DNA of 64,000 bases, taken from sequence record MF327008; one strand, 5' to 3'. Positions within the stretch are counted from its first letter, which is position 1. Every line of letters starts with the position of its first letter. A program made the translations under genes and the position numbers. This DNA comes from Shigella phage Sf24. Shown one piece after another: positions 1 to 64,000 of the stretch. The notes under the pieces were generated by a model. That model ran no database searches and had not been told where the DNA came from. It was given only the letters and a program-made list of their open reading frames with translations.

Positions 1-570
1 AACATCAGTAGCTACATCAATAATAGGAGCATTACTGCGTTTAACTTCAGTAAGTTCACACTGATAAAAATCTTTGTGTGTAAAGAATGGACTGATATAA
101 GCAGTATTTTCTCCTGGGTCAACAGGTCTAATTTGCTTATTATCACCTATTCCAATTATAGTACACCACGGCGGGATAGTTGAAAGCAGAATTTTAAATA
201 GCTTTCTATCATACATTGACACTTCATCGCAGATTAATACTCTGCATTTAGCTAAATCTGGTACTTCTTTTTGTTCAAAAAGAACGTTTTCTTCATATGT
301 TACCGGGTTAATTTTAAGAATGCTGTGAATAGTACTCGCTTCTTTCCCTGATAGTTTTGAAAGAATCTTTTTAGCTGCATGTGTAGGAGCTGCTAAAATA
401 ATACCAGTTTCACCCGTAGATATTAAAGCTTCAATGATGAATTTAGTAAGAGTAGTCTTACCGGTACCAGCAGGTCCATTAATAGTTACATGATGTTTCT
501 TTTCTTTAATAGCCTTCATAACAATGTTAAAGGCATTTTTCTGGCCTTCGGTCAAATCATCAAATGTCAT
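1..570 (-). CDS. dda: Dda DNA helicase, N-terminal ~190 aa (rest lies beyond window start)
   Basis: Translation from ATG 568-570 gives MTFDDLTEGQKNAF...GPAGTGKTT (Walker A), matching T4 Dda as recalled; ORF runs off the window edge. Confidence 0.9.
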   Translation of the reverse strand, partial: MTFDDLTEGQKNAFNIVMKAIKEKKHHVTINGPAGTGKTTLTKFIIEALISTGETGIILAAPTHAAKKILSKLSGKEASTIHSILKINPVTYEENVLFEQKEVPDLAKCRVLICDEVSMYDRKLFKILLSTIPPWCTIIGIGDNKQIRPVDPGENTAYISPFFTHKDFYQCELTEVKRSNAPIIDVATDV

Positions 571-878
571 CGGAAAGTCCCTGCAATTGGAATACTAACA
601 ATACGCCCAGTATCTAGAATTCGTTGATATAATCTTTGTGTATCTACATCAGGCTTAACATGTTTAACTTCTATTTTATTAAACCAAAACTTGCGTGGAG
701 TCTCAACTAGTCTTGGAATTCCCATACCTAAAGCTAGTTTATATTGGTCTTTGAGAGTAGTAAAAACTCTATCAGCAATCTCTCTTTCAAAAAACACAGC
801 AGGACGATGTTCATCAAGTGGAACTGGCGCAGTAAATCCATCTTTGTCTCGGTAAACTATCGCATATACATAAACCAT
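567..878 (-). CDS. hypothetical protein (dda.1 position), 103 aa
   Basis: Track ORF; stop overlaps dda ATG (ATGA). Confidence 0.55.
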   Translation of the reverse strand: MVYVYAIVYRDKDGFTAPVPLDEHRPAVFFEREIADRVFTTLKDQYKLALGMGIPRLVETPRKFWFNKIEVKHVKPDVDTQRLYQRILDTGRIVSIPIAGTFR

Positions 879-879
879 A

Positions 880-1626
880 TTATCCTCGGATAAGTTTAAA
901 AATTGAACAATTTAGCGGGTATCCTCTTTTCAGTTTAAGTTTATCAATAAAAGACAAGTTTTGATACCGCTCTACACCTTGAATAATTTTATCACACATA
1001 TCATATTGCATTTCTGCTTCTGACAACTTTTTCACAATTTTCCAATCCGAGCCTTTAAGAAGAACGTTCAGTTTAACAACTTCAGCGCCTTCTGCTATGC
1101 GAGAACCATCAATACGAGCTTTAAGTGCTATAATTCTTAGCTTAATGTCAGAGGTCTGTTTTGATTTAGAAAGCTGAGAAATGTGTTCAATTCGGTTTTC
1201 ACGTTTTTTCTGTATAGCTTTAATTTGATTATAAGTCTTTTTGATTTTAGCCCATTTCTTTTCATCTAAATTTAGTTTATGAACTTTTTTCGCAGATGAA
1301 CGACCAATTCGCAAAGCAAATAAATCACGCTTTTCAATCAACTCTTCTAAAGTGTAATCAGAACGAAATGTATTATACTTTTTCTTTACTGCAATAACAT
1401 TCCCTTTAATGTATCCAACGTTATTATCAAAACGTTCTAATGATAATTTCTCTCCTTCAATACGATTATCAAAAGGTTCTCCCGAGTAAGCACAAACTTT
1501 CTGATCTAAAATGTTCTTAATGTAATTGAAGTCTAAGTTAAAATCTTTAGAACGTCTTTTTGCAGATGCCTGAGTATGCTCTAAACGACGTTTAATTTTA
1601 CGAATTTGGTTATTAGACAGCTTCAT
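880..1626 (-). CDS. hypothetical 248-aa basic protein at the srd position
   Basis: Track ORF between dda.1 and modA; early promoter immediately upstream; assignment by synteny only. Confidence 0.55.
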   Translation of the reverse strand: MKLSNNQIRKIKRRLEHTQASAKRRSKDFNLDFNYIKNILDQKVCAYSGEPFDNRIEGEKLSLERFDNNVGYIKGNVIAVKKKYNTFRSDYTLEELIEKRDLFALRIGRSSAKKVHKLNLDEKKWAKIKKTYNQIKAIQKKRENRIEHISQLSKSKQTSDIKLRIIALKARIDGSRIAEGAEVVKLNVLLKGSDWKIVKKLSEAEMQYDMCDKIIQGVERYQNLSFIDKLKLKRGYPLNCSIFKLIRG

Positions 1627-1662
1627 ATTTTTCTCACATCTTACGGACGGTTAACTACTTAT

Positions 1663-1692
1663 ACTATAACATTTTTACTTTAACTTGTAAAC
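1663..1692 (-). promoter_or_regulatory. early promoter (GTTTAC -35, TATAGT -10) upstream of srd-like ORF
   Basis: Minus strand GTTTACA-N17/18-TATAGT. Confidence 0.6.
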
Positions 1693-1749
1693 AACTTTAT
1701 GTAAAAATGCTTTAAAAATTTCATGGTATAATGAATCTAAGTCCTTCCG

Positions 1750-2352
1750 TTATAGATTAAATCCTTCAAAATCAAGAGTATAGATAGTGTATGTTGAATA
1801 CTTTTTGTACTCATATCTATCTGCAATTCTAAATACACTTCCAGCCGGTATCATTACTTCTTGTTCATCTGAAACTAATTCCATATTACGATAACGATGG
1901 CTATCCGGAAACTTAAAGTTTGGATTGTATTCTTTACAGCGTAGAGCTTTTATAGCATACTCCTGGAAATTGAATACCATAGGAGCTTTGAATTCAAAAA
2001 TAACCTGTGTGTTATACTCTAAACCGGAAGCAAAATGTAGAGCTATATTTTTATCATATGAAGCTGATACGACTTTATCAAATGTAATAATATCAATTCC
2101 TTGATTTAATACTTGCTTAGTCTCAGCTGGAACACCTCTCCAAAGAGGTTTATCGTTTGGAACCAAACGAGATTTGATTATTTCATTTAACCAAGTATGG
2201 TCATCTGGCTTATTAGTAATACAATGAATTAAAAGTTCAATTTCAGATAAATTAAACCCTTCAGAAAGCAATTCTTCACGAATAGAAGCACGCACCGATG
2301 CATCCATTGATTTTATTTTAAAATCTTTTAGTTGCATTACTGAGTATTTCAT
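1750..2352 (-). CDS. modA: ADP-ribosyltransferase ModA
   Basis: 200 aa; R (LWRGV), S-x-S (SASYD) and E-x-E (EQEVMIP) ART motifs; synteny with modB. Confidence 0.85.
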   Translation of the reverse strand: MKYSVMQLKDFKIKSMDASVRASIREELLSEGFNLSEIELLIHCITNKPDDHTWLNEIIKSRLVPNDKPLWRGVPAETKQVLNQGIDIITFDKVVSASYDKNIALHFASGLEYNTQVIFEFKAPMVFNFQEYAIKALRCKEYNPNFKFPDSHRYRNMELVSDEQEVMIPAGSVFRIADRYEYKKYSTYTIYTLDFEGFNL

Positions 2353-2972
2353 TCAACTACCTCAATATCATAAACTTTAAATGTTCCAAATGAATCGTGT
2401 AATTTTTCTTTTGAAATAGAAGTTATTTTATACTTTCCAATTGGAATCATCCATTCTTGTTCATGCACAATCATCATTAAGTTATCAGTACGCTCTGAAT
2501 CTAATCCATCAGTATCTTCATATGTATACTTAAACTCAGTATTAGGAGAAGAAAGTATAATATCGCTGATATGGTCAGAATAATTAAAAGCTTTATCAGT
2601 TTTTAAACGAAGTATTGTTTCAGTGAAATATTCAGCATAAGAAAAAGAACACGCTGTATGCAAACTAGTAGTAAATGAATCTACTCTGTTCGTTGAAAAC
2701 ACTTCTCCAACTTGTAAATCTTTAATAAGTTCTTTTGTCGATTTTGATATACCACGATATAATTGATAAGGCGATTTAGTTAAATGCTTTTTAATGATTT
2801 TATTCAACTGTCTGTGAAGAGCTTCATTCTTTTTGGCTTCCATACATTGCCAAAGAACAGACTGCTCAAAGTCAGTAAATTTTTCACAGACTTTTTTATA
2901 CATATCATATTGAAAATCAACGCTTTCAGCTTTTATAGATAACTGTTCAACATCTGCAGGATTAATAATCAT
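2349..2972 (-). CDS. modB: ADP-ribosyltransferase ModB
   Basis: 207 aa; YRGIS, STNRV, EQEWMIP ART motifs; overlaps modA start by 4 nt. Confidence 0.85.
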   Translation of the reverse strand: MIINPADVEQLSIKAESVDFQYDMYKKVCEKFTDFEQSVLWQCMEAKKNEALHRQLNKIIKKHLTKSPYQLYRGISKSTKELIKDLQVGEVFSTNRVDSFTTSLHTACSFSYAEYFTETILRLKTDKAFNYSDHISDIILSSPNTEFKYTYEDTDGLDSERTDNLMMIVHEQEWMIPIGKYKITSISKEKLHDSFGTFKVYDIEVVE

Positions 2973-2998
2973 GATAGCCTCCGTATACTTCAGAAGCT

Positions 2999-3028
2999 AT
3001 CATATCATCGTTAGAAAGGAAAGTAAAC
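2999..3028 (-). promoter_or_regulatory. early promoter upstream of modB
   Basis: GTTTAC-N18-TATGAT. Confidence 0.55.
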
Positions 3029-3039
3029 AACTTTTTGAA

Positions 3040-3222
3040 TTATTTTGCCCAGGGAGCCCAAGGCGGAGGGTCAAGATGGTATGAAGCTAGTTCTTCTAGA
3101 AGAGCATCTGGGGCTTCAATTCCATAATTCTGTAATACTATACGGTACTCTTTCTTATAATCACTAGAATCATTCTGGTTATTCGTAGAATGATTATCTT
3201 CTAACATCTCAAATAAATCCAT
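3040..3222 (-). CDS. hypothetical small protein (60 aa)
   Basis: Track ORF in packed minus-strand array. Confidence 0.45.
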   Translation of the reverse strand: MDLFEMLEDNHSTNNQNDSSDYKKEYRIVLQNYGIEAPDALLEELASYHLDPPPWAPWAK

Positions 3223-3230
3223 ATTAATTC

Positions 3231-3701
3231 CTAGCGATAAAAACCAAAGTGACGATTAGCTTCAACAATCTTTCTTTCTTCTTCGGACATTCTCCAGCGT
3301 AGTCCAACATCAAAATGAGCCCAGACCATCTTAACAAATGCGTTTATATCTTTAATATCTTCAATAATGAATGTTTTACTTTTAGAAGGTTGACTCGCTA
3401 ATTTAACTTTATCGTCTTCAAACATGTCAAAAAGACCATATTCATGAGCTCTTTTATAGCCTTTAATAGTTAAAGCTTCAGAAGAAGAAAATGGTGAATC
3501 TGTATTCTGCAAAATATCTTCAGTATGCTTTATAATTAGAATAACATTTTCTGGATATTTTCTTTCTTTTATATCTTTAATTAAAATATCCGGATTTTCT
3601 GCTAAAGGAATAATTAACGAGCATTTTTTATCAAGTGTATTTACTGATTTACCTTCTTTAGACATAAATTCTATTGAATATAATTTTGCTACTTCAATCA
3701 T
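3231..3701 (-). CDS. hypothetical protein (156 aa)
   Basis: Track ORF, starts MIEVAKLY. Confidence 0.55.
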
Positions 3702-3858
3702 GTGATTTCCTTTTGCCTACTAATGGACCGTCAGGAATTTTGTTTTCCTGAATGTATTTCTCATTTTCTTCCATCATTTTACTACCGATTTTAAGAAGCA
3801 AATCTAAGGCTTCATTTGCTTTAGCTTTAGCCTCTTCTAACGTCATGTTCTTGTTCAT
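3697..3858 (-). CDS. hypothetical small protein (53 aa)
   Basis: Hand-translated: ATG 3856-3858, [21 protein letters not shown]...; fills gap between track ORFs; below track threshold. Confidence 0.3.
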
Positions 3859-4058
3859 GATTTATCCCCATAGATATCTCTCATCAATTTAAGTGCTGAG
3901 CGTTCTAATTTCTTTTCTTTCTCAGCACTAATCATTGATTTCATCCATTCTTCCGATTCGTTCTGCATTTCTTTATTTGCCTGTTCAACCCAACCATCGT
4001 CAATATACATTGAGTTTGGTCTATTGAACCATTCAAACATTTTCTTCAGAACTTTCAT
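3855..4058 (-). CDS. hypothetical small protein (67 aa)
   Basis: Track ORF. Confidence 0.45.
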
Positions 4059-4551
4059 TTATTTTACCTAAAACAACAGTAGGAGCATCATCAAATTCAT
4101 GAATTTTTAGCAAATTTGGATGTAAACTATTCCATACAGAAGAAATAAAGTATGATAAAGCATCTTCACTCACAATTATAAATTTATTTCCTTTATCTAT
4201 TTTCCAGCTATATACTGAATCATACGAATAGAAAGATAGAGGATTATCATTATATTGTTCTGCGCTAACATTAATGTATTCGGATTTAGTAAATGCTTCA
4301 ATTGCTCTAAATGGAATATTTGGTACAGTTTCAATAATTCCGATCTTTTTAAGTTTTATTTCAGCATCTTCTGGAACTGGCATTGAAACAAAATTTTCTA
4401 CGAGATACATTGGGTCACAATAACCCTTATCAATCATTACTGCTACGGTAATTGGAACGTCTTTAGCAAACGACATACTATTACTGCTAATATACATTTC
4501 AAACAAAATCGCTTCCATAATTTTCCTCAATCGCAAGATGTAGATGAACAA
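4033..4551 (-). CDS. hypothetical protein (172 aa)
   Basis: Track ORF. Confidence 0.55.
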
Positions 4552-5021
4552 CCAGAATCACAAGAACTTCCACATGAATCACCAGTCCAAGAACTAACAG
4601 CCGTGACTGTTATAATAGGAGCGGTATCGATATAGCTTTCTGAACGTCTTGAATCTAAATGTTCTTTTAACTTTTTAGAATTCAATGGAAGCGCACCTGC
4701 ACCAACATTACCAGCTTTTTCTGGTTGACGAATAATTTCTTCCATCGTATCGTCGCTCGCATAAACATTAGTATCATATGAATCAGAACTAGACTGTGTA
4801 TTAGATGATGTAGTAGGTGTTGACCAGCGCCAAGGATTTTTATAATATTCTTGGGCTTCTTCATAAGTCATAGTAACTGCTTCTACTGTTCCATCTCCCA
4901 TATAAACATACTCAACTACAGTTAAAGGAAGGTAGTCATTTGAAATAGGAACTACACCTTCCCCAGGAGTCGTAGAGAAAAAATCTGTAAAGAAACTTTT
5001 AAACCAATTAAAGATAAACAT
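4527..5021 (-). CDS. hypothetical protein (164 aa), hydrophobic N-terminus, Cys/Ser-rich C-terminus
   Basis: Track ORF; start not verified. Confidence 0.5.
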
Positions 5022-5227
5022 TACAAAAAGCCTCTCTTAAATTCGACTTGCTTCTCGCCATAATCATATCGAATCTCTGCATTAAATTCGACAGAACCAT
5101 CTGCGTACATCATAAATGAATGCACAACAACTTCTGTAGACCATGGCTGTAGTTCATATTTCTTCATTACATGCCGTGAAATGATAATATCTAAATCTTC
5201 ATTTGGTTTAATCCAGCGATTTAACAT
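5021..5227 (-). CDS. hypothetical small protein (68 aa)
   Basis: Track ORF; ATG 5225-5227 preceded by AGAGGAGAG and an early promoter. Confidence 0.55.
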   Translation of the reverse strand: MLNRWIKPNEDLDIIISRHVMKKYELQPWSTEVVVHSFMMYADGSVEFNAEIRYDYGEKQVEFKRGFL

Positions 5228-5253
5228 AGTGCTCTCCTCTATAAGATAATTCT

Positions 5254-5283
5254 ATTATACCATACTCATTTTGGAAAGTAAAC
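5254..5283 (-). promoter_or_regulatory. early promoter
   Basis: GTTTAC-N18-TATAAT, 27 nt upstream of ATG 5227. Confidence 0.65.
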
Positions 5284-5291
5284 CATTTAAA

Positions 5292-5320
5292 TGAAAAAAG
5301 GACTCCCGAAGGAGTCCTTG
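5292..5320 (-). terminator. intrinsic terminator after soc
   Basis: RNA GGACUCC-UUCG-GGAGUCC followed by U-run. Confidence 0.7.
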
Positions 5321-5323
5321 AAT

Positions 5324-5569
5324 TTATTCACCAGTTACTTTCCACAAATCTTCATTTGCAGCAATCCATTCAGTACGTTGATTTTCTTCATATACTGTAG
5401 AATATGCTGCTTTTTCTGAAGGGAATGTCTGATAATGAGCACCAGAAATTTTGTGAACGTCAGAATAAAGAGGGAAAGCTACAGAAATTTCCTTTCCTTC
5501 AATTTTCTTATTTCCATCTAATTTCTGCTCAAATGTTTTGATATTAACATAACCGCGAGTACTAGCCAT
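5324..5569 (-). CDS. soc: small outer capsid protein Soc
   Basis: MASTRGYVNIKTFEQKLDGNKK... matches T4 Soc as recalled; late TATAAATA upstream; terminator downstream. Confidence 0.9.
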   Translation of the reverse strand: MASTRGYVNIKTFEQKLDGNKKIEGKEISVAFPLYSDVHKISGAHYQTFPSEKAAYSTVYEENQRTEWIAANEDLWKVTGE

Positions 5570-5585
5570 GTAATTCTCCTTTTAT

Positions 5586-5795
5586 TTAAATTACATGATT
5601 ATTTATAATAAATTCTCGCGGAACGTTAAAATACCCAATTTTAGTTAATATAACAATATCGCCGTTAATAATTACCGGAGAATAATCTTCTGGAGCATTA
5701 AATTTCCAATGGGCTCTAATATTATATCCATCAGAACCAAATGCTCGAGTAGCCGGTCTCCCGGCTTTTTGCCACGCGTAGAAATCAAATTTCAT
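5586..5795 (-). CDS. hypothetical small protein (69 aa)
   Basis: Track ORF between soc and 56. Confidence 0.5.
   Translation of the reverse strand: MKFDFYAWQKAGRPATRAFGSDGYNIRAHWKFNAPEDYSPVIINGDIVILTKIGYFNVPREFIINNHVI
5600..5607 (-). promoter_or_regulatory. late promoter TATAAATA for soc
   Basis: Exact TATAAATA about 30 nt upstream of soc ATG. Confidence 0.7.
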
Positions 5796-5992
5796 TTTGA
5801 ATGCTCTATAATTAATTTTAAGGCTTCTTCGCTGACAAAAATTTCATCAAGACCTTCTTCTATAACCCAATCAACCATACGAAGTTGATTAGTTAAGAGC
5901 TCACATACGAGCTCCTTGTTATAATCTTTAAATAGCTGGTCAATACGTTTCTTATGGGCTTTCTTAAGCTGACGCTTATTTAAACGAGCCAT
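5792..5992 (-). CDS. hypothetical small protein (66 aa)
   Basis: Track ORF between soc and 56. Confidence 0.5.
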   Translation of the reverse strand: MARLNKRQLKKAHKKRIDQLFKDYNKELVCELLTNQLRMVDWVIEEGLDEIFVSEEALKLIIEHSK

Positions 5993-6510
5993 TAATAACC
6001 TCGGTCTTGACGAGCGAAGTTTTCAGCATTTTTCAGGTAATAAAGTTTAAAGATTTCTTCAGCTGACATTCCAAGAGCAATAAATTTATTCATGAAAAAG
6101 TGAAATTGGTCAATCAGTTCAAATTTAATTTCAAGCTGATCTTCGGGAGATAAATCTTGAATTTTCTTGGATTGCATTTCAGAATAACGTTTCTTCCAAG
6201 GTTTCCATACAGCAGAAGCTTCTTTTTCACCATTACTCATACCACCAAGAGAAGTATATAGTTCGCGAGTTTCATCTGCGATATAATCGTCTTGGTTTCG
6301 CAACCAAGCAAGAACTTCTCCTGCGGTTTCAAGTGAATCAGGATGACGATTTGTTTCTGGTTTATCATTAGCCAAACGAATCTGTAAATGCCGCTGCATG
6401 TCAAGCATAACCTGCAATGGGTCAATACTGTGCATAATATACTCAGCATATGCACGATTTGCTTTATCAACACCTTCGATCAAATGAGCACATTCATTAA
6501 AGTGAGCCAT
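5992..6510 (-). CDS. 56: dCTP pyrophosphatase (gene 56)
   Basis: MAHFNECAHLIEG...; start moved to ATG 6508-6510 (track begins at an upstream TTG) with AAAGGA SD; 171 aa. Confidence 0.88.
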   Translation of the reverse strand: MAHFNECAHLIEGVDKANRAYAEYIMHSIDPLQVMLDMQRHLQIRLANDKPETNRHPDSLETAGEVLAWLRNQDDYIADETRELYTSLGGMSNGEKEASAVWKPWKKRYSEMQSKKIQDLSPEDQLEIKFELIDQFHFFMNKFIALGMSAEEIFKLYYLKNAENFARQDRGY

Positions 6511-6544
6511 TATTTTTCCTTTCAATTCATTAATAAGTTAAATA

Positions 6545-6570
6545 ATTATATCATTTGAGTATGTAAGCAA
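6545..6570 (-). promoter_or_regulatory. candidate middle promoter upstream of gene 56
   Basis: MotA-box-like TTGCTTAC, 13 nt, TATAAT. Confidence 0.35.
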
Positions 6571-7910
<1,340 letters not shown>

Positions 7911-7935
7911 TATATCATCCTCAGCAATTTGTTTT

Positions 7936-7965
7936 ATAATACCATAACAAGCTGAGAAAGTAAAC
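7936..7965 (-). promoter_or_regulatory. early promoter upstream of the dam-coupled ORF
   Basis: GTTTAC-N18-TATTAT. Confidence 0.6.
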
Positions 7966-8003
7966 AAATTTATGATAAATATTAATTTAAAGGAGGACGA
8001 CGC

Positions 8004-8204
8004 ATGGTACAAAAATTAATGGCAATTGTTAATGCCATCAAAGGTAATAAAAAACGTATAGCTTTTACTATTTCTGCTATGGTAGGAATTTTACTCTGGA
8101 ACTTTATTTTATCACCTGTTGCAATTGCACATGGTATTAATATTCCAGTAGTTACTCTTGATACATTCGTAGATTTAGCATTTGCTTTAGTTGGGTTAAT
8201 TTAA
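8004..8204 (+). CDS. hypothetical small hydrophobic protein (66 aa) on the plus strand
   Basis: AAGGAGG 7 nt before ATG 8004; occupies an otherwise non-coding ~190-bp gap between gene 61 stop and the 7936-7965 promoter. Confidence 0.4.
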   Translation: MVQKLMAIVNAIKGNKKRIAFTISAMVGILLWNFILSPVAIAHGINIPVVTLDTFVDLAFALVGLI

Positions 8205-9229
8205 ATCTTAGCATATTTAGATAACCTCATTTTAGCCATCAACCCCTGGGCAATATTATTTTTCATATATTCCATAATTTGTTCAGGGGTTGCACCTTCC
8301 TTTCTAATCATATCATTAACATCTTTTGATTTCCAGGGAGATTTATCCCAAAACATAACTCTTTCTCCTGCATCAACTAATTTAGTCATTCGTTTGATAG
8401 TGTCAGGGTGACGAGGTTCATTATCTAAAACCCACACTCGTCTATCTTTAAATGGAACAACTTCTAGGTCTAATTGACCACCCGTAATAGCTATACCATT
8501 TTCAATAAAAAGTGAATCTATAGGTCCTTCTAGAACATATACATCACCATCTTTAACTCGTTCAACACCGTAAATTTTTGTTGCCTCAGGATAAGCTTTG
8601 ATGGTGATATACTTTTGTGGAGCATCTTTCTTTAATGCACGTCCTTGAAAAGACTCAGCTTTTCCGTTAGCATTATAAATTGGAATAACAAGACGAGGCT
8701 CAGAAATTTCCTTTTTGTATGTTCCCGGTGCTATGCTATTAACTAATTTAGGCCATTCGGTTGTAAACCAAAGATATTTCCATTTATCCTTTGGAATACA
8801 ACGAGCTTTTACATATTTTATAATTGGATGGTCTTCCGCCAGTTTATCTAATCTAACGCATGACGGAAGAGATTTAATTATTTTCTTCTCAGGCTGTTTA
8901 GGAAGTTCTTTAGGTTTTTCTACTGGACGACTTTTACCTTTTTCTTTTCTTATTTCAAAGATATACTCACGATATAAATCAGGTTCAAACTCCTTTAAAT
9001 ATATTCCGATTGGTGCATGATAGTTACAGTTATAACAATGAATATTTCCTTCATTATTATCACCATAATACCATCCACGGGCTTTATTTTGGTCGGTTTT
9101 TGAATCTCCACAAACAGGGCATCTAAACCGCAACTTAAAGGTTGAACTATTATTTACTTGTGTAAATTTAGGTAAATGAGCTAATGCACGGTATGCAAAC
9201 TCATTATCAATCCAAGGTATTGATGACAT
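8201..9229 (-). CDS. 61: DNA primase (gene 61)
   Basis: 342 aa; zinc ribbon CPVCGDS...HCYNCNYH; TOPRIM-like VLEGPIDSLF. Confidence 0.92.
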   Translation of the reverse strand: MSSIPWIDNEFAYRALAHLPKFTQVNNSSTFKLRFRCPVCGDSKTDQNKARGWYYGDNNEGNIHCYNCNYHAPIGIYLKEFEPDLYREYIFEIRKEKGKSRPVEKPKELPKQPEKKIIKSLPSCVRLDKLAEDHPIIKYVKARCIPKDKWKYLWFTTEWPKLVNSIAPGTYKKEISEPRLVIPIYNANGKAESFQGRALKKDAPQKYITIKAYPEATKIYGVERVKDGDVYVLEGPIDSLFIENGIAITGGQLDLEVVPFKDRRVWVLDNEPRHPDTIKRMTKLVDAGERVMFWDKSPWKSKDVNDMIRKEGATPEQIMEYMKNNIAQGLMAKMRLSKYAKI

Positions 9230-9231
9230 TT

Positions 9232-9396
9232 TTACTCTTCTTTTTCTTTAGATTCCTCTTTCTTCTTTTTAGGAATCTGTTCAGGACCTTTATTTACTAC
9301 AGCACCTGACGTTGTTCCAGTAGAGATATTTTCAGGATTACCACCTGAATCTCCAGCGACCATATCTTCTTTAATAAATTCTTTATATGTTTTCAT
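9232..9396 (-). CDS. small protein (54 aa, 61.1 position) with capsid-targeting-like N-terminus MKTYKEFIKE
   Basis: Hand-translated from ATG 9394-9396 (AGAGGT SD): MKTYKEFIKEDMVAGDSGGNPEN...KKKKEESKEKEE; stop 3 nt before gene 61 ATG. Confidence 0.5.
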   Translation of the reverse strand: MKTYKEFIKEDMVAGDSGGNPENISTGTTSGAVVNKGPEQIPKKKKEESKEKEE

Positions 9397-9397
9397 A

Positions 9398-10024
9398 TTA
9401 ACCTCTATTCATAAAAGCATTAAAAATTTGGTCATCAATAGAAACATTTACTTTAGACTGTTTTTCTGATGGTAATTCATATCCACATATCACAATTTTA
9501 TGATCAATATCAAAATACACAGAAGCAATATGATTAATGATATTTTCAGTGAAGTCTAAATCGACATCAATATCTTTTTGACCAAAGCCCAAAGGATAAA
9601 TAATGCGAGTAATTCGATTATCTTTAACAAAGATTCCACCGACATACTCTGTACTGCGTTTAAAGTCTACACGCCGACGAAATGAAAAATATTCAGGCTC
9701 TTTATGAGCTCGGCTCATAGGACACAACGAATAACTAGAATAAGAGATGTCAAATCCTACGCCTTCAATATGAGCCAAAGTGTCATGATTAAACCAATTA
9801 TAATCGTACGCCAAATCCATTAGATTATAATATGTAAAAGGCACCGGATTAACATCATTAGTCACAAGCATGTAATTAGCAACTGCTATAATTTCATTGT
9901 TTTTAACGAATACAAACCGTGATTGATGCGAATGACCTGGACCCGCGTTTTCACGATTAATGATATAACACTGGGCACCTTTATATTTGTATGTATCTTT
10001 GCACTTGTGCATTTGATAGAGCAT
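9398..10024 (-). CDS. hypothetical protein (208 aa, 61.2 position)
   Basis: Track ORF between 61 and 41. Confidence 0.6.
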   Translation of the reverse strand: MLYQMHKCKDTYKYKGAQCYIINRENAGPGHSHQSRFVFVKNNEIIAVANYMLVTNDVNPVPFTYYNLMDLAYDYNWFNHDTLAHIEGVGFDISYSSYSLCPMSRAHKEPEYFSFRRRVDFKRSTEYVGGIFVKDNRITRIIYPLGFGQKDIDVDLDFTENIINHIASVYFDIDHKIVICGYELPSEKQSKVNVSIDDQIFNAFMNRG

Positions 10025-10317
10025 TATTCACCTACCACTTCAGCGATGATATTTTTGTTATTAAAGTTTTTATCGCAATACAGAACATAATTATACTGCA
10101 TTACACCACCAGACTTAAGCTGTTTTTGCACTTCAGCTTTCATTTCAGGACGATCGCGCTCAACAATATTCATAATATCCGCTTCAATTTGAGTTTCAAC
10201 CTCAGTCTGATCAGCAGTCATAGACCATTCGCACAAATCTTTATCATAACCTGCCATAGCAGGCTGAGCAGCACAAGAAGCTAAAGCAAAAATTGTAGCA
10301 AAGATAAATTTTTTCAT
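10024..10317 (-). CDS. putative lipoprotein (97 aa, 61.3 position)
   Basis: Signal peptide with lipobox-like LASC; GAGGAG SD; own early promoter; locally GC-richer. Confidence 0.6.
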   Translation of the reverse strand: MKKFIFATIFALASCAAQPAMAGYDKDLCEWSMTADQTEVETQIEADIMNIVERDRPEMKAEVQKQLKSGGVMQYNYVLYCDKNFNNKNIIAEVVGE

Positions 10318-10346
10318 GATAATCTCCTCAGTAGTTTATGTTTATA

Positions 10347-10375
10347 TAGTATCTCAATTTCCAACAAAAGTAAAC
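10347..10375 (-). promoter_or_regulatory. early promoter upstream of 61.3-like lipoprotein
   Basis: GTTTAC-N18-TACTAT. Confidence 0.6.
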
Positions 10376-10377
10376 AG

Positions 10378-10635
10378 TTATTTTAAAACTTCTGTGTAAT
10401 CACATGTTACAAACTGTTTCTCTAGCTTGACGATTTTACGAAAGTATCTTTTACATTGACGAATCTGTCGCTTAGTAGGGCGCACAGCAAACTTAATAAA
10501 TTCCACTCGACCAAATGGAGGGCTTTCTTCTGATGGAATATCTAACACCAATTCCCACGTATCTGCAATAAGTGCTTTGAATTGAGTATTTTTCCTAACG
10601 TTATACGGAGTAGGTTTAAATAAAACAATATGCAT
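10378..10635 (-). CDS. hypothetical protein (85 aa, 61.4 position)
   Basis: Track ORF 10378-10677; start moved to ATG 10633-10635 with GAGGATAAT SD to avoid overlap with dmd. Confidence 0.5.
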   Translation of the reverse strand: MHIVLFKPTPYNVRKNTQFKALIADTWELVLDIPSEESPPFGRVEFIKFAVRPTKRQIRQCKRYFRKIVKLEKQFVTCDYTEVLK

Positions 10636-10636
10636 A

Positions 10637-10819
10637 TTATCCTCGGCAATCCACTTCACATACTTTCTTGTCATCAATGAAAGCTTTAACTAATGCTTTA
10701 TTAACTTCAGCATACTGAGTAGTAGCCCATTGAACGTCATCTTTCATCATTGTGGTTTCTTTAGTAAACATGCTTTCATTCTTAAACCACCCCATAAAAA
10801 CTACCTTTACCAATTCCAT
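10637..10819 (-). CDS. dmd: Dmd antitoxin (gene 61.5)
   Basis: 60 aa, MELVKVVFMGWFKNESMFTKE... matches T4 Dmd as recalled; early promoter and GAGGAG SD upstream. Confidence 0.88.
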   Translation of the reverse strand: MELVKVVFMGWFKNESMFTKETTMMKDDVQWATTQYAEVNKALVKAFIDDKKVCEVDCRG

Positions 10820-10848
10820 AACAATCTCCTCATTTAACCAACAAGATT

Positions 10849-10878
10849 ACTATACCATAGTCTTGTCAGCTTGTAAAC
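10849..10878 (-). promoter_or_regulatory. early promoter upstream of dmd
   Basis: GTTTAC-N18-TATAGT immediately after gene 41 stop. Confidence 0.65.
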
Positions 10879-12305
10879 TAAAATTTTAATTCATTTGCCA
10901 AAGCATCTAACTGAGCTCGAGTAGATTCATTTCTTTGATAGCGATTCTGCTCAGCCTGAATCTGTTGTGAACCTGCTACTTCGTTCACTTCAGTTGGAGT
11001 AGAATCTTGTTCAATTTCTACCCATTTCTGATTTCCTTTTTGAACACCCATCAAAAACTTATTCCATTTATTCTTATCGCCATATCGTGATTTGATTTGC
11101 TTAATGAGTTGTTGTTCAGCAGCTGCTAGCTCCTCGGTTTCAATGACCGCAAGCATAAAATCAGCTGTTGCTGGAAGACCAGCAGATTCTGCAATATCGC
11201 TCATGTTAACATCGGAAGAGTCCCAAGCTTGTTTACCAACCTGCGCTGCGGTCCAAAGAACAGTTTCGGTTTCAACAGCAAGAGCACGCAATTCCTCTGC
11301 AATAGCTTTAACAGTTGTGTAACTATTTTCTGAATAAACTCTAATGCGGCAAGATTTACAAATACCTAGATAGTCGACAATAATGATTGTTGGAACAAAA
11401 TTCTTCTTGAGCTTCAATTCATTCAAGAGAGACCTGAATGTATTAGCGTCTGCTCCACCAGTAGGATATTGCTTAACGATTAAACGACCGAGAGTAGATT
11501 TCTCACGCCATTTTTCCATTTTTCCTTTATATTCGGCGTAAGAAATATGTCCATCATCAATATCGTCAAGAGAAACATCGAGCATGTTAGCATCAATACG
11601 TTTAGCACAGACTTCTTCTGCCATTTCCATGGAGATATAAAGAACGTTATGACCAAGCTGCAAATAATCTGCTGCTAATGAGCAAAGTCCTAATGATTTA
11701 CCAACGTTAACGCCAGCCATTAAAACGTTCAGTGTTCCTGTTTCAGCTCCGCCTTTTGTAATTTTATTCAAAATACGAAGTTTAAATGGAACCTTACGAG
11801 CTTTATTCATATAAGATAGCCAGCGTGCTTCGTAGTCATCCATCCAATCATGACCAACGTAGCTATCAAATGAAATTGATAATGCTTGGCGCATGATGTC
11901 AGGAATAGCACCTACATCTGGCATTTTCTTATTTCGTTTTTCCGGAGGAAGCTCAGCATTAGTTTGAATTTCGATTATTTTAGACGTAGCATTAAACATC
12001 GCCCTTTGCTGAACATATTTTTCTGTTTCTTTTACTAACCAACTATGGTCTTCCGGAGAATCAGCTAGTTTTGAAATAAGTGTTTTTACACCAGAATATT
12101 CTGTTTCAGTAAATGAACTATTTTCTAATGCAACATTTAACGCATTAATAGATGGAACGCTATGATACTCATTAACATGAGATTTAATTAATTTGAATGT
12201 ATTTTTAGCTGGACCACTTTCAAAATATTCTGAATCCATATATGGCCAAACTTTTGAAAAATAAGCTTGATCAAATATGAGATGAGAAAGAATAATTTCT
12301 ACCAC
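10878..12305 (-). CDS. 41: replicative DNA helicase (gene 41)
   Basis: 475 aa; DnaB-like Walker A GVNVGKS. Confidence 0.95.
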   Translation of the reverse strand: MVEIILSHLIFDQAYFSKVWPYMDSEYFESGPAKNTFKLIKSHVNEYHSVPSINALNVALENSSFTETEYSGVKTLISKLADSPEDHSWLVKETEKYVQQRAMFNATSKIIEIQTNAELPPEKRNKKMPDVGAIPDIMRQALSISFDSYVGHDWMDDYEARWLSYMNKARKVPFKLRILNKITKGGAETGTLNVLMAGVNVGKSLGLCSLAADYLQLGHNVLYISMEMAEEVCAKRIDANMLDVSLDDIDDGHISYAEYKGKMEKWREKSTLGRLIVKQYPTGGADANTFRSLLNELKLKKNFVPTIIIVDYLGICKSCRIRVYSENSYTTVKAIAEELRALAVETETVLWTAAQVGKQAWDSSDVNMSDIAESAGLPATADFMLAVIETEELAAAEQQLIKQIKSRYGDKNKWNKFLMGVQKGNQKWVEIEQDSTPTEVNEVAGSQQIQAEQNRYQRNESTRAQLDALANELKF

Positions 12306-12314
12306 ACTTACTCC

Positions 12315-12653
12315 TTAAAAGAATTTAAATTTTTTCTTTGACCTTTTATTAAATGCATCTTGCAGTTGCATTGTAATACATTTTTCTACATGAGGAGCTA
12401 ACTCAGCTTTTCTTTCTTGGTCAAGAACAGCAAAGTCCATTACAACCTTTCCATCAACCCAATCCAGTTTAGTTACATACACTATATGTGTAGAACCATC
12501 TTCTAGTTTAATGACAATCTCCTGGATAACATTTTCCATAGCGGATTTAATTATCTTAAGAGACTCATTAAAAAGACGTTCTTTTCTTTCTTTTTCCCCC
12601 TCCGAAGAGGGGGATTCATCGATAATTTCTAAATCTAAATCATCTTTACTCAT
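12315..12653 (-). CDS. 40: gene 40 protein (head vertex assembly chaperone)
   Basis: Synteny between uvsX and 41; track ORF starts at GTG 12671, first in-frame ATG is 12651-12653; start ambiguous. Confidence 0.55.
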   Translation of the reverse strand: MSKDDLDLEIIDESPSSEGEKERKERLFNESLKIIKSAMENVIQEIVIKLEDGSTHIVYVTKLDWVDGKVVMDFAVLDQERKAELAPHVEKCITMQLQDAFNKRSKKKFKFF

Positions 12654-13827
12654 TAAATTCTTCCATATCACTTAACTGCTCGAGGTCAGTTTCTAAATCA
12701 GCTGCTGATTTACTTTTACTTTCTGGAGATTTAAATTTTTCAACCTTTGAGTTAATCAATTCATCAACTTCAGCTTCAACAATTTCATTACTATCAATAG
12801 CACCTAACTGATAAGCACGTTTAATAGCATCTCGGAATGGCTGATGCTTAAATAAAGGACCCCAGAATGTAGTGCAGTTGGTATCTTTTGCACGCCAAGA
12901 TTTTTCTTCGCGAATCATCTCACCGGTTTCTTCGTCAAGAAATTCACGAGCATACCAGCCATTTTTAGGTTTTACCACAAATCCTAATTCAAGAGCCATA
13001 TCTAACAATCCAGAATAAGGATCGATGCCACCGTCAAATTTAACATCAATAAAGAATTTACTTTTTTCTTTAACGGTACGAGATTTTTCTACATTTAGAA
13101 CAAATTGATACCCCTGAAGATCAGAACCATCTTTAATCTGGCGCTTACCGATAATGAATACAGTATCAGCCGAATACATTACGCCTGTACCACCTGTCAT
13201 CACGGTTTTACTAAACATTTCAATTGTTTCAATTGTATGGTTAACCGCAACACATGGAATATTTTTAATGCTAAAGTAAGGAGTAACAATACGGAATAAT
13301 GACTTCAGTGATTTAGCACGAGTCATATCTGCCACAGATTTTTCATTCAAGGCATCTTCAGTTTCTTTCTTAGAAGCCATATTACCGATTGAGTCGATGA
13401 ATACAATAACTTTTTCACCGCGCTCAATAGCTTCAAGCTGATTCACCATATCAATTTTTAGCTGTTCAACTGACTGAATCGGCGTATGAATTACTCGTTC
13501 TGGGTCAACCCCCATGGATCGCAAATAAGCTGGAGTAATACCAAATTCGCTATCATAGAATAGACAAACCGCGTCAGGATATTTGTTCAAATATGCCGCA
13601 ACCATAGTCAAAGACATATTTGATTTAAAGTGTTTAGAAGGCCCTGCGAAAATAGTTAAACCAGACTGCATACCGCCATCAATCGCACCAGAAATAGCAA
13701 TATTAAGCATTGGAATTTTTGTACGAATTACATCCTTTTCATTAAAGAATTTAGATGTAGTCAGTTCAGCAGTCATTTTAGAAGTGGAAGCTTTAATCAA
13801 ACGGGATTTTAAATCTGCAATAGACAT
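12646..13827 (-). CDS. uvsX: recombinase UvsX (RecA-like)
   Basis: 393 aa; matches T4 UvsX as recalled. Confidence 0.95.
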   Translation of the reverse strand: MSIADLKSRLIKASTSKMTAELTTSKFFNEKDVIRTKIPMLNIAISGAIDGGMQSGLTIFAGPSKHFKSNMSLTMVAAYLNKYPDAVCLFYDSEFGITPAYLRSMGVDPERVIHTPIQSVEQLKIDMVNQLEAIERGEKVIVFIDSIGNMASKKETEDALNEKSVADMTRAKSLKSLFRIVTPYFSIKNIPCVAVNHTIETIEMFSKTVMTGGTGVMYSADTVFIIGKRQIKDGSDLQGYQFVLNVEKSRTVKEKSKFFIDVKFDGGIDPYSGLLDMALELGFVVKPKNGWYAREFLDEETGEMIREEKSWRAKDTNCTTFWGPLFKHQPFRDAIKRAYQLGAIDSNEIVEAEVDELINSKVEKFKSPESKSKSAADLETDLEQLSDMEEFNE

Positions 13828-13904
13828 TCATTTTTTCCATAGGCATCATTATATTTTCCTCACTGGTTAAAGATAGAGTAATTATAACACAATAAATTTA
13901 GGCA

Positions 13905-14747
13905 TTAATCAACTGCTATTGGATGAATAACATTAAACTTATGAAATGCTTCTGATTTTTCTTTACGTGAAACGCACATGCGAAGAACCTTTAATGGTTC
14001 GTCTTCTTCACCCAACGATTTTCGTTTTTCAATATTAGAAGTTTTCCAACGAGCTTGCTCTGGAAACTCTCTATTGATTTGCTCAAGCGCTCTATTATGT
14101 TTAGAATTACTACGAATTGAACTGCACCCGCCAGGAGCTTGTGCTTTTCCAGATACAACCAGATATTTGAACAAGGCCAAATGCGGATAACCTTGATTAA
14201 TTAAATTGAGAAATGCATACATATCTTCGCACAAATCAATTTTTCCATACCCAATTTGTTCTGTCGTAAGTTTTCCAAGGTCATACCATGTATTCGTGAA
14301 TCCATATGAATTTTCACGATAATTACCCCAAGATGAAGTAATTTTAAAAATTGGTAGGCGAGCATGACCATGATAATACCCGCAATCCATGGCATCCTCA
14401 ACGTATTGAATCAATTCATAGAACTGTTCACGGGTTAATTGATTAATTTTATCTACGCAGCGACGATCATCTTTCTTTCGCATTGAGCTCATACGAATAG
14501 TAGTATCATCGTCAATCATCCAGATTCGTTGACCTGCATACATATCAGTAATTGCTTTACGAGTACCGGCAATTCCGTTTACATCATCAGGAATAGTTAT
14601 AATTTTAGCTCTAGACCCATAGGCATCATAATAAGCTTTTTCTTCATGTTCACGCACTACAATATGGGGTTCATAATCAGTCGGAAACATATCAAGGGCA
14701 GAAACTGCCCCGACACGCTGATAACTTGGAATTACGAATTGAATCAT
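13905..14747 (-). CDS. putative glycosyltransferase at the beta-gt locus (not T4 beta-gt)
   Basis: 280 aa from ATG 14745-14747 (ATGA overlap with gene 42 stop, AAGGTGAG SD); RIWMIDDDTTI DxD-like motif; does not match T4 beta-gt as recalled. Confidence 0.6.
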   Translation of the reverse strand: MIQFVIPSYQRVGAVSALDMFPTDYEPHIVVREHEEKAYYDAYGSRAKIITIPDDVNGIAGTRKAITDMYAGQRIWMIDDDTTIRMSSMRKKDDRRCVDKINQLTREQFYELIQYVEDAMDCGYYHGHARLPIFKITSSWGNYRENSYGFTNTWYDLGKLTTEQIGYGKIDLCEDMYAFLNLINQGYPHLALFKYLVVSGKAQAPGGCSSIRSNSKHNRALEQINREFPEQARWKTSNIEKRKSLGEEDEPLKVLRMCVSRKEKSEAFHKFNVIHPIAVD

Positions 14748-15484
14748 TTCCACTCACCTTTATAGTCTTTTTTCACAATATGAGTTTCGCCAGTATTCCA
14801 CCAATGATCAACCAAGTAAAAATGACGAGAATATACATGAAGACTTCCGACATTCCATATAATAGAACCTGCTTTATACTGACGAGTTGAATCGCCTGCA
14901 TTCAAATCAGATACTAATTTATCTAATACGTATTTTTGCCATGCATAATCATTACGGAATCCGAAGACCACGTCATTTGAGCGCATGCTTACTACTGCAT
15001 TGACTTTCTTATCACGAATCAGGTACTGTACTGTATTAGTACACATGAAATCTGACATACCATCTTTATTGTAGTCAAATTGCATGGATGGACGAGTATA
15101 AATCATGATACCACGTCGAGAATCAGGATTTTGACCAAGTTCAGCTAAACACATATCATACTGGGCATAGTTATCTTCTGACCAAATAGCCCAACCATAA
15201 TTCGAGTTAATTTCGCCTTTAGAAGATGCTACTTGTTGCCAAATCTTCGGTGTTTCACCTGGAATATCTTTAACAAACAAACTCTTAGATTTATACCATT
15301 CAAGTTCGCGCTGAATGTATTCATCATTAAGAGCGCCAAAAATAAACGGTTCATCTGCTACAAATGATGCGCCAATAATTTCAATAGTTTTAACACCGGT
15401 TTTATCAACTACGAAATCTTTTTCCTTTAATGCAAGCCCCAAATGAAGACGGATTTCTCCAACTGTCATATAATCGTTAATCAT
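14744..15484 (-). CDS. 42: dCMP hydroxymethylase (gene 42)
   Basis: 246 aa; thymidylate-synthase-like; matches T4 gp42 as recalled. Confidence 0.93.
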   Translation of the reverse strand: MINDYMTVGEIRLHLGLALKEKDFVVDKTGVKTIEIIGASFVADEPFIFGALNDEYIQRELEWYKSKSLFVKDIPGETPKIWQQVASSKGEINSNYGWAIWSEDNYAQYDMCLAELGQNPDSRRGIMIYTRPSMQFDYNKDGMSDFMCTNTVQYLIRDKKVNAVVSMRSNDVVFGFRNDYAWQKYVLDKLVSDLNAGDSTRQYKAGSIIWNVGSLHVYSRHFYLVDHWWNTGETHIVKKDYKGEWK

Positions 15485-15491
15485 TTAAACC

Positions 15492-15641
15492 TCAATTGAT
15501 GCATTCATATTTAATTTGTAACAGTAATAAACTCCAACCTATAATAAGTGGCGGAATCATAAGAGGAACTGTTACGCTATAGTATATACTTATTATAATC
15601 ATCAAGATTAAAAGCAACACTGCTATAATTTTGCTTTTCAT
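15492..15641 (-). CDS. hypothetical 49-aa membrane peptide translationally coupled to imm
   Basis: Hand-translated MKSKIIAVLLLILMIIISIYYSVTVPLMIPPLIIGWSLLLLQIKYECIN; ATG overlaps imm TGA (ATGA); GAGAAGGA SD. Confidence 0.4.
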   Translation of the reverse strand: MKSKIIAVLLLILMIIISIYYSVTVPLMIPPLIIGWSLLLLQIKYECIN

Positions 15642-15889
15642 TCCTTCTCTCTGATGATAATTACCTGATTTGGTTGTGCAGACTTTTTAGTTTCACCCGC
15701 AATTGACCAAATAAATGTAATAAACCAACCAATAATTGACCAGTTAAACAGTAAAGATGTGAAAAAGATTCCTACTGTCGATTTTGACCCACGCATCAAG
15801 GCGATAAACCATGGAAGCATGTATATAATAATAGCCAACACACCTGAAACTAAAACCATAAAAATTGAACCTGCTACTAAAGTTTCCAT
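15638..15889 (-). CDS. imm: superinfection immunity protein Imm
   Basis: 83-aa two-TM membrane protein; synteny between 42 and 43. Confidence 0.85.
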   Translation of the reverse strand: METLVAGSIFMVLVSGVLAIIIYMLPWFIALMRGSKSTVGIFFTSLLFNWSIIGWFITFIWSIAGETKKSAQPNQVIIIREKE

Positions 15890-15896
15890 GTTTTCC

Positions 15897-16277
15897 TCAC
15901 TTAGTCAAATTTTTTACACATGAATTATAAGAATTCACTACATACTCCATCGGAGCATTTTTACCGGTACGCCATTGGTAATTATTAGCCCAATTAGCCC
16001 AAATTTCGGCGCAGTAGTTTTCAATTTTTTCTTCGCGTGTAATTACATCAGAATTACGATATGCTTGAGCAGATTCATCTGGACGAATAGCTTCGTCAAA
16101 ATTCGCCTGCATTTGTTCGACTGTTTGCTTTGGAGCTTCTTTATAACACTTGACATTAGGATTATAAAATTTGCTTGAACAGTTTACAATTTTTCCTACA
16201 TCAGACTGATTTACTACCGGTCCTTGAGCTACACAACCAGTAAGACCTAATGCAATAACCAAAATAGCGATTTTCAT
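15897..16277 (-). CDS. putative lipoprotein (126 aa)
   Basis: Signal peptide with lipobox LTGC. Confidence 0.6.
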   Translation of the reverse strand: MKIAILVIALGLTGCVAQGPVVNQSDVGKIVNCSSKFYNPNVKCYKEAPKQTVEQMQANFDEAIRPDESAQAYRNSDVITREEKIENYCAEIWANWANNYQWRTGKNAPMEYVVNSYNSCVKNLTK

Positions 16278-16287
16278 AATAATTTCC

Positions 16288-16524
16288 TCAAATGCAAGTA
16301 GTAATTACTCCAGTAGTGCTTATGCAGGTATTACCCATTTGCACACCTAAAGATCCATTTGTATTCACATGAAGATTATCATCAATTTTAACTGATATTT
16401 TACCATTAGTGTGAATAACGGTGCTAGATTCAATCACAGGTTGAGTATCATTTTCAACACTAACAAATGGAACTGCTGCTAATGCAACTAAACAAACTGC
16501 TAAGCATCCCATAACAATTTTCAT
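16288..16524 (-). CDS. hypothetical secreted small protein (78 aa)
   Basis: Track ORF 16288-16536; start moved to ATG 16522-16524 with GGAGAATAAA SD; signal peptide; early promoter upstream. Confidence 0.55.
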   Translation of the reverse strand: MKIVMGCLAVCLVALAAVPFVSVENDTQPVIESSTVIHTNGKISVKIDDNLHVNTNGSLGVQMGNTCISTTGVITTCI

Positions 16525-16558
16525 TTTATTCTCCAAATCCGTATTAGTTGATAGTTGT

Positions 16559-16588
16559 ATAGTACCATGGAAGAACAGGGATGTAAAC
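16559..16588 (-). promoter_or_regulatory. early promoter with conserved leader
   Basis: GTTTACA-N18-TACTAT followed by ACAACTATCAACT...GGAGAATAAA-ATG. Confidence 0.7.
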
Positions 16589-16667
16589 AGTTTTGTGAAA
16601 AATTTTTAATGAATTTACAGGACCTAGAATCATCTGTTTTTCATAAGTATAGATTTATATTACTTGT

Positions 16668-16691
16668 ATGAAAAAGGGACCAGGAGGTCCC
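16668..16691 (-). terminator. intrinsic terminator after gene 43
   Basis: GGGACC-UCCU-GGUCCC followed by UUUUU. Confidence 0.65.
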
Positions 16692-16704
16692 TAGATTTAT
16701 TCTA

Positions 16705-19401
16705 TCAGCCAAACAGGAAGTCTAACGAAGCTTTTTCTTCATAGTCCATACCAGCCGATTCACACATGCCTGCAAGCGGTTTAACAAACGATTTTTGGAA
16801 CAAAGTTGAGTAGTCAATCCAAGACAGTACGTCAGAACGAATTTCTTTTGGAAGTTCTGTACCCGACGGCCAAGCAATGCATTTGTCACCAAATGGATTT
16901 CCTTCACGCAATGGAAGAACCATTACTTTATTTCCATCCAAAATTGGAGCTACACCTAAACCGCTAACAGCTCGACGATAAGTTAGCACACCACGAATAT
17001 GGAACGGACATTTAAATCCTGGCCAACCTTTATCATCATATTTCGCTATATCGTTCGCAGTTTTTACTTCAGCAATAACTTTATAGTCAAGTTGACGATA
17101 TTCTTTCTCGAAGTTCTTGTAATATTCTTGGACAGACTCTTCACCTTCCTGAAGAATACGACGAATACTTTCTTCGAGAGCTTCTTGGACCGCTTTAGGC
17201 GTTGAACTCTGCTGAGTTTCCATACCCATGATTTTTAGATGCGGTTCAGCAAATCGCTTATCTTCCATATCATAAACGTTCAGAGCATAACGCTTTTTCG
17301 CTTTCCAAAATCCACCAACGCCCTTTGAACCAAGTGGAGGGCAAGAAATAGCTTCACGGTCCATATGCATCAGATGCTCGCGGTTATTCATATAATCACA
17401 TAACTCACGATATGCAACATCAATCATAGGTTCCATCTTTTTCTTACCAAACTGATTCATGAATTCAACTAAATCATTTTGTTCTTTAAAGCGATCAAGA
17501 CCTACTTTTTCAATAACTTTATCTACACAAACATATACCGAATCAGTATCACCTGCTGCGATGAAATCTTCACCATTAGTTCCACATACTTTATTCAGAT
17601 ATTCATTAATTTTGCGAGCAATCCACTGAATACCGACTTGACCGAAAATTGTGATAGCAGTAGCATTTCGCAAATCATAGTAGCGGAAATGAATATTACC
17701 AAGAGCACCATAAAGACTGTTAATAAGAATTTTACGGTTCAGCTGATTTGTGTTAGCAAGTGTAGCTGCTTTTTCACATTCTTCAATCAGACTATTGAGA
17801 ACAGATTCGGTGTAATTCGATAATTCATTTAAGAAATCATCACTGAACTTAACATATCGTTCAACTTCTGGTTTAGTTGAGCAAGACCCTGCACCTTTCA
17901 TAATAATCTTTTTAATAGCTTCGGCATTCATTTCTTCCGCGAACATTTTCTTTTTCCAATCTTTACGCTGGAAAAATACTTTAGCGATTTCCTTTGGAAT
18001 GATACCTTCTTGGTGCTTATCATACATCCATCCATTCGGAGAGCAAGAATATTCATCACTTGGCTTAGGAGCTGTTCCTGTGATATATTCATGAATTGGA
18101 TGAACTTTAAACTGCCCGCGAATAGTCTCAGGACTAATGTTAACCTGACGAATAATGCTAGGATACAGAGACGTCAAGTCAAAACTCATAATGTATCGAC
18201 GAGCAATCGGTTTAGGTTCAAACACAAATGCACCTGGAAAACTCTGTTTAACATGCGAACCTTGTTGAGGAATAACCTTATGTTCACCTTTAAGTGAGTT
18301 AAAAATAATAGCGTCCCAAGTTTTAATAGGACTCATTACACCAGAAAAAGGCATTTTAGCGTAATAAGACATACTTAAAACTAGATCGATAAACCCACGA
18401 ATTTTATCAATTGCTTGAACTGATTCTACGTCAATGATGTTATAACTAATGTATCGTTGATGATTAGTCTCACGAAGTTTATTAATAGGACCATCGTACG
18501 GCAATTTACCTTTTTTGGTTTCATGTTGAGCAACTGATTCCAAAGAGAACGATGGCAAATTAGTAAATGCGAATTTCTTGTACAAATCTAAATAATCAAG
18601 AATAGACACGCCATCAATAGAATAAATTTCTTTGCTACCGTACATATTTTGAATTAGTTTAGATTTTACCCGACCGATTGGAGAGAAGCGTTTCATACTA
18701 CGTTCACCGAGAACCATTTTAACGCGATTCATGATATACGGAACGTCAAATCCCTCAATATTCCAACCAGTAAAAATAGCAGGTCGTTTCTGTTCCCAGA
18801 GATTAATATATTCCATGAGCATATCGCGCTCATTATCAAATGGCATATAAATTACTCGGTCAAGAATTTCTTGAGGAACTTCATCACCACCTTCACAGTC
18901 AAGCTTAGCAGCTAACTTTGCATCCCATTTTGATACTGAACCATACATTGAATTCAAAAGGTCGAAAACATAAAAACGATCATCAATTGAATCGTAATGA
19001 GTGATAGCATCAATTTCATATTCAGCTTTCATTGGGTCAGGAAATTTATCACCAGTAACCTCAATGTCACAGTTAGCTACACGAACAAATTTTCGGTCAT
19101 AAACAATTTCTGAACCGTATGTATCACTGATATAAGCGAGTTTAAAATCGTTCATACCGAGAGCTTCGAGACCGATGTCTTCCATTCGTTTCATCCAATC
19201 TCGAGCATCTTTCATTGATGGAAATTTTTGAGGAGCGCAGTTTTTACCATAGATGTCTTTGTATTTTGACTCTTCCTTACAATGCCTAAACATAGTCGGA
19301 AGATATTCTACTTCACGAGTACGTTCCTTTCCGTTTTCATCAATATAACGTTCAACAATGTTATTTCCAACTGTTTCGATAGAGATATAAAATTCTTTCA
19401 T
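16705..19401 (-). CDS. 43: DNA polymerase (gene 43)
   Basis: 898 aa; family B pol, exo motifs and GDTDS. Confidence 0.97.
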   Translation of the reverse strand: MKEFYISIETVGNNIVERYIDENGKERTREVEYLPTMFRHCKEESKYKDIYGKNCAPQKFPSMKDARDWMKRMEDIGLEALGMNDFKLAYISDTYGSEIVYDRKFVRVANCDIEVTGDKFPDPMKAEYEIDAITHYDSIDDRFYVFDLLNSMYGSVSKWDAKLAAKLDCEGGDEVPQEILDRVIYMPFDNERDMLMEYINLWEQKRPAIFTGWNIEGFDVPYIMNRVKMVLGERSMKRFSPIGRVKSKLIQNMYGSKEIYSIDGVSILDYLDLYKKFAFTNLPSFSLESVAQHETKKGKLPYDGPINKLRETNHQRYISYNIIDVESVQAIDKIRGFIDLVLSMSYYAKMPFSGVMSPIKTWDAIIFNSLKGEHKVIPQQGSHVKQSFPGAFVFEPKPIARRYIMSFDLTSLYPSIIRQVNISPETIRGQFKVHPIHEYITGTAPKPSDEYSCSPNGWMYDKHQEGIIPKEIAKVFFQRKDWKKKMFAEEMNAEAIKKIIMKGAGSCSTKPEVERYVKFSDDFLNELSNYTESVLNSLIEECEKAATLANTNQLNRKILINSLYGALGNIHFRYYDLRNATAITIFGQVGIQWIARKINEYLNKVCGTNGEDFIAAGDTDSVYVCVDKVIEKVGLDRFKEQNDLVEFMNQFGKKKMEPMIDVAYRELCDYMNNREHLMHMDREAISCPPLGSKGVGGFWKAKKRYALNVYDMEDKRFAEPHLKIMGMETQQSSTPKAVQEALEESIRRILQEGEESVQEYYKNFEKEYRQLDYKVIAEVKTANDIAKYDDKGWPGFKCPFHIRGVLTYRRAVSGLGVAPILDGNKVMVLPLREGNPFGDKCIAWPSGTELPKEIRSDVLSWIDYSTLFQKSFVKPLAGMCESAGMDYEEKASLDFLFG

Positions 19402-19419
19402 AGATATTCCTTAGTTTAT

Positions 19420-19438
19420 AGCCCGAGTTATTAGGCTC
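19420..19438 (-). promoter_or_regulatory. gene 43 translational operator hairpin
   Basis: RNA reads GAGCC-UAAUAACUC-GGGCU just upstream of the gene 43 SD, matching the autoregulatory operator as recalled. Confidence 0.65.
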
Positions 19439-19462
19439 TTGATATATTATACTCCAAATAAG

Positions 19463-19480
19463 GGGCCGAAGCCCCTTTGC
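19463..19480 (-). terminator. C(UUCG)G stable hairpin upstream of gene 43 (no clear U-run)
   Basis: RNA AGGGGC-UUCG-GCCCCU. Confidence 0.5.
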
Positions 19481-19481
19481 T

Positions 19482-19718
19482 TTAAATTTCTACTGTACAA
19501 CGCGATATAACGGACTTGCCATCTTTATTTGTGGTTTTGATAATCGCATGAAATGCGCGTTGGCGTGGGTAAACTAATCGTTGGAATTCTTTTTGGAATT
19601 CTATTTGTTTATCTTCCGGGAGGTCAAAAACCAGTTGGGTAGAAGACAGACCATATGTTTGTTTTAGATTTTCGAATATTAGAAAAGCTTCGGTAAACTG
19701 AATCTCTGATTGTGTCAT
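19482..19718 (-). CDS. hypothetical small protein (78 aa) between regA and 43
   Basis: Track ORF trimmed to in-frame ATG 19716-19718 downstream of regA stop. Confidence 0.4.
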   Translation of the reverse strand: MTQSEIQFTEAFLIFENLKQTYGLSSTQLVFDLPEDKQIEFQKEFQRLVYPRQRAFHAIIKTTNKDGKSVISRCTVEI

Positions 19719-19728
19719 ATAATTTACC

Positions 19729-20097
19729 TTAATTACCAATCGTATATTTAGGAACGAGTTTCCATTCATGTTTTTGTTTAAAAGAAATAACTCGGAAGTT
19801 ATTAGTTAAATCTTTCATAAAAGTTCTTTGACCAGGAACGATTTCAATCAGTCCCCAATCTTCTAACAGCCATGCAATCGAATCACGACGAACTTCATCT
19901 TCTTCTGTCATTTCAACTTGACGGCCATCCATACGAAGCATTTCTTTAAAATGAACGATATAGTATAGTCCTTTTTTCTGAAGAATATGACAGGACTGAT
20001 ACAGAACTTTATCTTTATTATTAGCAATTCCCATACGAGTCAAAGTTTCTTTTACTTTCAGAAAATCTTCAGGTTTTTTAAGAGTAATTTCAATCAT
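19729..20097 (-). CDS. regA: translational repressor RegA
   Basis: 122 aa; matches T4 RegA as recalled; last gene of 45-44-62-regA. Confidence 0.92.
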   Translation of the reverse strand: MIEITLKKPEDFLKVKETLTRMGIANNKDKVLYQSCHILQKKGLYYIVHFKEMLRMDGRQVEMTEEDEVRRDSIAWLLEDWGLIEIVPGQRTFMKDLTNNFRVISFKQKHEWKLVPKYTIGN

Positions 20098-20098
20098 T

Positions 20099-20662
20099 TT
20101 ACCATTCCAATGCTAGTTTTTTGAGTTGTTTCTGTTCTTTTACGTTCTTAGTCACTTCTTTCAAAAAATCATCCGTGACTAATCCTTTAAGTTCTTTTAA
20201 TACTAAAGGTAGTTTTCCATTTTTAGTAAGAATTGATTTATAGTTAATTGCATCATTTGTATTAACTTGATACCGCTTAGCAAGTAACTTAATAATCAAT
20301 ACTTCGGTGGAATCTTCGACCAGTTTTGCCCATTTACCATATCTTTTACCCCGAGGAACTGCAGCCATCAGATAATTAAAATGAGCTTCATCACTTAAGC
20401 CTGATCCAATTAAATTCATAGCATATACAGCTGGCATGCACTCTGGAAATTGTGATAATGCATTTTCAACCATGAATTTTGAATAATCTTTTTGAGCAAT
20501 AGAGCATTTAGTTTTATTATTAATAGCTCCAATTATTTCAAAAAATTCATTTTCAGCTTTTTCTTTAAAAGAATCAGCAGCAGATTGGACAGCTGTCCAA
20601 TCTTTTGAATACCAAGCAACTTGATGCTCGTTTAATTGAATATCATCTTCAAATAAGCTCAT
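20099..20662 (-). CDS. 62: clamp loader subunit (gene 62)
   Basis: 187 aa from ATG 20660-20662, 1 nt after gene 44 stop. Confidence 0.9.
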
Positions 20663-20663
20663 A

Positions 20664-21623
20664 TCACTTCCACTGCATTTCACATGCTAATTGAATGAAA
20701 AGATAAGCTAAATGTAATTCAGTGTTAGCTGCAATACCATGATACTGATTATTTTCACCAACAATTTCGTACATACGAATAATACTTTGCGGAGTTACAC
20801 GTGAATAGATTTCTTCGGCAAGTTTACCCACGAACCACGAATAATCAGCTGCATATTTTGGTGCTAAAGCTCTGAGTTGTTTAACATCTTTATTTTTGAG
20901 AGACTCAAGAACATCATCAATAGCACCACGATCGTTAGTAACCAGTGATAAAATACCAGCATCCAAAACACCTTTAGATGAATAACTATCGAGCTCACCA
21001 ATAGTTTTACGAAAATCAGGAAAATTCTTTTTAACCAAAGCTGCTACAACTTTCATATCAGCTATAGCAATTCCTTCATGCTTGCAGATTTCAGTCAATC
21101 GACGAATCATCTGCTTCATCATTTCAATTTTATCTTCATCGGTCGGTTGACCGAATGTAATAACTCGGCAGCGTGACTGGAGAGGTTTAATAATACCATC
21201 AATATTGTTAGCAGTAATAATAATACTACAGTTTGAACTATAAGCTTCCATAAAGGAACGAAGATGTCGCTGAGACTCTGCTAACCCTGAGCGGTCAAAT
21301 TCATCAATAACGATTACTTTTTGACGACCATCAAATGAAGCGGCGCTGGCAAAATTAGTCAAAGGACCACGAACGAAATCAATTTTACAATCTGACCCAT
21401 TCACAAACATCATATCAGCATTTACATCATGACACAATGCTTTCGCTACAGTTGTTTTACCTGTTCCTGGAGAAGGAGAATGAAGAATAATATGTGGAAT
21501 CTTACCTTTACTTGTAATAGATTTAAAGGTTTCTTTATCAAAGGCGGGAAGAATACATTCATCGATAGTAGATGGACGATATTTCTGTTCAAGAATGTGT
21601 TCTTTTTCATTTACGGTAATCAT
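20664..21623 (-). CDS. 44: clamp loader ATPase (gene 44)
   Basis: 319 aa from MITVNEKEH (ATG 21621-23, TGAGGAAA SD); Walker A GTGKTT. Confidence 0.93.
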
Positions 21624-21657
21624 AATTTCCTCATTCAAGTTTTAGTGTAAATTATAA

Positions 21658-21671
21658 AGGGCCGAAGCCCT
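21658..21671 (-). terminator. C(UUCG)G hairpin between 45 and 44
   Basis: RNA GGGC-UUCG-GCCC. Confidence 0.45.
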
Positions 21672-21674
21672 CTA

Positions 21675-22361
21675 TTAAAAATCGTGGGTAGAATCAGCTT
21701 CAAGAGCTACTACATAATTCGCATGTTCACCTTCAAATTTAGCAGCGCCTTGTTTACCTTTTGCCCAAAGCAGAAGTTTATAATTTCCTGGTTGCATTTT
21801 CATATTTGCCATATTGATAATGAAATTAAATGTATTTTCACCATCATAATCACCAAGAGTCAAAGAATATTTAACACGGGTAAGAGCAGAATCTTCTACT
21901 TTATTAAAACCGTTAATTACGATTTTACCTTCTTTTACCGTGATAGCAATTGTATCAATTTGCAGACCACGAGATACACGCAACAGCTGTTGAAGGTCTT
22001 CAGCTTTAATTTCAGTAACAACAGATGCTACCGGGAATGGAATTGGTTTATTAGGAGCAACTACTGTACTCGGATCGGCTGCTGGCCAAAAAATTGTTGA
22101 ACGAGCATCAGCAATTTTAATATTTCCATCTTCTGACTGGGAAATTTCTGCATCATCATTAACTAGAGACAGAATACCGAGAAAACCGTTCAAATCGTAA
22201 ATTGCTACATCAAAATCAATAACGTCAGAAATATTTGCTTCCGCATAAGTTGTACCATTAACTGCGCGAGTCATAATAAATTGACCGGATTTAAGCATAA
22301 TACCGGAGTTAATAGTAGCGAAATTTTTAAGCAGAGCAGTAGTATCTTTAGACAGTTTCAT
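21675..22361 (-). CDS. 45: sliding clamp (gene 45)
   Basis: 228 aa; matches T4 gp45 as recalled. Confidence 0.95.
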   Translation of the reverse strand: MKLSKDTTALLKNFATINSGIMLKSGQFIMTRAVNGTTYAEANISDVIDFDVAIYDLNGFLGILSLVNDDAEISQSEDGNIKIADARSTIFWPAADPSTVVAPNKPIPFPVASVVTEIKAEDLQQLLRVSRGLQIDTIAITVKEGKIVINGFNKVEDSALTRVKYSLTLGDYDGENTFNFIINMANMKMQPGNYKLLLWAKGKQGAAKFEGEHANYVVALEADSTHDF

Positions 22362-22390
22362 GTAATTTCCTTCAATTCAAATGAGATTTA

Positions 22391-22415
22391 ATTTTATAAC
22401 TAATTTAATAAAGCA
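22391..22415 (-). promoter_or_regulatory. candidate MotA-dependent middle promoter for gene 45
   Basis: TGCTTTA, 12 nt, TAAAAT. Confidence 0.45.
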
Positions 22416-22416
22416 A

Positions 22417-22806
22417 TTAACGATTAAAATCAGCCGCAATTGTTTCAGCAACAATTTGAGCAGCAACAATTAGGCGTTCATCTGCATTACCGCAATATTC
22501 ATCTTCTAAACGTTCACCGCATGAAGTCATAATAAATTTAGCACCGGCGTTTAGGGATTCTGCAGTATGTTTGCGCATTAGTTCAATCCATTTATTACTT
22601 ACTTCACGATCGATAGCTTCATAATACGCATGACGAGCAGGTGCAGATTTAATTTTGTTCTGAATAACTTCCATTGCGTTATCAGAAAGAGACAAAACCC
22701 ATGCGCGACGAATTTTATTTTGGTTTTGCGGATTTGAGTCAGAACGCACGTGTTTTGGCTGAATATCTTTTACATCAACAGTATAATTCACAGTAATTTT
22801 AGTCAT
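22417..22806 (-). CDS. rpbA: RNA polymerase binding protein RpbA
   Basis: 129 aa; synteny and recalled sequence. Confidence 0.85.
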
Positions 22807-22815
22807 AATACACCT

Positions 22816-23004
22816 TTAGTCATAATAATCAGTAACAGTCCAAGCTTCATTTCTATTGGACATTATTTTTGTATATTCTGCTTTAAATGCATTCCTAAGC
22901 ATAGATTCAGTAACTATATGCTCTTCATTAGAAAAATTATTTCTCAGAATATATCGTTTTATTTCAGGAAAAGTTAATAGATGCTGTCCAGTTGAATATT
23001 CCAT
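22816..23004 (-). CDS. hypothetical protein (62 aa, 45.2 position)
   Basis: Track ORF with GGAGGAAAAAC SD. Confidence 0.6.
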   Translation of the reverse strand: MEYSTGQHLLTFPEIKRYILRNNFSNEEHIVTESMLRNAFKAEYTKIMSNRNEAWTVTDYYD

Positions 23005-23019
23005 GTTTTTCCTCCATAG

Positions 23020-23045
23020 AGATTATACTCTAATAAATTAAAGCA
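23020..23045 (-). promoter_or_regulatory. candidate middle promoter upstream of 45.2/rpbA, inside an 8-bp inverted repeat
   Basis: TGCTTTA, 13 nt, TAATCT; flanked by GAGATTAT...ATAATCTC. Confidence 0.35.
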
Positions 23046-23059
23046 TAATCTCTTATAAA

Positions 23060-24742
23060 TTAAACCATTACAGTAAATCGACCAACTTTCTTCATTTGAA
23101 GATGCTGACCATATTCTTGCGGGTCATGGTCTTTATGCGAAATTATAAAAACATTAGTGTTTTTCATTGAATTTATAATATTAGCTACACCTTTAATACC
23201 TTCGGCATCAAATGACCCATCAAACACTTCATCGAGTATTAACGTACTAATACTAACACCAGATACAATAGAAGCAATATCACGCCAAGTAAATAAAAGA
23301 GCAATATCAATTCGTGCTTTTTCACCTTCACTAAATGAAGCATAACTAAAATCTTCACGACCACGGGATTTAATTGTCTCATTAAATTCTTCATCTAATG
23401 TAAACACATAATCCGCTTCCATTATTTTAAGATAATGGTTAATCTGCTTATTAAATAATGGAACGTACTTTTTAATAATAGCACCTTTAATACCAGAATC
23501 TTTGAGCATATCAGTCAAAATTCCTCGGTGGTATTTTTCCATTACTAAATTAGTTTTTGTCTTAACAATTTTATCAAGTTCTTCTTGAAGCAGTGCTATT
23601 TCATCAGCATGGTCAATAAACTCAGAAGATGCTTTTTCTATAGCTGCTTTAACTTTTTTAGCTTTATCTACCGTCGTGATTAGAGATTGCTTTTTATTGC
23701 GAATATCATTTGCCAACGACTGCTGAGTTTTAATATTATCTCGGTATTCATCAACAAGAACTTTTAAATTATCACGGTGTGTTGAAAGCTGTTCAAACGA
23801 ATGCGTACATTCAGAAACTTTATCTTTAATTTTAGAAACAACTTTATCACCGGAACTTAATTGTGACAAACAGGTTGGACATAATCCACCTTCGTGATAC
23901 ATATTAATGACTTTATTATACGAGTCAATTTTTGATTTAATTAAAACTGCTTCTTGACCGATTTTATTAAATGCATCAGTCGGGTCTTCATCCAAAACAA
24001 TATTAACTAATCTTTCGTTAGCTTCTTCTATTTCCGATTTTAGCGTTCTAGCTTCTTTTGCCAAATCATCATACATATTTTGTAGACGTGTAAGGTTGTC
24101 ACCCGTTAATTTTTTCTGGCGTTCAACGTTATCATTATATATTTTAATTTGTTGGATAATACTATCTTTTTTAACATCAAGCACTTGGTTCTGCGAATTT
24201 AATTCACGTATTAGTGCTTTATTAAGCTTATCCATTTCAGCTAATGTTCCTACCTCAAGCAGGTCTTCCACAAGCTTTCTTCGCGCAGGGGTCGACAAAC
24301 CCATGAAAGGGGTATACCCTGCTGTACCAAGGACAACAATCTGCTTGAAACTGGCATATGACATTCCGATAAGCTGTTCAAATTCTGCTTGGAAATCTTT
24401 ACTGCTGGCAGATTCATTAAGACGTGTACCGTTAACGGTGATTTCGAAAACGTTTGGTTTTTGTCCTCTTTTGATATAGTACTTTTTCTCATCATATTCC
24501 ATCCACAGTTCAACTAAAAGTTCTTTCTTATTTGTGCTGTTTATTAATTGACCTTTCTTTACATCACGAAATGGCTTGCCAAAAAGCCCAAATGTGATGG
24601 CTTCTAACATAGTAGACTTACCACCGCCATTTCGGCCAGTAATAAGAGTTTTTTGAACCTTATCTAATTGAATGTCAATAGGATTTCCACCTACTGACAT
24701 TATATTTTGATACCTAACTCGGTTTAGTTTAAAATTCTTCAC
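23060..24742 (-). CDS. 46: recombination endonuclease subunit (gene 46, Rad50/SbcC-like)
   Basis: 560 aa; Walker A GRNGGGKST; coiled-coil middle. Confidence 0.93.
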   Translation of the reverse strand: MKNFKLNRVRYQNIMSVGGNPIDIQLDKVQKTLITGRNGGGKSTMLEAITFGLFGKPFRDVKKGQLINSTNKKELLVELWMEYDEKKYYIKRGQKPNVFEITVNGTRLNESASSKDFQAEFEQLIGMSYASFKQIVVLGTAGYTPFMGLSTPARRKLVEDLLEVGTLAEMDKLNKALIRELNSQNQVLDVKKDSIIQQIKIYNDNVERQKKLTGDNLTRLQNMYDDLAKEARTLKSEIEEANERLVNIVLDEDPTDAFNKIGQEAVLIKSKIDSYNKVINMYHEGGLCPTCLSQLSSGDKVVSKIKDKVSECTHSFEQLSTHRDNLKVLVDEYRDNIKTQQSLANDIRNKKQSLITTVDKAKKVKAAIEKASSEFIDHADEIALLQEELDKIVKTKTNLVMEKYHRGILTDMLKDSGIKGAIIKKYVPLFNKQINHYLKIMEADYVFTLDEEFNETIKSRGREDFSYASFSEGEKARIDIALLFTWRDIASIVSGVSISTLILDEVFDGSFDAEGIKGVANIINSMKNTNVFIISHKDHDPQEYGQHLQMKKVGRFTVMV

Positions 24743-25002
24743 AAAAGATTCCTTTTAATGTATCTTTTAGACCATTCTATCATATCATCATAATCTAAAA
24801 AGTATTCATCAAATTCAGCCATGCAAACAACACCTTGTACTGTTTTTGATGTAATATAAATTATTCCAACATATCTGGAATCTTCTTCGGTGTAATCAAT
24901 ATTTGCTACGAATTCATCGTTAATGTCAAATGTCGAAAACTTCACAGTATGCATCCTTAATACAAGATACAGCCATATCTCGTAATGATTTAGGTGTGTC
25001 AT
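24739..25002 (-). CDS. hypothetical protein (46.1 position)
   Basis: Track ORF; overlaps next ORF, start uncertain. Confidence 0.45.
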   Translation of the reverse strand: MTHLNHYEIWLYLVLRMHTVKFSTFDINDEFVANIDYTEEDSRYVGIIYITSKTVQGVVCMAEFDEYFLDYDDMIEWSKRYIKRNLL

Positions 25003-25189
25003 TATCTAAAATGTTGAAGTTAAAAGATACAGCCCAGTCAGTGCAGACCGTAACCTTTTTAATACAATCATCTTCAACCTCTAGCGGTTCAAACCAATAT
25101 TCAATAATTTCTTTATTCCCAATATCATCTTTTACTTCGCATTCAAAATGCTGACTCATCATAACATTTTTAAATTCATCAAAAGTCAT
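24926..25189 (-). CDS. hypothetical protein (46.2 position)
   Basis: Track ORF. Confidence 0.5.
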   Translation of the reverse strand: MTFDEFKNVMMSQHFECEVKDDIGNKEIIEYWFEPLEVEDDCIKKVTVCTDWAVSFNFNILDNDTPKSLRDMAVSCIKDAYCEVFDI

Positions 25190-26205
25190 TGTGTTGCCTC
25201 TACATATAACTGATTTGCATATTGAATAAGTGCTTCGCGATCAGAATCAGTGATGTCTGGAATTGCATTAATGTATTCTTCCATCAACGTCTGAAGAGAT
25301 TGAACTTCCACTTCTTCGCTATCATCTGACTCAACAGAGTTATCAATCTTTGACACAACTCGTAATGAATGCACAACTTTTTCTAGTTCAGATTCGAACT
25401 TCGTTAAATTTTTGTCTACTTCAGTTACTATAACACGCACTGATAGATTTGTAAAATCTTTATAGTCAATTTTTCCCTTAAATGGATATTGAATTCGACG
25501 ATGCCAGGTAGTGTTGTTTGGAATAAATTCCATTCGTTCTGTTTCTGTATCAAACATCCAGAACCCGCGAGGGTCATTCTCGTCACCTGCAGTTAGTGTC
25601 CATGGTGTCCCAATATATCTGACGTTAGCAGCCTCAGAGATAGTATGGAAGTGACCAGACCACACTTCTTTATAAGTCTTAAGGAAATCAGGTTCAAGAC
25701 CATGAGATTTCATTCCTTTATAAAAATAAAATCCGTTCAGTTCCCAGTGACCAACGCAAAAAGAAGCAGATGAAGTTTTGATGTGTTCAAGAATTTCACC
25801 AGTATTTTCTTCGCACATCCAAGGAATTAAATCAATCAAACATCCGTCAAAATCTACTGTAGTAGGCTTATCATATACTTTAACATTAGAATATTTAGCC
25901 AAAAGCTCAGTAGAAGCATTTGGAGTTAAAGTATTTTTAAAGTGCATATCATGGTTTCCTACAACAGTATGTAGGGTAATACCAGCATCATCAAGCATTT
26001 GAACTATTTCACGGGCGAACTCCATAGTTTTATGTGTGATTGCTTTTCGCACATCAAAAATATCGCCGTATTGAATCCATGTAGTAATTCCATTTTTCTT
26101 AGAATATTCTATTGCTTGTTTAATTCCATCCAACTGAATGGATTGAACCCACTCATCATCGGCTTTAACACCTAAATGCCAATCACCTAAATTTAAAATT
26201 TTCAT
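25186..26205 (-). CDS. 47: recombination endonuclease subunit (gene 47, Mre11/SbcD-like)
   Basis: 339 aa; phosphoesterase motifs GDWHLG, GDIFD, GNHD. Confidence 0.93.
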   Translation of the reverse strand: MKILNLGDWHLGVKADDEWVQSIQLDGIKQAIEYSKKNGITTWIQYGDIFDVRKAITHKTMEFAREIVQMLDDAGITLHTVVGNHDMHFKNTLTPNASTELLAKYSNVKVYDKPTTVDFDGCLIDLIPWMCEENTGEILEHIKTSSASFCVGHWELNGFYFYKGMKSHGLEPDFLKTYKEVWSGHFHTISEAANVRYIGTPWTLTAGDENDPRGFWMFDTETERMEFIPNNTTWHRRIQYPFKGKIDYKDFTNLSVRVIVTEVDKNLTKFESELEKVVHSLRVVSKIDNSVESDDSEEVEVQSLQTLMEEYINAIPDITDSDREALIQYANQLYVEATQ

Positions 26206-26342
26206 ATATCAAGAACCGTCATTGAAATGCAAAATAAAATTATTGAAATAAATCCATCTGGAGTGCTAAAGAACCCAATCCAACATGCTCTAGTGAATAG
26301 ATAAAATGCGAGAAAAAGTATCACATATCCAAGAAATATCAT
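26202..26342 (-). CDS. hypothetical 46-aa hydrophobic peptide (47.1 position)
   Basis: Hand-translated MIFLGYVILFLAFYLFTRACWIGFF...; stop overlaps gene 47 ATG (ATGA). Confidence 0.35.
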   Translation of the reverse strand: MIFLGYVILFLAFYLFTRACWIGFFSTPDGFISIILFCISMTVLDI

Positions 26343-26365
26343 TATATCAAACTCCGTATAAAGCT

Positions 26366-26383
26366 AAAGGGCCGAAGCCCTTT
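26366..26383 (-). terminator. C(UUCG)G hairpin at the 3' end of alpha-gt
   Basis: RNA AAAGGGC-UUCG-GCCCUUU overlapping the a-gt stop. Confidence 0.45.
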
Positions 26384-27584
26384 ATTTTGTAATAATGTCA
26401 AACTGTTCTTTAAAGCAGAAGCTTGAATCTTGATGCTGATACAAAAATTCATAAGCTTTTTCGCGTTCACGGTCATAAAGAGTTCGGTCAGATGACAGTT
26501 CTTTAATACGCTCAAATGTTGATTCCATGTCATTTTCATCAAACCAAACGATACCGCTATCATGAGAAATTAACGGAGTATTATCAACACGGAATTTTAA
26601 ATTTTCGCCAGTAGATTTCCAAAATACCGGAATTGTTCCACATGCACCAAGCTCGAGATGAGTATATTCTAAAGAACGTTGTAGATATTTTTTGTCCAAC
26701 TTACTCAGCTGATAACCAAATCCGGATTTACTCATGCGTTCAAGCATTTCGCTATTTACATAACGGTCAAGAATTTGCGTTGGCAAATTAGGAGCAATTT
26801 TAATTTGGTCTACTTGATGAAGACGATAATACTCGTATGGAATTCCTTTTTCTTTAATAGGAATGAACGCTGGAGAACGTTCCAGACCTTCCATAATAGT
26901 ACTTAGTCCTGCAGGTTTAAGATGTTTTTCATGAAAATCAAACATCTGATAAAAACCTTTCCATGTAGTCGTACGACCAATCCAACGGTTGATATTCATG
27001 TTAATTTCAGAAACATCTTTCCAGTAGGTTGACCGAACCTTCGCAATATCCATAGGAGGCTGAAAGTTATATACTGTCGGTGCTTCTTCAATATCATCAA
27101 ACAGAGAAACTGTTTCAGGATACCATTCTTTCATCAGAACTTTATTAAAATCACCATTATCAGAATGGCTAAAAATAACATCAGCTCGACGAACAGTTTC
27201 TTCTAATCCCAAATTTCGGCGCAAAGAAAGAGAAGAATGGTCATGTTGATAAACTACAACACGAACAGAAGGTTTAATGTTATCAATAATTTTTTTATAG
27301 TTATTAATAGTGTCTTCTTCAACCGAAGTAGCAGGAACTGAATTGATAATTAGAATATCACAATCATTTACCAGCTTAAGTGTTTTATCATATTCTTTTG
27401 CCAATAAAACCGGAATTGAAAATGATTTATAATCATGCGCGCAATTACGAGTAAATGATTTATCTTTAGCATAAACCAAAGTTACTTCATGACCATTCTT
27501 AATAAACCAATCACGTTGCTCAAGAGAAAATTTAGTTACACCACAACCTTCAAGACCTCGAGCCATAAAAATACATACTTTCAT
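26382..27584 (-). CDS. a-gt: DNA alpha-glucosyltransferase
   Basis: 400 aa; matches T4 alpha-gt as recalled. Confidence 0.92.
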   Translation of the reverse strand: MKVCIFMARGLEGCGVTKFSLEQRDWFIKNGHEVTLVYAKDKSFTRNCAHDYKSFSIPVLLAKEYDKTLKLVNDCDILIINSVPATSVEEDTINNYKKIIDNIKPSVRVVVYQHDHSSLSLRRNLGLEETVRRADVIFSHSDNGDFNKVLMKEWYPETVSLFDDIEEAPTVYNFQPPMDIAKVRSTYWKDVSEINMNINRWIGRTTTWKGFYQMFDFHEKHLKPAGLSTIMEGLERSPAFIPIKEKGIPYEYYRLHQVDQIKIAPNLPTQILDRYVNSEMLERMSKSGFGYQLSKLDKKYLQRSLEYTHLELGACGTIPVFWKSTGENLKFRVDNTPLISHDSGIVWFDENDMESTFERIKELSSDRTLYDREREKAYEFLYQHQDSSFCFKEQFDIITK

Positions 27585-27634
27585 TTAATATCCTCTTTGT
27601 TTTGGTTTATTTTACCAAAAATTTATAAAGCAAT

Positions 27635-27654
27635 ATAGGAGCCGAAGCTCCTAT
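27635..27654 (-). terminator. C(UUCG)G hairpin upstream of alpha-gt
   Basis: RNA AUAGGAGC-UUCG-GCUCCUAU. Confidence 0.45.
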
Positions 27655-27824
27655 CCACATAATACGCCATACAGAGGCTCATTAGAACTTTTAAATTTTA
27701 TGCGCTTATATTTTATAGTTCCTTCTGCTTTAGCTTTATCATGAGACGCTTTAAAGAGTCTCATCATTTCCTCTTTAGAGGAACGAATTTTATTATAATC
27801 TATTTCAGAAGTCTGGGTGTTCAT
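27651..27824 (-). CDS. hypothetical small protein (57 aa)
   Basis: Hand-translated MNTQTSEIDYNKIRSSKEEMMRLF...; below track threshold. Confidence 0.3.
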   Translation of the reverse strand: MNTQTSEIDYNKIRSSKEEMMRLFKASHDKAKAEGTIKYKRIKFKSSNEPLYGVLCG

Positions 27825-27827
27825 CTT

Positions 27828-28034
27828 TCATAACTGCCACCATTTTTTGACTTGATAAGAATCAACCCACACTTTCATATTAGGGTCTGCTCTTACAATA
27901 GGAGGATTAACTTCTTTAATTGAACTATCATGGTATTCTTTTTCAGAAATTTTCACACAAAGATGACCATTCAAAGATTCAGTAAATCCTGCATTAATTT
28001 TAAGACGCTTGAATTTTACGTGTGTAAGCATCAA
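27828..28034 (-). CDS. hypothetical small protein (68 aa)
   Basis: Track ORF. Confidence 0.45.
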   Translation of the reverse strand: MMLTHVKFKRLKINAGFTESLNGHLCVKISEKEYHDSSIKEVNPPIVRADPNMKVWVDSYQVKKWWQL

Positions 28035-28317
28035 TCATATCCTCAATTTGCGATCTAGTAGTCTTCCAAAGAATACTGATGAGTTCATCGTTATATGGCT
28101 GTTTTAGAATATCCCGACTTTTCTTGATAGCATATTCGTATTGAGCAAAATTATTATTTTCAGCTGCGATCTGAGCGTGCTTATAAAGACGATTCAGTTC
28201 GCGTTTGTTTTTAGACAATAACTTATTTGCTTTTCTTTCTGCTTCAAGACGGTTCTTTTCTTCAATAGAAGAAATAAGCTTTTCCACTTCATCATTAATT
28301 TCGGGTTTATCAGTCAT
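28000..28317 (-). CDS. hypothetical protein (105 aa)
   Basis: Track ORF. Confidence 0.5.
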   Translation of the reverse strand: MTDKPEINDEVEKLISSIEEKNRLEAERKANKLLSKNKRELNRLYKHAQIAAENNNFAQYEYAIKKSRDILKQPYNDELISILWKTTRSQIEDMIDAYTRKIQAS

Positions 28318-28318
28318 A

Positions 28319-28537
28319 TTATTTCTCTAATATAAAATAAAAATCATCATCTGTTAAATGATACCGATAGTTTAATTCTACACCATTAGATTTAAAAGCG
28401 GTATCATACGGATTTTCTGGATCAATATCAATGTCAAGAGCTAAAACTTCCCTGAGATACATTTTAAGTAAATAGGGAATAGCTTCAACTTCAGGTATTT
28501 CTTCCAAGAATCCGGAGAGGTTAATCGTTAGCCTCAT
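28319..28537 (-). CDS. hypothetical protein (72 aa)
   Basis: Track ORF. Confidence 0.5.
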
Positions 28538-29078
28538 ATAAAAAATCCAAACTAGGAGAATCGTCTACAACACTTTTCTTTTCAGCCCCCGGTGTTCTAT
28601 AGGTTGATTCTTCGTAATGCGTCATTTTATCATAGATGTCTTGAATAAAAGTTTCATCTACTAACGCAACCATATCGTCGTCACGACTGTCATAGACATT
28701 GTGAACGAAGTAACTATATTTCTTTGCAACTTCCTTACGTTCTTTTTTAATACGCTGGACGAATGCATTAAAACAAGCTTGAGTTATATACGCATGTGGG
28801 TTTTTATATTTCGTTTCATCAAAATTATGAAGCCCCTTAATAGAAGCTTCTATACCATCTGCAATCATTTCTTGTTTCCAAGACTGGGTGTATCCTGAAA
28901 AGTTGAAACGTTTAGATAAGCCTTCTGCAATAAGCATAATGGCTAATCCAATAGTATCATTTTGACGAACTACTTTATTTGGGTCTTTATTATTTGCTAA
29001 TTCTGTTTTCCAATCAATAATAGCTTGTAAAAGCTCTTTATTGTTTACGTAATTATATTTAGGCTTAGTTTCTGACAT
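28521..29078 (-). CDS. 55: late sigma factor gp55
   Basis: 185 aa from [10 protein letters not shown] (ATG 29076-78, AAGAGGTGAAA SD); matches T4 gp55 as recalled. Confidence 0.92.
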
Positions 29079-29156
29079 TTTCACCTCTTAGCTCAATTCA
29101 TAGATCTATTATATCATAATATTTGAAGATCTATCTTAAAGCATAGAGGATATCAG

Positions 29157-29426
29157 TTATCTAAGTAAACAGTATGCTTGGAATACTTTTTCCATCATCC
29201 TTTTAAATTCATGAATATCTATATAATGACTAGTTAAATCAGCATGATATAAAAAGTCTAAAAACTTTTCATGTGTACTAACATATTCGCTTTCATTTAA
29301 TTCAGAAACATGGCTTTCCCAATATCCAACACCAGTCTTATTTGGGAAAAATGAAATTTTCATGTATTGGTCAACATAGAAAATGCCATAATTTTCAATA
29401 GTAATAGAAATATTAATAAATTTCAT
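29157..29426 (-). CDS. hypothetical protein (89 aa)
   Basis: Track ORF. Confidence 0.5.
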   Translation of the reverse strand: MKFINISITIENYGIFYVDQYMKISFFPNKTGVGYWESHVSELNESEYVSTHEKFLDFLYHADLTSHYIDIHEFKRMMEKVFQAYCLLR

Positions 29427-29638
29427 ACATTCATCAACTTAGCCGCTTCAAGAGCTGCATCTAGTGAATCAAATTGGTCAACATATTCAATCAATTCGCC
29501 ATAATTGGCATATAACCACCATTGGCTAAATTCATACTCAAGGATGAATCCATTTCCTTCAATTTGAGTTAAACCATTGCCGTTTGTATTTACTTCATAT
29601 CCGGCAAGACGCAAATCGTTAATAAGAGCTTCGTTCAT
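29423..29638 (-). CDS. hypothetical protein (71 aa)
   Basis: Track ORF. Confidence 0.5.
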   Translation of the reverse strand: MNEALINDLRLAGYEVNTNGNGLTQIEGNGFILEYEFSQWWLYANYGELIEYVDQFDSLDAALEAAKLMNV

Positions 29639-29640
29639 AA

Positions 29641-29967
29641 TTATACCTTAGTAATTTTCAGGTCTGCAAATTTTTTCTTGCGTTGATTTTTCATGCGACG
29701 AATAGTTTTATCGGAAATTTCATGCTTTTGATAAGCTTTAGATTCTACACCAAAAGCTTTAACATCAAATTCTGACAAGATATATTGAACCAACAATTCA
29801 CGGACAGTATTGCGTCCAATCTTCTGATTATTCTGTTTCATCGTTTGATGAAGCTCTTTTTCCCATTTATCCAAACTTTGAGGAGTTACAATATCGCCTT
29901 TTTCTAGCAAAGAAACTACTTTATCATATGCGTAAGAATTGATGGCGTTTTTAATTTGAATAGTCAT
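29641..29967 (-). CDS. hypothetical protein (108 aa)
   Basis: Track ORF. Confidence 0.55.
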   Translation of the reverse strand: MTIQIKNAINSYAYDKVVSLLEKGDIVTPQSLDKWEKELHQTMKQNNQKIGRNTVRELLVQYILSEFDVKAFGVESKAYQKHEISDKTIRRMKNQRKKKFADLKITKV

Positions 29968-29999
29968 ACATTATCCTCAATTGCGTTAAAATTTTATTA

Positions 30000-30021
30000 T
30001 CCAAAAAGGGCCGAAGCCCTT
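30000..30021 (-). terminator. C(UUCG)G hairpin plus short U-run
   Basis: RNA AAGGGC-UUCG-GCCCUU then UUUGG. Confidence 0.5.
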
Positions 30022-30220
30022 AGCTAAACTTTTTGGCACCCTTCCAGCCTTCATACATCATTGCGGCTGATATTAATATTGCTCCTGAGCATTTTGAATA
30101 TTTGGTATTCCAAAACCAGTTTAGAAAAACTTCGTCATCAATACCTTGGGCTATCATGTTTTCAAAGAACTGACGACGAGCTTCAGCAATTCGTTGTGAT
30201 AATTTAGATTCAGGATTCAT
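30020..30220 (-). CDS. hypothetical protein (66 aa)
   Basis: Track ORF followed by hairpin terminator. Confidence 0.5.
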   Translation of the reverse strand: MNPESKLSQRIAEARRQFFENMIAQGIDDEVFLNWFWNTKYSKCSGAILISAAMMYEGWKGAKKFS

Positions 30221-30352
30221 TTAAATTTTCCAGTTACCGTTTTCATCAATAAATTCAATCCAGTCATTTACTGACCACTTAGTTGTATCGCCTTTGGGGG
30301 CAGAATTTAAAGTGTATAACCCCTGCTTAAAAAGCATTCGTTTGATATTCAT
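30221..30352 (-). CDS. hypothetical small protein (43 aa)
   Basis: Track ORF 30221-30445 trimmed to ATG 30350-52 with GAGGAAAAT SD. Confidence 0.35.
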   Translation of the reverse strand: MNIKRMLFKQGLYTLNSAPKGDTTKWSVNDWIEFIDENGNWKI

Positions 30353-30359
30353 ATTTTCC

Positions 30360-30653
30360 TCAACTGTAACGATAACATTTGTTTGATTTACGTTTTGCAA
30401 CACGATGAGAAGTATTGTAATCCAAATCATCCTCAACGTATACATCTTTTTTCAACTGACGAACTTCTTTACGCAGTTGACGATTCATCTCATTCTTGAC
30501 TTCTGAATCAACGCCATAAAAACGTTTCCATTTGTCCGAACGGAAGATATTTTTATTCAAAGTTTCTTCTGATACACCGTCAGGTGCTTTACGTCTAGCC
30601 ATGCAATTAAAATCTTTAGAAGACAATTCTTTACGACGATACGTTTTACCCAT
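30360..30653 (-). CDS. hypothetical basic protein (97 aa)
   Basis: Track ORF 30360-30692 trimmed to ATG 30651-53. Confidence 0.45.
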   Translation of the reverse strand: MGKTYRRKELSSKDFNCMARRKAPDGVSEETLNKNIFRSDKWKRFYGVDSEVKNEMNRQLRKEVRQLKKDVYVEDDLDYNTSHRVAKRKSNKCYRYS

Positions 30654-30828
30654 GGAGTTTAATTTCCTTAGCAACTGAACTAAATGCAGCACGATCGCAA
30701 ATCATGCGTTTATGTAACTTGAGTATAATATAGCAAACTTCAAAACTATTTACATGAGTAACACGAACAGCATTACCATTAATGAGATAATACTGTCCCT
30801 TTTTAATTTCTTTATCAACCACAACCAT
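30646..30828 (-). CDS. hypothetical small protein (60 aa)
   Basis: Track ORF; TGAGGAATTGAT SD; early promoter upstream. Confidence 0.5.
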   Translation of the reverse strand: MVVVDKEIKKGQYYLINGNAVRVTHVNSFEVCYIILKLHKRMICDRAAFSSVAKEIKLHG

Positions 30829-30858
30829 ATCAATTCCTCAAAGGTAATTCATATGTTA

Positions 30859-30888
30859 ATAATACCACGGTTTGAACTTGTTGTAAAC
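30859..30888 (-). promoter_or_regulatory. early promoter
   Basis: GTTTACA-N18-TATTAT with A/T-rich UP region. Confidence 0.65.
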
Positions 30889-30960
30889 AACTTTGTGAAA
30901 ATATTTTAGGGAATGACAAGAAGGGAACGATAGCTTAGAATGGTAATATACAGAATGCGA

Positions 30961-30981
30961 GAAAGAAAGGCCCAGAGGGCC
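30961..30981 (-). terminator. intrinsic terminator after nrdH
   Basis: GGCCC-UCU-GGGCC followed by UUUCUUUC. Confidence 0.55.
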
Positions 30982-30985
30982 CGTC

Positions 30986-31294
30986 TTAATCTTCTATGAT
31001 ATCTCTATCATATCCAAGTGAAATGAGAGTTTCTTTGAAGTGTTTAATGTTCTTTTGCCTAGAATCATTAATGAAAATGACCGGATACCGAATATTAAGA
31101 GATGTGAATCCGGCGCGTTTGGCAAGAGATACAATCAGTGGACGATCATACTCAATCTTACCATTATTAGTAAGAACTTTATAGAAAGTAAAAGGAGCAT
31201 TGAGCTCCTTTAGAAGTTTTGTAACTGATTGACATCCAGGACAACGACCTACTTCATCTGGAATTCCATAGACTTCAATCTTATTTTGTTTCAC
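30986..31294 (-). CDS. nrdH: glutaredoxin-like protein NrdH
   Basis: 102 aa; CPGC redox motif; upstream of nrdG/nrdD. Confidence 0.75.
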   Translation of the reverse strand: MKQNKIEVYGIPDEVGRCPGCQSVTKLLKELNAPFTFYKVLTNNGKIEYDRPLIVSLAKRAGFTSLNIRYPVIFINDSRQKNIKHFKETLISLGYDRDIIED

Positions 31295-31296
31295 AA

Positions 31297-31509
31297 CTAT
31301 TCCTTACTAAGAGCAGCATTCAGCTTGTTAGTAATTTTATCCAGACGCTCATTGAACTCACTAGAAGATAAGCCCTTTTCTGGAGAAATCAAACTAATCA
31401 CGAAAAATATAGCAATAAAAGGAATAAGGAAAATAGCTCCAACTGCCATAAACAGAAAGAATGTTACAGTTGTAAGAAAATCAGCTAAACCTTTACGAAA
31501 TTTATACAT
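31297..31509 (-). CDS. hypothetical membrane protein (70 aa)
   Basis: Track ORF with one strongly hydrophobic segment. Confidence 0.5.
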   Translation of the reverse strand: MYKFRKGLADFLTTVTFFLFMAVGAIFLIPFIAIFFVISLISPEKGLSSSEFNERLDKITNKLNAALSKE

Positions 31510-31624
31510 ATTTTACCCTTAATTAATTAACCAAGCATTGATAAGCACTAAACTATATTGGGAATAAAATTCTGGACCAAAATGAAAAATCATATCATTT
31601 ATAGTATCCATAATGTAATTCAAT

Positions 31625-32095
31625 TTAATCATGTTTCCACACCCCATCGGTATTTGACCAAAGTCGCTGATTATCTGATCCTCGCCACAGCTTTTTGGTC
31701 GGAAGATTTTTCTCATACTTCCCATCAATAATAACATCAACATATTTAAGCATTTCTAGTTGTTTAATATCTTCAAATTTATATCCTGTCCACAACCAAA
31801 TGCTTTTATTGGGATAAAGATTTTTTACTGTTTGAACAATGCAATGAACAACATCTCGGTTATCAGGATAGAGAGGGTCTCCTCCAGTTATAGTTAATCC
31901 TTCTATATAATCATTATTCAAACATTCAATTAATTGCTCTAGTGTTTCACCAGTGAATGGAACACCGTTTCTAGCGTTCCATGTTGATTTATTATAACAC
32001 CCTTCGCATTTATGCAAACAACCTGTAACGAAAAGAACGACCCTGCAACCAGGGCCATTCACAAAATCACAAGGATAAAATCTATCATAATTCAT
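31625..32095 (-). CDS. nrdG: anaerobic ribonucleotide reductase activase NrdG
   Basis: 156 aa; radical-SAM cysteine cluster CLHKCEGC. Confidence 0.9.
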   Translation of the reverse strand: MNYDRFYPCDFVNGPGCRVVLFVTGCLHKCEGCYNKSTWNARNGVPFTGETLEQLIECLNNDYIEGLTITGGDPLYPDNRDVVHCIVQTVKNLYPNKSIWLWTGYKFEDIKQLEMLKYVDVIIDGKYEKNLPTKKLWRGSDNQRLWSNTDGVWKHD

Positions 32096-33909
32096 TGATG
32101 CTTAACCCTATGCATGATTTCTTTATTTTTACCGAGATTAAATCCGCGCTCGTTAGGATTTCCCAAATAACCGCATGTTCTTCTTATAGTATTCATCTTT
32201 TTGGGATCAGTTTCTCCACAAATAGAACAAACAAATCCGTTTTCAGTAGGAGTCATTTCATGAGTGCTTCCACACGTAAAACATTTATCTACTGGCATGT
32301 TAACACCAAAATAATCTAAATGTTGTGCAGCATAATCCCATACAGCCTCAAGACCTTTTAGGTTATTTTTCATATCAGGAAGTTCAACATAAGAAATGTG
32401 ACCACCTGTCGCAATGAAATGATATGGTGCTTCACGAGAAATCTTTTCAAACGGAGTGATATTTTCTTCTACTGAAACATGGAAACTATTAGTGTACCAA
32501 CCTTTATCAGTAACATCTTTTACGCTTCCATATTTTTCAGTATCAAGTTTACAGAAGCGATAGCAAAGGTTTTCAGCAGGAGTAGAATACAAGCTAAAAG
32601 CAAAACCGGTTCTTTCGGTCCACTGCTTAAGACGAGCATTCATTTTAGTTAAAATTTCCTGTCCAATATCACGACCGACAAGAATATTCAATTCGTGAAT
32701 ACCAATGTATCCTAAGGACACTGAACTTCTACCGTTTTTAAATAACTCAATTATATCGTCATCAGGTTTAAGACGAACCCCGAATGCACCTTCTTGGTAA
32801 AGAATAGGAGCAACAGTAGCTTTAACTCCTTTTAAGGAACTAATTCTACACATCAATGCTTCAAAACATAAATCCATTCTCTCATTGAACAATTCGGCAA
32901 ATTTCTGTTCATTGAACTGTGTTCCAATATAAGAATCTAGCGCAATGCGAGGAAGATTCAGTGTTACAACACCAAGATTATTACGTCCATCAAGAATTTC
33001 ATTACCAGTCGAATCTTTCCATACGCTCAAGAAACTACGGCATCCCATCGGAGAAACAGGAACAGATGAACCAGTGATAGCTTTATTGTTCTTAGCTGAA
33101 ATAATATCAGGATACATCCTTTTGCTTGCACACTCTAGAGCAAGCTTCTTAATATCATAGTTCGGATCATCTTTATAAAGATTAACACCTTCTTCGACGA
33201 ACATAACAAGCTTAGGGAAAATAGGAGTTATCCCATCACGACCAAGACCTTTAATACGATTTTTCAGAATTGCTTTCTGAATCATTCGTTCAGTCCAGTC
33301 AGTTCCCGTACCAAATGTAATTGTTACAAAAGGCGTTTGTCCGTTTGAACTAAAGAGAGTATTTACTTCATATTCATAAGCTTGGAATGCATCGTATACG
33401 TCTTTTTCTGTTTTAGATTGAGCATAATTTAACGCATCAGCGATTTGCCATTTTTCTGCATCCTCAATATGTTTTGCATAGGTGCGTTTAACATAAGGAG
33501 AAAGTACTTTATCTACATTCGCAAAAGTCGTTCCGCCATATTGATGGGAAGCAACTTGCGCAGTAATTTGTGCCATAATTGCAGTAGCAACACCGATTGA
33601 TTTAGGAGTTTCAATCTGCGCATTACCAAGCTTAAATCCGTTCTCAAGCATTCCTTTTAAATCTACTAAACAACAATTAGTAAATGGAAGAGCAGGGGAA
33701 TAATCAATATCATGGAAATGAATAATTCCGCTTTCATGCGCTTTCATAATAAAAGACGGGACCATATTTTTGGCAATGTGTTTAGACACAATACCAGCCA
33801 TAAGGTCCCGTTGAGTTGGAAAAACACGAGAATCTTTATTAGCATTCTCGTTTAAAAGGTCTTTATTAGTTTTATGAATCAATCCTTCAATTTCTTTTTC
33901 AATTGTCAT
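32092..33909 (-). CDS. nrdD: anaerobic ribonucleotide reductase NrdD, uninterrupted
   Basis: 605 aa continuous ORF; C-terminal glycyl-radical motif RTCGYLG. Confidence 0.95.
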   Translation of the reverse strand: MTIEKEIEGLIHKTNKDLLNENANKDSRVFPTQRDLMAGIVSKHIAKNMVPSFIMKAHESGIIHFHDIDYSPALPFTNCCLVDLKGMLENGFKLGNAQIETPKSIGVATAIMAQITAQVASHQYGGTTFANVDKVLSPYVKRTYAKHIEDAEKWQIADALNYAQSKTEKDVYDAFQAYEYEVNTLFSSNGQTPFVTITFGTGTDWTERMIQKAILKNRIKGLGRDGITPIFPKLVMFVEEGVNLYKDDPNYDIKKLALECASKRMYPDIISAKNNKAITGSSVPVSPMGCRSFLSVWKDSTGNEILDGRNNLGVVTLNLPRIALDSYIGTQFNEQKFAELFNERMDLCFEALMCRISSLKGVKATVAPILYQEGAFGVRLKPDDDIIELFKNGRSSVSLGYIGIHELNILVGRDIGQEILTKMNARLKQWTERTGFAFSLYSTPAENLCYRFCKLDTEKYGSVKDVTDKGWYTNSFHVSVEENITPFEKISREAPYHFIATGGHISYVELPDMKNNLKGLEAVWDYAAQHLDYFGVNMPVDKCFTCGSTHEMTPTENGFVCSICGETDPKKMNTIRRTCGYLGNPNERGFNLGKNKEIMHRVKHQ

Positions 33910-34379
33910 TTTAAACTCTTTCTAAGCTGCTTCTTAAATGAAGCTATTAACTGTGTTTTAGTGTCAGATTCATTATATTCAAATCCTCTTTGAAGCATCT
34001 CGGCCATCATTTCCTCTTTTCCTAAACGAGAAAATTCCTTTGATTTATCTCCAACAAAGTTAGGGTGAATATTATTTTGGGTGTAATCGGATTTTAAATA
34101 AGTAAGTAAATTTTCTAACCATTCAAGATAATCAACGCCTTGTCCCTTTAAGCCAGAACGATTAAATTTGTGCTTCATTTGACCTTCTGTGGCATTGCAG
34201 AGATTACAAAGCAATCCACGTACTTTTCCTGCTTTTGGTCCATTTAATTCATGGTCATGGTCGAGGTGATTAGCTTGAACGTCAGGATTTAGTTCTCGTT
34301 GGCAAATTAAGCATTTACCGTTTTGTGCATCATAAAATTTCTGTTTTTCTTCTTTATATAATTTGCCAGTCAATAACAT
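33906..34379 (-). CDS. 49: endonuclease VII (gene 49)
   Basis: 157 aa; Zn-binding CLIC...CNLC and H-N-H region. Confidence 0.9.
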   Translation of the reverse strand: MLLTGKLYKEEKQKFYDAQNGKCLICQRELNPDVQANHLDHDHELNGPKAGKVRGLLCNLCNATEGQMKHKFNRSGLKGQGVDYLEWLENLLTYLKSDYTQNNIHPNFVGDKSKEFSRLGKEEMMAEMLQRGFEYNESDTKTQLIASFKKQLRKSLK

Positions 34380-34421
34380 AATAAAACCCTTACCTTAAAT
34401 AGATAAGGGTATTTATTATTT

Positions 34422-34907
34422 TCAAGTATTGTAAAACATTTGATTCAATCGCTTATATTGCCGAATCTTTTGGTCAGAAAAAGAAATTTGAGTTTCAAGC
34501 CATTCAATATATTCTGCCGCAGCTTGCATCAAATTTCCTTCATAGCCATCGTTATTTTCTTGTGCAGCTAATTTAGCTAATGCATATGAAATACGTTCAC
34601 CTTGAAAATCGGCTTTAGGCTTCTGAACAACTTGATTAGTTCGCTCTACAACTTCTTCAATTTCGCCATTTTCGACTGATTCAGTATTCCACAAGCACCA
34701 ATACGTAATTGGCTTATCGTAGATGTTAATAATCTTTCCATCAGAAAGTTCAATTTCAATAATTCCAGTGTCAGGCTCTATATCATCTTCACATTCTTTT
34801 GCAAGTTCACGAACTTTAAAGACAGTACCTGCACTAAGTTCCGGCCAGTAATTACACAGCCCTTTATCAGCACGATTAATTCTAAACCACTTATTTACTG
34901 CAATCAT
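34422..34907 (-). CDS. hypothetical protein (161 aa) at the pin position
   Basis: Track ORF trimmed to ATG 34905-07 giving 161 aa; assignment by synteny and size only. Confidence 0.55.
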   Translation of the reverse strand: MIAVNKWFRINRADKGLCNYWPELSAGTVFKVRELAKECEDDIEPDTGIIEIELSDGKIINIYDKPITYWCLWNTESVENGEIEEVVERTNQVVQKPKADFQGERISYALAKLAAQENNDGYEGNLMQAAAEYIEWLETQISFSDQKIRQYKRLNQMFYNT

Positions 34908-35030
34908 GTCCCATCTCCATATCAATTAAGTCATTTATTGTTGGTTCATTATATACTGTTTCTTCATCAGTGTAAACCGGTTCTTCCGGCTCTGGCTCTA
35001 CAGTTTCCCATCTAGCCGCCCACCAAGGTT

Positions 35031-35351
35031 TTATAGCGTAATCCATTCTCGTACTGTCTGAGTTACTACACGTTCACGGGGCTCGACTAGTTCAACAGTC
35101 GGAACTGCATAATACCAGTCAGAATGATAAGAACCTGAGCGAGTTTCATTTACGGAAACATGTACATTGTGTTTTGGACTAAAATAAACACACTGACGAT
35201 ATTGGCATTTACCATCTTGCACCCAGTCTTCTATTTCGATAGGTTTAAGATAATCCGAAAAATCGAAATCATAATTTTCTGAAAATGCATCATGGTCTTC
35301 GATGATTTCACTCAGAACTGCATCAACATCTAATTTATTTTCAATATTCAT
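35031..35351 (-). CDS. hypothetical protein (106 aa)
   Basis: Track ORF. Confidence 0.5.
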   Translation of the reverse strand: MNIENKLDVDAVLSEIIEDHDAFSENYDFDFSDYLKPIEIEDWVQDGKCQYRQCVYFSPKHNVHVSVNETRSGSYHSDWYYAVPTVELVEPRERVVTQTVREWITL

Positions 35352-35361
35352 TTTTCACCAA

Positions 35362-35571
35362 TTAATTTCGCAATTTATTAAGTTCTTCATAATCAATCCA
35401 TGATTCTAGTCCTGATGGCAAATCAGATTCAATTTCCCAAAGAAGTTCTTCAATTTTCTGAAGACGATCTAGTTCTTCAGCAGGAATAGTAACCATTGAC
35501 GGAGTTCTTGATACGCTAATATCGTAAATCATATTTACCCCAGTTTGACCATACAATCGCCGTATTTCCAT
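35362..35571 (-). CDS. hypothetical protein (69 aa)
   Basis: Track ORF. Confidence 0.45.
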   Translation of the reverse strand: MEIRRLYGQTGVNMIYDISVSRTPSMVTIPAEELDRLQKIEELLWEIESDLPSGLESWIDYEELNKLRN

Positions 35572-35750
35572 TTAGAAATAGACTTTTCACCATTAGAATA
35601 ATAAACTTCGAGTTTAGCACGGTTATTTTTAATTTGAATAACTTTGGCTGTCATCAAAGTTCCATAACCATAGTAAACTGCGACTTCATCACCTACATAT
35701 ACCGCGCTTCCGCGGTAGTCATGGATATAATCAGTTCCTTCGAGCATCAT
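35535..35750 (-). CDS. hypothetical protein (71 aa)
   Basis: Track ORF. Confidence 0.45.
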   Translation of the reverse strand: MMLEGTDYIHDYRGSAVYVGDEVAVYYGYGTLMTAKVIQIKNNRAKLEVYYSNGEKSISKWKYGDCMVKLG

Positions 35751-36010
35751 TTAAAGTATTCCCGCAATTGGTCAAATCCACCAATATGACTTCCATCAGG
35801 AGCAAATACTTGTGGCATCGTCAAACCAATTTGAGTATCACGACCTAGTTTCGTCAGAAGCTCAGCAATTTTCTCATCATCAAAAACACCTTTTTCCGGC
35901 ATAATGTTGATAAATTCAAACGGCTGTTTCTTTACAGTCAAAAGACGTTTTGCATTATCGCAATACACACATTTATGGATGTTGCTATTATAACCATATA
36001 CTTTAAACAT
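35747..36010 (-). CDS. nrdC: thioredoxin/glutaredoxin NrdC
   Basis: 87 aa; CVYC active site; matches T4 NrdC as recalled. Confidence 0.9.
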   Translation of the reverse strand: MFKVYGYNSNIHKCVYCDNAKRLLTVKKQPFEFINIMPEKGVFDDEKIAELLTKLGRDTQIGLTMPQVFAPDGSHIGGFDQLREYFK

Positions 36011-36011
36011 A

Positions 36012-36254
36012 TTATTCCTTAATTCCTAGTACTTGTTTAAAAGTCTCGTCGTAATCAAGACTTTGACCCGTTTGTTCTTTATGTTTGTATATAATATCAC
36101 TTACTTCTGATAGCATATTTTTATATGAACGAGTTAAAGCAGATTTAAGCACGCTGTATCTATCAGGAAATTTACCATGTTCATTATAATAAGCTATTGC
36201 TAATTCACGGACTGCCTTTTCAGCAGCCTCCATATATTCTTTACGCTTGGTCAT
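36012..36254 (-). CDS. hypothetical protein (80 aa)
   Basis: Track ORF. Confidence 0.5.
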
Positions 36255-36256
36255 TT

Positions 36257-36646
36257 TTAATCCAAAATATTATTAGGCATTGGTTGAACACTCACAAGTT
36301 CTTTAAAGAACTCAGTAGAGTCAGGCAATTTAACCATTTCCGGAGCATGCTTACTGAATTTATGTTTACATTGACGGCATTTATATTCAAGCTCTGGTTT
36401 ACGCCAGTTAATCAATTGAACTTGTTCAGTACCGCATTCAGGGCAATTAGGAACGTTTTTAGAAGCTCTTTCACGTCGTTCAACCATAGCCATAATAGCA
36501 TCCCATGCTGGAGGTTTAAAATCTAAATCGTCGCAGCCGTGAATCTTTCCACGCATTTCCATATCATCTTCCTCACCAGCCATAATAATTTTAATTAGAC
36601 TGGAATTACTTGAAGCTGCAATGTCTTCTAATAGACGCTTTTTCAT
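36257..36646 (-). CDS. hypothetical Zn-ribbon protein (129 aa)
   Basis: CPECGTEQ...CRQCKHKF. Confidence 0.55.
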
Positions 36647-37572
36647 TTCAATACCTCAATAGCATTGCGTAAACCATTTGCTTTTGCATTAAGAGCTTTT
36701 AACAATTTGGTGTGTTCTGCAATTTGGGCTTCAACTTCAATCAAACGGGCATTGAGATATTCACGTTCTTCACTCAGATTATCAACCTTTTCTACTTTAG
36801 GCTCTTTTACAACTGTCTTATATGTATTAGGGTTCTTCAGTTTAATTAGAATGCGTGAACTGTATAACATTGAACCATTATCTTCGGTTTCGTCATACAT
36901 TTCCACTACGTCCATAATTTTTAACATCATGCGGAGTTTATAAGACAACGAACGAATAGTTTTGTTGTGCTTATTAATTTCTTTAGCTGTCATGGTGCCA
37001 AGATTACGTGAGTAATAATAAGGAACCTGGATATTAATTAATACTGATGAACCACCTGGCTTGTGTGTTACTTCATCAGCAATAACCCAGTCCTTAACAT
37101 GAACTGTATTTGTACGGTCATCGCCCGCGGTAAATAGTTTGCGAGCATGCTTAAAAAGCATATTCACTTGGTCATTGAATTGACAAGCAAATTTATCAGC
37201 AAATTTAGTTTCAGGAATGGTAGATAACCAATCAGCCAAATGGGTCTTTTTAACATCGTTAACAATAGTAAATTCAACCAAATCAGTTATAGATGTCGCA
37301 GATTTAATGAAGCTCGGCTTCATAAAGTTTTTAATGTTATCACGAGCTACAGTAGAAGATAACATACGAGAACGTTTAAACCATTCAAGCAAATTGCCTA
37401 ACGAATGAGAATAAGCGTTTTGAGTATCTTTACAGATATGATTTTCCTGACCAACATATTGAAGGAAATCACGAAGAATATTATTGATTACTGCTCTGTG
37501 TCCTATCTGATAATTACGATGTTTAGTAATAAGACTGTCAAAATAATCAATATAATGTTTACGAGTTTTCAT
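36643..37572 (-). CDS. hypothetical protein (309 aa) with C-terminal coiled coil
   Basis: Track ORF; one of four tandem similarly built ORFs. Confidence 0.6.
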   Translation of the reverse strand: MKTRKHYIDYFDSLITKHRNYQIGHRAVINNILRDFLQYVGQENHICKDTQNAYSHSLGNLLEWFKRSRMLSSTVARDNIKNFMKPSFIKSATSITDLVEFTIVNDVKKTHLADWLSTIPETKFADKFACQFNDQVNMLFKHARKLFTAGDDRTNTVHVKDWVIADEVTHKPGGSSVLINIQVPYYYSRNLGTMTAKEINKHNKTIRSLSYKLRMMLKIMDVVEMYDETEDNGSMLYSSRILIKLKNPNTYKTVVKEPKVEKVDNLSEEREYLNARLIEVEAQIAEHTKLLKALNAKANGLRNAIEVLK

Positions 37573-37624
37573 GTTCTTCTCACTTGGTTAATGATTTATG
37601 CTCCGAGCCATCCTTGGCTTTAAA

Positions 37625-38626
37625 TTACTTAATTAACTGTAAAGCTTGTTCAAGACGATCCAAGCGATTGACAGATTCTTCCCAAATCTTTTTAGCCTGC
37701 TCATATTCTTTCTGCGCTTTATTAGAAATTTCTAGAACTTCTTTATAAGCTTTTTCTAATGCAATAACTTCTGGACGAATTTCTATCGGTTCAGGTGAAT
37801 CATCAAGACATTCCATTAGTTCCTCAAGAGTAGTTTCTTCTTTAGGAGTATTCACAATTTCCTCACATTTTTGTTGATAAATTTCTTTATCAGTAGGTGA
37901 ATAAGCACATTTCACTTCACGAAGACTAATTACAATTTTATATCCTTCCCATCCGCATATATTCTTAAAAGGATATGTATGAATATTTTCTACTGTTTCC
38001 ATACAAAGTAATGCAGTCTCTAACTGACGAGTTATAGTGCTAGCAATTGAGAAAAATTTATTAATATTCTTTTGGTTAGCGTTTGGTGTAAAAAATCCAT
38101 AATTCACAAAAATAGCTACTTTATTTTCATCAAGCTCATATTCTTTTACGATAATCATATCAGAAGCCAAAGGATGAATTTGACGATAATCGCCATAACA
38201 TAATTTAGAAGCTGATTTTAGAATTTGTCCTTTGAAAAGTCTGAAATTACTAATCCAACGACGAGTAAAAATATTCTCAGGGTCTTCTTTATTATTAAGA
38301 TGATAAGAATTAACATCACCGAACCAATTATATCCTACTACATCTTTGGTTCGTTTAATTTCTTTCCCAAAATTACCAAGAATATCCCGATTAACCAAAT
38401 ATGAAAGAAGACGAGACTCTTTAAAGGTTTTCTTGATATTATCTTTATCTACACGGCTAGAAATTTTACGAATTTCATGAATAAATTTAGTAGAAGAAAC
38501 AATACTTGCATCAACACTATTGAGCCATTGATTGATAATAGAAATCACACTATTCTGACTAGACATAGGTTTAACTTTATCATCAATAACGCTATTGAAT
38601 GATTTGATATATTCGTTACGAGTCAT
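37625..38626 (-). CDS. hypothetical protein (333 aa) with C-terminal coiled coil
   Basis: Track ORF 37625-38677 trimmed to ATG 38624-26 (GAGGAGA SD) downstream of early promoter. Confidence 0.6.
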   Translation of the reverse strand: MTRNEYIKSFNSVIDDKVKPMSSQNSVISIINQWLNSVDASIVSSTKFIHEIRKISSRVDKDNIKKTFKESRLLSYLVNRDILGNFGKEIKRTKDVVGYNWFGDVNSYHLNNKEDPENIFTRRWISNFRLFKGQILKSASKLCYGDYRQIHPLASDMIIVKEYELDENKVAIFVNYGFFTPNANQKNINKFFSIASTITRQLETALLCMETVENIHTYPFKNICGWEGYKIVISLREVKCAYSPTDKEIYQQKCEEIVNTPKEETTLEELMECLDDSPEPIEIRPEVIALEKAYKEVLEISNKAQKEYEQAKKIWEESVNRLDRLEQALQLIK

Positions 38627-38654
38627 ATTAATCTCCTCAGTAGAAAGTAAGAAC

Positions 38655-38684
38655 ATTATACCACATCCTTGTGGCAAAGTAAAC
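38655..38684 (-). promoter_or_regulatory. early promoter
   Basis: GTTTAC-N18-TATAAT. Confidence 0.7.
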
Positions 38685-39709
38685 TAGTTTAGTGCATTTA
38701 GTGCATTGTTCAGTTTAGAACGTTGCTTCGTAAGATTTTTGACTTTTTCTTGAGCTTTTTCTAGCATCTTTTCAGCTTCTAACACTTCATTGGTCGCTTT
38801 AACGAGTTCATCATCTACTGCCTTGATAGACTTCTCAATCGCATCGGCATGCCATTTTTCAACAGGTTTAAGACTCGGATTTTCAACAGGAAGAAAATTC
38901 ACTTTATTGAATTTCCATGCATCTTTATTACCTGAACTATACATCCAAAATTTAGGATCGTTTGATGAGTAATTGGATAAATTTAAATTTAAGTTATCTT
39001 GCACTTCTTGCTTTTTCTCTTGCGTGACTTCGTCCTTTCTCAAAAAATCGTATTTAAATGAAACGATCATATCAAGTTCATATGTTGTTGTGTCTAATTT
39101 AAATCGTTCGAAATGCTGTGAAATCTTAGACTGAACAGCAGCAACAACATCCATATACTTAAATGCTTCTGTCAACTGCGATTTAAGACATTCGCAAATT
39201 GAAAGAGAATTTTTTGTATTAGGTTTAAAGCTAATTCGTGCAGTTCTATTATTTTCTTTTAATGGTCTTACTTCCATCTGAAGAGTATAACCATCAAATT
39301 TCAGGTTCTTTAAGTTAATATCAGAACCTTTTAATCGACTCGCAGTTGATAAAATTTGCTTTAATTGTCTACGGAATAGAGCAATAAATCTCCATTCAAT
39401 ACGATAATGATTTGGATTGAAAAATCCAGATGATAAATCGACCTTACTTTGACCAACGCCTTGAACAAATAGAGGATTTTTATAATCAATAGTTTTACAG
39501 AAATCGGTGAGCTGCTCACGAGCAGTCATTTGTGTAATATACCCCGCTTTACTAAAATGACGTAACCATTCACTGCTATTCATATATTTAAAGTGAATAT
39601 CACGATTAACTTTATCAGGGTCTAAATTATTTTGGCACAAAAATGTCATAACATCACGAGTATAGCTGGCATTACGAACCATATCTTCAATTTGAGAACG
39701 AGTTTTCAT
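38684..39709 (-). CDS. hypothetical protein (341 aa) with C-terminal coiled coil
   Basis: Track ORF. Confidence 0.6.
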   Translation of the reverse strand: MKTRSQIEDMVRNASYTRDVMTFLCQNNLDPDKVNRDIHFKYMNSSEWLRHFSKAGYITQMTAREQLTDFCKTIDYKNPLFVQGVGQSKVDLSSGFFNPNHYRIEWRFIALFRRQLKQILSTASRLKGSDINLKNLKFDGYTLQMEVRPLKENNRTARISFKPNTKNSLSICECLKSQLTEAFKYMDVVAAVQSKISQHFERFKLDTTTYELDMIVSFKYDFLRKDEVTQEKKQEVQDNLNLNLSNYSSNDPKFWMYSSGNKDAWKFNKVNFLPVENPSLKPVEKWHADAIEKSIKAVDDELVKATNEVLEAEKMLEKAQEKVKNLTKQRSKLNNALNALN

Positions 39710-39717
39710 GGTGTTCC

Positions 39718-40626
39718 TTAAGATTTAAGTAAATCAACAATTTTAATTAACTTTTCACGCTCGGATTTAGCTTTACTACTCAGTCCAGATAGTCTGAAAA
39801 TTTCATCATCATATTGTTGAATAGAAATATTCAGCTCTTCAATCTGTTTATTAAAATAATCAATTTGTTCAGAATGTTTTTCGTTACTACGAACTGGTAC
39901 AGGTTTTGTAGGCAATTTAGTTGAACTGGATTCATCCGGGCGATAAATTAAAATACAACTTGAACCAATAGGGCATTTTGCACCAGATGAATATTCTAAT
40001 GTTCCAGCTTCTTTTAAAACTTCAAAAGCTAAACAGAGATGATGCCCCATATTAACATAATCTGTAGAGTGAGCTCTGACGTAATAATCATCGCCGCGAA
40101 TACTAAATTTAAAGCATTTAAGGTCTTCTGTATTATTGGTCTTAAAAATCATTTGTTTATCTAGACCTTTAGCTAATCGAGCGCCTAATGCTAATAATCG
40201 TCGTTGATTTTCCCACAAATCTGCGATCATTTGGTCAAATGATAATTTCGGCATTAGTCGACCGTAAAGATCATAGCCTTTATTATAATTGCGAAGAATT
40301 TCACTTGCATTAATACGAGACAATGCTCCAATTTTATTAAGGGCTTTCATAATGCGATTAGATAAACCCATTCCAGACCCGTTTGTTCGCTGTAAATGTT
40401 TTTCTAATCCAAATCCAATATCAACTTTAAACTTATCTAAAATTTCTGCATGAACATCTCTGTCAATAACATTCAAATCCAAAGTTGGGTTAAATCTATG
40501 AAAAAATTTATCTGGCTCTCCACGACGAAGTACAGTCCATTCATTCAATTTTTTATTAACTAAAGATTTAATTACTGCATTGACATTATTAATTACTACT
40601 GACATATTTTCCTCACTCAATTTCAA
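39718..40626 (-). CDS. hypothetical protein (302 aa) with C-terminal coiled coil
   Basis: Track ORF. Confidence 0.6.
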   Translation of the reverse strand: MKLSEENMSVVINNVNAVIKSLVNKKLNEWTVLRRGEPDKFFHRFNPTLDLNVIDRDVHAEILDKFKVDIGFGLEKHLQRTNGSGMGLSNRIMKALNKIGALSRINASEILRNYNKGYDLYGRLMPKLSFDQMIADLWENQRRLLALGARLAKGLDKQMIFKTNNTEDLKCFKFSIRGDDYYVRAHSTDYVNMGHHLCLAFEVLKEAGTLEYSSGAKCPIGSSCILIYRPDESSSTKLPTKPVPVRSNEKHSEQIDYFNKQIEELNISIQQYDDEIFRLSGLSSKAKSEREKLIKIVDLLKS

Positions 40627-41020
40627 TTTTACTAAATACGCAGAATATGATGGAAAAGACTATATAAGCACCGCATACAGATTGAACTAATACCATTCCA
40701 AAGAACCAAACAATATTATCAAACAATGTCTGTTTTACGTCGAAAGGACGTAAACTTACAGTAATATTATCGCCTTTTTCTATTGATGAATACATCTCTG
40801 GGGAAATATATTCGCTAAATCTATAACCGTCTTTGAGTTCATATACGGCAATAAACGATAAACTAGACCCCTTTCCTTGAGTTCCTGCAAGGGTATTAAC
40901 TACAGTAACATCATAATCTTTATAATGCATATAATCATTAATTGCGTAATAACCATATGCAATTACTATACATAAACAACATATCAATAAATTCAATCTT
41001 TTAATTATCAACTGTTTCAT
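40613..41020 (-). CDS. hypothetical membrane protein (135 aa)
   Basis: Track ORF; N- and C-terminal hydrophobic segments. Confidence 0.55.
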   Translation of the reverse strand: MKQLIIKRLNLLICCLCIVIAYGYYAINDYMHYKDYDVTVVNTLAGTQGKGSSLSFIAVYELKDGYRFSEYISPEMYSSIEKGDNITVSLRPFDVKQTLFDNIVWFFGMVLVQSVCGAYIVFSIIFCVFSKIEIE

Positions 41021-41075
41021 AATAATCTCAATTAAAAGGGCTTAGAACCATTATACCATCCTTGGTATAAAGCGG

Positions 41076-41603
41076 TTATGCGAGTACCGTCTTTAACCGT
41101 TCTTCAAACTTCCGAAGAGTATTCTGGCGTTCAGCTCTTTGCTTTTTATAAGTTTCAATACGCTCTGAAATGAGAGTGTATCGTTCATTTACTGATTCTT
41201 TCATAAAATCAGGAATTTCACGAGAAGCTTTAATCTCGTCAAATTTATCAATAACAGCTTGCTCTTCAACAATTAAGTTATCATACATCAAAATATCTTT
41301 CTTGATGAACTCAATATCTTCTTGAGTTACACGAGATAATTTAGATGCTTTATCCTTTTTGTACTGTTCATTAGTATCACGAGACCAGTGTAATGTACGA
41401 TTTTTATTCGTATTTTTGTAAATTTCTACAATACCAATCTCATCGATAATAACGATCCAATTCCAACGAGATTTGTAAATTTGTCCTCCGTCAACCGTGA
41501 TTTCACCTCCGATTGAGATGTCATTAAAGAACTTGCTTTGTGCTTCAGATTTAAATTTACCATCATTGTAGTTTACCAAGTTGAAAATATCTTTAGCATT
41601 CAT
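41076..41603 (-). CDS. hypothetical protein (175 aa)
   Basis: Track ORF trimmed to ATG 41601-03 (GGAGGAACAGAAA SD); track N-terminal extension is translated promoter. Confidence 0.55.
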   Translation of the reverse strand: MNAKDIFNLVNYNDGKFKSEAQSKFFNDISIGGEITVDGGQIYKSRWNWIVIIDEIGIVEIYKNTNKNRTLHWSRDTNEQYKKDKASKLSRVTQEDIEFIKKDILMYDNLIVEEQAVIDKFDEIKASREIPDFMKESVNERYTLISERIETYKKQRAERQNTLRKFEERLKTVLA

Positions 41604-41631
41604 TTTCTGTTCCTCCGTAGTTGATAGTTGT

Positions 41632-41661
41632 ATAGTACCACAGAGGAACGGTCTTGTAAAC
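41632..41661 (-). promoter_or_regulatory. early promoter with conserved leader
   Basis: GTTTACA-N18-TACTAT then ACAACTATCAACT. Confidence 0.7.
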
Positions 41662-41663
41662 AA

Positions 41664-41978
41664 CTAAAAGAAACTTCTTTCACAATTTTTTCCACTGAAC
41701 CAAGCGCTCACTGCTTTCTTAGTCTCAGGAGCAGTGTTATCCATAAACCATTCAAAAGCAGCCTTTTTATGATTCTGGAGGGCTTCTCGGGCTTTAATCT
41801 GCTCACGGTCTATTAACACTAACATATGAGCCTTTCTTGTCACCAAGGGCTTCTTATGATTTTTTGAATACTCCCAATCATTTGTCCATCGCATCGTTGT
41901 TGCGAACTGAAATACTGCTTCTTTAATTTTAGTTTCGTAAATTTCACGAGCCTTTGAGTATAACATCATTACCTCCAT
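41664..41978 (-). CDS. hypothetical protein (104 aa)
   Basis: Track ORF. Confidence 0.5.
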   Translation of the reverse strand: MEVMMLYSKAREIYETKIKEAVFQFATTMRWTNDWEYSKNHKKPLVTRKAHMLVLIDREQIKAREALQNHKKAAFEWFMDNTAPETKKAVSAWFSGKNCERSFF

Positions 41979-42067
41979 TTACCAGTTTAATTCTAGTCAT
42001 CTTTTTGATGGCAGTCCATATAATCTATTTCTGAACTGCCTTTTTATCTTAGAAGGCCTCTTATGAA

Positions 42068-43036
42068 TTATTTCAGAAGAGTAACCTCAGCGATTTCTTC
42101 CCAACCGTTTTTGTCGGTCATAATAAAGTCAGCAAGATAAAGAGCAGTACGCAGTGAAACATTGCGTAAACGATTAACATTGACTTTCATCCATGATAAT
42201 GCTTTATAAGTTTCTTCATCAGAAAGACCGCGCTTTTGCATCATGTCAGTTGAAAGAATAACATCTTCAACCCTGACCATAATTTCTTCATTAGTGTGAA
42301 CACCCAAATCCAAATAAACTGAGCGGGACACTAATGCTTGTAAGTGTGGGGCAAGTTTAGTACCACGGTCTAATTCGCGGTCAATGTCAACGTTTGTGAT
42401 AAAAACAATCGTTCCTTTAAATTCAAACTCACGCTCAATGCCTTTTTCTTCTAAGTAAGAAGATGCAGTGCTCCAGCAGACTTTACGGGTCTCTCCAGTG
42501 TCCAGAGCAGCTTTTAGAAGATTAAGAATGTCCATATCAGAGAAAACATCCACATCATCAATCAAAAGGACAGAATTCTCTTCACGATTATTCCAAAGCT
42601 GTTCATAAAGACCAATACCAGAGATTTTACCATTAATGCTTTTATACTCAATGTATCCAATATCATTTGCTTTATTTAAAGCTTTATCTAAAGAATACGT
42701 TTTACCAATACCTGCTGCTCCCGAGATAATTAATGAACGAATGTTTCCGTTAATAATACCATTCGTCATCATTCCCATAACATTAAATCTTTTATTAATG
42801 CGGGTTTTCATATCTTCATACGATTCTTTAACTTCTTCAACTTTTACACCATCATATGAAATGTCTGATTTGTAAACCCAAACACCGCGACGTTTACCGT
42901 CAATTTCAACAAAAACTTTACCATCTCCTTGTGCATCTACCGGAGCATTATCCGGGAACCATTCGCCTAAGAGCTCAAAAGTTCCAGAGATTTCTTTACC
43001 GAAGTAGATACCCTTATTGATAGTTACAGTTTTCAT
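42068..43036 (-). CDS. P-loop ATPase (322 aa)
   Basis: Walker A GAAGIGKT, Walker B LLIDDVD; start at ATG 43034-36 with GGAGAATAAA SD. Confidence 0.65.
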   Translation of the reverse strand: MKTVTINKGIYFGKEISGTFELLGEWFPDNAPVDAQGDGKVFVEIDGKRRGVWVYKSDISYDGVKVEEVKESYEDMKTRINKRFNVMGMMTNGIINGNIRSLIISGAAGIGKTYSLDKALNKANDIGYIEYKSINGKISGIGLYEQLWNNREENSVLLIDDVDVFSDMDILNLLKAALDTGETRKVCWSTASSYLEEKGIEREFEFKGTIVFITNVDIDRELDRGTKLAPHLQALVSRSVYLDLGVHTNEEIMVRVEDVILSTDMMQKRGLSDEETYKALSWMKVNVNRLRNVSLRTALYLADFIMTDKNGWEEIAEVTLLK

Positions 43037-43070
43037 TTTATTCTCCAAATCCGTATCAGTTGATAGTTGT

Positions 43071-43100
43071 ATAGTACCACAAAGCTTTATGCTTGTAAAC
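43071..43100 (-). promoter_or_regulatory. early promoter with conserved leader (near-duplicate of 16524-16590)
   Basis: GTTTACA-N18-TACTAT then ACAACTATCAACTGATACGGATTTGGAGAATAAA-ATG. Confidence 0.7.
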
Positions 43101-43123
43101 AGTTTTGTGAAAAATTTTTGAAA

Positions 43124-43150
43124 TAAAAAAAAGGGAGCCCGAAGGCTCCC
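43124..43150 (-). terminator. intrinsic terminator after the NTase-fold gene
   Basis: GGGAGCC-UUCG-GGCUCCC followed by U8. Confidence 0.75.
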
Positions 43151-43152
43151 TA

Positions 43153-44166
43153 TCATTTATAATAACTTCGGTGGTTTTCAAGATAGACCTTCTCAAGGAA
43201 GTCATCCCAAAAACTCATGTCTACTTTTTGCTGCATACCGTTCTTAGAAGCTTCAGTAGATGCTGCTTCTACTTGATCGACCACATCTTCCAAAAACTCT
43301 TGAACCGTTTTAAATGGATGCTTACCCAACTTCACGTCGAGAATAAAGGGAGCATCTTTGAGTGGATAAATCAAGTCGCCAGTTTTGTAAATTTCCAATA
43401 GTTGAAGTCCACCACGACAAGCATGACTCAGAGCTTTCCAATCAATACCTTCATTAGCTTCGGCTTTACGAGCACGTTCACCATATTCAGCATCTAATTT
43501 GTTCAGTGACTGCTTAAGCTCAATAAGAGAAAGCGTTGTCTGATATTTACGACCCAATACAGTGTAGAACGTTTGTGGGCCTGTTTTCTTATGATTATGG
43601 AACACCCATTCACAGAATTCGTTTTCTGGAAGACGATGCTTAATATCTTCAACTTTAGTGCGACGCTGCTTAATAGAACCATCTTCTTGGTAATCAACCC
43701 ATTGCTCAGGGATTTGATTAACTACTTTCAATACATCGCGTAATGCAGCCAAACGAGAACCCTTGACACCATATTTAGAAGCTTGCTTGCGAACATATCC
43801 TAAATAGGATTTCATGTTAGTCGTATAAAAACGAGAACGGTTGTCTTGAATAAACTTCCACACATCAGGCAAATCAGATTTAACCACTAGTTCAGGTGGA
43901 GTGTGAAGCATATCCAATGCTACAGTTTCACCATCTGCTGCTAATTTAAAGAAATATTTAAGACTGTATAGTTCATGGTCAATATCATCTTTAGTGTTTT
44001 TAGATGATGTGTTATTAGTGTTTTTACTCATGTGCTCTTTGACATTTCCGATAAGAATATCACGAGCAGGAGGAACAAAAATTTCTTTAAAATCTACATC
44101 AGATTCTGGGGTAGAAGTTCCATAAAGATGACTACCAAAATAGCTTTTCATTACTGTTTTCATCAT
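43153..44166 (-). CDS. nucleotidyltransferase-fold protein (337 aa)
   Basis: FGSHLYGTSTPESDVDF fits the G[GS]x9-13DxD NTase motif; followed by hairpin terminator. Confidence 0.6.
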   Translation of the reverse strand: MMKTVMKSYFGSHLYGTSTPESDVDFKEIFVPPARDILIGNVKEHMSKNTNNTSSKNTKDDIDHELYSLKYFFKLAADGETVALDMLHTPPELVVKSDLPDVWKFIQDNRSRFYTTNMKSYLGYVRKQASKYGVKGSRLAALRDVLKVVNQIPEQWVDYQEDGSIKQRRTKVEDIKHRLPENEFCEWVFHNHKKTGPQTFYTVLGRKYQTTLSLIELKQSLNKLDAEYGERARKAEANEGIDWKALSHACRGGLQLLEIYKTGDLIYPLKDAPFILDVKLGKHPFKTVQEFLEDVVDQVEAASTEASKNGMQQKVDMSFWDDFLEKVYLENHRSYYK

Positions 44167-44624
44167 TCAGCCTTATATTCAATAACAGGACATACTTTAG
44201 CTTTACGAGCTTTTAAAAATTCAACGATAATCGATTTCTTGGGTTGAATAGGAGGTAAACCTTTATACGCCCTATCAATATTTTCTATGTGTAAAGCATA
44301 ATCCTTTTTCCATTTATAATCTTTATATTTTTCATGCAAATGTGCAGGAATAACAAATGAACCGATAATAAGTAAAACAACCAAAAGCGCAAGTATAAAT
44401 GCTGATGGAATAAGAGTCCATAAACTACCAAAAATAAGCCATTTCTGCATGATTTCTGCGCAGATAATAGTTAGACCTGCGAGTATAGTACATCCGAAAA
44501 AAGAAACGAAAAATGTAGGAATAACAACAGACCAAAAATATGCACACAGTGTCTTAGGTCGTTTCCATTCATCATTAAACATTTTGAATAATTTATAGTG
44601 CCAAGAGTTTTCATTAATAATCAT
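44163..44624 (-). CDS. hypothetical membrane protein (153 aa)
   Basis: Track ORF, multiple TM segments; stop overlaps the NTase ATG. Confidence 0.55.
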   Translation of the reverse strand: MIINENSWHYKLFKMFNDEWKRPKTLCAYFWSVVIPTFFVSFFGCTILAGLTIICAEIMQKWLIFGSLWTLIPSAFILALLVVLLIIGSFVIPAHLHEKYKDYKWKKDYALHIENIDRAYKGLPPIQPKKSIIVEFLKARKAKVCPVIEYKAE

Positions 44625-44626
44625 AA

Positions 44627-45148
44627 TTATCCTTTCATTGAAGGTGTAACAGTTGTTAAATACTTAATCATAGCTTCAGCTTCTGATTTTGATAATGAAA
44701 TTTCTCCATTGTTTTGACGAATAGAAATAAAATCCGGATGACGGTCACCACCAGCTTTTAAAATACACATATAAGTATCAGTTTCATCTTCAATATCTGA
44801 AATGATTGAAGCAGTTCCGCATGAATGTGGTTTTTGATAAATCAATGCAGCTTTTCTTCCGCCATTTGACTGTTCATAAACTTTTAATACATCAAACAAA
44901 TCACTTCTTTTATCAATAGCTAAAATGTTATTTTCATCTTCAATGTTAAATCCTTCGGATACTTCATAAAGTGTCACCCATAAATCGCCAATATCAATAA
45001 CAGCGTTCACTTTTCCATGACTTTCAAGAGCATGACAAATTTTCTTGATTTCGTCATAACTCATTTTAATAATATCATCTCCTTGACTAAGGAAGATGTC
45101 ATTTTTAAATTCAACACGAATTAAACCGCTTCCACTTGAAATAAACAT
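44627..45148 (-). CDS. hypothetical protein (173 aa), paralog-like with next ORF
   Basis: Track ORF; FNIEDEN and C-terminal YLTTVTPSM resemble the neighbour. Confidence 0.55.
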   Translation of the reverse strand: MFISSGSGLIRVEFKNDIFLSQGDDIIKMSYDEIKKICHALESHGKVNAVIDIGDLWVTLYEVSEGFNIEDENNILAIDKRSDLFDVLKVYEQSNGGRKAALIYQKPHSCGTASIISDIEDETDTYMCILKAGGDRHPDFISIRQNNGEISLSKSEAEAMIKYLTTVTPSMKG

Positions 45149-45154
45149 ATTTCC

Positions 45155-45700
45155 TCACTTTGAAATCATAGTTGGAATAACAGAATCAAGATAAATCTTT
45201 AGCGCAATAGCTTCGTCTTTGTTTAATGTAATGATATGTGATCGAAAATCGTCAATTTGACGAATAGATACTACATCTCCCTCTTCATAGCATTTTGAAA
45301 CATTTAAAATAGTTTCATCATTCTGATTACAGGAGTTAGTAATAATAGCATTACATTTTTTAAACCATTTTAAACTATGTTTTCTTTCATTAGAATAATA
45401 AAAATATTTAATCTTATCTATAAAACTATCCCAATGGATAACTGATAAGCATATTGACTCGCTTTCAATATTAAATCCTGGGCATGAAGAATAAAAATGA
45501 ATTTTATGCTCATCATTAATGCTTACAATTTTATCAGTATAAGGATTTTCAATTTTGGTTAAATGAATGATTTCACTAGGCGTAAAATACAGCATATCGT
45601 CTTCTTGTGTCAAACGATACATATTATTTACTTTTTCTATAGCCAATTCACCAAAAAGTGAACTAACTTCTAATACTAATCGTTTCGCCGCTACCGTCAT
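45155..45700 (-). CDS. hypothetical protein (181 aa), paralog-like with previous ORF
   Basis: Track ORF; FNIESES and YLDSVIPTM. Confidence 0.55.
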   Translation of the reverse strand: MTVAAKRLVLEVSSLFGELAIEKVNNMYRLTQEDDMLYFTPSEIIHLTKIENPYTDKIVSINDEHKIHFYSSCPGFNIESESICLSVIHWDSFIDKIKYFYYSNERKHSLKWFKKCNAIITNSCNQNDETILNVSKCYEEGDVVSIRQIDDFRSHIITLNKDEAIALKIYLDSVIPTMISK

Positions 45701-45804
45701 TACATACTCCTCTGAATCATATCAATAATGGTGTTCACCAGATTATAAGTAAACATTGGGTAATTATATTGAATCACCACATACACAACAAACAAAACTT
45801 TCAT
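45700..45804 (-). CDS. hypothetical 34-aa hydrophobic peptide
   Basis: Hand-translated MKVLFVVYVVIQYNYPMFTYNLVN...; AAGGAGAAGAGA SD; early promoter upstream. Confidence 0.25.
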   Translation of the reverse strand: MKVLFVVYVVIQYNYPMFTYNLVNTIIDMIQRSM

Positions 45805-45832
45805 TCTCTTCTCCTTGGCAGTTGACAAGATT

Positions 45833-45862
45833 ACTATACCATAACCTTGCCAACTTGTAAAC
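45833..45862 (-). promoter_or_regulatory. early promoter
   Basis: GTTTACA-N18-TATAGT. Confidence 0.65.
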
Positions 45863-45864
45863 CA

Positions 45865-46038
45865 TTAAATGACGTTTTCAATAAAATTCTGAAGCTTTGT
45901 GTGAGCATCAACCATGATTTTCATTTCTTCTTTTGCGAAAGCTGTACCTCTTTCCCGAGCAGAATACTCATAGTCAGAAACTGCATTAGCATATTCTTCA
46001 ATTAGCTTCATTAAAAACATCTGCTTTTCAGTTTTCAT
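45865..46038 (-). CDS. hypothetical small protein (57 aa)
   Basis: Hand-translated MKTEKQMFLMKLIEEYANAVSDYEYS...; below track threshold. Confidence 0.3.
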   Translation of the reverse strand: MKTEKQMFLMKLIEEYANAVSDYEYSARERGTAFAKEEMKIMVDAHTKLQNFIENVI

Positions 46039-46222
46039 TATTCCACCTAATCATTTCAAGATATTGAACTAACTTAGCTTTGGATTTATCCAAATCTCTT
46101 TTAGCTGCTTCTATACCGTCGTATGAATATCCTTCACAATGCTCAACTGCTAATTGATATGAATCTATTTCAATATCACGTGCTAATTTAATGATTTTTT
46201 CAAACTGTTCACGTGTTAGCAT
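46028..46222 (-). CDS. hypothetical protein (64 aa)
   Basis: Track ORF. Confidence 0.45.
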   Translation of the reverse strand: MLTREQFEKIIKLARDIEIDSYQLAVEHCEGYSYDGIEAAKRDLDKSKAKLVQYLEMIRWNNEN

Positions 46223-46224
46223 AA

Positions 46225-46464
46225 TTAAACTCTCGTATTATGATCGATAATTTCATCAAGAAACATATCTAACGCTTCTAAAGCATTATCAACTTTAGCT
46301 TCAAGTTCTTCAATACTTTTATTTGCAATGCCTGACGAAAACCAAGCAAAGTCACTAAGTTCCTCATCTGCTTTACGAATTAAAGCTACCAATTCCTTAA
46401 TTTTATCCGCTTGTTCGATACTAATCATTATTCCACCACATATGAAAGAGAGAATATTGCACAC
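46225..46464 (-). CDS. hypothetical protein (79 aa)
   Basis: Track ORF. Confidence 0.45.
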
Positions 46465-46616
46465 GCCATGTGAGTTGCAACTTCATCACACATATTATAA
46501 CGTTTCTTAAGAAATTCTACAAGTTCTTCACTAGTAACTTCATCCATGTCGACGAAAAAATCACCATTAATGATGACGTAGATATTTCCTTCTTGATTGA
46601 GTGCTTCAATTTTCAT
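46428..46616 (-). CDS. hypothetical protein (62 aa)
   Basis: Track ORF trimmed to ATG 46614-16 (AAGAGGAGAA SD) below early promoter. Confidence 0.45.
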
Positions 46617-46644
46617 GATGTTCTCCTCTTTATCCGATAGTTGT

Positions 46645-46674
46645 ATAGTACCACAGCTCAAACGGAAAGTAAAC
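46645..46674 (-). promoter_or_regulatory. early promoter
   Basis: GTTTAC-N18-TACTAT then ACAACTATC. Confidence 0.6.
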
Positions 46675-46683
46675 CGGTAAAAT

Positions 46684-46706
46684 GAAAAAAGTCTCCCGAA
46701 GGAGAC
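46684..46706 (-). terminator. intrinsic terminator
   Basis: GUCUCC-UUCG-GGAGAC followed by U6-7. Confidence 0.7.
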
Positions 46707-46711
46707 TAATG

Positions 46712-47098
46712 TTATTCGAGGGAAAGAAGATATTTACTCTGGTAAAACATTCCAGTAATATCATCTATCGTGCTTTGAATGGCTGGAGGCATTTCTTTAT
46801 AAATGCTGTTAGATTGGTCTAGTATACGATCAATCATTTTAATTGTGTCGGTAGGAAGTTTACTAGCATCTGGAGTTGAAGGTGTGTATTTTCTACCAGA
46901 ATACCCCAAATATTGCTCACCAAATTTATCAATCAAATCTGGCAACTCGGAGAAAATAAAATCGTATGCTTTGTGTCTAGCATAACTTTTAGTTTCAAAA
47001 TGTGCAGAATGAAAATAAGCTTGTGCAGCCATTAATAAACCTAAGTATTCATCTGCCTTTGAAGGTTTTCCACTTTGTGAAAAGTCGCTGAATTTCAT
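46712..47098 (-). CDS. hypothetical protein (128 aa)
   Basis: Track ORF followed by hairpin terminator. Confidence 0.55.
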
Positions 47099-47388
47099 TC
47101 AGTCTCCAATTTAATGTTCATAATTCTAGCGTATGATTGTGCCATCTCCGCGCCTCGTTCTATACATTCAAAATCAGAAGAGCACGGGTCATTTTTATAG
47201 GTCGTTCTCATAAAACTATAGAATTGTTCAGACGATTCTACGCTTTTATTTTCAAAAAGCATATAAACGTGCCTAATACCAGATTCCATAAATTTATCAA
47301 AATGAGGATCGACATTCGCTTCAATCGATGGAGATAAAACAAATGACAATCCTAGCATGGCAAAAAGTGCCGTTGCTTTTAAGGCCAT
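47095..47388 (-). CDS. rI: lysis inhibition regulator RI
   Basis: 97 aa; N-terminal signal-anchor; position upstream-adjacent to tk region. Confidence 0.7.
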   Translation of the reverse strand: MALKATALFAMLGLSFVLSPSIEANVDPHFDKFMESGIRHVYMLFENKSVESSEQFYSFMRTTYKNDPCSSDFECIERGAEMAQSYARIMNIKLETE

Positions 47389-47400
47389 AAAGGCCTCCTA

Positions 47401-47613
47401 TCATTTTTGTCCTGTATTTACTTTATGCCGATGCACGGCCTTAACTTTATCAAGGTATTTTTCAAAATTTCGCAATCTAGTATAGTCTGCCGGAGATTGG
47501 TTGAGTGATACTTCTCGACGCAAAGCTGAAATGATATTTCCAACTTCCCTACGAATTTCATCTAATTGAAGAACAGTAAGATTGCGAAGTTGCTTTTCAG
47601 TTAATTGTAGCAT
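47401..47613 (-). CDS. hypothetical protein (70 aa)
   Basis: Track ORF; late TATAAATA 26 nt upstream; AAAGGGG SD. Confidence 0.5.
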
Positions 47614-47638
47614 ATATACCCCTTTAGTTAGATAAACC

Positions 47639-47646
47639 TATTTATA
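47639..47646 (-). promoter_or_regulatory. late promoter TATAAATA
   Basis: Exact TATAAATA 26 nt upstream of ATG 47613. Confidence 0.55.
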
Positions 47647-47655
47647 ACTTTTGCA

Positions 47656-48237
47656 CTAACCGAGCTTTTTAGTTAATTCATTCCAATGTTTTCTACACAA
47701 AGAAACATAAATTTCATCACCAATACAGATTTGATTACCTTCTTTAACTGGTGTTCCATCTTCCATTAATCGAGCTGTCATAATCGCTTTTTTACCACAA
47801 TGACAAACTGCCTTTAGTTCAATAAGTTTATCTGCAATCGCTAAAAGTTCTTTAGAACCTTCAAACAATTTTCCAGCGAAATCAGTCCTTAATCCATAAG
47901 CCATAACAGGAACATTATATGTATCAACAATTCGGCTCAATTGATGTACTTGTTCAGTTTTTAAAAATTGGGCTTCATCTACAAATACGCAATGAATATC
48001 TTTTTGTGCTTCAGCCCATTTATAGAACTCGAAAATATCCATATCATCTGTAATAATATTCGCTTCCTGTTTAATTCCAATGCGAGAAACAACTTCACAG
48101 ACAGAATCGCGAGTATCAATAGCAGGCTTAAGAACTAATACACTCATTCCGCGTTCTTTATAATTATGTGCAGCAGTTAAAAGAGAAGCAGATTTTCCAG
48201 CATTCATTGCTGCATAAGTAAAAATTAAACTCGCCAT
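47656..48237 (-). CDS. tk: thymidine kinase
   Basis: 193 aa; P-loop AAMNAGKS; Zn-ribbon-like CHCGKK. Confidence 0.92.
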   Translation of the reverse strand: MASLIFTYAAMNAGKSASLLTAAHNYKERGMSVLVLKPAIDTRDSVCEVVSRIGIKQEANIITDDMDIFEFYKWAEAQKDIHCVFVDEAQFLKTEQVHQLSRIVDTYNVPVMAYGLRTDFAGKLFEGSKELLAIADKLIELKAVCHCGKKAIMTARLMEDGTPVKEGNQICIGDEIYVSLCRKHWNELTKKLG

Positions 48238-48238
48238 T

Positions 48239-48427
48239 TTAGTCCTTAGTTAAATTTTCTAAATATGTTTCTAAATCATTTTCAGCTTTATCGATAGATT
48301 TTACTAATTCGTAATATGTTTCGGCATCTCCATAATCAGAAGATAATTCAAAAGACAAATCCTTTTCTAAACTAATAATTTCACCAACTAAAAATAATAT
48401 TTCGTTCTTTTGTTCACGAGTAATCAT
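48239..48427 (-). CDS. hypothetical protein (62 aa)
   Basis: Track ORF. Confidence 0.5.
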   Translation of the reverse strand: MITREQKNEILFLVGEIISLEKDLSFELSSDYGDAETYYELVKSIDKAENDLETYLENLTKD

Positions 48428-48609
48428 AAAGAATTTATATAATCAATGAGTTCTTGTTCTTTATTATCGAATTCTTTAGAAAGTTCTTCGTATTCATTTG
48501 CATTAAAAGGACCGCATTCATCACAAACTTTTTCCAATTCACTGTTTTTATCCATAACTTCGTGGATAAGAGAAAAGAGTTTGTCTTTTTGTTCTTTGCT
48601 TAAACTCAT
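48424..48609 (-). CDS. hypothetical protein (61 aa)
   Basis: Track ORF; similar to previous ORF (both begin M..REQK.., acidic coiled-coil-like). Confidence 0.5.
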   Translation of the reverse strand: MSLSKEQKDKLFSLIHEVMDKNSELEKVCDECGPFNANEYEELSKEFDNKEQELIDYINSL

Positions 48610-48775
48610 ATATTAATTTCCAAAAGTTTTAAAATAATTCGCTTTTGCTTAAATATTTCCACAGTTAAATGATCAGTATCTTTTTGACCAATTCCAATGG
48701 CAAAACCTTTATTAACAGCGAGTTCAATTAAATTATCAAGTTCACGTAACACTTCATATTGTAACTCAGAACTAT

Positions 48776-49003
48776 TCATTTCGGTTTACCTTCTTTAACG
48801 AAATCTGGATAAGGATAAAATCCCGAATAAAATCCTTCACCTTTATGATTGATGCATCCTTTATTAGAACAATAGCACCAATAATCGAAATCACAAGCCA
48901 TTTCATCGTTGCATAAAGCAAAAACAACCGGCCATTTACACTTTTCACAGTGGGCATTTTTAAGAATACTAGTTTGGCTCATAACCATGTAACCTTTAAG
49001 CAA
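48776..49003 (-). CDS. hypothetical Cys-rich protein (75 aa)
   Basis: Track ORF; CEKCKW...CYCSNKGCINH; preferred over overlapping 48772-48957 frame. Confidence 0.45.
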   Translation of the reverse strand: MLKGYMVMSQTSILKNAHCEKCKWPVVFALCNDEMACDFDYWCYCSNKGCINHKGEGFYSGFYPYPDFVKEGKPK

Positions 49004-49191
49004 TATTCTTCTACATGTTGTTTACGACCTTTCTTATCAATAAAGGTATATTCAACGAATGTCCCAATGTAGTCTTTATCTACATCATGTGGACTATTAA
49101 TTGGACATTTAGTACGGCAAATGCGTTCCCATTGACGAATAATTACTGCTTTGTTTTTAGGATCAAACGGATGTGGGTAATGCACTTTCAT
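48979..49191 (-). CDS. hypothetical protein (70 aa)
   Basis: Track ORF. Confidence 0.45.
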   Translation of the reverse strand: MKVHYPHPFDPKNKAVIIRQWERICRTKCPINSPHDVDKDYIGTFVEYTFIDKKGRKQHVEEYCLKVTWL

Positions 49192-49642
49192 AATCCACCA
49201 CTATTAAATCAATATCAGGAGTAAACATGTCGATTAATTTAGAAACCTTATCCCAATCGCCGCCAGCAATACCACAACCTATGCGTGGAATGTAAATTAC
49301 CGGTTTAAACAAAAGGGTTTCTGCCTGTAGATTTAATTCTATCATGCAGTTTACTAAAGCACCATAATCAAGATTAGGACCTGGTTCGTATTGCGTATAC
49401 AGGTTATAGCATATACCAAATCCCGTAGGACTATGTTTAAAAACAATAGACATATCGCCTAATTTATCGCGAGAACCGTACTCAGTAGTGGTTTTATCTA
49501 TTTCTAAAATTTTGGGATAGGCTCTGGCTAATTGACCCGCTACACCTGAACCCATAGTATGAAAACAATTGCACCCGTGCGCAATAATATTACCTTGAAG
49601 AAATAGGGCGACAATATCGCCCTTGATATATTTTACAATCAT
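49163..49642 (-). CDS. macrodomain-like protein (159 aa)
   Basis: GDIV...AHGCNC...MGSGVAGQL and IPRIGCGIAGGDW resemble macrodomain glycine-rich signatures. Confidence 0.55.
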   Translation of the reverse strand: MIVKYIKGDIVALFLQGNIIAHGCNCFHTMGSGVAGQLARAYPKILEIDKTTTEYGSRDKLGDMSIVFKHSPTGFGICYNLYTQYEPGPNLDYGALVNCMIELNLQAETLLFKPVIYIPRIGCGIAGGDWDKVSKLIDMFTPDIDLIVVDYESALPTSV

Positions 49643-49980
49643 CTAGTACTCAATCCTCGATTATAAGAATCTACCAAACGGTCAACCATTGAATGACAAG
49701 CGGCTTTATCTTTCTCCTCCGCAACTGAACATTCTAAGGTATTCCACTTTTTAGCATATCGTTTTAACAATGTATCATTTTTGTATCTGCTTGATTTATC
49801 TCTTTCTCCGTCTTTATATGCATATATTAATTTCTGCGCAAATTCAGCTTGGCATGCTTTATTTTTCCCGCAATAATCCGCTGCAGTACGGTTTACATAC
49901 TCTCTAATTTCAGTATATGATGTATCTGCTAACGCAGAAAATGAAATTAATCCTATACATAAAACCAAAATTTTAGTCAT
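49639..49980 (-). CDS. hypothetical secreted protein (113 aa)
   Basis: Track ORF with signal peptide. Confidence 0.5.
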   Translation of the reverse strand: MTKILVLCIGLISFSALADTSYTEIREYVNRTAADYCGKNKACQAEFAQKLIYAYKDGERDKSSRYKNDTLLKRYAKKWNTLECSVAEEKDKAACHSMVDRLVDSYNRGLSTR

Positions 49981-50518
49981 TTACTATTTCCAAAAGTTTA
50001 TTATTTTTAAGGTAATTAGCCTTTTCTAGGACTTCAGAAGCATATTTAGAACCTGCTTTAACATTCCATCCCGAATTATAAGAGGATATTGCTTTTCTTA
50101 TATCGCCCTTATGTATATTTAACCAATAAGAAAGTTCAATGTACGCCCAGGAAGCTGAATTGGACCGTTTATTCAACATTCTTTTTATTTCAGCATCGGT
50201 CATATTATAACCAAGTTCCTTAACTCTTGCTCGCATAGTAGGCAAATAATTTTGGAACATTCCGTAGGCGTGATGCTTTGGTTTAGATTTTAAATTAACT
50301 CCGCCAGAGCTTTCTTGCCATAAAATAGCAGCCATTATATGACCTAATCCGCTCTTGTGGATATTTTTGTGTGTTTTATATTTTCCATCCTTAGAAAATT
50401 GTTCCCCGAATTGATACGCGTAACGCATGTTATCGAGTTGGACATTACTGAAAGTATGCTCGGAGCTATGTGCCATCATTGAAATGGCCAATAGACCAGC
50501 GAGTAGTGCTTTTCTCAT
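49973..50518 (-). CDS. lytic transglycosylase-like protein (181 aa) with signal peptide
   Basis: Signal peptide; AAILWQESSGG and YNSG motifs. Confidence 0.6.
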   Translation of the reverse strand: MRKALLAGLLAISMMAHSSEHTFSNVQLDNMRYAYQFGEQFSKDGKYKTHKNIHKSGLGHIMAAILWQESSGGVNLKSKPKHHAYGMFQNYLPTMRARVKELGYNMTDAEIKRMLNKRSNSASWAYIELSYWLNIHKGDIRKAISSYNSGWNVKAGSKYASEVLEKANYLKNNKLLEIVND

Positions 50519-50525
50519 GCTTACC

Positions 50526-50987
50526 TCATTGAGTTTTAATTACTGCTTTAGAAGCCTTTCCTGGTAAACGACGACTGTTGATAATTGCCATCCTGCATTG
50601 AAGTGACGGGTTTTTGAACTTCTCATTAGGCTTACAAACCGTAAATCCAAGCCAAAGATTTCCATCTGTGATTTCTAAACGTCCAGGACGATATTCAACC
50701 CCATCAATAAAATCCTCGTCAATGTCAGGACGCGGAGGCATACTCAGGAATTCATTAACTTCTAAAACATGGTCTTTTATTTTATGGAATAATTCAAAAA
50801 CATATGTCTCATCAATCTCCCGTTGAATTGCACGATCAAGAAGATGTTGAGAATATTTTAGATGAAACGATGAGACTCCTGCTGCCTTTGATGCCTCACG
50901 AATCTCATTGTTAATTTGACGAAACTCCGACTCAAAGTGACGACGAAGCTTATTTCGACGGATAAAAACTTCTGTATTGATAGTCAT
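50526..50987 (-). CDS. regB: endoribonuclease RegB
   Basis: 153 aa; synteny; early promoter upstream. Confidence 0.8.
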   Translation of the reverse strand: MTINTEVFIRRNKLRRHFESEFRQINNEIREASKAAGVSSFHLKYSQHLLDRAIQREIDETYVFELFHKIKDHVLEVNEFLSMPPRPDIDEDFIDGVEYRPGRLEITDGNLWLGFTVCKPNEKFKNPSLQCRMAIINSRRLPGKASKAVIKTQ

Positions 50988-51014
50988 GTTATTCTCCTCT
51001 TAACTGATAGAAAA

Positions 51015-51044
51015 ATTATACCACAGTCAAGAGGAAAAGTAAAC
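51015..51044 (-). promoter_or_regulatory. early promoter upstream of regB
   Basis: GTTTAC-N18-TATAAT. Confidence 0.7.
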
Positions 51045-51046
51045 AA

Positions 51047-51367
51047 TTATTCTTTAAATCTAATCAATTTATTCATAGACTTTGAAACTTCTGCACGAAC
51101 CTCATGCAAGTTTTTAAGCTGTTCAAGACGCTGTTCATAGTAAGCAATTTCATCTTCTTCGAGACAGTCCTGTGAATCTTCTTTAAGATAACGTGCATAG
51201 TCCTGGAAAGCTTTACGGACTACTTCCTGGAAGTCATCAAGACTTTGAATTTTCTTAGGAGCAACAGATACACGACGAGGGGCAGTATAATACTCATAAC
51301 CAAACCCTGCACTTAATTGAGCCATTAGTATTTTTCCTCTGGTTGGAACACTGCACGACAAGCCCAC
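51047..51367 (-). CDS. hypothetical protein (106 aa)
   Basis: Track ORF. Confidence 0.5.
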
Positions 51368-51627
51368 ATACTGGCTTCTTTGAGTTTCGTTTTAGCAATA
51401 GTTAACTGATCGAGGCTTTCAGCATAATTCTTCGCGAGTTCATCATCTTCACAATTATCTAGTGCTTCCCAGAATTCATCGTATAAAGCGTCAAAGATAA
51501 GTCCTAAACGAACTTCAGCGTCTTTAATAGCATTCACTTTACCGATTTTCTCTTCAGTATGCGGCTTATAACCTTTAATGTCTTCAATCATATTTGACTT
51601 CCTCACCAGTACATAAATTATATTCAA
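51325..51627 (-). CDS. hypothetical protein (about 90-100 aa, vs.4 position)
   Basis: Track ORF; start uncertain. Confidence 0.5.
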
Positions 51628-51805
51628 CTAAACGAATAGGTTCATGAATGCCATATCCTTGAACAGAAATTTCTGTTGTAGGATAAATTCCATCAATACC
51701 ACCCATATTCCATGCTTCATTAAATTGCTGTTCGCCTGAATTACTAAACCACTCGGCGAAAGCATTTAACACATCTTTAGAACCTTCAATAATTATCTTT
51801 GCCAT
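51584..51805 (-). CDS. hypothetical protein (73 aa)
   Basis: Track ORF. Confidence 0.45.
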   Translation of the reverse strand: MAKIIIEGSKDVLNAFAEWFSNSGEQQFNEAWNMGGIDGIYPTTEISVQGYGIHEPIRLVEYNLCTGEEVKYD

Positions 51806-52167
51806 TACAAACTCTCAGTAAAGGTACGAGCGATAACGTCGCGCTGCTGTTCCGGAGTCAGAGAGTTAAAGCGAACTGCATAACCGGATACACGGATGGT
51901 CAGCTGCGGATATTTTTCCGGATGCTTAACTGCATCTTCCAGAGTTTCACGACGCAGAACGTTAACATTCAGGTGTTGACCACCTTCAATTTTAACCGTA
52001 GGCTGTGGTTCAATTTCAATTTCACGGGCATGCAAACCGTAGAAAATTTCCGGGTCTACAAAAGAGTCCTCTTTAAAGGTTTTAGAGACAATAATTCGTG
52101 CTTGAATACCATCTTCAAAATAAATAGTACCTTTATGCGTGCCTTCAAGAATTTGATATGCTTTCAT
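51805..52167 (-). CDS. autonomous glycyl-radical cofactor, GrcA/YfiD-like
   Basis: C-terminal half ...[40 protein letters not shown]... carries the RVSGYAV glycyl-radical motif; that half is GC-richer than surrounding phage DNA. Confidence 0.85.
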
Positions 52168-52173
52168 ATAACC

Positions 52174-52554
52174 TCAATTAGAAAATAAATTTATCCAAGA
52201 TTGTTCTTTAATTAAAAATGGCTCAGAATCATATGCCATTAAACTTTGGGTGATTAGTCCTTTAAAAGGTCCATCAATAAATTCCATGGTAAAATATGGA
52301 ATTTTATTCATTAATCTTGCATTAGGAGCAGTGCACAAAACTCTGCATCCTTTGAATACGCCTTTTTGTAATTTGTATTGCTTAGGATAAAATTCGCTCA
52401 AGACGTTGTTATTTGCCAAAATTTCAAAATGATTCACCAATTTATTTTTAATAGTTTTTGGCGAAAAATAAAGATATTCGAAAAGTTGCGTGTCTGTCAT
52501 CATTGCATTCCGATTATGAAAAACTGTGGACGAGTAATACCACCAATGCAACAT
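52174..52554 (-). CDS. hypothetical protein (126 aa)
   Basis: Track ORF. Confidence 0.5.
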   Translation of the reverse strand: MLHWWYYSSTVFHNRNAMMTDTQLFEYLYFSPKTIKNKLVNHFEILANNNVLSEFYPKQYKLQKGVFKGCRVLCTAPNARLMNKIPYFTMEFIDGPFKGLITQSLMAYDSEPFLIKEQSWINLFSN

Positions 52555-53003
52555 TTAATATTACAGCAGCAGTGTACAGTGTCAATATGGACACTATAAA
52601 TCTTATCCATATCAGGAGATTTGACAGGCTCGTCAATTATATACAAAATTCGCGAAAGCGATAAACCTCTGAACTTACTTCCTTTATTACCGATAAAACT
52701 ACGGACAGAATCGGTAAATAAACGGAATCGAATATCATCGCTAGAATAACGAGAAAATTCTTTTTTAATGTGGCCTGCAGAAATTTTAGCGTAAGCTGAA
52801 GTATTAGAAAGAACAATAACTGTTCCACCGTCATACAACCAATTAGCGGCAAAATTAGTTACTGCAGTTGATTTACCAGATTGACGTCCACCATCTAGTC
52901 GAAGTGTGCAGTACTGTTTAAGTAATTCTTCAAATGGCGGGATATATTCGTTTTTACAAATTTCTTCTACTCTAGCGTCAGAATGGTGTGTAAAAGCATT
53001 CAT
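52500..53003 (-). CDS. hypothetical P-loop protein (167 aa)
   Basis: Walker A GGRQSGKST, Walker B-like ILYIIDEP; 3' end overlaps next ORF. Confidence 0.5.
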   Translation of the reverse strand: MNAFTHHSDARVEEICKNEYIPPFEELLKQYCTLRLDGGRQSGKSTAVTNFAANWLYDGGTVIVLSNTSAYAKISAGHIKKEFSRYSSDDIRFRLFTDSVRSFIGNKGSKFRGLSLSRILYIIDEPVKSPDMDKIYSVHIDTVHCCCNIKCCIGGITRPQFFIIGMQ

Positions 53004-53191
53004 CAGGATAGATAAGGACCAGTTAAAAATGTTCTCATTTTATTCTCTCTAAATTTGGGCCATTCCGTGGCGCATGAATTGTCCATTTCTGTATTTACCC
53101 ATTACCGCACTCAGGCTCGACCTTATTACAGGTTGGCGGGAATCCCTCATAGAATCATGAGGTCCAGGTTGTTCCCATATTTCTTATTTGC

Positions 53192-53665
53192 TTATTTGAA
53201 TGATTTGACGTACTGAATAGAGCCTTTGCTATTCACGAAAGCGATTTTACCATTTTTGTTATACATGGTAGCAGTACGCTGATAGCCATAAGTTTGCTTA
53301 CCAGATTGATAACCAACTAATGCAAAATTATCTTCACCCATTTTATTCTGTTTGGCGCGGATACGTTCATGACCGTGCGCCATAAGAACCTTAGCATCGC
53401 CAGTTGAAATTGATCTACGAGTTTTTTCATCTTCAACTGTATTAACAAAGTCGTCAAATGAATCAAATTTAGCGTGAGATTTATTATACAGTTTTCCATC
53501 TACTGCATAATTATATCCCTGTACATCCATCTCAACTTCTGTACCATCATCCAATACAGCAGTGATTTTTTGACCTTTTTTAAATTTCAAAAGATCAGTA
53601 AAAGATTCAGCAATAATTTGAGAATTAATAGCTGCTTCAGTGATAAATTCTTGATATGTTTTCAT
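53192..53665 (-). CDS. internal (injected) head protein with capsid targeting sequence
   Basis: N-terminus MKTYQEFITEA matches the CTS of T4 internal proteins as recalled. Confidence 0.75.
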   Translation of the reverse strand: MKTYQEFITEAAINSQIIAESFTDLLKFKKGQKITAVLDDGTEVEMDVQGYNYAVDGKLYNKSHAKFDSFDDFVNTVEDEKTRRSISTGDAKVLMAHGHERIRAKQNKMGEDNFALVGYQSGKQTYGYQRTATMYNKNGKIAFVNSKGSIQYVKSFK

Positions 53666-53674
53666 ATGTTTCCT

Positions 53675-54091
53675 TTAAATGTAAATATTTTTACCGTAAT
53701 ACTTATACCAGTGTGGTTTCATTAAAATTTTTTCATCAAGTCGTTGTTGACTCAATTTAATAGCTGATTTGCATGGATTATAATCATTTTTCCATTCTAC
53801 TGGAATATCGCTGATGTCAGGAACTTCAGTATCTTTTATACTGAACCCTCGTTTTAAGCATTCCGTTATAATGTCTAATTGACGCTTTCGCAAAAATTCT
53901 AACTTATCGTAAAAGAACGTAACATGACCAGAACCTAAAATAAACTCGGAAGATATTTTAAAATCTTTAACGCGCTTACCGTTTGCCACATGCTTACGAA
54001 CTATACCAAAAACACGCGGCAATTCACGGTATTCTGCGATTAAATGTTGATCAGCAAGTTCAGATACTAAAGTCAAATTAATACGAGTCAT
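53675..54091 (-). CDS. denV: endonuclease V (pyrimidine dimer glycosylase)
   Basis: 138 aa; [17 protein letters not shown]... matches T4 DenV as recalled. Confidence 0.92.
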
Positions 54092-54116
54092 TTTATCCCT
54101 CCAAGTAACTGTGAAT

Positions 54117-54146
54117 ATACTATCACAATTCTAGGAGAAAGTAAAC
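54117..54146 (-). promoter_or_regulatory. early promoter upstream of denV
   Basis: GTTTAC-N18-TAGTAT. Confidence 0.6.
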
Positions 54147-54150
54147 AACT

Positions 54151-54681
<531 letters not shown>

Positions 54682-55137
54682 TTAAAAGAGGCTGTTCATT
54701 ATTCGGTAAAGTGAAGGACCCATCACATATTGCCACTGAGTACGAGGAATAAGGGCAAAAGCATCCATCTCTGGAATCATAACACCATCTTTATTTTCAA
54801 AATAAGACTCGCAATGGCAATTTCTGAACATCTCATGCTCTACTGGAATCGTATAATAAAATAACTGTAAGTCTTTATTACTAGAATATTTAAATACACC
54901 TAGGTCTTCTAGAAGGTCTGGATTATAATTGTTAAAACCAGTCTCTTCTGAGCATTCTCTTCGTGCTGCATCTAATGCGCTTAAATCAGAATTTTCTACA
55001 CGCCCCTTTGGAATATCCCAGCGATGTGCCATCATTCCAGGCTTACGAGAACCAGTAACTCGTCCCATAAATAAATCTTTATCTTCTGTCATAAAGATAA
55101 TACCAGCTGATAATGTTTTCATTTTAATTTCCTGCAT
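54682..55137 (-). CDS. nudE: Nudix hydrolase NudE
   Basis: 151 aa; Nudix box GRVENSDLSALDAARRECSEETGF. Confidence 0.85.
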   Translation of the reverse strand: MQEIKMKTLSAGIIFMTEDKDLFMGRVTGSRKPGMMAHRWDIPKGRVENSDLSALDAARRECSEETGFNNYNPDLLEDLGVFKYSSNKDLQLFYYTIPVEHEMFRNCHCESYFENKDGVMIPEMDAFALIPRTQWQYVMGPSLYRIMNSLF

Positions 55138-55607
55138 TCAGTGATAAAATTATTTAAATTTTGAGTATATTTCTTTTCATCAAAAATCTTTTGCTGCCTA
55201 CGTAACCGCCATGGCATTTCAATGAACACGCACCATATTCCTGATAGTACTGCTGCTGTAAAAATATTAACAAGTATAATTAAAAGAATCCAATCTTCCG
55301 TTCTGCCTACTGGACTTTCTCCAAAGAAGCAAAATACAAATGATGTCACAGGAAAACTAATAATATACCACAGAATAACCTTCTTATCTGTGAACCAATC
55401 AGCGTTCGTTAACTTAGCACGACCATTTTGAATACACACGAATTTATCATCTGTTACAGTAGATGGCTTAACTGCTTGATATCCCATTCTAAACTCCCTA
55501 ATTAATCGTTTCTTTGTATCTTTAGAACAGCCACTCCAATCAACTCTATCAACTGAAATGCCATCGTCCCCATCATCTAAATCATACCAGCGAGTTTTTA
55601 AAATCAT
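55119..55607 (-). CDS. hypothetical membrane protein (162 aa)
   Basis: Track ORF with TM segments. Confidence 0.5.
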   Translation of the reverse strand: MILKTRWYDLDDGDDGISVDRVDWSGCSKDTKKRLIREFRMGYQAVKPSTVTDDKFVCIQNGRAKLTNADWFTDKKVILWYIISFPVTSFVFCFFGESPVGRTEDWILLIILVNIFTAAVLSGIWCVFIEMPWRLRRQQKIFDEKKYTQNLNNFITECRKLK

Positions 55608-55978
55608 TTAATTTTCCTACAATCACTCACAAACTCTTCCATTGATTCTTTTTCAATATAAGACATGTAGTTATTATATTCATTTAATTGTATTTTGTAA
55701 TCCTTTTTTCTTTGCCAATTTATTTTAAAATTATCATAATGAAAATATAACATGGTACCAAAGAATGAAAATAATGAAATCGCTATAGTATAACGAAGTT
55801 CACTCCAAACTTCTATTATATCTACTATACCGCTGACGTTACTGCGGATGTTTAAAATAATACAGTCAATCATTAATCCAATAAGACTACCAGCAAGAGC
55901 TGCAGCCAACGCCACAGCAAAAATTAAAAATGACTCAGAAAAAGAATATTTGACTTTATTTAGTTTTGGCTTTTGCAT
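55604..55978 (-). CDS. hypothetical membrane protein (124 aa)
   Basis: Track ORF, two TM segments. Confidence 0.5.
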   Translation of the reverse strand: MQKPKLNKVKYSFSESFLIFAVALAAALAGSLIGLMIDCIILNIRSNVSGIVDIIEVWSELRYTIAISLFSFFGTMLYFHYDNFKINWQRKKDYKIQLNEYNNYMSYIEKESMEEFVSDCRKIK

Positions 55979-56373
55979 CGTGATTCCTTAACAAATTTCA
56001 TAATTTCATTAAATTCATACATATTTAGTTTAAGCTGGTGTTCCTTTTTAATCTTTTTACACTGAGCTTTCCATTCACGTACACGTTTACGATAATGCCT
56101 TCCTTGATACCAATATCCTACCCAATTTACAGGTACCAATAAAAATGGAACTACTAATGGAAGAATTAATACTAACAAAAATATTACGCCAGATTCAATA
56201 TCAGTCATAAAGTCTATAACCATTCCAACAATCAATAGAATTACAAATGATATAGCTGTCACAGGACCTATTAATACATCAGTAGGAATTAGCTGACGCT
56301 TTAGTTCATACTTCACAGGTTCACTTGGAAGGTATAGTGATGGCTTTGACATATTCTCTACATTCCTTAACAA
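55960..56373 (-). CDS. hypothetical membrane protein (137 aa)
   Basis: Track ORF, two TM segments. Confidence 0.5.
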   Translation of the reverse strand: MLRNVENMSKPSLYLPSEPVKYELKRQLIPTDVLIGPVTAISFVILLIVGMVIDFMTDIESGVIFLLVLILPLVVPFLLVPVNWVGYWYQGRHYRKRVREWKAQCKKIKKEHQLKLNMYEFNEIMKFVKESRCKSQN

Positions 56374-56926
56374 ATTTTTCTAATAATAAATCGCTTTCAA
56401 AATTAGGATTTTCTACGAATTTATCAAAAAGATCATCAACAATAGTTAAGATATTCTTTTTACTAAGAATACGTTTATTTTCATGCTTTGTTTCAGAATC
56501 AACTATAAGAGTAAAGAAATATTTCTTTCCCTGAAATTTTACCGTAGTATCAATATAAAATAAATTTGACTTTTGTAAATTACGTTTAAACCATGCGTCG
56601 CTTAAACTATAAACGCCAAGATAATCATAATCGTCGTTTAAATAACAAACCGTCCATTCAGGAGAAATGAAATCAGTAAATTCAACATCAAAATCACATG
56701 TCAATGAATGAATTGATTCAATACTTTTAATGAGTATTCCAGGACGTATTAAAGACTTTTTACCTTTATAAAATCCAGAAAGACTTTCATCAGTTTCATA
56801 TGAAGACCCCCAATAGTAATTACGTCCTTCTGCCATACGTTTAAGAGCATTTAGTAATTGATCTGGAACATCAACCTGTCTTTGGAACTCTTCAAACATT
56901 GAATTGAAATCACTTTGCATTTTCAT
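56321..56926 (-). CDS. hypothetical protein (201 aa)
   Basis: Track ORF. Confidence 0.55.
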   Translation of the reverse strand: MKMQSDFNSMFEEFQRQVDVPDQLLNALKRMAEGRNYYWGSSYETDESLSGFYKGKKSLIRPGILIKSIESIHSLTCDFDVEFTDFISPEWTVCYLNDDYDYLGVYSLSDAWFKRNLQKSNLFYIDTTVKFQGKKYFFTLIVDSETKHENKRILSKKNILTIVDDLFDKFVENPNFESDLLLEKFVKECREYVKAITIPSK

Positions 56927-56946
56927 TCCTACTTACTCCAAGTAAT

Positions 56947-56962
56947 AGGGGCCGAAGCCCCT
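56947..56962 (-). terminator. C(UUCG)G hairpin after the PspA-like gene
   Basis: RNA AGGGGC-UUCG-GCCCCU. Confidence 0.45.
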
Positions 56963-56967
56963 TATCA

Positions 56968-57561
56968 TTATTTCAGAGAATTAATATATTCCTGAACATC
57001 GGCAGAGGTAGTTTCAACCCCAGAAATATTACCATTAAAGGTTTCAACTCGGGCGAGAGTATCTTCAATATCAACTTTAGTTAGCGCTGCAATTTCAACT
57101 ACATCATCAGCAGTACTAATTCCAAGGGCATTTGCTGCACGAGTTTCACGGATATATTCCAATTTAACTGCAAGTTCTTGGCGAGCATCATCCAATTCAA
57201 CTACTTTCTTGGCGATTTCAATTCGCATTTCAGCATAACCATCAGCTTTAGTAGTCAACTGTTCAGCTGTTCGACGATATAGCAAGCCGAGTTTAGCATG
57301 CATTGTTACATCTTGACCTTCAGAAAGAAGCTTGCGAATTTCACGCTCTTTTGATTCGGCCTGTCGATTCTTTTCGACAATAAGTTCACGAATACGTTTT
57401 TCTTCATTAATAGATTTAACAGAAGCAGTTTTTAGATCTTTAATCTTATCAAGTAGTTTTGCTGCCGCAGCAGTATACTGTTCTTCAACAGATAAATTTT
57501 TAGCCATAGCAGAACCAAGTTTAGTGCGAATAAACTCAACAATTTTCTTCAGCATGTTCAT
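56968..57561 (-). CDS. PspA/IM30-like coiled-coil protein (197 aa)
   Basis: Long heptad-rich helices; loosely resembles PspA family; own early promoter; UUCG hairpin downstream. Confidence 0.55.
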
Positions 57562-57606
57562 AGCATTTCCTTTAGTTAATTAAGGGGTTTTATAATCCGT
57601 GGGAGT

Positions 57607-57636
57607 ATTATACTCTACTCCCAAGAGTTTGTAAAC
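57607..57636 (-). promoter_or_regulatory. early promoter overlapping inverted repeat GGGAGTA/TACTCCC
   Basis: GTTTACA-N18-TATAAT. Confidence 0.65.
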
Positions 57637-57969
57637 TTATTCTTCGTCCAATTCATCAATAAATTTATCGATACTACTATTAATAGACTCATCGATGATT
57701 AACAAAGCATCATCATCCATAATATTAATATTTTCTAAAGCATCAATATAAGCTTGATTGACTATAGACCATGCCCTTTGAAAATATGGGGCTTCATCAT
57801 CAGGACTGAACCAACGTACACCTTCAAAGATACGTTTGGCATAATCTAACACCCATTGTACAGGCATGTTTTGAGAACGTTCGTTAAACTCTTTAAAGTC
57901 CTTAGATTCAAAAAGCTCTTCAGGATAATAATTTCTATTACAAAAAGCTTTACTAAAGTTACGTTTCAT
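57637..57969 (-). CDS. hypothetical acidic protein (110 aa)
   Basis: Track ORF; early promoter upstream. Confidence 0.55.
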   Translation of the reverse strand: MKRNFSKAFCNRNYYPEELFESKDFKEFNERSQNMPVQWVLDYAKRIFEGVRWFSPDDEAPYFQRAWSIVNQAYIDALENINIMDDDALLIIDESINSSIDKFIDELDEE

Positions 57970-57995
57970 AATGTTCTCCTCAAAGTTATAGGCTC

Positions 57996-58025
57996 ATAAT
58001 ATCTCAATCATGAGCCTGTGTAAAC
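57996..58025 (-). promoter_or_regulatory. early promoter overlapping inverted repeat GGCTCAT/ATGAGCC
   Basis: GTTTACA-N18-TATTAT. Confidence 0.6.
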
Positions 58026-58289
58026 TTATTTCATATTATTGAAATATTCTTCTGCGATTTCATCGTTATCATGGTAAACTTTAGAAGACAGTTTAACATA
58101 ACCTTCAGCAGTGAACATGTTAATCACAACCTTTACAGTATACCACTGACCATCTTCATTACCCATTACTGCGTAAGTTTCAAACATCGGATGATCAGGA
58201 CCGATAACTTTAATATCATTCACTGTACGACCAAAATCTTCTGAAACACATTTCATAAAGAAGTTGAACAGTTCGCCGTAATTATCCAT
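58026..58289 (-). CDS. hypothetical protein (87 aa)
   Basis: Track ORF begins at TTG 58301; first ATG 58287-89 with GGAGAATGAA SD; early promoter upstream. Confidence 0.55.
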   Translation of the reverse strand: MDNYGELFNFFMKCVSEDFGRTVNDIKVIGPDHPMFETYAVMGNEDGQWYTVKVVINMFTAEGYVKLSSKVYHDNDEIAEEYFNNMK

Positions 58290-58332
58290 TTCATTCTCCA
58301 AGTTGTTTTCTGTATCAGTAGTTGATAGTTGT

Positions 58333-58362
58333 ATAGTACCATGGAAGGGTAAGGATGTAAAC
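58333..58362 (-). promoter_or_regulatory. early promoter with conserved leader
   Basis: GTTTACA-N18-TACTAT then ACAACTATCAACT. Confidence 0.7.
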
Positions 58363-58480
58363 TGTTTTGTGAAAAAAATTTTTAAAAAGTTTTGGGGAAT
58401 TCTAGGGCAGGGAGGGGCAATTAAAAGATAGGATAATATATTATAAAGGGTAGAAACTAAATGATGTCTAGAGAGGCCCG

Positions 58481-58507
58481 GAAAGGCCTAGATACCAAAA
58501 AGCCCCA
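58481..58507 (-). terminator. hairpin plus U-run at the distal end of the tRNA / small-RNA transcription unit
   Basis: GCCCCGACC-GAAAGG-UUGGGGC followed by UUUUU. Confidence 0.55.
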
Positions 58508-58573
58508 ACCTTTCGGTCGGGGCTAAGCCTTGCGGCAACCTTGTCGGGGTTCCACCTGCTAAGGCAAGTGTTT

Positions 58574-58667
58574 GTACGAAACGCCGGGATTCGAACCCGG
58601 TTATCAAGCAGTTGACGCTACTCAATATTTTTAAAAGGCCATATCTCGACCATATCCGAACGTTCCG
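58574..58667 (-). ncRNA. tRNA-like element / candidate stable small RNA downstream of the tRNA cluster
   Basis: Minus strand carries acceptor-like CGGAACG/CGTTTCG pairing and a perfect T-arm CCGGG-TTCGAAT-CCCGG, but is about 94 nt with no clean anticodon arm; no ORF in 58380-58830. Confidence 0.3.
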
Positions 58668-58835
58668 TCAAAAACGCTACTCGGCTTACGGCAAAGATAT
58701 TTCCTCGAATCGATAATTCGGTGCGCCGTTTCTGCTGTGATATAAGGGGGCATTAACAAAACATAAAGATTTATTAATGCCAGTCCTTAAACAGGGAACA
58801 TCAGTCCGACGACTTACCGGTAGCGACCCGGTTTC

Positions 58836-59186
58836 TTAATATTCTTTTAAAGCATCAATTTGTTCACGGCGTTTACGCCATAAATCAATTGCTTCATAAG
58901 CAGATTCAGCATTTCGAATTAGCCGACATTTATGTAAAGACTTATGATTTTGATATTGTGTAGATAACGGAATTTTATCTAAAAGGTCTTTACGTTCAAA
59001 ATATTCGTAACCATCTAAACCAAATGAACGATTTTTGAGAAATTGCCAATGACCAAATTCGTTTTCGACATAAACATAATCTGCATGCTGATAAAGCAAA
59101 TTAATTACACGTTCAGAAATAACAGTATCATTATGATTAAAATAGAATGTTAAATCATGAACTACTAAGTAAACATTGCCTTTCAT
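58836..59186 (-). CDS. hypothetical protein (116 aa) immediately downstream of tRNA-Arg
   Basis: Track ORF 58836-59234 trimmed to ATG 59184-86 (GAGGAAAAT SD) because the longer form overlaps tRNA-Arg. Confidence 0.5.
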   Translation of the reverse strand: MKGNVYLVVHDLTFYFNHNDTVISERVINLLYQHADYVYVENEFGHWQFLKNRSFGLDGYEYFERKDLLDKIPLSTQYQNHKSLHKCRLIRNAESAYEAIDLWRKRREQIDALKEY

Positions 59187-59204
59187 ATTTTCCTCACTTA
59201 TAAT

Positions 59205-59281
<77 letters not shown>

Positions 59282-59285
59282 TATT

Positions 59286-59360
59286 TGGCGGACATGCATG
59301 GATTCGAACCATGGACCAATTGATTAACAGTCAACTGCTCTACCATTGAGCTACACATCC
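59286..59360 (-). tRNA. tRNA-Asn (anticodon GUU)
   Basis: Hand-folded: anticodon loop CTGTTAA, T-arm CATGG-TTCGAAT-CCATG, CCA encoded. Confidence 0.75.
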
Positions 59361-59364
59361 AAAT

Positions 59365-59451
59365 TGGTGGGGAGTGATGGAGTCGAACCACCCGAGTCGC
59401 AATGACAATGAATTTACAGTCCACACCGCTACCTCTACGGGATAACTCCCC
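59365..59451 (-). tRNA. tRNA-Tyr (anticodon GUA), long variable arm
   Basis: Hand-folded 87 nt: acceptor GGGGAGT/ACTCCCC, anticodon loop CTGTAAA, T-loop TTCGACT, CCA encoded. Confidence 0.75.
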
Positions 59452-59463
59452 TAATTCATAATT

Positions 59464-59538
59464 TGGTGGCCCTGGGTGGAATTGAACCACCATCTGGCGA
59501 TTATGAGTCGCTTGCTTGAACCTTCCAGCTACAGGGCC
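59464..59538 (-). tRNA. tRNA with CAU anticodon (Ile2-type or Met)
   Basis: Hand-folded: acceptor GGCCCTG/CAGGGCC, anticodon loop CTCATAA, T-loop TTCAATT, CCA encoded. Confidence 0.75.
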
Positions 59539-59539
59539 T

Positions 59540-59615
59540 TGGTGCTGATTGACGGAATCGAACCGCCGACCTTCTCATTACAAGTGAGTTGCTCTACCTA
59601 CTGAGCTAAATCAGC
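59540..59615 (-). tRNA. tRNA-Thr (anticodon UGU)
   Basis: Hand-folded: acceptor GCTGATT/AATCAGC, D-arm GCTC..GAGC, anticodon loop CTTGTAA, T-loop TTCGATT. Confidence 0.8.
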
Positions 59616-59620
59616 AAAAC

Positions 59621-59710
59621 TGGCGGAGGCGATAGGATTTGAACCTATGAGTCGCCGGAGCGACTGCCGGTTTTCAAGACCGGTGCATTAAACCACTCTG
59701 CCACGCCTCC
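59621..59710 (-). tRNA. tRNA-Ser (anticodon UGA), long variable arm
   Basis: Hand-folded 90 nt: acceptor GGAGGCG/CGCCTCC, anticodon stem CCGGT/ACCGG with loop CTTGAAA, T-loop TTCAAAT. Confidence 0.8.
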
Positions 59711-59712
59711 AG

Positions 59713-59786
59713 TCTCCATACAAGGATTTGAACCTTGGACCTCCTGATCCCAAATCAGGCGCTCTACCAAACTGAGCTACACGGAG
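59713..59786 (-). tRNA. tRNA-Pro (anticodon UGG)
   Basis: Hand-folded: anticodon stem CCTGA/TCAGG with loop TTTGGGA, T-arm CAAGG-TTCAAAT-CCTTG; CCA not encoded. Confidence 0.8.
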
Positions 59787-59796
59787 TAAATTAAAT

Positions 59797-59870
<74 letters not shown>

Positions 59871-59875
59871 AAATT

Positions 59876-59962
59876 TGGTGCGAGAAGTGGGACTCGAACC
59901 CACAAGGAAATCATTCCGCAGCATTTTAAGTGCTGTGCCTTTACCAATTTGACCATTCTCGC
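59876..59962 (-). tRNA. tRNA-Leu (anticodon UAA), long variable arm
   Basis: Hand-folded 87 nt: acceptor GCGAGAA/TTCTCGC, anticodon stem CAGCA/TGCTG with loop CTTAAAA, T-loop TTCGAGT. Confidence 0.8.
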
Positions 59963-59963
59963 G

Positions 59964-60036
59964 CTGGGAATAAAGGACTCGAACCTTTGCATCCTGGAAT
60001 CAAAATCCAGTGCCTTACCAACTTGGCTAATTCCCA
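59964..60036 (-). tRNA. tRNA-Gln (anticodon UUG)
   Basis: Hand-folded: acceptor TGGGAAT/ATTCCCA, anticodon stem CTGGA/TCCAG with loop TTTTGAT, T-loop TTCGAGT; CCA not encoded. Confidence 0.8.
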
Positions 60037-60122
60037 ATTATTAACAAAGGCTCTCAAGCAAGAACCCTTGATGATAGAGGGTATTAATCAGTGCGGTATG
60101 AGTTAATAATAACAAATAATTC

Positions 60123-60638
60123 TTAAAGCAAATTAAACATTTTAACGGTCGGCAAAACAATTTCTTCTTCTATATAAGAGTATTTAACACTCTCAACTAC
60201 ACGCAAGAAATCATAGTCATAATATTCAGAAGCATGACCAAGAATATCAATAAGGCCTTCAAATATCTTATTACCATTCACAAAGAATAAGTCAAATACA
60301 CGTTCTTCATCTTCTTCGGATTTATTACCAAGGTCAACTTCTATATCAAAGACCTTTTTAATGAATTCTGGATAAAGTTGTTCTGAGAACAGTCCTTCAA
60401 CCAAGTATTCATAAATAAAAAGCGATTGCTCGCTGAACAAGCCATTACCACAATAACGTTCAGCTTTAGTACTAGAATGTCTGCTTTTAAACTTCTTTAA
60501 AAGATATTGGAACTGTAAGATTTCATGCTCTTCTACGCCAAACAGTGTTTTAGTTTTATAGTTGTCACCATCATTTTCCCAGGTAGTGACATCAATTACG
60601 TAACCCTGCGGAATTGTAGTACCTAAACAAATATTCAT
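60123..60638 (-). CDS. hypothetical protein (171 aa)
   Basis: Track ORF begins at GTG 60647; first ATG 60636-38 with GGTGAAA SD. Confidence 0.55.
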   Translation of the reverse strand: MNICLGTTIPQGYVIDVTTWENDGDNYKTKTLFGVEEHEILQFQYLLKKFKSRHSSTKAERYCGNGLFSEQSLFIYEYLVEGLFSEQLYPEFIKKVFDIEVDLGNKSEEDEERVFDLFFVNGNKIFEGLIDILGHASEYYDYDFLRVVESVKYSYIEEEIVLPTVKMFNLL

Positions 60639-60640
60639 TT

Positions 60641-60931
60641 TCACCACGCTGCATTAATATAAGTATATTTAATACATTCAAGACTTAAAGGATTCTTGAA
60701 AATATCATATTCAAGAGGACCTTTTTCTGTTTCAATAAAGAAATCAAAATTTACTGTATTAAATTTACGATCTTCCTTCACTAATTTAACCTGAGAAGAT
60801 GAACGGTCAATGTAAACCTTTTCAACTTCAAAACATGTTAAAATGCCATAATCATCAATCAAGGCTTTAGCTGCTTCTTGATCATATTTATATCCATTTT
60901 CAATGGACGATACTTTAGCATAAAGAATCAT
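60641..60931 (-). CDS. hypothetical protein (96 aa)
   Basis: Track ORF. Confidence 0.5.
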   Translation of the reverse strand: MILYAKVSSIENGYKYDQEAAKALIDDYGILTCFEVEKVYIDRSSSQVKLVKEDRKFNTVNFDFFIETEKGPLEYDIFKNPLSLECIKYTYINAAW

Positions 60932-60933
60932 TA

Positions 60934-61314
60934 TTACCCTTCATCAACAATAGTATGAGTGTGGGCATTTACAATTTGCCACCAATCAAAGCGATTAGAA
61001 CCATACATCGGTTTGTTTTCATTTTCTTTGATAATATCACGAAGTTCATCTTCGGTAGCGGCTTTCGCGATTAAATCAGCATATCCACCGCGAGGATAAT
61101 AATTATCACCTGCAAAAAGTAAAAAGTTCGGTTTAATGTTATTGAACTCTTCAAGAGTAATAACCTTTCCTGACGGTTGAACAATCTCTACATATTTATA
61201 TCCCAATTTTTGAGCAGCATCTACTGCTTCAAGCAAAGTATCATGAGCCCATCCAATTTGACAACCTGGCTTTTCAGATGGATTAGCCTGATAATCCGCA
61301 TACACTTTGTACAT
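60934..61314 (-). CDS. hypothetical protein (126 aa)
   Basis: Track ORF 60934-61353 trimmed to ATG 61312-14 (AAAGGTG SD). Confidence 0.55.
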   Translation of the reverse strand: MYKVYADYQANPSEKPGCQIGWAHDTLLEAVDAAQKLGYKYVEIVQPSGKVITLEEFNNIKPNFLLFAGDNYYPRGGYADLIAKAATEDELRDIIKENENKPMYGSNRFDWWQIVNAHTHTIVDEG

Positions 61315-61315
61315 T

Positions 61316-61501
61316 CTATTCACCTTTAGAAATTTTATCCATAACGATAGCAATTAAACCAATTAAAAATGCTACTACAAGTGAAAATACATTTTCTGCT
61401 GTAGTTAATAATCCGCATATAAATCCAACAAACATTGAAAAACTAAAAGCGGAAGCAGAAATTGCAATAGCAACATTTCGAATTAATTCACAACGTTTCA
61501 T
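61316..61501 (-). CDS. hypothetical membrane peptide (61 aa)
   Basis: Track ORF, two TM segments; early promoter upstream. Confidence 0.45.
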   Translation of the reverse strand: MKRCELIRNVAIAISASAFSFSMFVGFICGLLTTAENVFSLVVAFLIGLIAIVMDKISKGE

Positions 61502-61529
61502 TTTATTCTCCTCAGTAGTTGATAGGGTA

Positions 61530-61560
61530 ATAGTATCACTACTAAAACCCCCGTGTAAAC
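61530..61560 (-). promoter_or_regulatory. early promoter (19-nt spacer)
   Basis: GTTTACA-N19-TACTAT. Confidence 0.5.
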
Positions 61561-61572
61561 AACTTTGTGAAA

Positions 61573-61830
61573 TTATTTTAAATCTTCTAATCGTTTCTTC
61601 ATCTTAGAACCATTTTTAGCGATTTCTCCTGCGTCAGAGCATAATGCTAAAAGTGCTTTAACTTTAGTTTGGTCTCCTTTAAAAGACGAAGGATCGACTG
61701 CAGCAGCAAGTTCTTTAATACGAGAGAAAAGACGCTCAGCTTCGGCTAAAGCCATTCCAAGCTTTACTTCCATACCATGAGAAGATTCAGTGATAATAGT
61801 TTCTGTAGCAAACTCTTTATAAGTTTTCAT
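61573..61830 (-). CDS. internal (injected) protein at the ipI locus with capsid targeting sequence
   Basis: 85 aa, N-terminus MKTYKEFATE (CTS-like); position between tRNA cluster and 57B; early promoter upstream. Confidence 0.7.
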   Translation of the reverse strand: MKTYKEFATETIITESSHGMEVKLGMALAEAERLFSRIKELAAAVDPSSFKGDQTKVKALLALCSDAGEIAKNGSKMKKRLEDLK

Positions 61831-61860
61831 TTTATTTTTCCTAATTAATTTTGATGAGGT

Positions 61861-61890
61861 AATAGTATCACTACCTCATCAGTGTGTAAA
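61861..61890 (-). promoter_or_regulatory. early promoter with -10 inside a 10-bp perfect inverted repeat
   Basis: GTTTACA-N18-TACTAT; TGATGAGGTA...TACCTCATCA brackets the -10. Confidence 0.65.
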
Positions 61891-61903
61891 CAACTTTGTG
61901 AAA

Positions 61904-62600
<697 letters not shown>

Positions 62601-62601
<1 letters not shown>

Positions 62602-63314
62602 TATAGTACCTTTAGTGTATTTTTAATTTTAGAAAAAAGTTCTTCAAGAGAACCATCGTTTGTAATTACTAAATCGCCATCACGAATTGGCAATCCAGCT
62701 TCTGTAATATGTGTATCATTGGATTTTTGACCAGGACGAACTACATGAATTACTGTAGCACCCATCGCCCTAGCCGCATCCATTTCATGATCTTGACGAG
62801 TATCAGGAACGATATAATAATCATAACCTGAGTTAAATTTATCAAGATAATCTAAAGCAAATAATTTTACCCAGTACATGCGGTCGAAGTTATTAACAAT
62901 CAAATCCGTACCTAGGGCTTGCATCAGACGACGGACTGACCATTGATCTTCAATATTATTTATAACGTCAGCAATCTTGTTAAATGCTACGAAATTAACT
63001 GCGTCATCAAAAACAAACACACCTTTAATTGGGCTTTTACTATTAAGATAGCAAAATGCTTGTTCCATAATCGTAATTACTTCTAATTTAGTCAGATTTA
63101 AATTAGTTTCACGATCATAGTCAATTCCTTCAAACTCTTTACGAGTTAAACAAGGATAGTCAGTGTTTGCTGCAAATACACCCCATGCATAAGCCAATGC
63201 ATCCTTAATAGGACCAGCAAGTTGATATTTAACTGCAGAATAATTATTCATAATAAAATCTGCAGTAGTATCTTTTCCACTACGCTTTACACCACTTAAA
63301 AAGATTAGTTTCAT
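62601..63314 (-). CDS. 1: deoxynucleoside monophosphate kinase (gene 1)
   Basis: 237 aa; P-loop GVKRSGKDT. Confidence 0.9.
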
Positions 63315-63363
63315 ATGTTTCTCCTCAAATTTAGTTAAGATTATAACACATGAAACTGAAGCA

Positions 63364-63894
63364 TTAAACTTCTGCTATAATTTTTCCATCTTTTTCTACT
63401 TGAAAATACGTATAAGGAATCGTTGCTGTGCATACTAAGGCTGGGTCTGAATCTTCTGTGTAGCTAAATTCTACTTCAGACAGGTCAGAAACCCAAGGCT
63501 TATAAAAATTTATTGACATCACGATTTCAGTTTTACTATTATCTAAAATGTAAAGCGTAATGTATTCAGGACCTGTTTTTTGGGCAGTATTTTCGCCTGT
63601 AAGATAGTTACTAGTTCCTAGCATCCATTCATACATTCCTATCCATGACTTAAGCTCTTCATCAACTATAAATCTCACGATGAGTGGGTCGTACTCAAAT
63701 GTAACACCTGGACGTTGTGCTCGGCCTAGTCCAAACGGCCCAGTCACGGTATCAGTAACAGGTATCCTAATTCCCGGAATAGGAACTGACTGAGCATTTA
63801 AAGTAAAAGCAGATGTAGTATTACTATGCGGTATTGATACTACAAAGTTAGTTGTATTTGCTTGGTTAAAAATTTGTTGTAGTGCTTGCGACAT
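63364..63894 (-). CDS. 3: tail sheath stabiliser / tail tube terminator (gene 3)
   Basis: Track ORF 63364-63975 trimmed to ATG 63892-94 (GAGGAA SD) giving 176 aa MSQALQQIF... Confidence 0.8.
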   Translation of the reverse strand: MSQALQQIFNQANTTNFVVSIPHSNTTSAFTLNAQSVPIPGIRIPVTDTVTGPFGLGRAQRPGVTFEYDPLIVRFIVDEELKSWIGMYEWMLGTSNYLTGENTAQKTGPEYITLYILDNSKTEIVMSINFYKPWVSDLSEVEFSYTEDSDPALVCTATIPYTYFQVEKDGKIIAEV

Positions 63895-64000
63895 ATATTC
63901 CTCATAATGCTTCATAAATGTTGGTGGTATAATGGGTCTAAGTCCCTTCCATTCAATTCCAATTAGAACAAACAATAGAAAAGAATGGAAGATAATAGAA

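Follow-up and report, generated by a model that had tools for sequence, protein, structure and literature searches.

The question raised by this locus is why two unrelated early genes of Shigella phage Sf24 should be preceded by nearly the same promoter and nearly the same 5' leader. The window, which is the whole 64,000-nt stretch of DNA that was analysed (record MF327008), aligns with approximately 10.2-76.1 kb of T4 (NC_000866), and around 500 Tequatrovirus genomes match the 3-kb segment around the finding, which holds the DNA polymerase gene 43, at 95-99% identity; by sequence, the window is that of a Tequatrovirus, a T4-like phage. Its early genes lie on the minus strand, as do all of the cassette sites listed in an earlier note on this DNA. 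That note described almost identical copies of an early promoter and its entire leader at 16524-16590 (cassette A) and 43036-43102 (cassette B), and alignment bears this out, with 55 of 67 positions identical on the minus strand. The similarity extends past those limits, to 82 of 96 positions when 16514-16609 is compared with 43026-43121.

The mismatches are distributed unevenly along this alignment, with 12 of the 14 confined to a 14-nt stretch inside the 17-nt spacer between the -35 and -10 elements. Upstream of the variable stretch, across the UP region and -35 hexamer of cassette A (16582-16609), cassette B matches at 27 of 28 positions and differs at one; from TGG through ATGAAAAyTGT, one position in 54 differs. 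A comparison set was formed from the 20 early-promoter-like sites of the window that have a Shine-Dalgarno (SD) sequence and an ATG downstream, giving 190 pairs. Typical pairwise identity in this set is 0.40-0.42, and in the part running from the -10 element to the leader the pair reaches 0.94, where the median pair scores 0.42 and the 95th percentile lies at 0.58. The pair is therefore the top outlier among the 190. The similarity is real and far from chance, and an outlier this extreme points to common descent rather than convergence.

Anatomy of the cassettes and their relatives

The features of the two cassettes, their downstream genes and the related sites in the window are as follows.

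16675-16692, minus strand: terminator hairpin of cassette A, AGGGACC-TCCT-GGTCCCT followed by a T run, after gene 43 (dG -18.7 kcal/mol, z -3.7)
16589-16609, minus strand: A/T-rich UP region of cassette A, TTAAAAATTTTTCACAAAACT
16559-16588, minus strand: core early promoter of cassette A, with GTTTAC at 16588-16583 (-36 to -31), a 17-nt spacer, TGG (TGn) and TACTAT at 16564-16559 (-12 to -7)
16525-16552, minus strand: predicted 28-nt 5' UTR of cassette A, AUCAACUAAUACGGAUUUGGAGAAUAAA, predicted to be unstructured (z 0.01)
16524-16534, minus strand: SD region of cassette A, GGAGAATAAAA, which fits the strong RegB/S1 consensus perfectly and shares its final A with the start codon
16288-16524, minus strand: 78-aa ORF under cassette A (PHROG 4189), with no T4 counterpart; indel junction ATGAAAAT
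43132-43151, minus strand: terminator hairpin of cassette B, AGGGAGCC-TTCG-GGCTCCCT followed by a T run, after the nrdC.11 homolog (dG -18.6 kcal/mol, z -3.8)
43071-43121, minus strand: UP region and core early promoter of cassette B, with GTTTAC at 43100-43095, a 17-nt locus-specific spacer, TGG and TACTAT at 43076-43071
43034-43064, minus strand: leader of cassette B, with a predicted 28-nt 5' UTR (+1 at 43064), SD GGAGAATAAAA at 43046-43036 and ATG at 43036-43034
42068-43036, minus strand: nrdC.10 homolog under cassette B, 322 aa, AAA-like (PHROG 1250)
41601-41661, minus strand: cassette of the same subfamily before the nrdC.8 homolog, sharing TGTGGTACTATACAACTATCAACTAC, after which the leader is shorter
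46614-46674, minus strand: partial subfamily member before the mobD.5 homolog, TGTGGTACTATACAACTATC and then divergent, with a terminator hairpin directly upstream
58287-58362, minus strand: subfamily member before the e.8 homolog, homologous to cassette A in its UP, spacer and initial transcribed sequence, with a longer leader
61499-61560, minus strand: early promoter before the trna.4 homolog, sharing only CTATCAACTACTGAGGAGAATAAAATG, with a third perfect RegB-consensus site (61501-61511)

Both cores read GTTTAC-A-N14-TGG-TACTAT (16588-16559 and 43100-43071) and thus present the -35 element, spacing, TGn and -10 element of an early promoter, and both are directly preceded by AAAAATTTTTCACAAAACT, an A-rich UP element, which in T4 early promoters lies at about -40 to -44 and beyond. 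The positions and consensus of T4 early promoters have been described (PMC1524935; also PMC2988021), as has the role of the UP element in them (PMC2988021, PMC1524935). Under the T4 numbering, in which GTTTAC occupies -36 to -31 and the -10 element has T at -12, A at -11 and T at -7, the predicted transcription start is the A of ATCAACT, at 43064 in cassette B and, as placed from the position of the -10 element, at 16552 in cassette A. With UP, -35, TGn, -10, SD and ATG all present, the earlier reading of the anatomy as an early promoter plus the entire leader to the start codon was correct, except that the gap after GTTTACA had been given as 18 nt and is 17 nt, leaving a 17-nt spacer from TTTACA to TACTAT. 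The two downstream genes belong to different PHROGs and are unrelated, as had been claimed.

The leaders are predicted to fold only slightly, with centroid energies of 0 to -5.7 kcal/mol and z-scores of approximately 0 to 0.7. A riboswitch-like or otherwise structured operator in the leaders was ruled out, as folding was no better than in shuffled controls, and an Rfam scan of the whole window returned only nine tRNAs, with no family at the cassettes. A clear terminator hairpin within 110 nt accompanies 6-7 of the 20 early-promoter-like sites.

Shorter copies of the shared core had also been listed, and these fared differently. The 19-mer TACTATACAACTATCAACT is present in four exact copies in the window, at 16546, 41619, 43058 and 58320, where shuffled sequences predict 0.02. 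The copies proposed at 41616-41661 and 58318-58362 thus contain it exactly; the one at 46636-46674 stands only in part, as the single site with three mismatches (46632); and the one at 61516-61560 shares CTATCAACTACTGAGGAGAATAAAATG alone. The genes behind the other copies belong to PHROG 2274 and PHROG 2678. The cassettes at 41661 and 43100 stand in tandem, 1.4 kb from each other, and have a perfect 24-nt repeat in common.

A second paralogous pair of early promoters, at 10841-10878 and 45825-45862 on the minus strand, shows 89% identity across 38 nt, spacer included, and has different small ORFs downstream. In the minus-strand promoters with -35 elements at 58025, 57636, 61891, 45862 and 10878, the spacer is complementary to the first transcribed bases, giving a hairpin that spans the -10 element (AGGCTCAT...ATGAGCCT at 58025). 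Three intergenic sites, 21650-21675, 26360-26385 and 56940-56965, have terminator-like hairpins that are almost the same, GGGCCGAAGCCC between A-rich and T-rich flanks.

T4 early promoters and the PeSL model

The cassettes of the window can be identified as T4 early promoters because T4 carries the same cassettes upstream of imm.1, nrdC.8, nrdC.10 and e.8, in addition to a diverged one at denV, and the window sites align with the upstream regions of T4 imm.1, nrdC.10, nrdC.8 and e.8. The same 19-mer lies at 27038, 53901, 55342 and 70654 in T4, within the same layout of UP, GTTTAC, TGn and TACTAT. The nrdC.10 cassette of the window is virtually identical to that of T4, whereas the cassette close to gene 43 drives the extra 78-aa ORF where that of T4 drives imm.1 directly, possesses the e.8-type spacer allele (TCCC...) where T4 has AGAC..., and lacks the CTG of the T4 leader. 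In phage fPS-65, the annotation of the e.8 copy reads 'predicted early promoter'; the T4 transcriptomics papers PMC9697503 and PMC6024815 mention none of these specific promoters. T4 early promoters have been characterized as 'uber' UP/-35/TGn/-10 promoters with extra consensus regions (Hinton review, PMC2988021).

A composite of terminator, early promoter, SD and ATG has been described as the promoter-early stem-loop (PeSL) and proposed as a linker for modular shuffling (Arbiol 2010, PMC2839356; Comeau 2014, PMC4122927), in a model that explicitly covers the T4/PST pair and gives the promoter consensus TTTACW-N17-TAYWAT (PMC4122927). The window promoters match this consensus, and the cassettes share the PeSL layout, in which an A/T-rich region, a stem-loop or terminator, a sigma-70-type early promoter, an SD and a start codon form one intergenic unit. 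The stem-loop is represented by the hairpins and T runs at 16692-16675 and 43151-43132 (z about -3.7). Like PeSLs, the cassettes precede small accessory ORFs and adjoin insertions, deletions and replacements between close relatives, as seen at cassettes A and B and at the ipII/ipIII and ipI loci, and the promoter hairpins that span the -10 element resemble the PeSL subclass in which the stem-loop overlaps it. The window departs from the model in that the clear terminator hairpin accompanies only the minority of early promoters counted above, and in that comparison with T4, a single genome pair, revealed no enrichment of indels at cassettes. Since the composite is the published PeSL, the idea that these repeats serve as recombination linkers is the published model, and the cassettes are an already known kind of element, T4 early promoter/PeSL cassettes, in a close relative of the best-studied phage.

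Allele sharing and gene indels at the cassettes

Copies from different cassette loci were compared using 51 further loci (L004-L023 and L025-L055), which came from searching IMG/VR and metagenome contigs for the exact pattern. In the 50 nt that precede the -10 element, copies from the gene-43 locus and the e.8 locus are intermixed: the closest pair between the two loci, L004 (gene-43 locus) and fPS-65 (e.8), is identical (distance 0), and distances within a locus reach 14-16. The spacer haplotypes AGACTGTTCTTCCATGG and TCCCTGTTCTTCCATGG, the AGAC and TCCC types, are each found at both loci, the AGAC type occurring at e.8 in around ten sequenced isolates, and one gene-43-locus copy (L032) possesses an nrdC.8-type spacer. 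Independent mutation is an unlikely source of multi-site haplotypes common to two loci in a spacer that is free of recognition contacts, and ectopic gene conversion between the gene-43 and e.8 loci is the simplest explanation.

The spacers of cassettes A and B, by comparison, are locus-specific in all genomes sampled, with a minimum between-locus distance of 11, and the similarity of the pair is therefore mosaic, consisting of two shared tracts around a private spacer. Only non-crossover exchange would be viable for this pair, because a crossover between sites 26.5 kb apart would delete essential replication genes.

The full alignment of the window with T4 contains 20 indels, of which four touch cassettes and nine are at cassette-free junctions. 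The four that touch cassettes are listed below.

7437-7974: promoter-plus-ORF module
Cassette A: the 78-aa ORF, present in the window relative to T4
54095-54102: junction at which ipII/ipIII are missing relative to T4, lying inside the leaders of two cassettes
ipI locus: gene replaced relative to T4, bracketed by cassettes at 61578 and 61807

At the ipII/ipIII and ipI loci, the junctions relative to T4 fall within cassette leaders or UP regions. Seven of the 20 indels are homing-endonuclease or intron differences, involving segF, segA, mobB, mobC, the nrdD intron, mobD and segB. The absent or replaced T4 elements map in the window to 5607-6029 (segF), 13815-14762 (segA, together with beta-gt), 27575-27600 (mobB), 32075-32095 (mobC), 33371-33374 (nrdD intron with I-TevII) and 44167-45130 (mobD), and the tRNA cluster at 59208-60036 on the minus strand has nine tRNA genes, compared with eight annotated in T4, and lacks segB.

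Approximately 16% of gene junctions carry a cassette, so chance alone would bring around 30% of two-ended indels into contact with one. The test was confined to the window-T4 alignment because loci retrieved by pattern have a cassette at their centre and would make a biased sample. Against that expectation, 4 of 20 indels touch a cassette, or 4 of 13 when homing and intron differences are set aside, and no enrichment was seen for this pair of genomes.

The variable internal-protein (IP) loci of T-even phages are reported to be flanked by conserved promoter and leader elements (Repoila 1994, as cited in PMC2839356 and PMC4122927). The same arrangement is present in the window at the ipI locus and at the missing ipII/ipIII locus: T4 has ipII and ipIII between e and denV, the window has neither at 54089-54146, and its denV is driven by the promoter that in T4 drives ipIII. 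The ipI-locus gene is a different internal-protein-like gene from that of T4, a classical T-even IP-locus polymorphism, and is bracketed by a 36-nt UP/-35 repeat that is 97% identical between 61553-61588 and 61884-61919 (minus strand). The IP-locus promoters belong to other early-promoter subfamilies than cassettes A and B.

Gene content also varies exactly at the 3' ends of cassettes A and B. Relative to T4, the 78-aa ORF is inserted precisely at the ATG of cassette A; ATGAAAAT marks the exact start of the 249-bp difference, and its 8 bp are found again where imm.1 begins. As the junction repeats are only 8 bp long, this event could have been mediated by microhomology, independently of the cassette. 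The ORF, which lies between gene 43 and imm.1, has a hydrophobic N-terminus and no Pfam hit. It is present in 317 phage records in two allelic classes (at least 95% and about 85% identity) and, judged from these records, is a common presence/absence polymorphism. Locus L041 and phage UPWr_E2 have, precisely at the 3' boundary of cassette B, an insert that brings in two ORFs together with another promoter. The insert is flanked by direct repeats of approximately 21 bp that differ at one position, TTGG(G/A)GAATAAAATGAAAACT, and derive from the two cassettes, which is the arrangement expected from cassette-to-cassette recombination. In locus L046, a 68-aa ORF is encoded by an insert placed just as precisely at the 3' boundary of a cassette. 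Across T4, the window and the IMG/VR and metagenome loci, the same core precedes at least 11 different genes.

Two apparent rearrangements were rejected. A break at 43060 in UPWr_E2 is not a new event but the L041-type insert lying next to a permuted record end, and a deletion near cassette B in laboratory T4 (T4_7t1) is not cassette-mediated, its junctions being inside coding sequence. The earlier proposal of a recombination linker thus appears to be supported in part: genes come and go at the 3' ends of both cassettes and alleles are common to loci, but the proportion of indels touching a cassette is close to chance and most indels in the window have no cassette at their boundary.

The RegB-like leader and the competing explanations

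The consensus for strong RegB/S1 cleavage sites is given as GG*AGRAYARAA (Durand 2006, as cited in PMC3014915). Perfect matches to GGAGRAYARAA in the window occur only at 16524-16534, 43036-43046 and 61501-61511, where 0.57 would be expected, and all three sit in cassettes that the earlier note had listed. Like the strong RegB/S1 sites of T4, GGAGAATAAAA fits the consensus exactly and lies in the intergenic translation-initiation region of an early leader, with its GGA predicted to be unpaired; RegB requires an unstructured site (PMC3014915). The literature search found no paper naming these sites as RegB targets. No variation was seen in the nrdC.10 leader among the seven sampled genomes; at the gene-43 locus, five leader alleles occur. 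A 42-nt unit comprising the -10 element and leader is also present, at 97.6% identity, in the Gelderlandvirus Salmonella phage STML-198 (L024 1501-1542; NC_027344.1 89265-89306). This copy lacks the GTTTAC -35 element, retaining only TGn and the -10 element, precedes an unrelated 59-aa ORF and adjoins an ADP-ribosylase gene. Selection on the leader would fit its perfect RegB site, its predicted lack of structure and C/A-rich composition, the constancy of the nrdC.10 copy and the STML-198 unit, and the suggestion of a shared regulatory leader is plausible on this evidence.

Taken together, the cassettes are best explained as paralogous copies of one subfamily of T4-type early-promoter cassettes (PeSLs) with a leader predicted to be cleavable by RegB, related by shared ancestry and ongoing exchange, a reading to which a probability of roughly 0.85 is assigned. 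Upstream transcription would be halted at the hairpin, and host sigma-70 RNA polymerase would be recruited straight after infection through the UP region, the GTTTAC -35 element, TGn and the TACTAT -10 element, yielding an mRNA with an unstructured leader of approximately 28 nt. Its SD region, GGAGAAUAAAA, would provide both good translation initiation and an optimal RegB/S1 cleavage site, so that the message could be shut off after the early phase. The copies would be nearly identical beyond the needs of a promoter because they have a common ancestry and because homologous recombination or gene conversion continues to pass sequence between them, and small accessory genes may be inserted, deleted and swapped at cassette homology, especially at the SD-ATGAAAA end of the leader. 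From the sequence and the literature, the primary role of the cassette is probably early transcription and translation with a RegB-sensitive leader; a secondary role as portable homology for gene conversion and for the insertion and deletion of small genes is suggested by the comparative evidence and by published work. Points against this explanation include the chance-level contact of indels with cassettes, the seven homing-endonuclease or intron differences, the T4_7t1 junctions and the short junction repeats at the 78-aa ORF, as well as the leader indel variants (CTACTG, CTA and CTG), which may have arisen by slippage instead of exchange.

The strongest competitor, which is nevertheless unlikely, is that the leader functions mainly as a post-transcriptional operator defining a small regulon of early mRNAs under RegB/S1 or another RNA-binding factor, with its spread being incidental. 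The restriction of perfect GGAGRAYARAA sites in the window to these cassettes, the absence of predicted structure, the invariance of the nrdC.10 leader and the preservation of the 42-nt unit before an unrelated ORF in a different genus would all suit such an operator. However, the cassettes of nrdC.8, e.8 and the MSKVTYII gene differ in the leader downstream of +8, the gene-43-locus leader is polymorphic, the stretch before the SD (AUCAACUNAUACGGAUUU) fits no operator described so far and has no Rfam hit, and regB is dispensable in the laboratory (PMC3014915). A related and more speculative proposal, which is considered improbable, is that the 3' half of the cassette (approximately 45-50 nt, from -16 through the ATG) is the selected unit, spread and homogenised by gene conversion, and that it defines a small RegB/S1 regulon of accessory early genes across tevenvirus genera. 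This is suggested by the STML-198 copy, which lacks a T4-type -35 element and lies before an unrelated ORF, and by the independent exchange of the upstream half between the gene-43 and e.8 loci.

Two further explanations are each given very little weight. Strong early promoters and good ribosome-binding sites could have converged on one sequence through function alone, with neither shared ancestry nor exchange; T4 early promoters do have an unusually long consensus of UP, -35, TGn and -10 (PMC2988021), and TTTCACAAAGTTGTTTAC and GAGGAGA-N-ATG are common to many promoters of the window. Such convergence would hardly account for an identity of 0.94 where 0.40-0.42 is typical, for the initial transcribed ACAACTATCAACT and the leader sequence ATACGGATTT, which are missing from 15 of the 20 window promoters, or for contact-free spacers that are identical between the gene-43 and e.8 loci of different genomes. 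Equally improbable is that a dedicated site-specific recombination or mobility system acts on the repeats, which would make them truly mobile rather than passive homology. Cassettes do occur at one to five places per record, with numbers of loci that differ across genomes, they appear in another genus, and the possibility of a helper protein has been raised (Arbiol 2010, PMC2839356), but the junctions vary in position within the leader and UP region and involve 8-21 bp of ordinary identity and lack a fixed cut site, the cassettes have no associated recombinase, and short patches of homology are reported to suffice for T4 general recombination (Singer 1982, as cited in PMC2839356).

Both suggestions of the earlier note, a recombination linker and a shared regulatory leader, were reasonable; neither is new, since the phenomenon is already known. 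As the role of such cassettes has been published for T4-type phages, they open no new question, and the value of the present analysis lies in confirmation and in two small additions: direct evidence of alleles common to distant cassette loci, and a leader in cassettes A and B that forms a perfect RegB site. For T4-like phages, the cassettes would explain how newly acquired small genes are expressed immediately in the early phase, and they illustrate how small genes may be gained, lost and swapped while neighbouring genes are left undisturbed, which gives Botstein's 'linker' model a concrete form.

Follow-up and report, generated by a model that had tools for sequence, protein, structure and literature searches.

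The nrdC.3-nrdC.6 genes of a T4-like phage as diverged tandem paralogs and a probable anti-defence family

Comparable known anti-defence genes

The closest described system is the nrdC.5 gene of phage T4, which overcomes Dsr1, a SIR2 (sirtuin) defence protein which is proposed to disrupt cellular NAD+. T4 nrdC.5 was found to counteract Dsr1 from ECOR17; a T4 deletion mutant lacking nrdC.5 is viable on laboratory E. coli, and expression of nrdC.5 alone from a plasmid restores its plating on Dsr1 cells (Srikant 2022, PMC9391042). The T4 nrdC.1-6 block can likewise be deleted, the phage being viable on laboratory E. coli (PMC9825161). According to a 2026 Nature paper (PMC13581612), the Dsr1 sensor domain detects other coliphages by their major capsid proteins.

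The way in which NrdC.5 is proposed to act on Dsr1 has a functional parallel in DSAD1 (DSR anti-defence 1) of SPbeta-like phages, which inhibits DSR2, a defence-associated sirtuin NADase. No sequence relationship was detected between DSAD1 and NrdC.5. The two defence proteins differ in that DSR2 recognises a tail tube protein whereas the Dsr1 sensor recognises a capsid protein, and structures of DSAD1-DSR2 have been solved whereas none was found for NrdC.5. Other anti-defence genes of T4/T6 include TifA, Dmd, AdfA and IPIII, found elsewhere in T4, and gp49.2, which is encoded near nrdC.3-nrdC.6 and inhibits OLD (PMC13096335); it lies 1.3 kb downstream of the nrdC.3 homolog in the DNA studied here. 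Like nrdC.5, these genes are non-essential and each counters a single host defence; clustering in variable regions is seen for some of them. However, they are single unrelated small proteins, in contrast to nrdC.3-nrdC.6, whose four tandem paralogs measure 300-340 aa and share a head-and-tail architecture.

Gene identities and variability of the locus

The window, which is the whole 64,000-nucleotide stretch of Shigella phage Sf24 DNA (MF327008) that was analysed, carries four consecutive minus-strand ORFs which sequence comparison identifies as orthologs of nrdC.6, nrdC.5, nrdC.4 and nrdC.3 in a T4-like phage (Tequatrovirus). They are referred to as genes A, B, C and D respectively (Table 1), in a region that is 97-98% identical to Tequatrovirus genomes. 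All four are already known T4 genes, although one unified family of them appears to be undescribed in the literature searched. Genes D, C and A correspond to the uncharacterised T4 early ORFs NrdC.3 and NrdC.4 (phrog_1435, PF26897) and NrdC.6 (phrog_2257, PF26899), whose order and orientation they match, and gene B sits between nrdC.6 and nrdC.4, as T4 nrdC.5 does.

The initial annotation had reported four tandem ORFs of 309, 333, 341 and 302 aa at 36643-40626. Their minus-strand coordinates match, and the C-terminal peptides and N-termini (MKTR, MTRN and MKTRK) quoted with them are correct. The length of 302 aa for gene A is that of the mechanical ORF (39718-40626), which starts with TTG at 40626. 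The start favoured here is the ATG at 40605, which is the likely one because an SD sequence GAGG is located 5 nt upstream, the nrdC.7 stop falls a few bases before it and homologs begin with MSVVINN. Gene C would extend to 350 aa if read from an upstream TTG.

Table 1. Predicted genes, conserved cores and C-terminal tails at the nrdC.3-nrdC.6 locus, in positions of the window
Feature	Position	Strand	Details
Gene A, NrdC.6 ortholog, 295 aa	39718..40605	-	ATG at 40605; 97% identical to T4 NrdC.6 across residues 1-259
Gene B, NrdC.5 ortholog, 341 aa	38684..39709	-	94% identical to T4 NrdC.5
Gene C, NrdC.4 ortholog, 333 aa	37625..38626	-	ATG with GAGGAG before it; 95% identical to T4 NrdC.4
Gene D, divergent NrdC.3 allele, 309 aa	36643..37572	-	stop overlaps nrdC.2 homolog start; 61% identical to T4 NrdC.3
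Promoter-like site, TTTACT, 17 nt, TATAAT, extended -10 TG	38655..38683	-	B-C intergenic gap; consensus scan, 10/12 matches
Conserved core of A, residues 67-198	40012..40407	-	merged-profile HHalign to C residues 48-210
Conserved core of B, residues 50-205	39095..39562	-	HHalign vs C+D, 151 columns, to C 66-228
Conserved core of C, residues 48-210	37997..38485	-	HHalign alignments; holds SRLLSYLVNRDILGNFGK, RRWISNFRLFKGQILKSASKLCYGD, ITRQLETALLCMETV
Helical tail of A, residues 242-295	39721..39882	-	AF2 helices 242-271 and 276-294; periodicity rank 4/74
Helical tail of B, residues 283-341	38687..38863	-	AF2 single helix 283-340, pLDDT 77-93; periodicity rank 2/74
Tail of C, residues 284-333	37628..37777	-	RPEVIALEKAY...LEQALQLIK; periodicity rank 1/74
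Tail of D, residues 265-309	36646..36780	-	LSEEREYLNARL...RNAIEVLK; periodicity rank 8/74

Gene A matched phrog_2257 (E 2.5e-153) and its homologs carry a precomputed PF26899 assignment. Genes C and D both matched phrog_1435 (E 3e-169 and 8e-117 respectively), with PF26897 precomputed for homologs of C. Gene B showed a full-length match to Pfam DUF7235 (PF23882) with 408 bits against a cutoff of 30, as well as a match to phrog_2351, and its family is very narrow (1.84 billion representatives gave 13 matches, including one spurious repetitive sequence). The DUF7235 model did not match A, C or D, which are related to DUF7235 at profile level only. A promoter-like site in the gap between B and C presumably resembles T4 early promoters; it is regarded as a lead only, since the number of such sites in the region was not in excess of the shuffled expectation.

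The copy number of the family was observed to be one in Mosugukvirus, Kanagawavirus and the Acinetobacter T4-likes, three in Gaprivervirus and four in Tequatrovirus. The single copy adjoins nrdC.2 in PM2 and the Kanagawavirus phages, and is located between gp49 and nrdC.10 in Acj9 and KARL-1, where only its fold match and its position connect it with the family. VR20 has three copies and lacks NrdC.3. Presence across related phages is uneven, with matches to A, B, C and D in 740, 580, 552 and 652 phage records respectively, and identity between genera is 20-27%. NrdC.3 falls into three allele classes, and its alleles differ by up to 40%. As an example, gene D and T4 NrdC.3 are about 88% identical in residues 1-60 and about 77-100% in residues 271-309, whereas the middle of the protein (40-57%) is replaced. 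T4 reference NrdC.6 has lost its C-terminal tail to a 1-nt deletion, while gene A retains it. Natural fusions and a frameshift occur, and nrdC.4 has been removed by a natural deletion.

The hyperplastic location claimed for these genes agrees with the copy number of one to four, the NrdC.3 alleles, the fusions and frameshift, and the deletable nrdC.1-6 block (PMC9825161). We read the three allele classes, the uneven presence and the low identity between genera as arms-race signatures.

Shared core and C-terminal tails

With BLASTP, only C and D were linked (E 4e-8, 25% identity over 231 aa) and no significant match was observed for the other five of the six pairs among A, B, C and D. With HHalign, matches were found between C and D (Prob 97.9, E 3.7e-13), between B and C+D (Prob 95.5, E 1.5e-8), where the 151 collinear columns fall in the globular core rather than the tail, between A and the single-copy Kanagawavirus/PM2 family, denoted E (Prob 95.7, E 1.1e-8), and between the merged A+E and merged B+C+D profiles (Prob 94.5, E 8.3e-8, 129 collinear core columns). 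All of these alignments are collinear and they link the four genes over about 130-150 columns. A column-reversed control of the merged-profile comparison, in which composition is kept, gave no match. Furthermore, when the A+E profile was compared with 66 ORFs of the window, the best three non-self matches were exactly B, C and D.

Direct HHalign comparisons of A with B and with C+D were insignificant (Prob 0.4-5%), and A joins the other genes only through the merged profiles and the intermediate family. A weak match to both B and C was found for phrog_26858. Similarities restricted to the tails were also observed between families, such as E-B (Prob 63-82), and scores of this kind could be inflated by coiled-coil composition. 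In Foldseek searches the same PM2 protein came fourth with the A model (E 5e-7) and first with the B model (E 2.8e-3), which is taken as weak evidence because the B model is poor overall and of low confidence (pLDDT 56). The initial annotation had described the genes as a diverged paralog family, and this is supported by the profile-profile comparison, synteny and the one shared structural neighbour; all-against-all alignment joined C to D by BLASTP and all four at profile level, but five of the six pairs are not connected by BLASTP alone. The NrdC.3/NrdC.4, NrdC.6 and DUF7235 families, which the databases keep apart, are joined into one here.

The proteins would have a three-part layout: an N-terminal region that evolves fast and is mostly helical, then the conserved core, and finally a conserved tail reached through a linker that is variable or disordered. 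The core is predicted to form a helix, a beta-hairpin and a second helix, with the motifs A(S/R)(R/K)L..G.D and L..A(F/L)..M(D/E)VV. In gene A the core holds GALSRINASEILRNYNKG, NQRRLLALGARLAKGLD, a beta-hairpin and the helix HHLCLAFEVLK, with secondary structure taken from the AF2 model (pLDDT 78.9), where a helical N-domain leads into a beta-beta-alpha-beta-beta unit, a disordered linker and a C-terminal helical hairpin. The core of B holds ITQMTAREQLTDFCK, EWRFIALFRRQLKQILSTASRLKGSD, a beta-hairpin and the helix LKSQLTEAFKYMDVV, the AF2 secondary structure being H104-127, E143-149, E155-161 and H168-185. A search for a known fold or catalytic motif found none, and no nucleotide-binding or enzymatic motif was detected.

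The tail is predicted to be a conserved amphipathic helical segment of 45-58 residues, and all four tails end in the pattern L..A(L/I)..L(K/N). Hydrophobic periodicity of 3.4-3.6 residues was scored over the last 42 residues of the 74 minus-strand ORFs that reach 100 aa, and the chance of all four named ORFs falling in the top 8 is about 6e-5 by our own arithmetic. With a crude a/d-occupancy score, B and D alone stood out at their C-termini (z about 3); the A C-terminus was not significant (z 1.1) and the best window of C was N-terminal. The tail of A, whose AlphaFold2 helices have a pLDDT of about 70-91, is near-invariant across the family (DDEIFRL ... LLK), and invariant residues cluster in the tail of B. 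The last 42 residues of C contain no Pro or Gly, and its tail is nearly identical in homologs at just 32% overall identity (P0121). In the C and C+D families tail conservation exceeds that of the rest of the protein. Of the shared C-terminal coiled-coil architecture proposed earlier, the heptad-like periodic tails are upheld (ranks 1, 2, 4 and 8 of 74), but the monomer model of A is a helical hairpin rather than a canonical coiled coil. A coiled coil is not supported as stated for the tails, which are predicted to be helical and amphipathic.

Probable function of the family

An anti-defence or host-range role had been suggested for these genes, and this is borne out for one member, T4 nrdC.5 acting against Dsr1 (PMC9391042). 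Gene B is expected from its sequence to share this activity. NrdC.3, NrdC.4 and NrdC.6 are candidate anti-defence genes only, on the ground that NrdC.5, a diverged copy of the same gene, disarms Dsr1. We consider that nrdC.3-nrdC.6 probably encode anti-defence proteins of one expanded family, early and dispensable, in which the head varies and the helical tail is conserved.

It is rather unlikely that the proteins instead have a general early host-takeover or nucleic-acid-related role, where the anti-Dsr1 effect of NrdC.5 would be indirect (for example through trigger timing or state, or NAD+ metabolism) and the paralogs would not specifically inhibit defences. A, B and D are basic (pI 9.2-9.4), and residues 30-86 of D have a weak likeness, far below curated cutoffs, to the SAM-like domain at the N-terminus of tyrosine recombinases, which would suit such a role, but the lack of detectable nucleotide-binding or enzymatic motifs argues against it. 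Other phage counter-measures to Dsr1 do act indirectly by rebuilding NAD+ (NARP pathways), and no direct NrdC.5-Dsr1 interaction has been published in the literature searched. However, laboratory hosts can be infected without these genes, the NrdC.3 middle shows the variation of a swapped cassette, and a family this narrow and fast-evolving is atypical of a conserved takeover function.

It is less probable still that the four proteins form a single hetero-oligomeric assembly, joined by their C-terminal helices and sharing one job, instead of being four independent inhibitors with different targets. The genes are co-oriented and adjacent, and the tails, which are among the best-conserved segments, share the terminal pattern and a strong 3.5-residue periodicity. 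Nevertheless, nrdC.5 by itself on a plasmid was sufficient to restore plating of the T4 deletion mutant on Dsr1 cells (PMC9391042), copy number differs between genera and gene-by-gene presence between phage records, VR20 is without NrdC.3, the natural deletion takes out nrdC.4 and T4 reference NrdC.6 has no tail. Finally, it is very improbable that these are unrelated accessory genes of similar length with independently acquired amphipathic helices and composition-driven profile matches: the unmatched BLASTP pairs, the insignificant direct comparisons of A with B, C and D and the three families assigned by both Pfam and PHROGs would fit, but C-D is significant even in BLASTP, the B-CD and AE-BCD alignments lie in the core, the latter being abolished by composition-preserving reversal, the rank test returns exactly the three siblings and other genera carry single-copy members at the same locus.

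The nrdC.6, nrdC.5, nrdC.4 and nrdC.3 genes probably arose by tandem duplication of one ancestral gene, which is the single copy seen at the same place in more distant T4-like phages. They are transcribed with the early leftward genes, and laboratory E. coli supports growth of the phage in their absence. We infer that NrdC.5 is an early product which, by analogy with DSAD1 and DSR2, binds directly to Dsr1, and does so ahead of the appearance of the Dsr1 trigger. The variable head might set target specificity, and the conserved tail might mediate self-association or bind a partner shared by the family. The targets of NrdC.3, NrdC.4 and NrdC.6 may be other defence proteins, possibly related ones, which would explain both why one copy has become four and why the NrdC.3 middle has been replaced between alleles.

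Identity and family assignment of the four genes

The four consecutive reading frames described in the initial annotation are borne out, all on the minus strand, and comparison with the annotated T4 record assigned them as the orthologs of NrdC.6, NrdC.5, NrdC.4 and NrdC.3 (genes A, B, C and D). The window belongs to a Tequatrovirus (T4-like) genome; the 5.1-kb section around the genes shares 97-98% identity with Kelasse, CrRp10 and other phages, and 742 phage records match it. The 302-aa version of gene A relies on a TTG start. The ATG at 40605, preceded by a GAGG Shine-Dalgarno sequence and situated a few bases past the nrdC.7 stop, gives the N-terminus found in all homologs.

Features of the nrdC.3-nrdC.6 segment and its surroundings
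Feature	Position	Strand	Length (aa)	Identity to T4
gp49.2 ortholog	35031-35351			
ORF at the T4 49.3 position	35362-35571		69	
nrdC.2 homolog	36257-36646		129 (104 in T4)	77%
Gene D / NrdC.3	36643-37572	minus	309	61%
Gene C / NrdC.4	37625-38626	minus	333	95%
Gene B / NrdC.5	38684-39709	minus	341	94%
Gene A / NrdC.6	39718-40605	minus	295	97% over residues 1-259
Promoter-like site	41632-41660	minus		
nrdC.10 homolog	42068-43156			
Promoter-like site	43071-43099	minus		

The family libraries place the four genes in three groups (A; B; C and D together). Gene B matches the Pfam family DUF7235 (PF23882) along residues 1-341 with 408 bits (E 3e-122; the gathering score is 30 bits) and also belongs to phrog_2351. 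Genes C and D both match phrog_1435 (E 3e-169 over residues 1-333 and E 8e-117 over residues 2-309, respectively), and the precomputed PF26897 assignment is found among homologs of C and also in a fusion protein bearing the C-terminal half of D. Gene A matches phrog_2257 (E 2.5e-153, residues 8-302 of the 302-aa frame), with PF26899 precomputed on all of its homologs. DUF7235 was not matched by A, C or D even when E was allowed up to 1; judged by HHalign profile comparison, these three are remote relatives of DUF7235 that lie outside that Pfam family. Further Pfam and NCBIfam hits (DUF3905, PHL, Phage_int_SAM_1, XerD, SEC10/PgrA and AAA_23) were far under their cutoffs and were judged to be noise.

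Many phage records in GenBank and RefSeq name nrdC.3-nrdC.6, as well as nrdC.7, nrdC.9 and others, 'thioredoxin'. No Pfam or NCBIfam match to a thioredoxin or glutaredoxin domain was observed in the four proteins and the CxxC motif is absent from all of them, so the label that sits on these genes in many GenBank records is unsupported. Its source seems to be the locus name 'nrdC.x'.

Aligned core and predicted C-terminal helix

Evidence that the genes form a diverged paralog family, as the initial annotation suggested, comes from comparison of family profiles built from database homologs. All-against-all BLASTP was significant for the C-D pair alone (E 4e-8), and the same pair gave an HHalign probability of 97.9% (E 3.7e-13). 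Gene B matched the merged C and D profile at 92%, which rose to 95.5% (E 1.5e-8) when divergent B homologs from phage VR20 and from an exhaustive search were added; here the globular core aligns in 151 collinear columns, with B 50-205 set against C 66-228. Direct comparison of A with the other three gave no link (probability 5% or less). The single-copy relatives from Pectobacterium phage PM2 and Kanagawavirus (family E) matched A at 95.7% (E 1.1e-8) and, more weakly, C and D together and B at 63% each. When A was merged with family E and B with C and D, the two profiles matched at 94.5% (E 8.3e-8) in a collinear alignment of 129 columns that pairs A 67-198 with C 48-210. A control with a column-reversed profile, which keeps the composition, gave no match, and among 66 ORFs of the window the best three non-self matches of the A and E profile were exactly D, B and C. 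A separate B-D match at 85% was rejected as an artefact because the B alignment included P0056, a natural NrdC.5::NrdC.3 fusion protein; once it was taken out, the probability was 1.5%.

The aligned cores have recognizable motifs in common. One helix finishes with A(S/R)(R/K)L..G.D, seen as LALGARLAKGLD in A, STASRLKGSD in B, SASKLCYGD in C, HARKLFTAGDD in D and, in PM2, LALGARCQFG, and is followed by a beta-hairpin and then by a helix with L..A(F/L)..M(D/E)VV. Common ancestry of all four genes is highly probable on the profile comparisons, with A joined only via merged profiles. The BLASTP results for pairs other than C-D would fit four genes without shared ancestry, a reading made very improbable by the profile matches that cover all four.

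Structure models were obtained with AlphaFold2 for A (pLDDT 78.9) and B (pLDDT 56.3, a low-confidence model). Both place the elements in the order helix, beta-hairpin, helix and C-terminal helix, with the low confidence of the B model applying to its part of the comparison. Foldseek searches of BFVD with the A model returned uncharacterised proteins of 300-335 aa from other T4-like genera. The B model found nothing at E <= 0.001; its best match, at E 2.8e-3, is a PM2 protein that the A model also finds (rank 4, E 5e-7).

The heptad-like C-termini of the initial annotation are also borne out, with a reservation about the term 'coiled coil'. Hydrophobic periodicity at 3.4-3.6 residues was scored in the last 42 residues of every minus-strand ORF of the window that reaches 100 aa, and among these 74 ORFs gene C ranked first, B second, A fourth and D eighth; by our own arithmetic, the chance of four named ORFs all falling in the top eight is about 6e-5. 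A stricter score of a/d occupancy was significant for B and D only, as A did not reach significance and the best window of C was N-terminal, and the periodicity ranking was used instead. The models show helices of 30-58 residues in the tails of A and B. The tail of A has two helices (242-271 and 276-294), which form a hairpin in the monomer model, and that of B a single helix of 58 residues (pLDDT 77-93). Hydrophobic periodicity in a long predicted helix, as in coiled-coil proteins, is thus seen, and 'coiled coil' is used with the qualification that these are monomer models. All four tails end in L..A(L/I)..L(K/N), which is also seen in the distant single-copy relatives. Mean identity was higher in the tail than in the rest of the protein for the C family (0.70 vs 0.55) and the C and D family (0.63 vs 0.49), and the A and B families showed a small difference.

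Copy number, alleles and rearrangements

The family is limited to T4-like phages and is fast-evolving, with members of different genera being 20-27% identical. Searched exhaustively with HMMER, 1.84 billion representatives gave 13 matches to the B profile, among them one spurious repetitive sequence. Two proteins were set aside, P0236 looking like a chimera and P0237 like repeat noise.

Copy number varies between genera, the distant ones having a single copy at the corresponding locus. PM2 and Kanagawavirus carry one copy immediately upstream of nrdC.2, Gaprivervirus VR20 carries three (NrdC.6, NrdC.5 and NrdC.4, without NrdC.3) and Tequatrovirus four. The Acinetobacter phages Acj9 and KARL-1 each have one candidate copy between gp49 and nrdC.10, tied to the family by fold match and position only: Acj9p122 is a direct Foldseek match to the A model and KARL-1 gp164 is related to Acj9 by BLAST, and their sequence profiles link to no family (probability at most 7%). 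In tblastn searches of the phage collection, A was matched in 740 records, B in 580, C in 552 and D in 652.

NrdC.3 is divergent between the window and T4. At least three allele classes were observed; relative to the window copy, their identities are roughly 93% upward, 75-79% and 60%. Against T4, identity is about 88% for residues 1-60 and about 77-100% for residues 271-309, vs 40-57% for residues 91-270. The flanking genes compared are mostly 92-100% identical, with the exception of nrdC.2. The longer nrdC.2 homolog of the window has zinc-ribbon-like CxxC pairs (Zn_ribbon_8, E 6.6e-6, under cutoff) and forms one variable patch with NrdC.3.

Several variant forms were also noticed. P0056, found on contigs of up to 167 kb and corresponding to window positions 36643-39277, joins NrdC.5 145-273 in frame to NrdC.3 129-309 at a short common 'VN' (KFNKVN joined to MLFKHARK), in effect an nrdC.4 deletion. 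The NrdC.6 of Shigella phage Sf25 (P0122, 378 aa), as recorded, apparently repeats about 83 residues in tandem within the protein (183-265 in the numbering of the window ORF). In the T4 reference (NC_000866), nrdC.6 has a 1-nt deletion relative to about 39826-39832 of the window (GAGCTG-ATATT vs GAGCTGAATATT), which shifts the frame off the conserved C-terminal helix while ISIQQYDDEIFRLSGLSSKAKSEREKLIKIVDLLKS can still be read in the +1 frame. The deletion arose either by mutation in a laboratory strain or through an error in sequencing. Phages phiC120 and vB_Eco_mar005P1 encode A-like proteins of about 300 aa with only 33% identity, each the sole A match of its record. P0231 (173 aa) joins an unrelated N-terminus to the exact tail of B; its source is a single metagenome contig of 803 bp, and no phage record matches the N-terminal portion, so it was set aside as a probable assembly chimera and is not used as evidence of tail shuffling.

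Anti-defence function of NrdC.5, the proposed role of its paralogs, and their setting

The suggestion in the initial annotation of a host-range or anti-defence role holds for T4 NrdC.5 and stands as a prediction for NrdC.3, NrdC.4 and NrdC.6. Srikant et al. (PMC9391042) describe a T4 clone whose deletion takes out nrdC.5: it lost plating on ECOR17, and plating was brought back by deletion of dsr1 in the host. Cloned dsr1 shielded MG1655 from the T4 deletion mutant, and expression of nrdC.5 alone allowed infection again (PMC9391042; eLife 2022). Gene B, by its orthology with T4 nrdC.5, would have the same anti-Dsr1 activity. Beside this effect of a single gene, it is quite unlikely that the four proteins work as one hetero-oligomeric complex. 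Dsr1, a defence protein with a SIR2 domain, is proposed to work through NAD+. Its sensor domain, which Avs7 also has, is reported to recognise major capsid proteins from other coliphages (PMC13581612, Nature 2026). In the literature searched, no mention was found of DUF7235, PF23882, PF26897 or an anti-Dsr1 mechanism. No functional studies of nrdC.3, nrdC.4 or nrdC.6 were found there either; these genes occur only in reports of an NrdC.4 polymorphism in RB7/RB9 and of the nrdC.1-6 block, which is missing from a viable genome-reduced T4 (PMC9825161).

We infer that NrdC.5, made early, would most likely bind Dsr1 directly, at its sensor or SIR2 domain, before the capsid protein is present, by analogy with DSAD1 acting on DSR2. 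The variable head may set the target, and the conserved tail may serve for self-association, which would be useful against oligomeric defence proteins, or for contact with a common partner; NrdC.3, NrdC.4 and NrdC.6 would likewise block other defence proteins. An indirect or host-takeover role, as opposed to such direct binding, is unlikely. Our tentative proposal is that NrdC.3-NrdC.6 are modular inhibitors in which interchangeable heads sit on a conserved helical tail that serves as a shared handle or to form oligomers. Each head would be directed against a different host immune sensor, the possible targets being separate members of the large set of proteins in bacterial defence that have the Avs7/Dsr1-type capsid-sensing domain. 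T-even phages would then retune their host range through duplication from one copy to four, cassette-like replacement of NrdC.3 alleles and in-frame head-tail fusions.

The surroundings of the array contain other candidates for such a role. OLD defence is inhibited by the neighbouring gene 49.2 (PMC13096335), reported for T6 gp49.2 in 2026, and the window encodes its ortholog. The ORF at the T4 49.3 position is labelled 'antitoxin from a toxin-antitoxin system' in the RefSeq record of CrRp10. The stretch from gp49 to nrdC.11 looks like an anti-defence island (gp49.2, the 49.3-position ORF, NrdC.5 and Pin). Upstream of nrdC.8, and again upstream of nrdC.10, there is a promoter-like site (TTTACA, 17 nt, TACTAT), the two being near-identical. 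Mechanically called ORFs run through both, each with an 'LCGTIQLST' leader, which indicates a repeated promoter-leader cassette. The nrdC.10 homolog is an uncharacterised ATPase-like early gene kept across T4-like genera, with weak P-loop/AAA/STAND-NTPase-like matches that are all under cutoffs (AAA_14, 7e-5; nSTAND3, 6e-4). In Acj9, positions 4690-7344 hold an annotated nicotinamide phosphoribosyltransferase beside a ribose-phosphate pyrophosphokinase, annotations that suggest NARP-type NAD+-salvage counter-defence in addition to its single candidate NrdC.3-6-like copy.

Since nrdC.3-nrdC.6 are catalogued T4 ORFs, one of them with a published anti-defence phenotype, no new kind of system is described here. 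What may be new is the joining of three database families in one tandemly expanded superfamily with a head, core and tail, from which an anti-defence role of NrdC.3, NrdC.4 and NrdC.6 is predicted. Little is yet understood of Dsr1, although it is widespread, and the sole protein counter-measure to it named in the literature searched is NrdC.5, with NAD+-rebuilding NARP pathways also counteracting it. A four-gene paralog array that includes NrdC.5 would add three specific candidates for anti-defence genes to the best-studied phage, and the conserved core motifs, variable head and conserved tail provide a guide for dissecting the mechanism. The pattern of the array may also account for the variability of this segment among T-even phages that are otherwise about 95% identical, a variability that bears on host-range prediction for therapeutic T4-like phages.

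Follow-up and report, generated by a model that had tools for sequence, protein, structure and literature searches.

The 159-residue protein studied here, from Shigella phage Sf24, is a member of both the macrodomain superfamily and the Tk.4/AdfM orthologue group of T4-like phages. It probably acts as a stand-alone glycohydrolase on phage single-stranded DNA, freeing thymidine of the ADP-ribose attached by DarT2, with a chemistry like that of SCO6735 from Streptomyces coelicolor. DarTG systems block phage DNA replication through DNA ADP-ribosylation, and the initial annotation had named counter-defence against DarTG among the possible roles of this protein. That suggestion is supported by the genetics reported for the T4 counterpart (10.1101/2025.11.20.689424): the anti-DarTG2 function of the macrodomain is already known from T4 tk.4, and what had been put forward as an open lead had already been published.

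The published evidence comes from two phages. According to the HIDEN-SEQ preprint of 20 November 2025, tk.4 was the single significant hit of a T4 transposon screen on a DarTG2 host; a clean tk.4 knockout sensitised T4 to DarTG2, and the gene was renamed adfM for anti-DarT factor Macrodomain (10.1101/2025.11.20.689424). Its authors noted the likeness of the product to the macrodomain of Mycobacterium tuberculosis (Mtb) DarG, and removal of ADP-ribose from DNA thymidine by T4 Tk.4 was regarded there as likely but was not measured (10.1101/2025.11.20.689424). T4 without adfA and adfN remains DarTG2-resistant (PMC11825919). In phage PhiKZ, gp104, independently named AdfM, removes DarT2-made ADP-ribose from a TNTC oligonucleotide in vitro (Cell Rep 2026, PMC13309987), and the N23A mutant of this protein has reduced activity; by its own statement, the Cell Reports paper knows of no earlier macrodomain Adf (PMC13309987). 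The T4 reference record already gives an "A1pp phosphatase motif" for tk.4, and several GenBank records label the homologue as a macro domain protein.

The macrodomain gene and its surroundings

The window, that is the whole stretch of 64,000 nucleotides analysed here (sequence record MF327008), comes from a T4-like phage of the Tequatrovirus group that is distinct from T4 itself (megablast). The 159-aa ORF claimed at 49163-49642 is present, lies on the minus strand and starts with ATG. The gene, its borders and the segment in which it departs from T4 are as follows:

49163..49642, minus strand: macrodomain gene, 159 aa, from the ORF list with ATG start; positional counterpart of T4 tk.4 (adfM)
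49639..49642, minus strand: ATGA overlap between the vs stop and the macrodomain start, read directly from the sequence
49163..49191, minus strand: 29-nt overlap between the 3' end of the macrodomain gene and the start of the tk.3 counterpart (DUF7202), from ORF coordinates
49159..49505, minus strand: divergent allele segment, about residues 46-159, from sliding identity in a MAFFT alignment with T4

The Pfam Macro profile (PF01661) matches the ORF with E=1.3e-7 and 32 bits (curated cut-off, 22), the match spanning residues 22-136 of the ORF and positions 2-117 of the 118 in the profile. PHROG 335, which carries the label "phosphatase", matches with E=1e-71, and a tblastn search of the phage collection returned homologues in 2,788 phage records, Pseudomonas and Vibrio phages outside the T4-like group being among the carriers of the family. 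Given the above-threshold Pfam match, the PHROG match and the number of phage records, the ORF is judged to be a real gene and a chance ORF is excluded. ICP1 AdfB was considered as the homologue behind the Vibrio phage match and dropped, the AdfB paper describing a direct inhibitor of DarT with low similarity to DarG and no indication of a macrodomain.

On the minus strand, the gene order is tk, two small ORFs resembling tk.1 and tk.2, a 57-aa ORF, a 75-aa zinc-binding ORF, the DUF7202 ORF, the macrodomain gene, vs, vs.1 (SLT-like) and regB. The gene thus occupies the tk.4 slot of T4, with the counterparts of tk.3 and vs on either side, and the description of its position as next to the tk region holds: tk (47656-48237) lies downstream of the macrodomain gene, at a distance of five small ORFs. 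A darT gene is not found beside it, the adjoining genes being the tk.3 counterpart and vs. The neighbours are close to those of T4 in protein identity (tk 99.5%, tk.1 96.8%, tk.2 95.1%, tk.3 95.7%, vs 97.4%, vs.1 100%, regB 99.3%). Two ORFs between the tk.2 and tk.3 counterparts are missing from T4, namely the 57-aa ORF (48606..48779, minus strand, phrog_3452) and the 75-aa ORF (48776..49003, minus strand, Pfam Phage_zn_bind PF23895, E=3e-29); the two (48606-49003) make up a small insertion, the rest of the region being about 98% identical to T4. Elsewhere in the window, srd is located at 883-1626.

The ATGA overlap suggests coupled translation of vs and the macrodomain gene within one transcription unit. 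At the other end, T4 tk.4 overlaps tk.3 by 4 nt, the T4 protein being 4 residues shorter than that of the window. Several further elements were seen in and around the gene. Inside the macrodomain ORF lies a sequence (TGCTTTA-N13-TAGAAT, 49336-49361, minus strand) similar to the MotA-dependent middle promoters of T4; T4 has cGCTTTA-N13-TAGAAT at this place, which is the only island of 72% identity in the divergent segment. The site could drive transcription of tk.3 to tk; in the window, 21 MotA-like middle promoter sites were counted where 5.3 were expected. A perfect 8-bp GC-rich hairpin (AGGGCGATATTGTCGCCCT, 49605-49623) lies at codons 7-13 of the same ORF, with the identical sequence in T4; it was scored terminator-like on both strands and may be due to chance. 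A sigma-70 promoter scan of the region gave 21 sites compared with 21.2 in shuffled sequence and is therefore uninformative on timing. Just upstream of regB, a strong sigma-70-like match occurs at 51015-51043 on the minus strand (TTTACT-17-TATAAT with an extended -10 TG); by consensus match, early transcription of the regB-vs.1-vs-tk.4 unit may start here.

Relationship to T4 Tk.4

In a BLASTP comparison the window protein is 58% identical to T4 Tk.4 (E=1e-70), and the alignment runs without gaps over 155 residues. By this similarity and by its position the gene is classed as an orthologue of T4 tk.4. Both proteins consist of the macrodomain only (159 aa in the window, 155 aa in T4), begin with the same nine residues, MIVKYIKGD, and are near-identical over their first 45 residues or so; H22, N25 and the Y-T-Q84 motif, which are invariant in the family, are common to both. 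The second glycine-rich loop differs, IGCGIAGGDW in the window protein corresponding to IGAGIGKGNW in T4 Tk.4.

The 42% of positions at which the two proteins differ lie mostly in the C-terminal two thirds. In nucleotides, both flanks agree with T4 at 92-100%, the first 140 nt or so of the gene at 82-88% and the stretch 49159-49505 at only 47-72%. Such a drop inside a gene between near-identical flanks indicates that recombination swapped in the C-terminal two thirds. Within the phage collection, about 311 records carry the window-type allele (at least 90% identity); phage JK1, for example, has it with 100% identity. About 224 records have the T4-type allele, and 159 more show 80-90% identity to it. 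In T2 the allele is the same as in T4. Another divergent allele is present in the mrh counterpart (4039-4518), which is only 76% identical to T4.

Compared with the family, it is the T4 allele that deviates in the second loop (PRIGAGIGKGNW), while the window allele (PRIGCGIAGGDW) stays nearer the consensus, and for this reason the window allele is likely to be catalytically competent. We infer for this 58%-identical allele the same activity and the same target as for T4 Tk.4.

Fold, class and active site

The AlphaFold2 model of the 159-aa protein, built with 39 homologues as input and with the T4 sequence left out, reached a pLDDT of 91.9 and a pTM of 0.87. Foldseek placed Poa1p first among its PDB matches, together with TARG1, BT1257, the DarG proteins of Thermus aquaticus and M. 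tuberculosis, and SCO6735, all at a probability of 1.0 with TM values of 0.64-0.74 among the top 22. Sequence searches of the PDB returned the same set of macrodomains, with E-values of 3e-10 for BT1257, 1.6e-9 for Poa1p and 4.8e-5 for DarG. Profile and structure searches, both proposed in the initial annotation, therefore agree on a macrodomain; the predicted three-layer alpha/beta macro fold is confident, and the top PDB matches are all macrodomains, as expected from the claim of a macrodomain with ADP-ribose-binding loops. Both glycine-rich motifs named there were found in the translation, at residues 21-38 and 118-130, and the active site comprises three elements:

49529..49582, minus strand: first ADP-ribose-binding loop region AHGCNCFHTMGSGVAGQL, residues 21-38, holding H22, N25 and G33 (translation and invariant columns)
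49391..49399, minus strand: Y82-T83-Q84 motif, invariant (HMM alignments to reference macrodomains)
49253..49291, minus strand: second glycine-rich loop IPRIGCGIAGGDW, residues 118-130 (translation and column comparison)

G8, H22, G23, N25, C26, G33, A35, D49, G62, N80, Y82, T83, Q84, P119, G122, G124 and W130 are invariant in 39-40 homologues. In family-profile HMM alignments, Q84 stands opposite Lys80 of the Mtb and T. aquaticus DarG proteins (NFPTK), Lys84 of TARG1 (LITK) and a glutamine of BT1257, and A126 stands opposite Asp125 of TARG1. Neither the Lys84/Asp125 catalytic dyad of TARG1 nor Lys80 from the FPTK motif of DarG is thus present in the window protein, which has Gln84 and Ala126 instead. 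SCO6735 carries Gln85 where TARG1 has Lys84 and DarG has Lys80, and its Q85A exchange abolishes activity (PMC9411070); the equivalence of Q84 and SCO6735 Gln85 runs through TARG1 K84 and DarG K80 and not through a direct alignment. A direct comparison of the C-terminal 100 residues with the PDB aligned SCO6735 over the second loop alone (PRIGCGLAGGTW in SCO6735), and the second loop of the window protein is near-identical to those of SCO6735 (LPRIGCGLAGGTW) and BT1257 (MPRIGCGLAGGKW). We classify the window protein as Gln-type, with glutamine in place of the catalytic lysine, as in SCO6735. Judged by sequence and model together, it is a stand-alone macrodomain of the ALC1-like class, to which TARG1, DarG, Poa1p and SCO6735 belong.

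Among these relatives, SCO6735 (PDB 5e3b) is itself a stand-alone Gln-type ALC1-like macrodomain whose PRIGCG(L/I)AGGxW loop is nearly that of the window protein, and it confers protection from DarT although it has no DarT partner. It is encoded by a bacterial chromosomal gene with a RecA-NDp-type promoter and is about 26% identical to the phage protein; its mobile loop is longer and contains Lys89 and Lys94, while in the window protein Q84 is followed by a short lysine-free YEPGPN. A further stand-alone homologue, 40% identical, is found on the chromosome of Pelagimonas phthalicica (L003, 6001-6459). No DarT gene occurs near it in its housekeeping neighbourhood, an observation from one genome that proves little, and its setting resembles that of SCO6735.

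DarG (T. aquaticus 5m31, M. tuberculosis 5m3i) shares the fold class, but its activity on thymidine-linked ADP-ribose is demonstrated, while the same substrate is inferred for the window protein. DarG was the best model in both NCBIfam and PADLOC, with the macro part alone matched; the NCBIfam model NF048014 gave 27.6 bits against a cut-off of 250 over profile positions 2-138 of 338, so that by this profile the C-terminal DarT-binding domain of DarG is absent from the 159-aa protein. DarG combines Lys80, this C-terminal domain and an adjacent darT gene; the window protein has Gln84 and lacks the other two. For these three reasons it is placed outside the DarG family, yet it is expected to act like the DarG macrodomain on the same adduct. 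Since its sequence is closer to BT1257 and Poa1p than to DarG, a substrate other or broader than that of DarG is possible.

PhiKZ gp104 is likewise a stand-alone anti-DarTG2 macrodomain of a phage, and N25 of the window protein aligns with its active-site asparagine N23. It enters the phage nucleus by import and is of the DarG type, with a lysine in FPTKDNW and an E-value of 9e-25 to Mtb DarG. Against BT1257, TARG1, SCO6735 and Poa1p it gave no match at E<=1, and its pairwise match to the window protein (E=0.001) covers 23 residues. Because the one has glutamine where the other has lysine, and because gp104 is DarG-like and barely alignable with the window protein, the Gln-type AdfM of T4 and its relatives is regarded as a lineage separate from the Lys-type AdfM of PhiKZ.

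In sequence and fold, the solved structures nearest to the window protein are yeast Poa1p (6lfq) and BT1257 from Bacteroides (2fg1), at 21-26% identity. BT1257 shares the glutamine and the PRIGCGLAGGKW loop with the window protein. Poa1p shares the HxCNC motif (HGCNC in the window protein, HSCNC in Poa1p), in which H22 aligns with H23 of Poa1p, the residue exchanged in the deposited mutant H23A (6lfs). Poa1p itself is an ADP-ribose-1''-phosphate (Appr1p) phosphatase, and this relationship raises the question whether the phage protein likewise clears Appr1p, a by-product of RNA repair or splicing, as the older "A1pp phosphatase" annotation implies. The first rank of Poa1p in the structure search, its strong sequence match, the common motif including the histidine mutated in 6lfs, and the phosphatase labels of the T4 record and PHROG 335 all point in this direction. 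We nevertheless consider a phosphatase function unlikely. Hydrolysis of Appr1p in vitro is a side activity of many macrodomains, the labels derive from homology and not from an assay, and only residues 3-79 match Poa1p strongly in sequence. Moreover, the sole phenotype reported for T4 tk.4 is specific for DarTG2 (10.1101/2025.11.20.689424).

Mode of action and implications

Removal of ADP-ribose from DNA thymidine is the function we favour for the window protein, and its course may be pictured as follows. The macrodomain would be made from the vs-tk.4-tk transcription unit of the T4-like phage. In the host, DarTG2 would release DarT2, thymidine in single-stranded DNA would be ADP-ribosylated and replication would be blocked. 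With its two glycine-rich loops, the phage macrodomain would hold the ADP-ribose and hydrolyse the bond between thymidine and ribose, so that replicable DNA is restored. Gln84 would position the distal ribose for attack by an activated water molecule, with no catalytic lysine being involved, as in SCO6735 and unlike DarG. SCO6735 removes thymidine-linked ADP-ribose from DNA and protects against DarT, and a water-mediated mechanism was proposed for it by its authors (PMC9411070).

As the window protein has no DarT-binding C-terminal domain, protection would rest mainly on catalysis. The alternative, namely that DarT2 is neutralised mainly by stoichiometric binding of the toxin and not by hydrolysis of the DNA adduct, draws on the finding that the dead Q85A variant of SCO6735 still inhibits DarT in vitro, and does so more than dead DarG or dead TARG1 (PMC9411070). 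Rapid turnover of alleles would also fit co-evolution with a protein partner. Nonetheless, toxin binding as the main mode of action appears improbable: the domain through which DarG binds DarT is the very part left unmatched in the NCBIfam alignment (2-138 of 338), and the residues of the catalytic pocket are all invariant across the family, which argues for selection on catalysis.

A further suggestion was that the macrodomain undoes or recognises protein ADP-ribosylation carried out by the phage's own ModA and ModB, to which Alt may be added. Both genes were indeed found in the same window on the minus strand, modA at 1753-2352 and modB at 2352-2972 (with 99% and 97.6% identity to their T4 counterparts). 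TARG1 and SCO6735 are also able to remove the modification from proteins (PMC9411070), but the macrodomain gene is separated from modA and modB by 47 kb with no genetic linkage, and its family also occurs in many phage groups that are not T4-like, Pseudomonas and Vibrio phages for example. ModA, ModB and Alt are arginine-specific, and to our knowledge arginine-linked ADP-ribose is removed by enzymes of the ARH/DraG type and is not a substrate of ALC1-like macrodomains. As the class is not known to cleave this linkage, the suggestion found no support and such a role is very unlikely. Least probable of all is degradation or sequestration of ADP-ribose-derived immune signals such as the gcADPR of Thoeris, a role likewise proposed at the outset: some macrodomains are predicted, as a general point, to act on cyclic ADPR derivatives in TIR systems (PMC9503650), but nothing ties this protein to Thoeris signals, homology to known anti-Thoeris proteins was not seen, the phenotype in the T4 screen was DarTG2-specific (10.1101/2025.11.20.689424), and the nearest structures are hydrolases of Appr1p or of ADP-ribose linked to macromolecules.

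Beyond hydrolysis of the DarT2-made adduct by this one protein, the allele structure bears a wider possibility, which we offer as a speculation that is more doubtful than not. The tk.4/adfM slot may be a hypervariable counter-defence cassette, in which deeply diverged alleles recombine among T4-like phages and differ in the DarT2 variants or other nucleic-acid ADP-ribosyltransferases they neutralise, all by a Gln-dependent chemistry that does without lysine and whose origin is independent of host DarG.

A phage macrodomain that erases the DarT2 mark explains the DarTG2 resistance of T-even phages, as has been published for T4, and with AdfM the T-even set of anti-DarT factors, AdfA, AdfN and AdfM, is complete. 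About half of the sequenced T4-like phages with a macrodomain gene carry an allele very different from that of T4. AdfM of the T4 type is not a captured DarG but a glutamine-type enzyme like SCO6735, and the name AdfM now stands for two unrelated lineages of phage macrodomains, T4 Tk.4 and PhiKZ gp104. These findings bear on the prediction of phage host range on clinical strains that carry DarTG, and on the cleavage of DNA-linked ADP-ribose by macrodomains.

Follow-up and report, generated by a model that had tools for sequence, protein, structure and literature searches.

How a gene of a virulent phage comes to be identical, over half of its length, to a chromosomal gene of E. coli is the question raised by a short ORF of Shigella phage Sf24. 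The textbook virulent phage, T4, destroys the host DNA, and the two genomes are commonly regarded as having essentially no sequence in common. The ORF is found in a stretch of 64,000 nucleotides of Sf24 DNA (sequence record MF327008), hereafter denominated the window. An earlier note, based on the sequence alone, had described it as a chimeric grcA-like gene.

The vs.6 gene of Sf24

The T4 gene order vs.1, regB, vs.5, vs.6, vs.7 and denV is retained in the window, which is a T4-type (Tequatrovirus) genome. The ORF corresponds to vs.6, and shares with the other T-even members of this group the location in the regB-denV early-gene block, the vs.7 and vs.5 flanks and a high identity to T4 vs.6 (97.5% at the nucleotide level, with 9 differences in 363 nt and a single amino acid difference, R73H in T4). 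The closest database allele is the vs.6 gene of PP01 (99.4% identity). The features of the region are the following.

51805..52167, minus strand: vs.6 (Y06I) ORF, 120 amino acids, ATG start, TAA stop at 51805-51807, encoding a GrcA-type autonomous glycyl-radical cofactor
52172..52175, minus strand: GAGG Shine-Dalgarno sequence, 4 nt upstream of the vs.6 ATG, read directly from the sequence
52174-52554: vs.7 ORF, upstream of vs.6, with a TGA stop overlapping the GAGG of vs.6
51803-51805: ATG start of vs.5, overlapping the TAA stop of vs.6 (TAATG)
51874..51894, minus strand: RVSGYAV glycyl-radical motif, residues 92-98, located by translation and by alignment to the GrcA and PFL C-termini
51883-51885, minus strand: codon of the radical glycine G95, equivalent to GrcA G102 and PFL G734

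Because the vs.6 Shine-Dalgarno overlaps the vs.7 stop, the two genes are tightly packed and probably co-transcribed. Promoters (searched in the interval 51000-53700) and terminators around vs.6 were no more numerous than expected from shuffled sequences.

The encoded protein has the small, stand-alone architecture of GrcA/YfiD, about 14 kDa and consisting mainly of the C-terminal glycyl-radical domain. The Pfam Gly_radical model matches amino acids 61-101 (profile positions 66-106 of 106, E = 2.8e-18). YfiD (PDB 6OWR) is matched with E = 8.6e-42, and PFL chains are matched at PFL 697-759 with E = 5e-26. The NCBIfam GrcA equivalog model TIGR04365 (IPR011140) assigns 153.3 bits to the Sf24 protein and 233.9 to E. 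coli GrcA; the former stays below the cut-off of 170 because its N-terminal half is divergent. By analogy with GrcA, Sf24 vs.6 can be assigned to a divergent phage subfamily predicted to work in the same way.

A mosaic gene

Residues 61-120 of the Sf24 protein are identical to residues 68-127 of E. coli GrcA at all 60 positions, RVSGYAV motif included; the earlier note had described the match as almost exact. The N-terminal half, correctly set apart as divergent, has 14 identities to GrcA over 39 residues (36%, pairwise E = 1e-5). Alone it matches no NCBIfam model; the alignment suggests that it is a diverged homologue of the N-terminal half of GrcA. At the nucleotide level the gene is made up of three segments.

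51990..52167, minus strand: phage-type 5' segment, codons 1-59 plus 1 nt, 43.8% nucleotide identity to E. coli grcA
51815..51989, minus strand: host-derived conversion tract, gene nt 179-353, 175 nt, all identical to a chromosomal grcA allele of E. coli
51805..51814, minus strand: phage-type 3' tail, GAG AGT TTG TAA versus GAA AGC CTG TAA in the host, all changes synonymous, marking the 3' end of the tract

The tract encodes phage residues 60-118 (GrcA 67-125), which form the structured glycyl-radical domain. In the pairwise alignment to E. coli grcA, mismatches number 0 out of 175 in the tract, 100 out of 178 upstream (indels included) and 3 out of 10 downstream. The breakpoint identified by a maximum chi-square scan is 51989 (Fisher p = 5.7e-39), and the alignment to host grcA proposed in the earlier note puts the junction at this same position. 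The perfect 175-nt match is found in the chromosomal grcA gene of E. coli strain 382634_2f. When the gene was compared by blastn to 5,426 complete E. coli genomes, only gene nt 179-363 were matched, in all genomes, always in grcA and at 95% identity or more; the 5' 178 nt found no nucleotide match in any of them. Perfect copies of the tract itself are a minority in E. coli, 10 or more genomes but less than about 190 out of 5,426. Beyond the vs.6 stop codon, homology to E. coli was no longer found, and a megablast search with the whole 64-kb window returned the vs.6 tract as the sole chromosomal E. coli match. The junctions are sharp, the 175 nt are matched without exception and phage-type sequences occur on both sides; all this bears out the view, already expressed in the earlier note, that a host-derived patch was recently set into an existing phage gene. 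A tract of host identity that lies inside a single ORF, between two segments of diverged phage-type sequence, is also what characterizes psbA-type mosaics.

Base composition changes at the same point. A switch had been perceived at about 52000, and GC indeed rises from 0.360 in the 5' part to 0.486 in the patch, GC3 from 0.25 to 0.41. The window has a mean GC of 0.344 (sd 0.044), and the value of the patch is reached by just 0.78% of all the 175-nt windows in the Sf24 stretch. Since the direct Fisher test of GC in the 5' half versus the patch gives only p = 0.018, it is nucleotide identity, and not the GC shift, that is decisive. The two patterns indicated beforehand as incompatible with a patch, a uniformly low nucleotide identity to host grcA and the lack of a GC shift, are both absent. 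Other GC-rich spots were considered as further host patches and discarded, as no E. coli match is found elsewhere in the 64 kb; one of these spots is a tRNA cluster.

Phage alleles with and without host tracts

The 5' segment is common to all T4-like alleles, with divergence, and what follows it varies. In all the alleles of Tequatrovirus and Mosigvirus it is the E. coli-type tract. The comparison with T4 vs.6 suggested in the earlier note showed that the patch of T4 is likewise of E. coli type, and that its junctions are those of Sf24. In some Mosigviruses the grcA match apparently starts at nt 155-162; this shifted 5' junction was rejected as a BLAST extension through weak similarity, the junction being identical. 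In Jiaodavirus, a Klebsiella phage, the 3' half resembles K. pneumoniae grcA (identity about 95%) more than that of E. coli (about 87%). Here GC is richer still (0.56), the codon of the 5' junction is unchanged, and the residues LLDAVEH, specific to Klebsiella, are encoded. Patched phages match the two variable residues of their host exactly.

Unpatched alleles are found in Karamvirus CC31, Slopekvirus, Pseudotevenvirus, Krischvirus, Aeromonas T4-likes and T5-like phages. Over the C-terminal block used for comparison, 183 nt long, they differ from any host grcA at 30-48 sites, and exact runs do not exceed 29 nt. In their 3' halves, identity to any host grcA is 74-84%, the GC step is slight or missing, and the radical domain has amino acid variants of its own. 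As many phage lineages thus lack a recent patch, conversion is not universal. From their sequences, unpatched alleles probably represent the pre-conversion state.

The two halves of the gene diverge to different extents, as shown by the following comparisons.

Sf24 versus Mosigvirus, differences: 5' half 17-22/178; 3' half 1-3/175
Sf24 versus Mosigvirus, dS: 5' half 0.43; 3' half 0.02-0.07
Sf24 versus Jiaodavirus, dS: 5' half 1.23; 3' half 0.69 (0.64 between the hosts E. coli and K. pneumoniae)
Among Jiaodaviruses, differences: 5' half 1-4; 3' half 5-9
Among Jiaodaviruses, dS: 5' half 0-0.08; 3' half 0.18-0.24

Jiaodaviruses show the opposite of the usual pattern, with more variation in the 3' half than in the 5' half.

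Evidence for repeated conversion

The sister phages Kp17-11 and 15882-3-4 differ at 1 of 178 nt in the 5' half, and have different 3' halves. Kp17-11 shares a perfect run of 164 nt with a metagenomic Klebsiella-type grcA (L186), and 56 nt with the gene of K. pneumoniae strain 176. In 15882-3-4, the perfect run with strain 176 is 131 nt long, and that with the metagenomic allele 56 nt. When metagenomes were scanned with the 96-nt patch haplotype of Kp17-11, one contig was found; this is a bacterial contig, in which a complete grcA gene of Klebsiella type lies in ung-grcA-srmB synteny. Two different Klebsiella alleles in near-identical 5' backbones are evidence, at the haplotype level, for at least two separate conversions, besides the E. 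coli-type event or events. The alleles hence indicate that host-to-phage gene conversion of vs.6 happened repeatedly. Tracts from different hosts or alleles in related phages are the mark of independent events in psbA-type mosaics, and are found here as well.

Additional alleles point the same way. Two SNPs specific to K. aerogenes are found in LilPanda, which was isolated on this species. A phage allele from oral metagenomes (L126) and the grcA gene of Haemophilus parainfluenzae have a perfect run of 53 nt in common, which is missing in a sister allele; this may represent a third, shorter case of conversion. A further candidate, a seemingly Yersinia-type patch (L134), was discarded, being a full-length bacterial grcA on a contig labelled viral.

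Within the E. coli phage group the picture is less sharp. At block site 21, Sf24 and PP01 have AAT (21T), a rare E. coli allele; T4, T2 and Mosigvirus have AAC (21C), the common one. The tail of vs.6 occurs in six haplotypes at four sites, and the four-gamete test is violated. Of the third-position sites that vary in the group, 15 in all, 6 coincide with polymorphisms of E. coli (p = 0.008; 0.07 when Nami is left out). These data are only suggestive of several separate events within the group. The low 3' divergence between Tequatrovirus and Mosigvirus could alternatively result from phage-phage recombination following a single host-derived event.

Extended to all phages, the latter explanation holds that conversion took place once per host genus, and that the patch then spread from phage to phage, with no ongoing exchange with hosts. 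T-even phages are known to recombine freely with each other, the coincidence with E. coli polymorphisms is weak once Nami is omitted, and some haplotypes lack an exact donor: the L106 patch (12G/21C/39C) is found in no E. coli genome, the best having 2 differences, and the same holds for the Nami/EcNP1 patch, for which the best E. coli genome is 94.5% identical. A single event per genus is at odds, however, with the 164-nt and 131-nt runs that link near-identical Klebsiella phage backbones to different alleles, with the SNPs of LilPanda, with the violation of the four-gamete test by the tail haplotypes and with the distribution of the rare 21T and common 21C alleles. We regard it as improbable, though it is the strongest of the alternatives. 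Repeated conversion by host grcA remains the preferred reading.

Order, donor and direction of the exchange

The mosaic might have arisen in the reverse order, by the capture of a whole grcA gene from E. coli and the later replacement of its 5' half by an older phage allele. The resulting chimera would look similar, and phage-phage recombination is frequent. Against this, the tract has phage-type flanks on both sides, among them the three final codons and the overlapping start of vs.5, and host sequence does not extend past the stop. None of about 1,500 phage records contains 80% or more of host grcA, and locus and gene order are kept in the unpatched relatives. This course of events is very unlikely. 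The tail GAG AGT CTA TAA is common to Mosigvirus and to the unpatched Slopekvirus; the tail being phage-type, as in unpatched Slopekvirus, the host segment lies inside the gene, where it took the place of a homologous stretch. Unpatched relatives encode the same domain, at about 20% nucleotide divergence. This argues that the patch overwrote a homologous phage segment, and did not bring in the radical domain. The earlier note had supposed that the patch supplied a spare radical domain to the phage gene. The domain is present; its arrival with the patch does not hold, as unpatched relatives already encode it.

The Sf24 block of 183 nt differs at 3 sites from E. coli, at 6 from another Escherichia species and at 17 from Citrobacter. 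For comparison, E. coli differs over the same 183 nt at 14 sites from Citrobacter, at 22 from K. pneumoniae and at 28 from Salmonella. As E. coli is the closest, and the next one is another Escherichia species, the donor is E. coli itself. The genes pflB and tdcE were rejected as donors, their identity being merely about 77-84%.

Could extreme purifying selection and shared codon preference account for the identity, with no transfer at all? The encoded 60-residue peptide is nearly invariant across hosts and phages, as such an explanation demands. Unpatched alleles, however, encode almost the same domain and differ from E. coli at 36-43 of the 175 sites, so that the identity is not explained by protein constraint. 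To hosts, these alleles have a dS of at least 1.4, and the probability of finding 0 differences in 175 sites is 3e-18 or less at a CC31-like divergence. Among unpatched phages and other enterobacterial hosts, the same or near-same peptide is encoded with 14-48 nt differences per 183, and synonymous identity tracks the host species, as seen in E. coli-type versus Klebsiella-type phages. The probability left to this explanation is negligible.

Identity by itself gives no direction. In all the 5,426 E. coli genomes, however, the tract is embedded in a complete grcA gene, with ung and eamB as neighbours. Escherichia, Citrobacter, Klebsiella and Salmonella show the graded divergence that vertical descent predicts, and the composition of the tract is host-like. 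The location of the tract inside a full-length gene and the graded divergence among genera indicate that the direction was from host to phage. Transfer from phage to host is accordingly dismissed. So are contamination and an assembly chimera, since at least 494 phage genomes that were sequenced independently, T4 and T2 included, contain the patch with an identity of 95% or more.

A model for vs.6

The present analysis establishes that vs.6 is a mosaic, where its junctions lie, which species was the donor and that there was more than one event. In the reading which we favour, with a probability of about 0.88, vs.6 would be an old T4-like spare part for PFL, the radical-domain half of which has been overwritten more than once by gene conversion with host grcA. 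The gene would have been a long-standing resident of T4-like genomes before conversion.

T4 fragments host DNA and replicates by recombination. Segment 51815-51989 may have been overwritten by homologous recombination (gene conversion) with the E. coli chromosomal grcA; the likely substrate would be fragments of host DNA present during infection, and the likely agent the recombination machinery of the phage itself. The ancestral 3' half, about 80% identical to grcA and with exact runs of 20-29 nt, could have allowed rare homeologous conversion. Once patched, the gene would offer about 175 nt of perfect homology, and further conversion would become easier and more frequent. The tract plausibly ends where the old phage copy and the host gene stop being similar. 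Its 5' end coincides with the start of the conserved EGGQHLN block, and its 3' end is located about 10 nt before the stop, which preserves the overlap with vs.5. Homology requirements for T4 recombination with plasmids and marker rescue were reportedly worked out by Singer et al. in 1982, and an insertion/substitution system for T4 is said to have been described by Selick, Kreuzer and Alberts in 1988.

The junction coincides with a structural boundary. In YfiD/GrcA, residues 1-60 are disordered, yet both binding to cleaved PFL and efficient installation of the radical depend on them; the fold of PFL 693-759 is found in residues 61-127, radical glycine included (PMC8683613). The host-identical patch is essentially the structured module, and the phage-specific half corresponds to the disordered recognition region of GrcA. 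According to Wagner et al. 2001, as cited in PMC8683613, T4 Y06I and YfiD are the two experimentally validated spare parts for O2-cleaved PFL, and both radical installation by PFL-AE and rescue of O2-cleaved PFL are reported there for T4 Y06I. The Sf24 protein differs at one residue from T4 Y06I, and a role in PFL rescue is attributed to it by analogy with the biochemistry of the latter. Once activated by the host PFL activase, the vs.6 protein would replace the C-terminal radical domain of PFL cleaved by oxygen, and PFL would thereby be kept working in microaerobic infected cells. PFL upkeep would sustain the supply of acetyl-CoA, ATP and formate, the latter possibly serving as reductant for the phage NrdD.

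Formate, a product of PFL, is the reductant of class III ribonucleotide reductases. The window contains a gene for such an enzyme, NrdD, at 32092-33921, with the motif RTCGYLG. The use of formate by NrdD suggests why the phage would protect PFL. Rescue of either PFL or NrdD had been envisaged in the earlier note. The first is in line with what the source cited above says of T4 Y06I; the second found no supporting indication in the window, the NrdD motif RTCGYLG differing from RVSGYAV.

A more far-reaching view, which we consider tentative and rather doubtful, is that vs.6 acts as a self-reinforcing hotspot of host-templated conversion in virulent T-even phages. The radical half would be continually re-copied from the grcA gene of the current host and selected to match PFL and PFL activase of that host, and the patch haplotype would record the recent host species, even the allele, in a form legible in any phage genome. 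As unpatched domains with several amino acid differences persist, an adaptive benefit of the exact match to the host is hypothetical.

Significance

The gene and its biochemical role were already known, and what is new is the comparative part, the recurrent host-templated patching. T4 comparative genomics recorded vs.6 as conserved and provided with a Gly_radical domain, and noted nothing further (PMC1524935). In the full-text literature searched, which leaves aside Wagner et al. 2001 and the T4 genome review, neither a nucleotide-level patch nor host specificity is described.

A gene of known function hosts a 175-nt tract identical to E. coli, the sole one in 64 kb, and relatives have the equivalent from their own hosts. 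This is a natural and quantifiable case of recombination between a chromosome and a virulent phage, in which donors can be traced at the allele level and junctions are set by the limits of homology. Being a mosaic at the domain level, vs.6 allows testing which half sets compatibility with host PFL and PFL-AE. Patch haplotypes may reveal the recent host of an isolate. There are practical aspects as well. Under the name grcA, the gene has been put forward as the conserved marker for qPCR of Straboviridae (PMC12845203). With primers directed at the part of it that is most conserved, E. coli DNA could be amplified, and read-mapping and host-contamination filters could mis-assign the tract.

Comparison with known systems

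The closest system is T4 vs.6 (Y06I) itself. It is the same gene, in the same vs.7-vs.6-vs.5 locus between regB and denV, and has the same patch and junctions. The two alleles differ because T4 has the common AAC at block site 21 and Sf24 the rarer AAT, and in a tail codon, which is GAA in T4 and GAG in Sf24. E. coli GrcA/YfiD (6OWR) shares with the Sf24 protein the C-terminal 60 residues, the underlying 175 identical nt, the RVSGYAV motif and the fold of PFL 693-759. The Sf24 protein is 7 residues shorter, and its N-terminal part is about 36% identical over 39 residues. Whereas E. coli grcA sits between ung and eamB, Sf24 vs.6 is part of a phage operon. Unpatched vs.6 alleles and the grcA-like genes of T5-like phages have the same protein architecture, and in T4-likes also the same locus.

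Host-phage intragenic recombination in cyanophage photosynthesis genes (psbA, hli) has reportedly been described by Zeidner et al. in 2005 and Sullivan et al. in 2006. Cyanophage psbA mosaics resemble vs.6 in many respects: the phage is virulent, the metabolic gene is host-derived, segments of host identity have a host-like GC content and conversion is repeated. Host group, phage group and enzyme system are different. Unlike in psbA, tract boundaries in vs.6 coincide with a protein domain boundary, and exchange follows the host genus and even the allele.

In T4 marker rescue and plasmid-phage recombination, T4 recombination proteins similarly copy homologous, cytosine-containing DNA of the infected cell into the phage genome, and short homology is involved. 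Substrates were engineered in those laboratory systems; for vs.6, in contrast, the donor is a gene naturally present on the chromosome, and the resulting alleles have become fixed in wild phage populations.

Divergent and candidate patches in other phages

A divergent version of the host-derived patch occupies the 3' half of vs.6 in Escherichia phage Nami (L096), and likewise in phages EcNP1 and Killian. The Nami patch differs from E. coli grcA at 14 positions, two of the changes being non-synonymous, and its best identity among 5,426 E. coli genomes is 94.5%. Several of the differences fall on Escherichia polymorphisms. The Nami patch could derive from another Escherichia species, or could be older.

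A phage grcA-like ORF found in human-associated metagenomes (L126, IMG/VR 3300008607_000007) has an N-terminal half of its own, MQKLKAIQIIDDF..., and shares with the grcA gene of Haemophilus parainfluenzae (L062) a perfect run of 53 nt, which is missing from the sister allele L124. The run may be a short host patch acquired in an unrelated phage lineage.

Reference records and typing

Two kinds of record problem came up, in connection with L098 (LR134122.1, K. aerogenes NCTC10006) and CP125156.1. In the K. aerogenes record, grcA is shifted out of frame by a single base in a homopolymer, which probably reflects an error of sequencing. The plasmid collection includes mislabelled chromosomes or chromosome fragments, such as a K. 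pneumoniae 'plasmid' of 5.37 Mb, and entries of this kind happened to be a source of Klebsiella grcA for the analysis.

In a 2026 typing study, grcA was picked as the conserved core gene of Straboviridae for the design of PCR and qPCR primers (PMC12845203). Since the Straboviridae gene, in its best-conserved portion, has the same sequence as the grcA of the host chromosome, there is a risk that E. coli DNA will cross-amplify.

Neighbouring gene and other GC-rich regions

The following features were located in the window:

51584-51805, minus strand, vs.5, 73 aa, downstream of vs.6
59205-60036, minus strand, cluster of 10 tRNA genes (Arg, Asn, Tyr, Met/CAU, Thr, Ser, Pro, Gly, Leu, Gln)
58391-58707, GC-rich stretch adjoining the tRNA cluster, 175-nt GC of at least 0.486
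11111-11300, short GC-rich spot
34967-35144, short GC-rich spot

The vs.5 product is 73 aa long in the window and in T2, whereas the T4 annotation gives it 58 aa and the PP01 annotation 45 aa; length or start annotation therefore varies among close relatives.

T4 itself has 8 tRNA genes. Some 258 plasmid records from E. coli contain a match to the tRNA-Tyr region of the cluster (window 59362-59454), with identities of 80-90%. The adjoining GC-rich stretch contains sequences resembling stem-loops; it has no match in E. coli, and a search against Rfam returned nothing at the gathering threshold. T4 is known to have small stable RNAs, and this stretch may contain them. A host patch is ruled out as the origin of the two short GC-rich spots, because neither matches E. 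coli.

Other glycyl-radical and grcA-like genes

Two further genes were located:

32092-33921 of the window, minus strand, NrdD (class III ribonucleotide reductase), 609 aa
320-688 in Salmonella phage Kenya-K44 (Tequintavirus; L087), grcA-like gene

NrdD features the glycyl-radical motif RTCGYLG, unlike the RVSGYAV of vs.6, and the phage therefore encodes two glycyl-radical proteins.

T5-like phages (L087 and L147-L173) have a grcA-like gene of their own, encoding 122 aa and adjoining tRNA genes, which is inconsistently labelled in databases as pyruvate formate-lyase, 2-ketobutyrate formate-lyase, acetyltransferase or ribonucleotide reductase subunit. The T5-like gene differs from vs.6 in its N-terminal half, and its 3' half is unpatched, with about 75% identity to the hosts.
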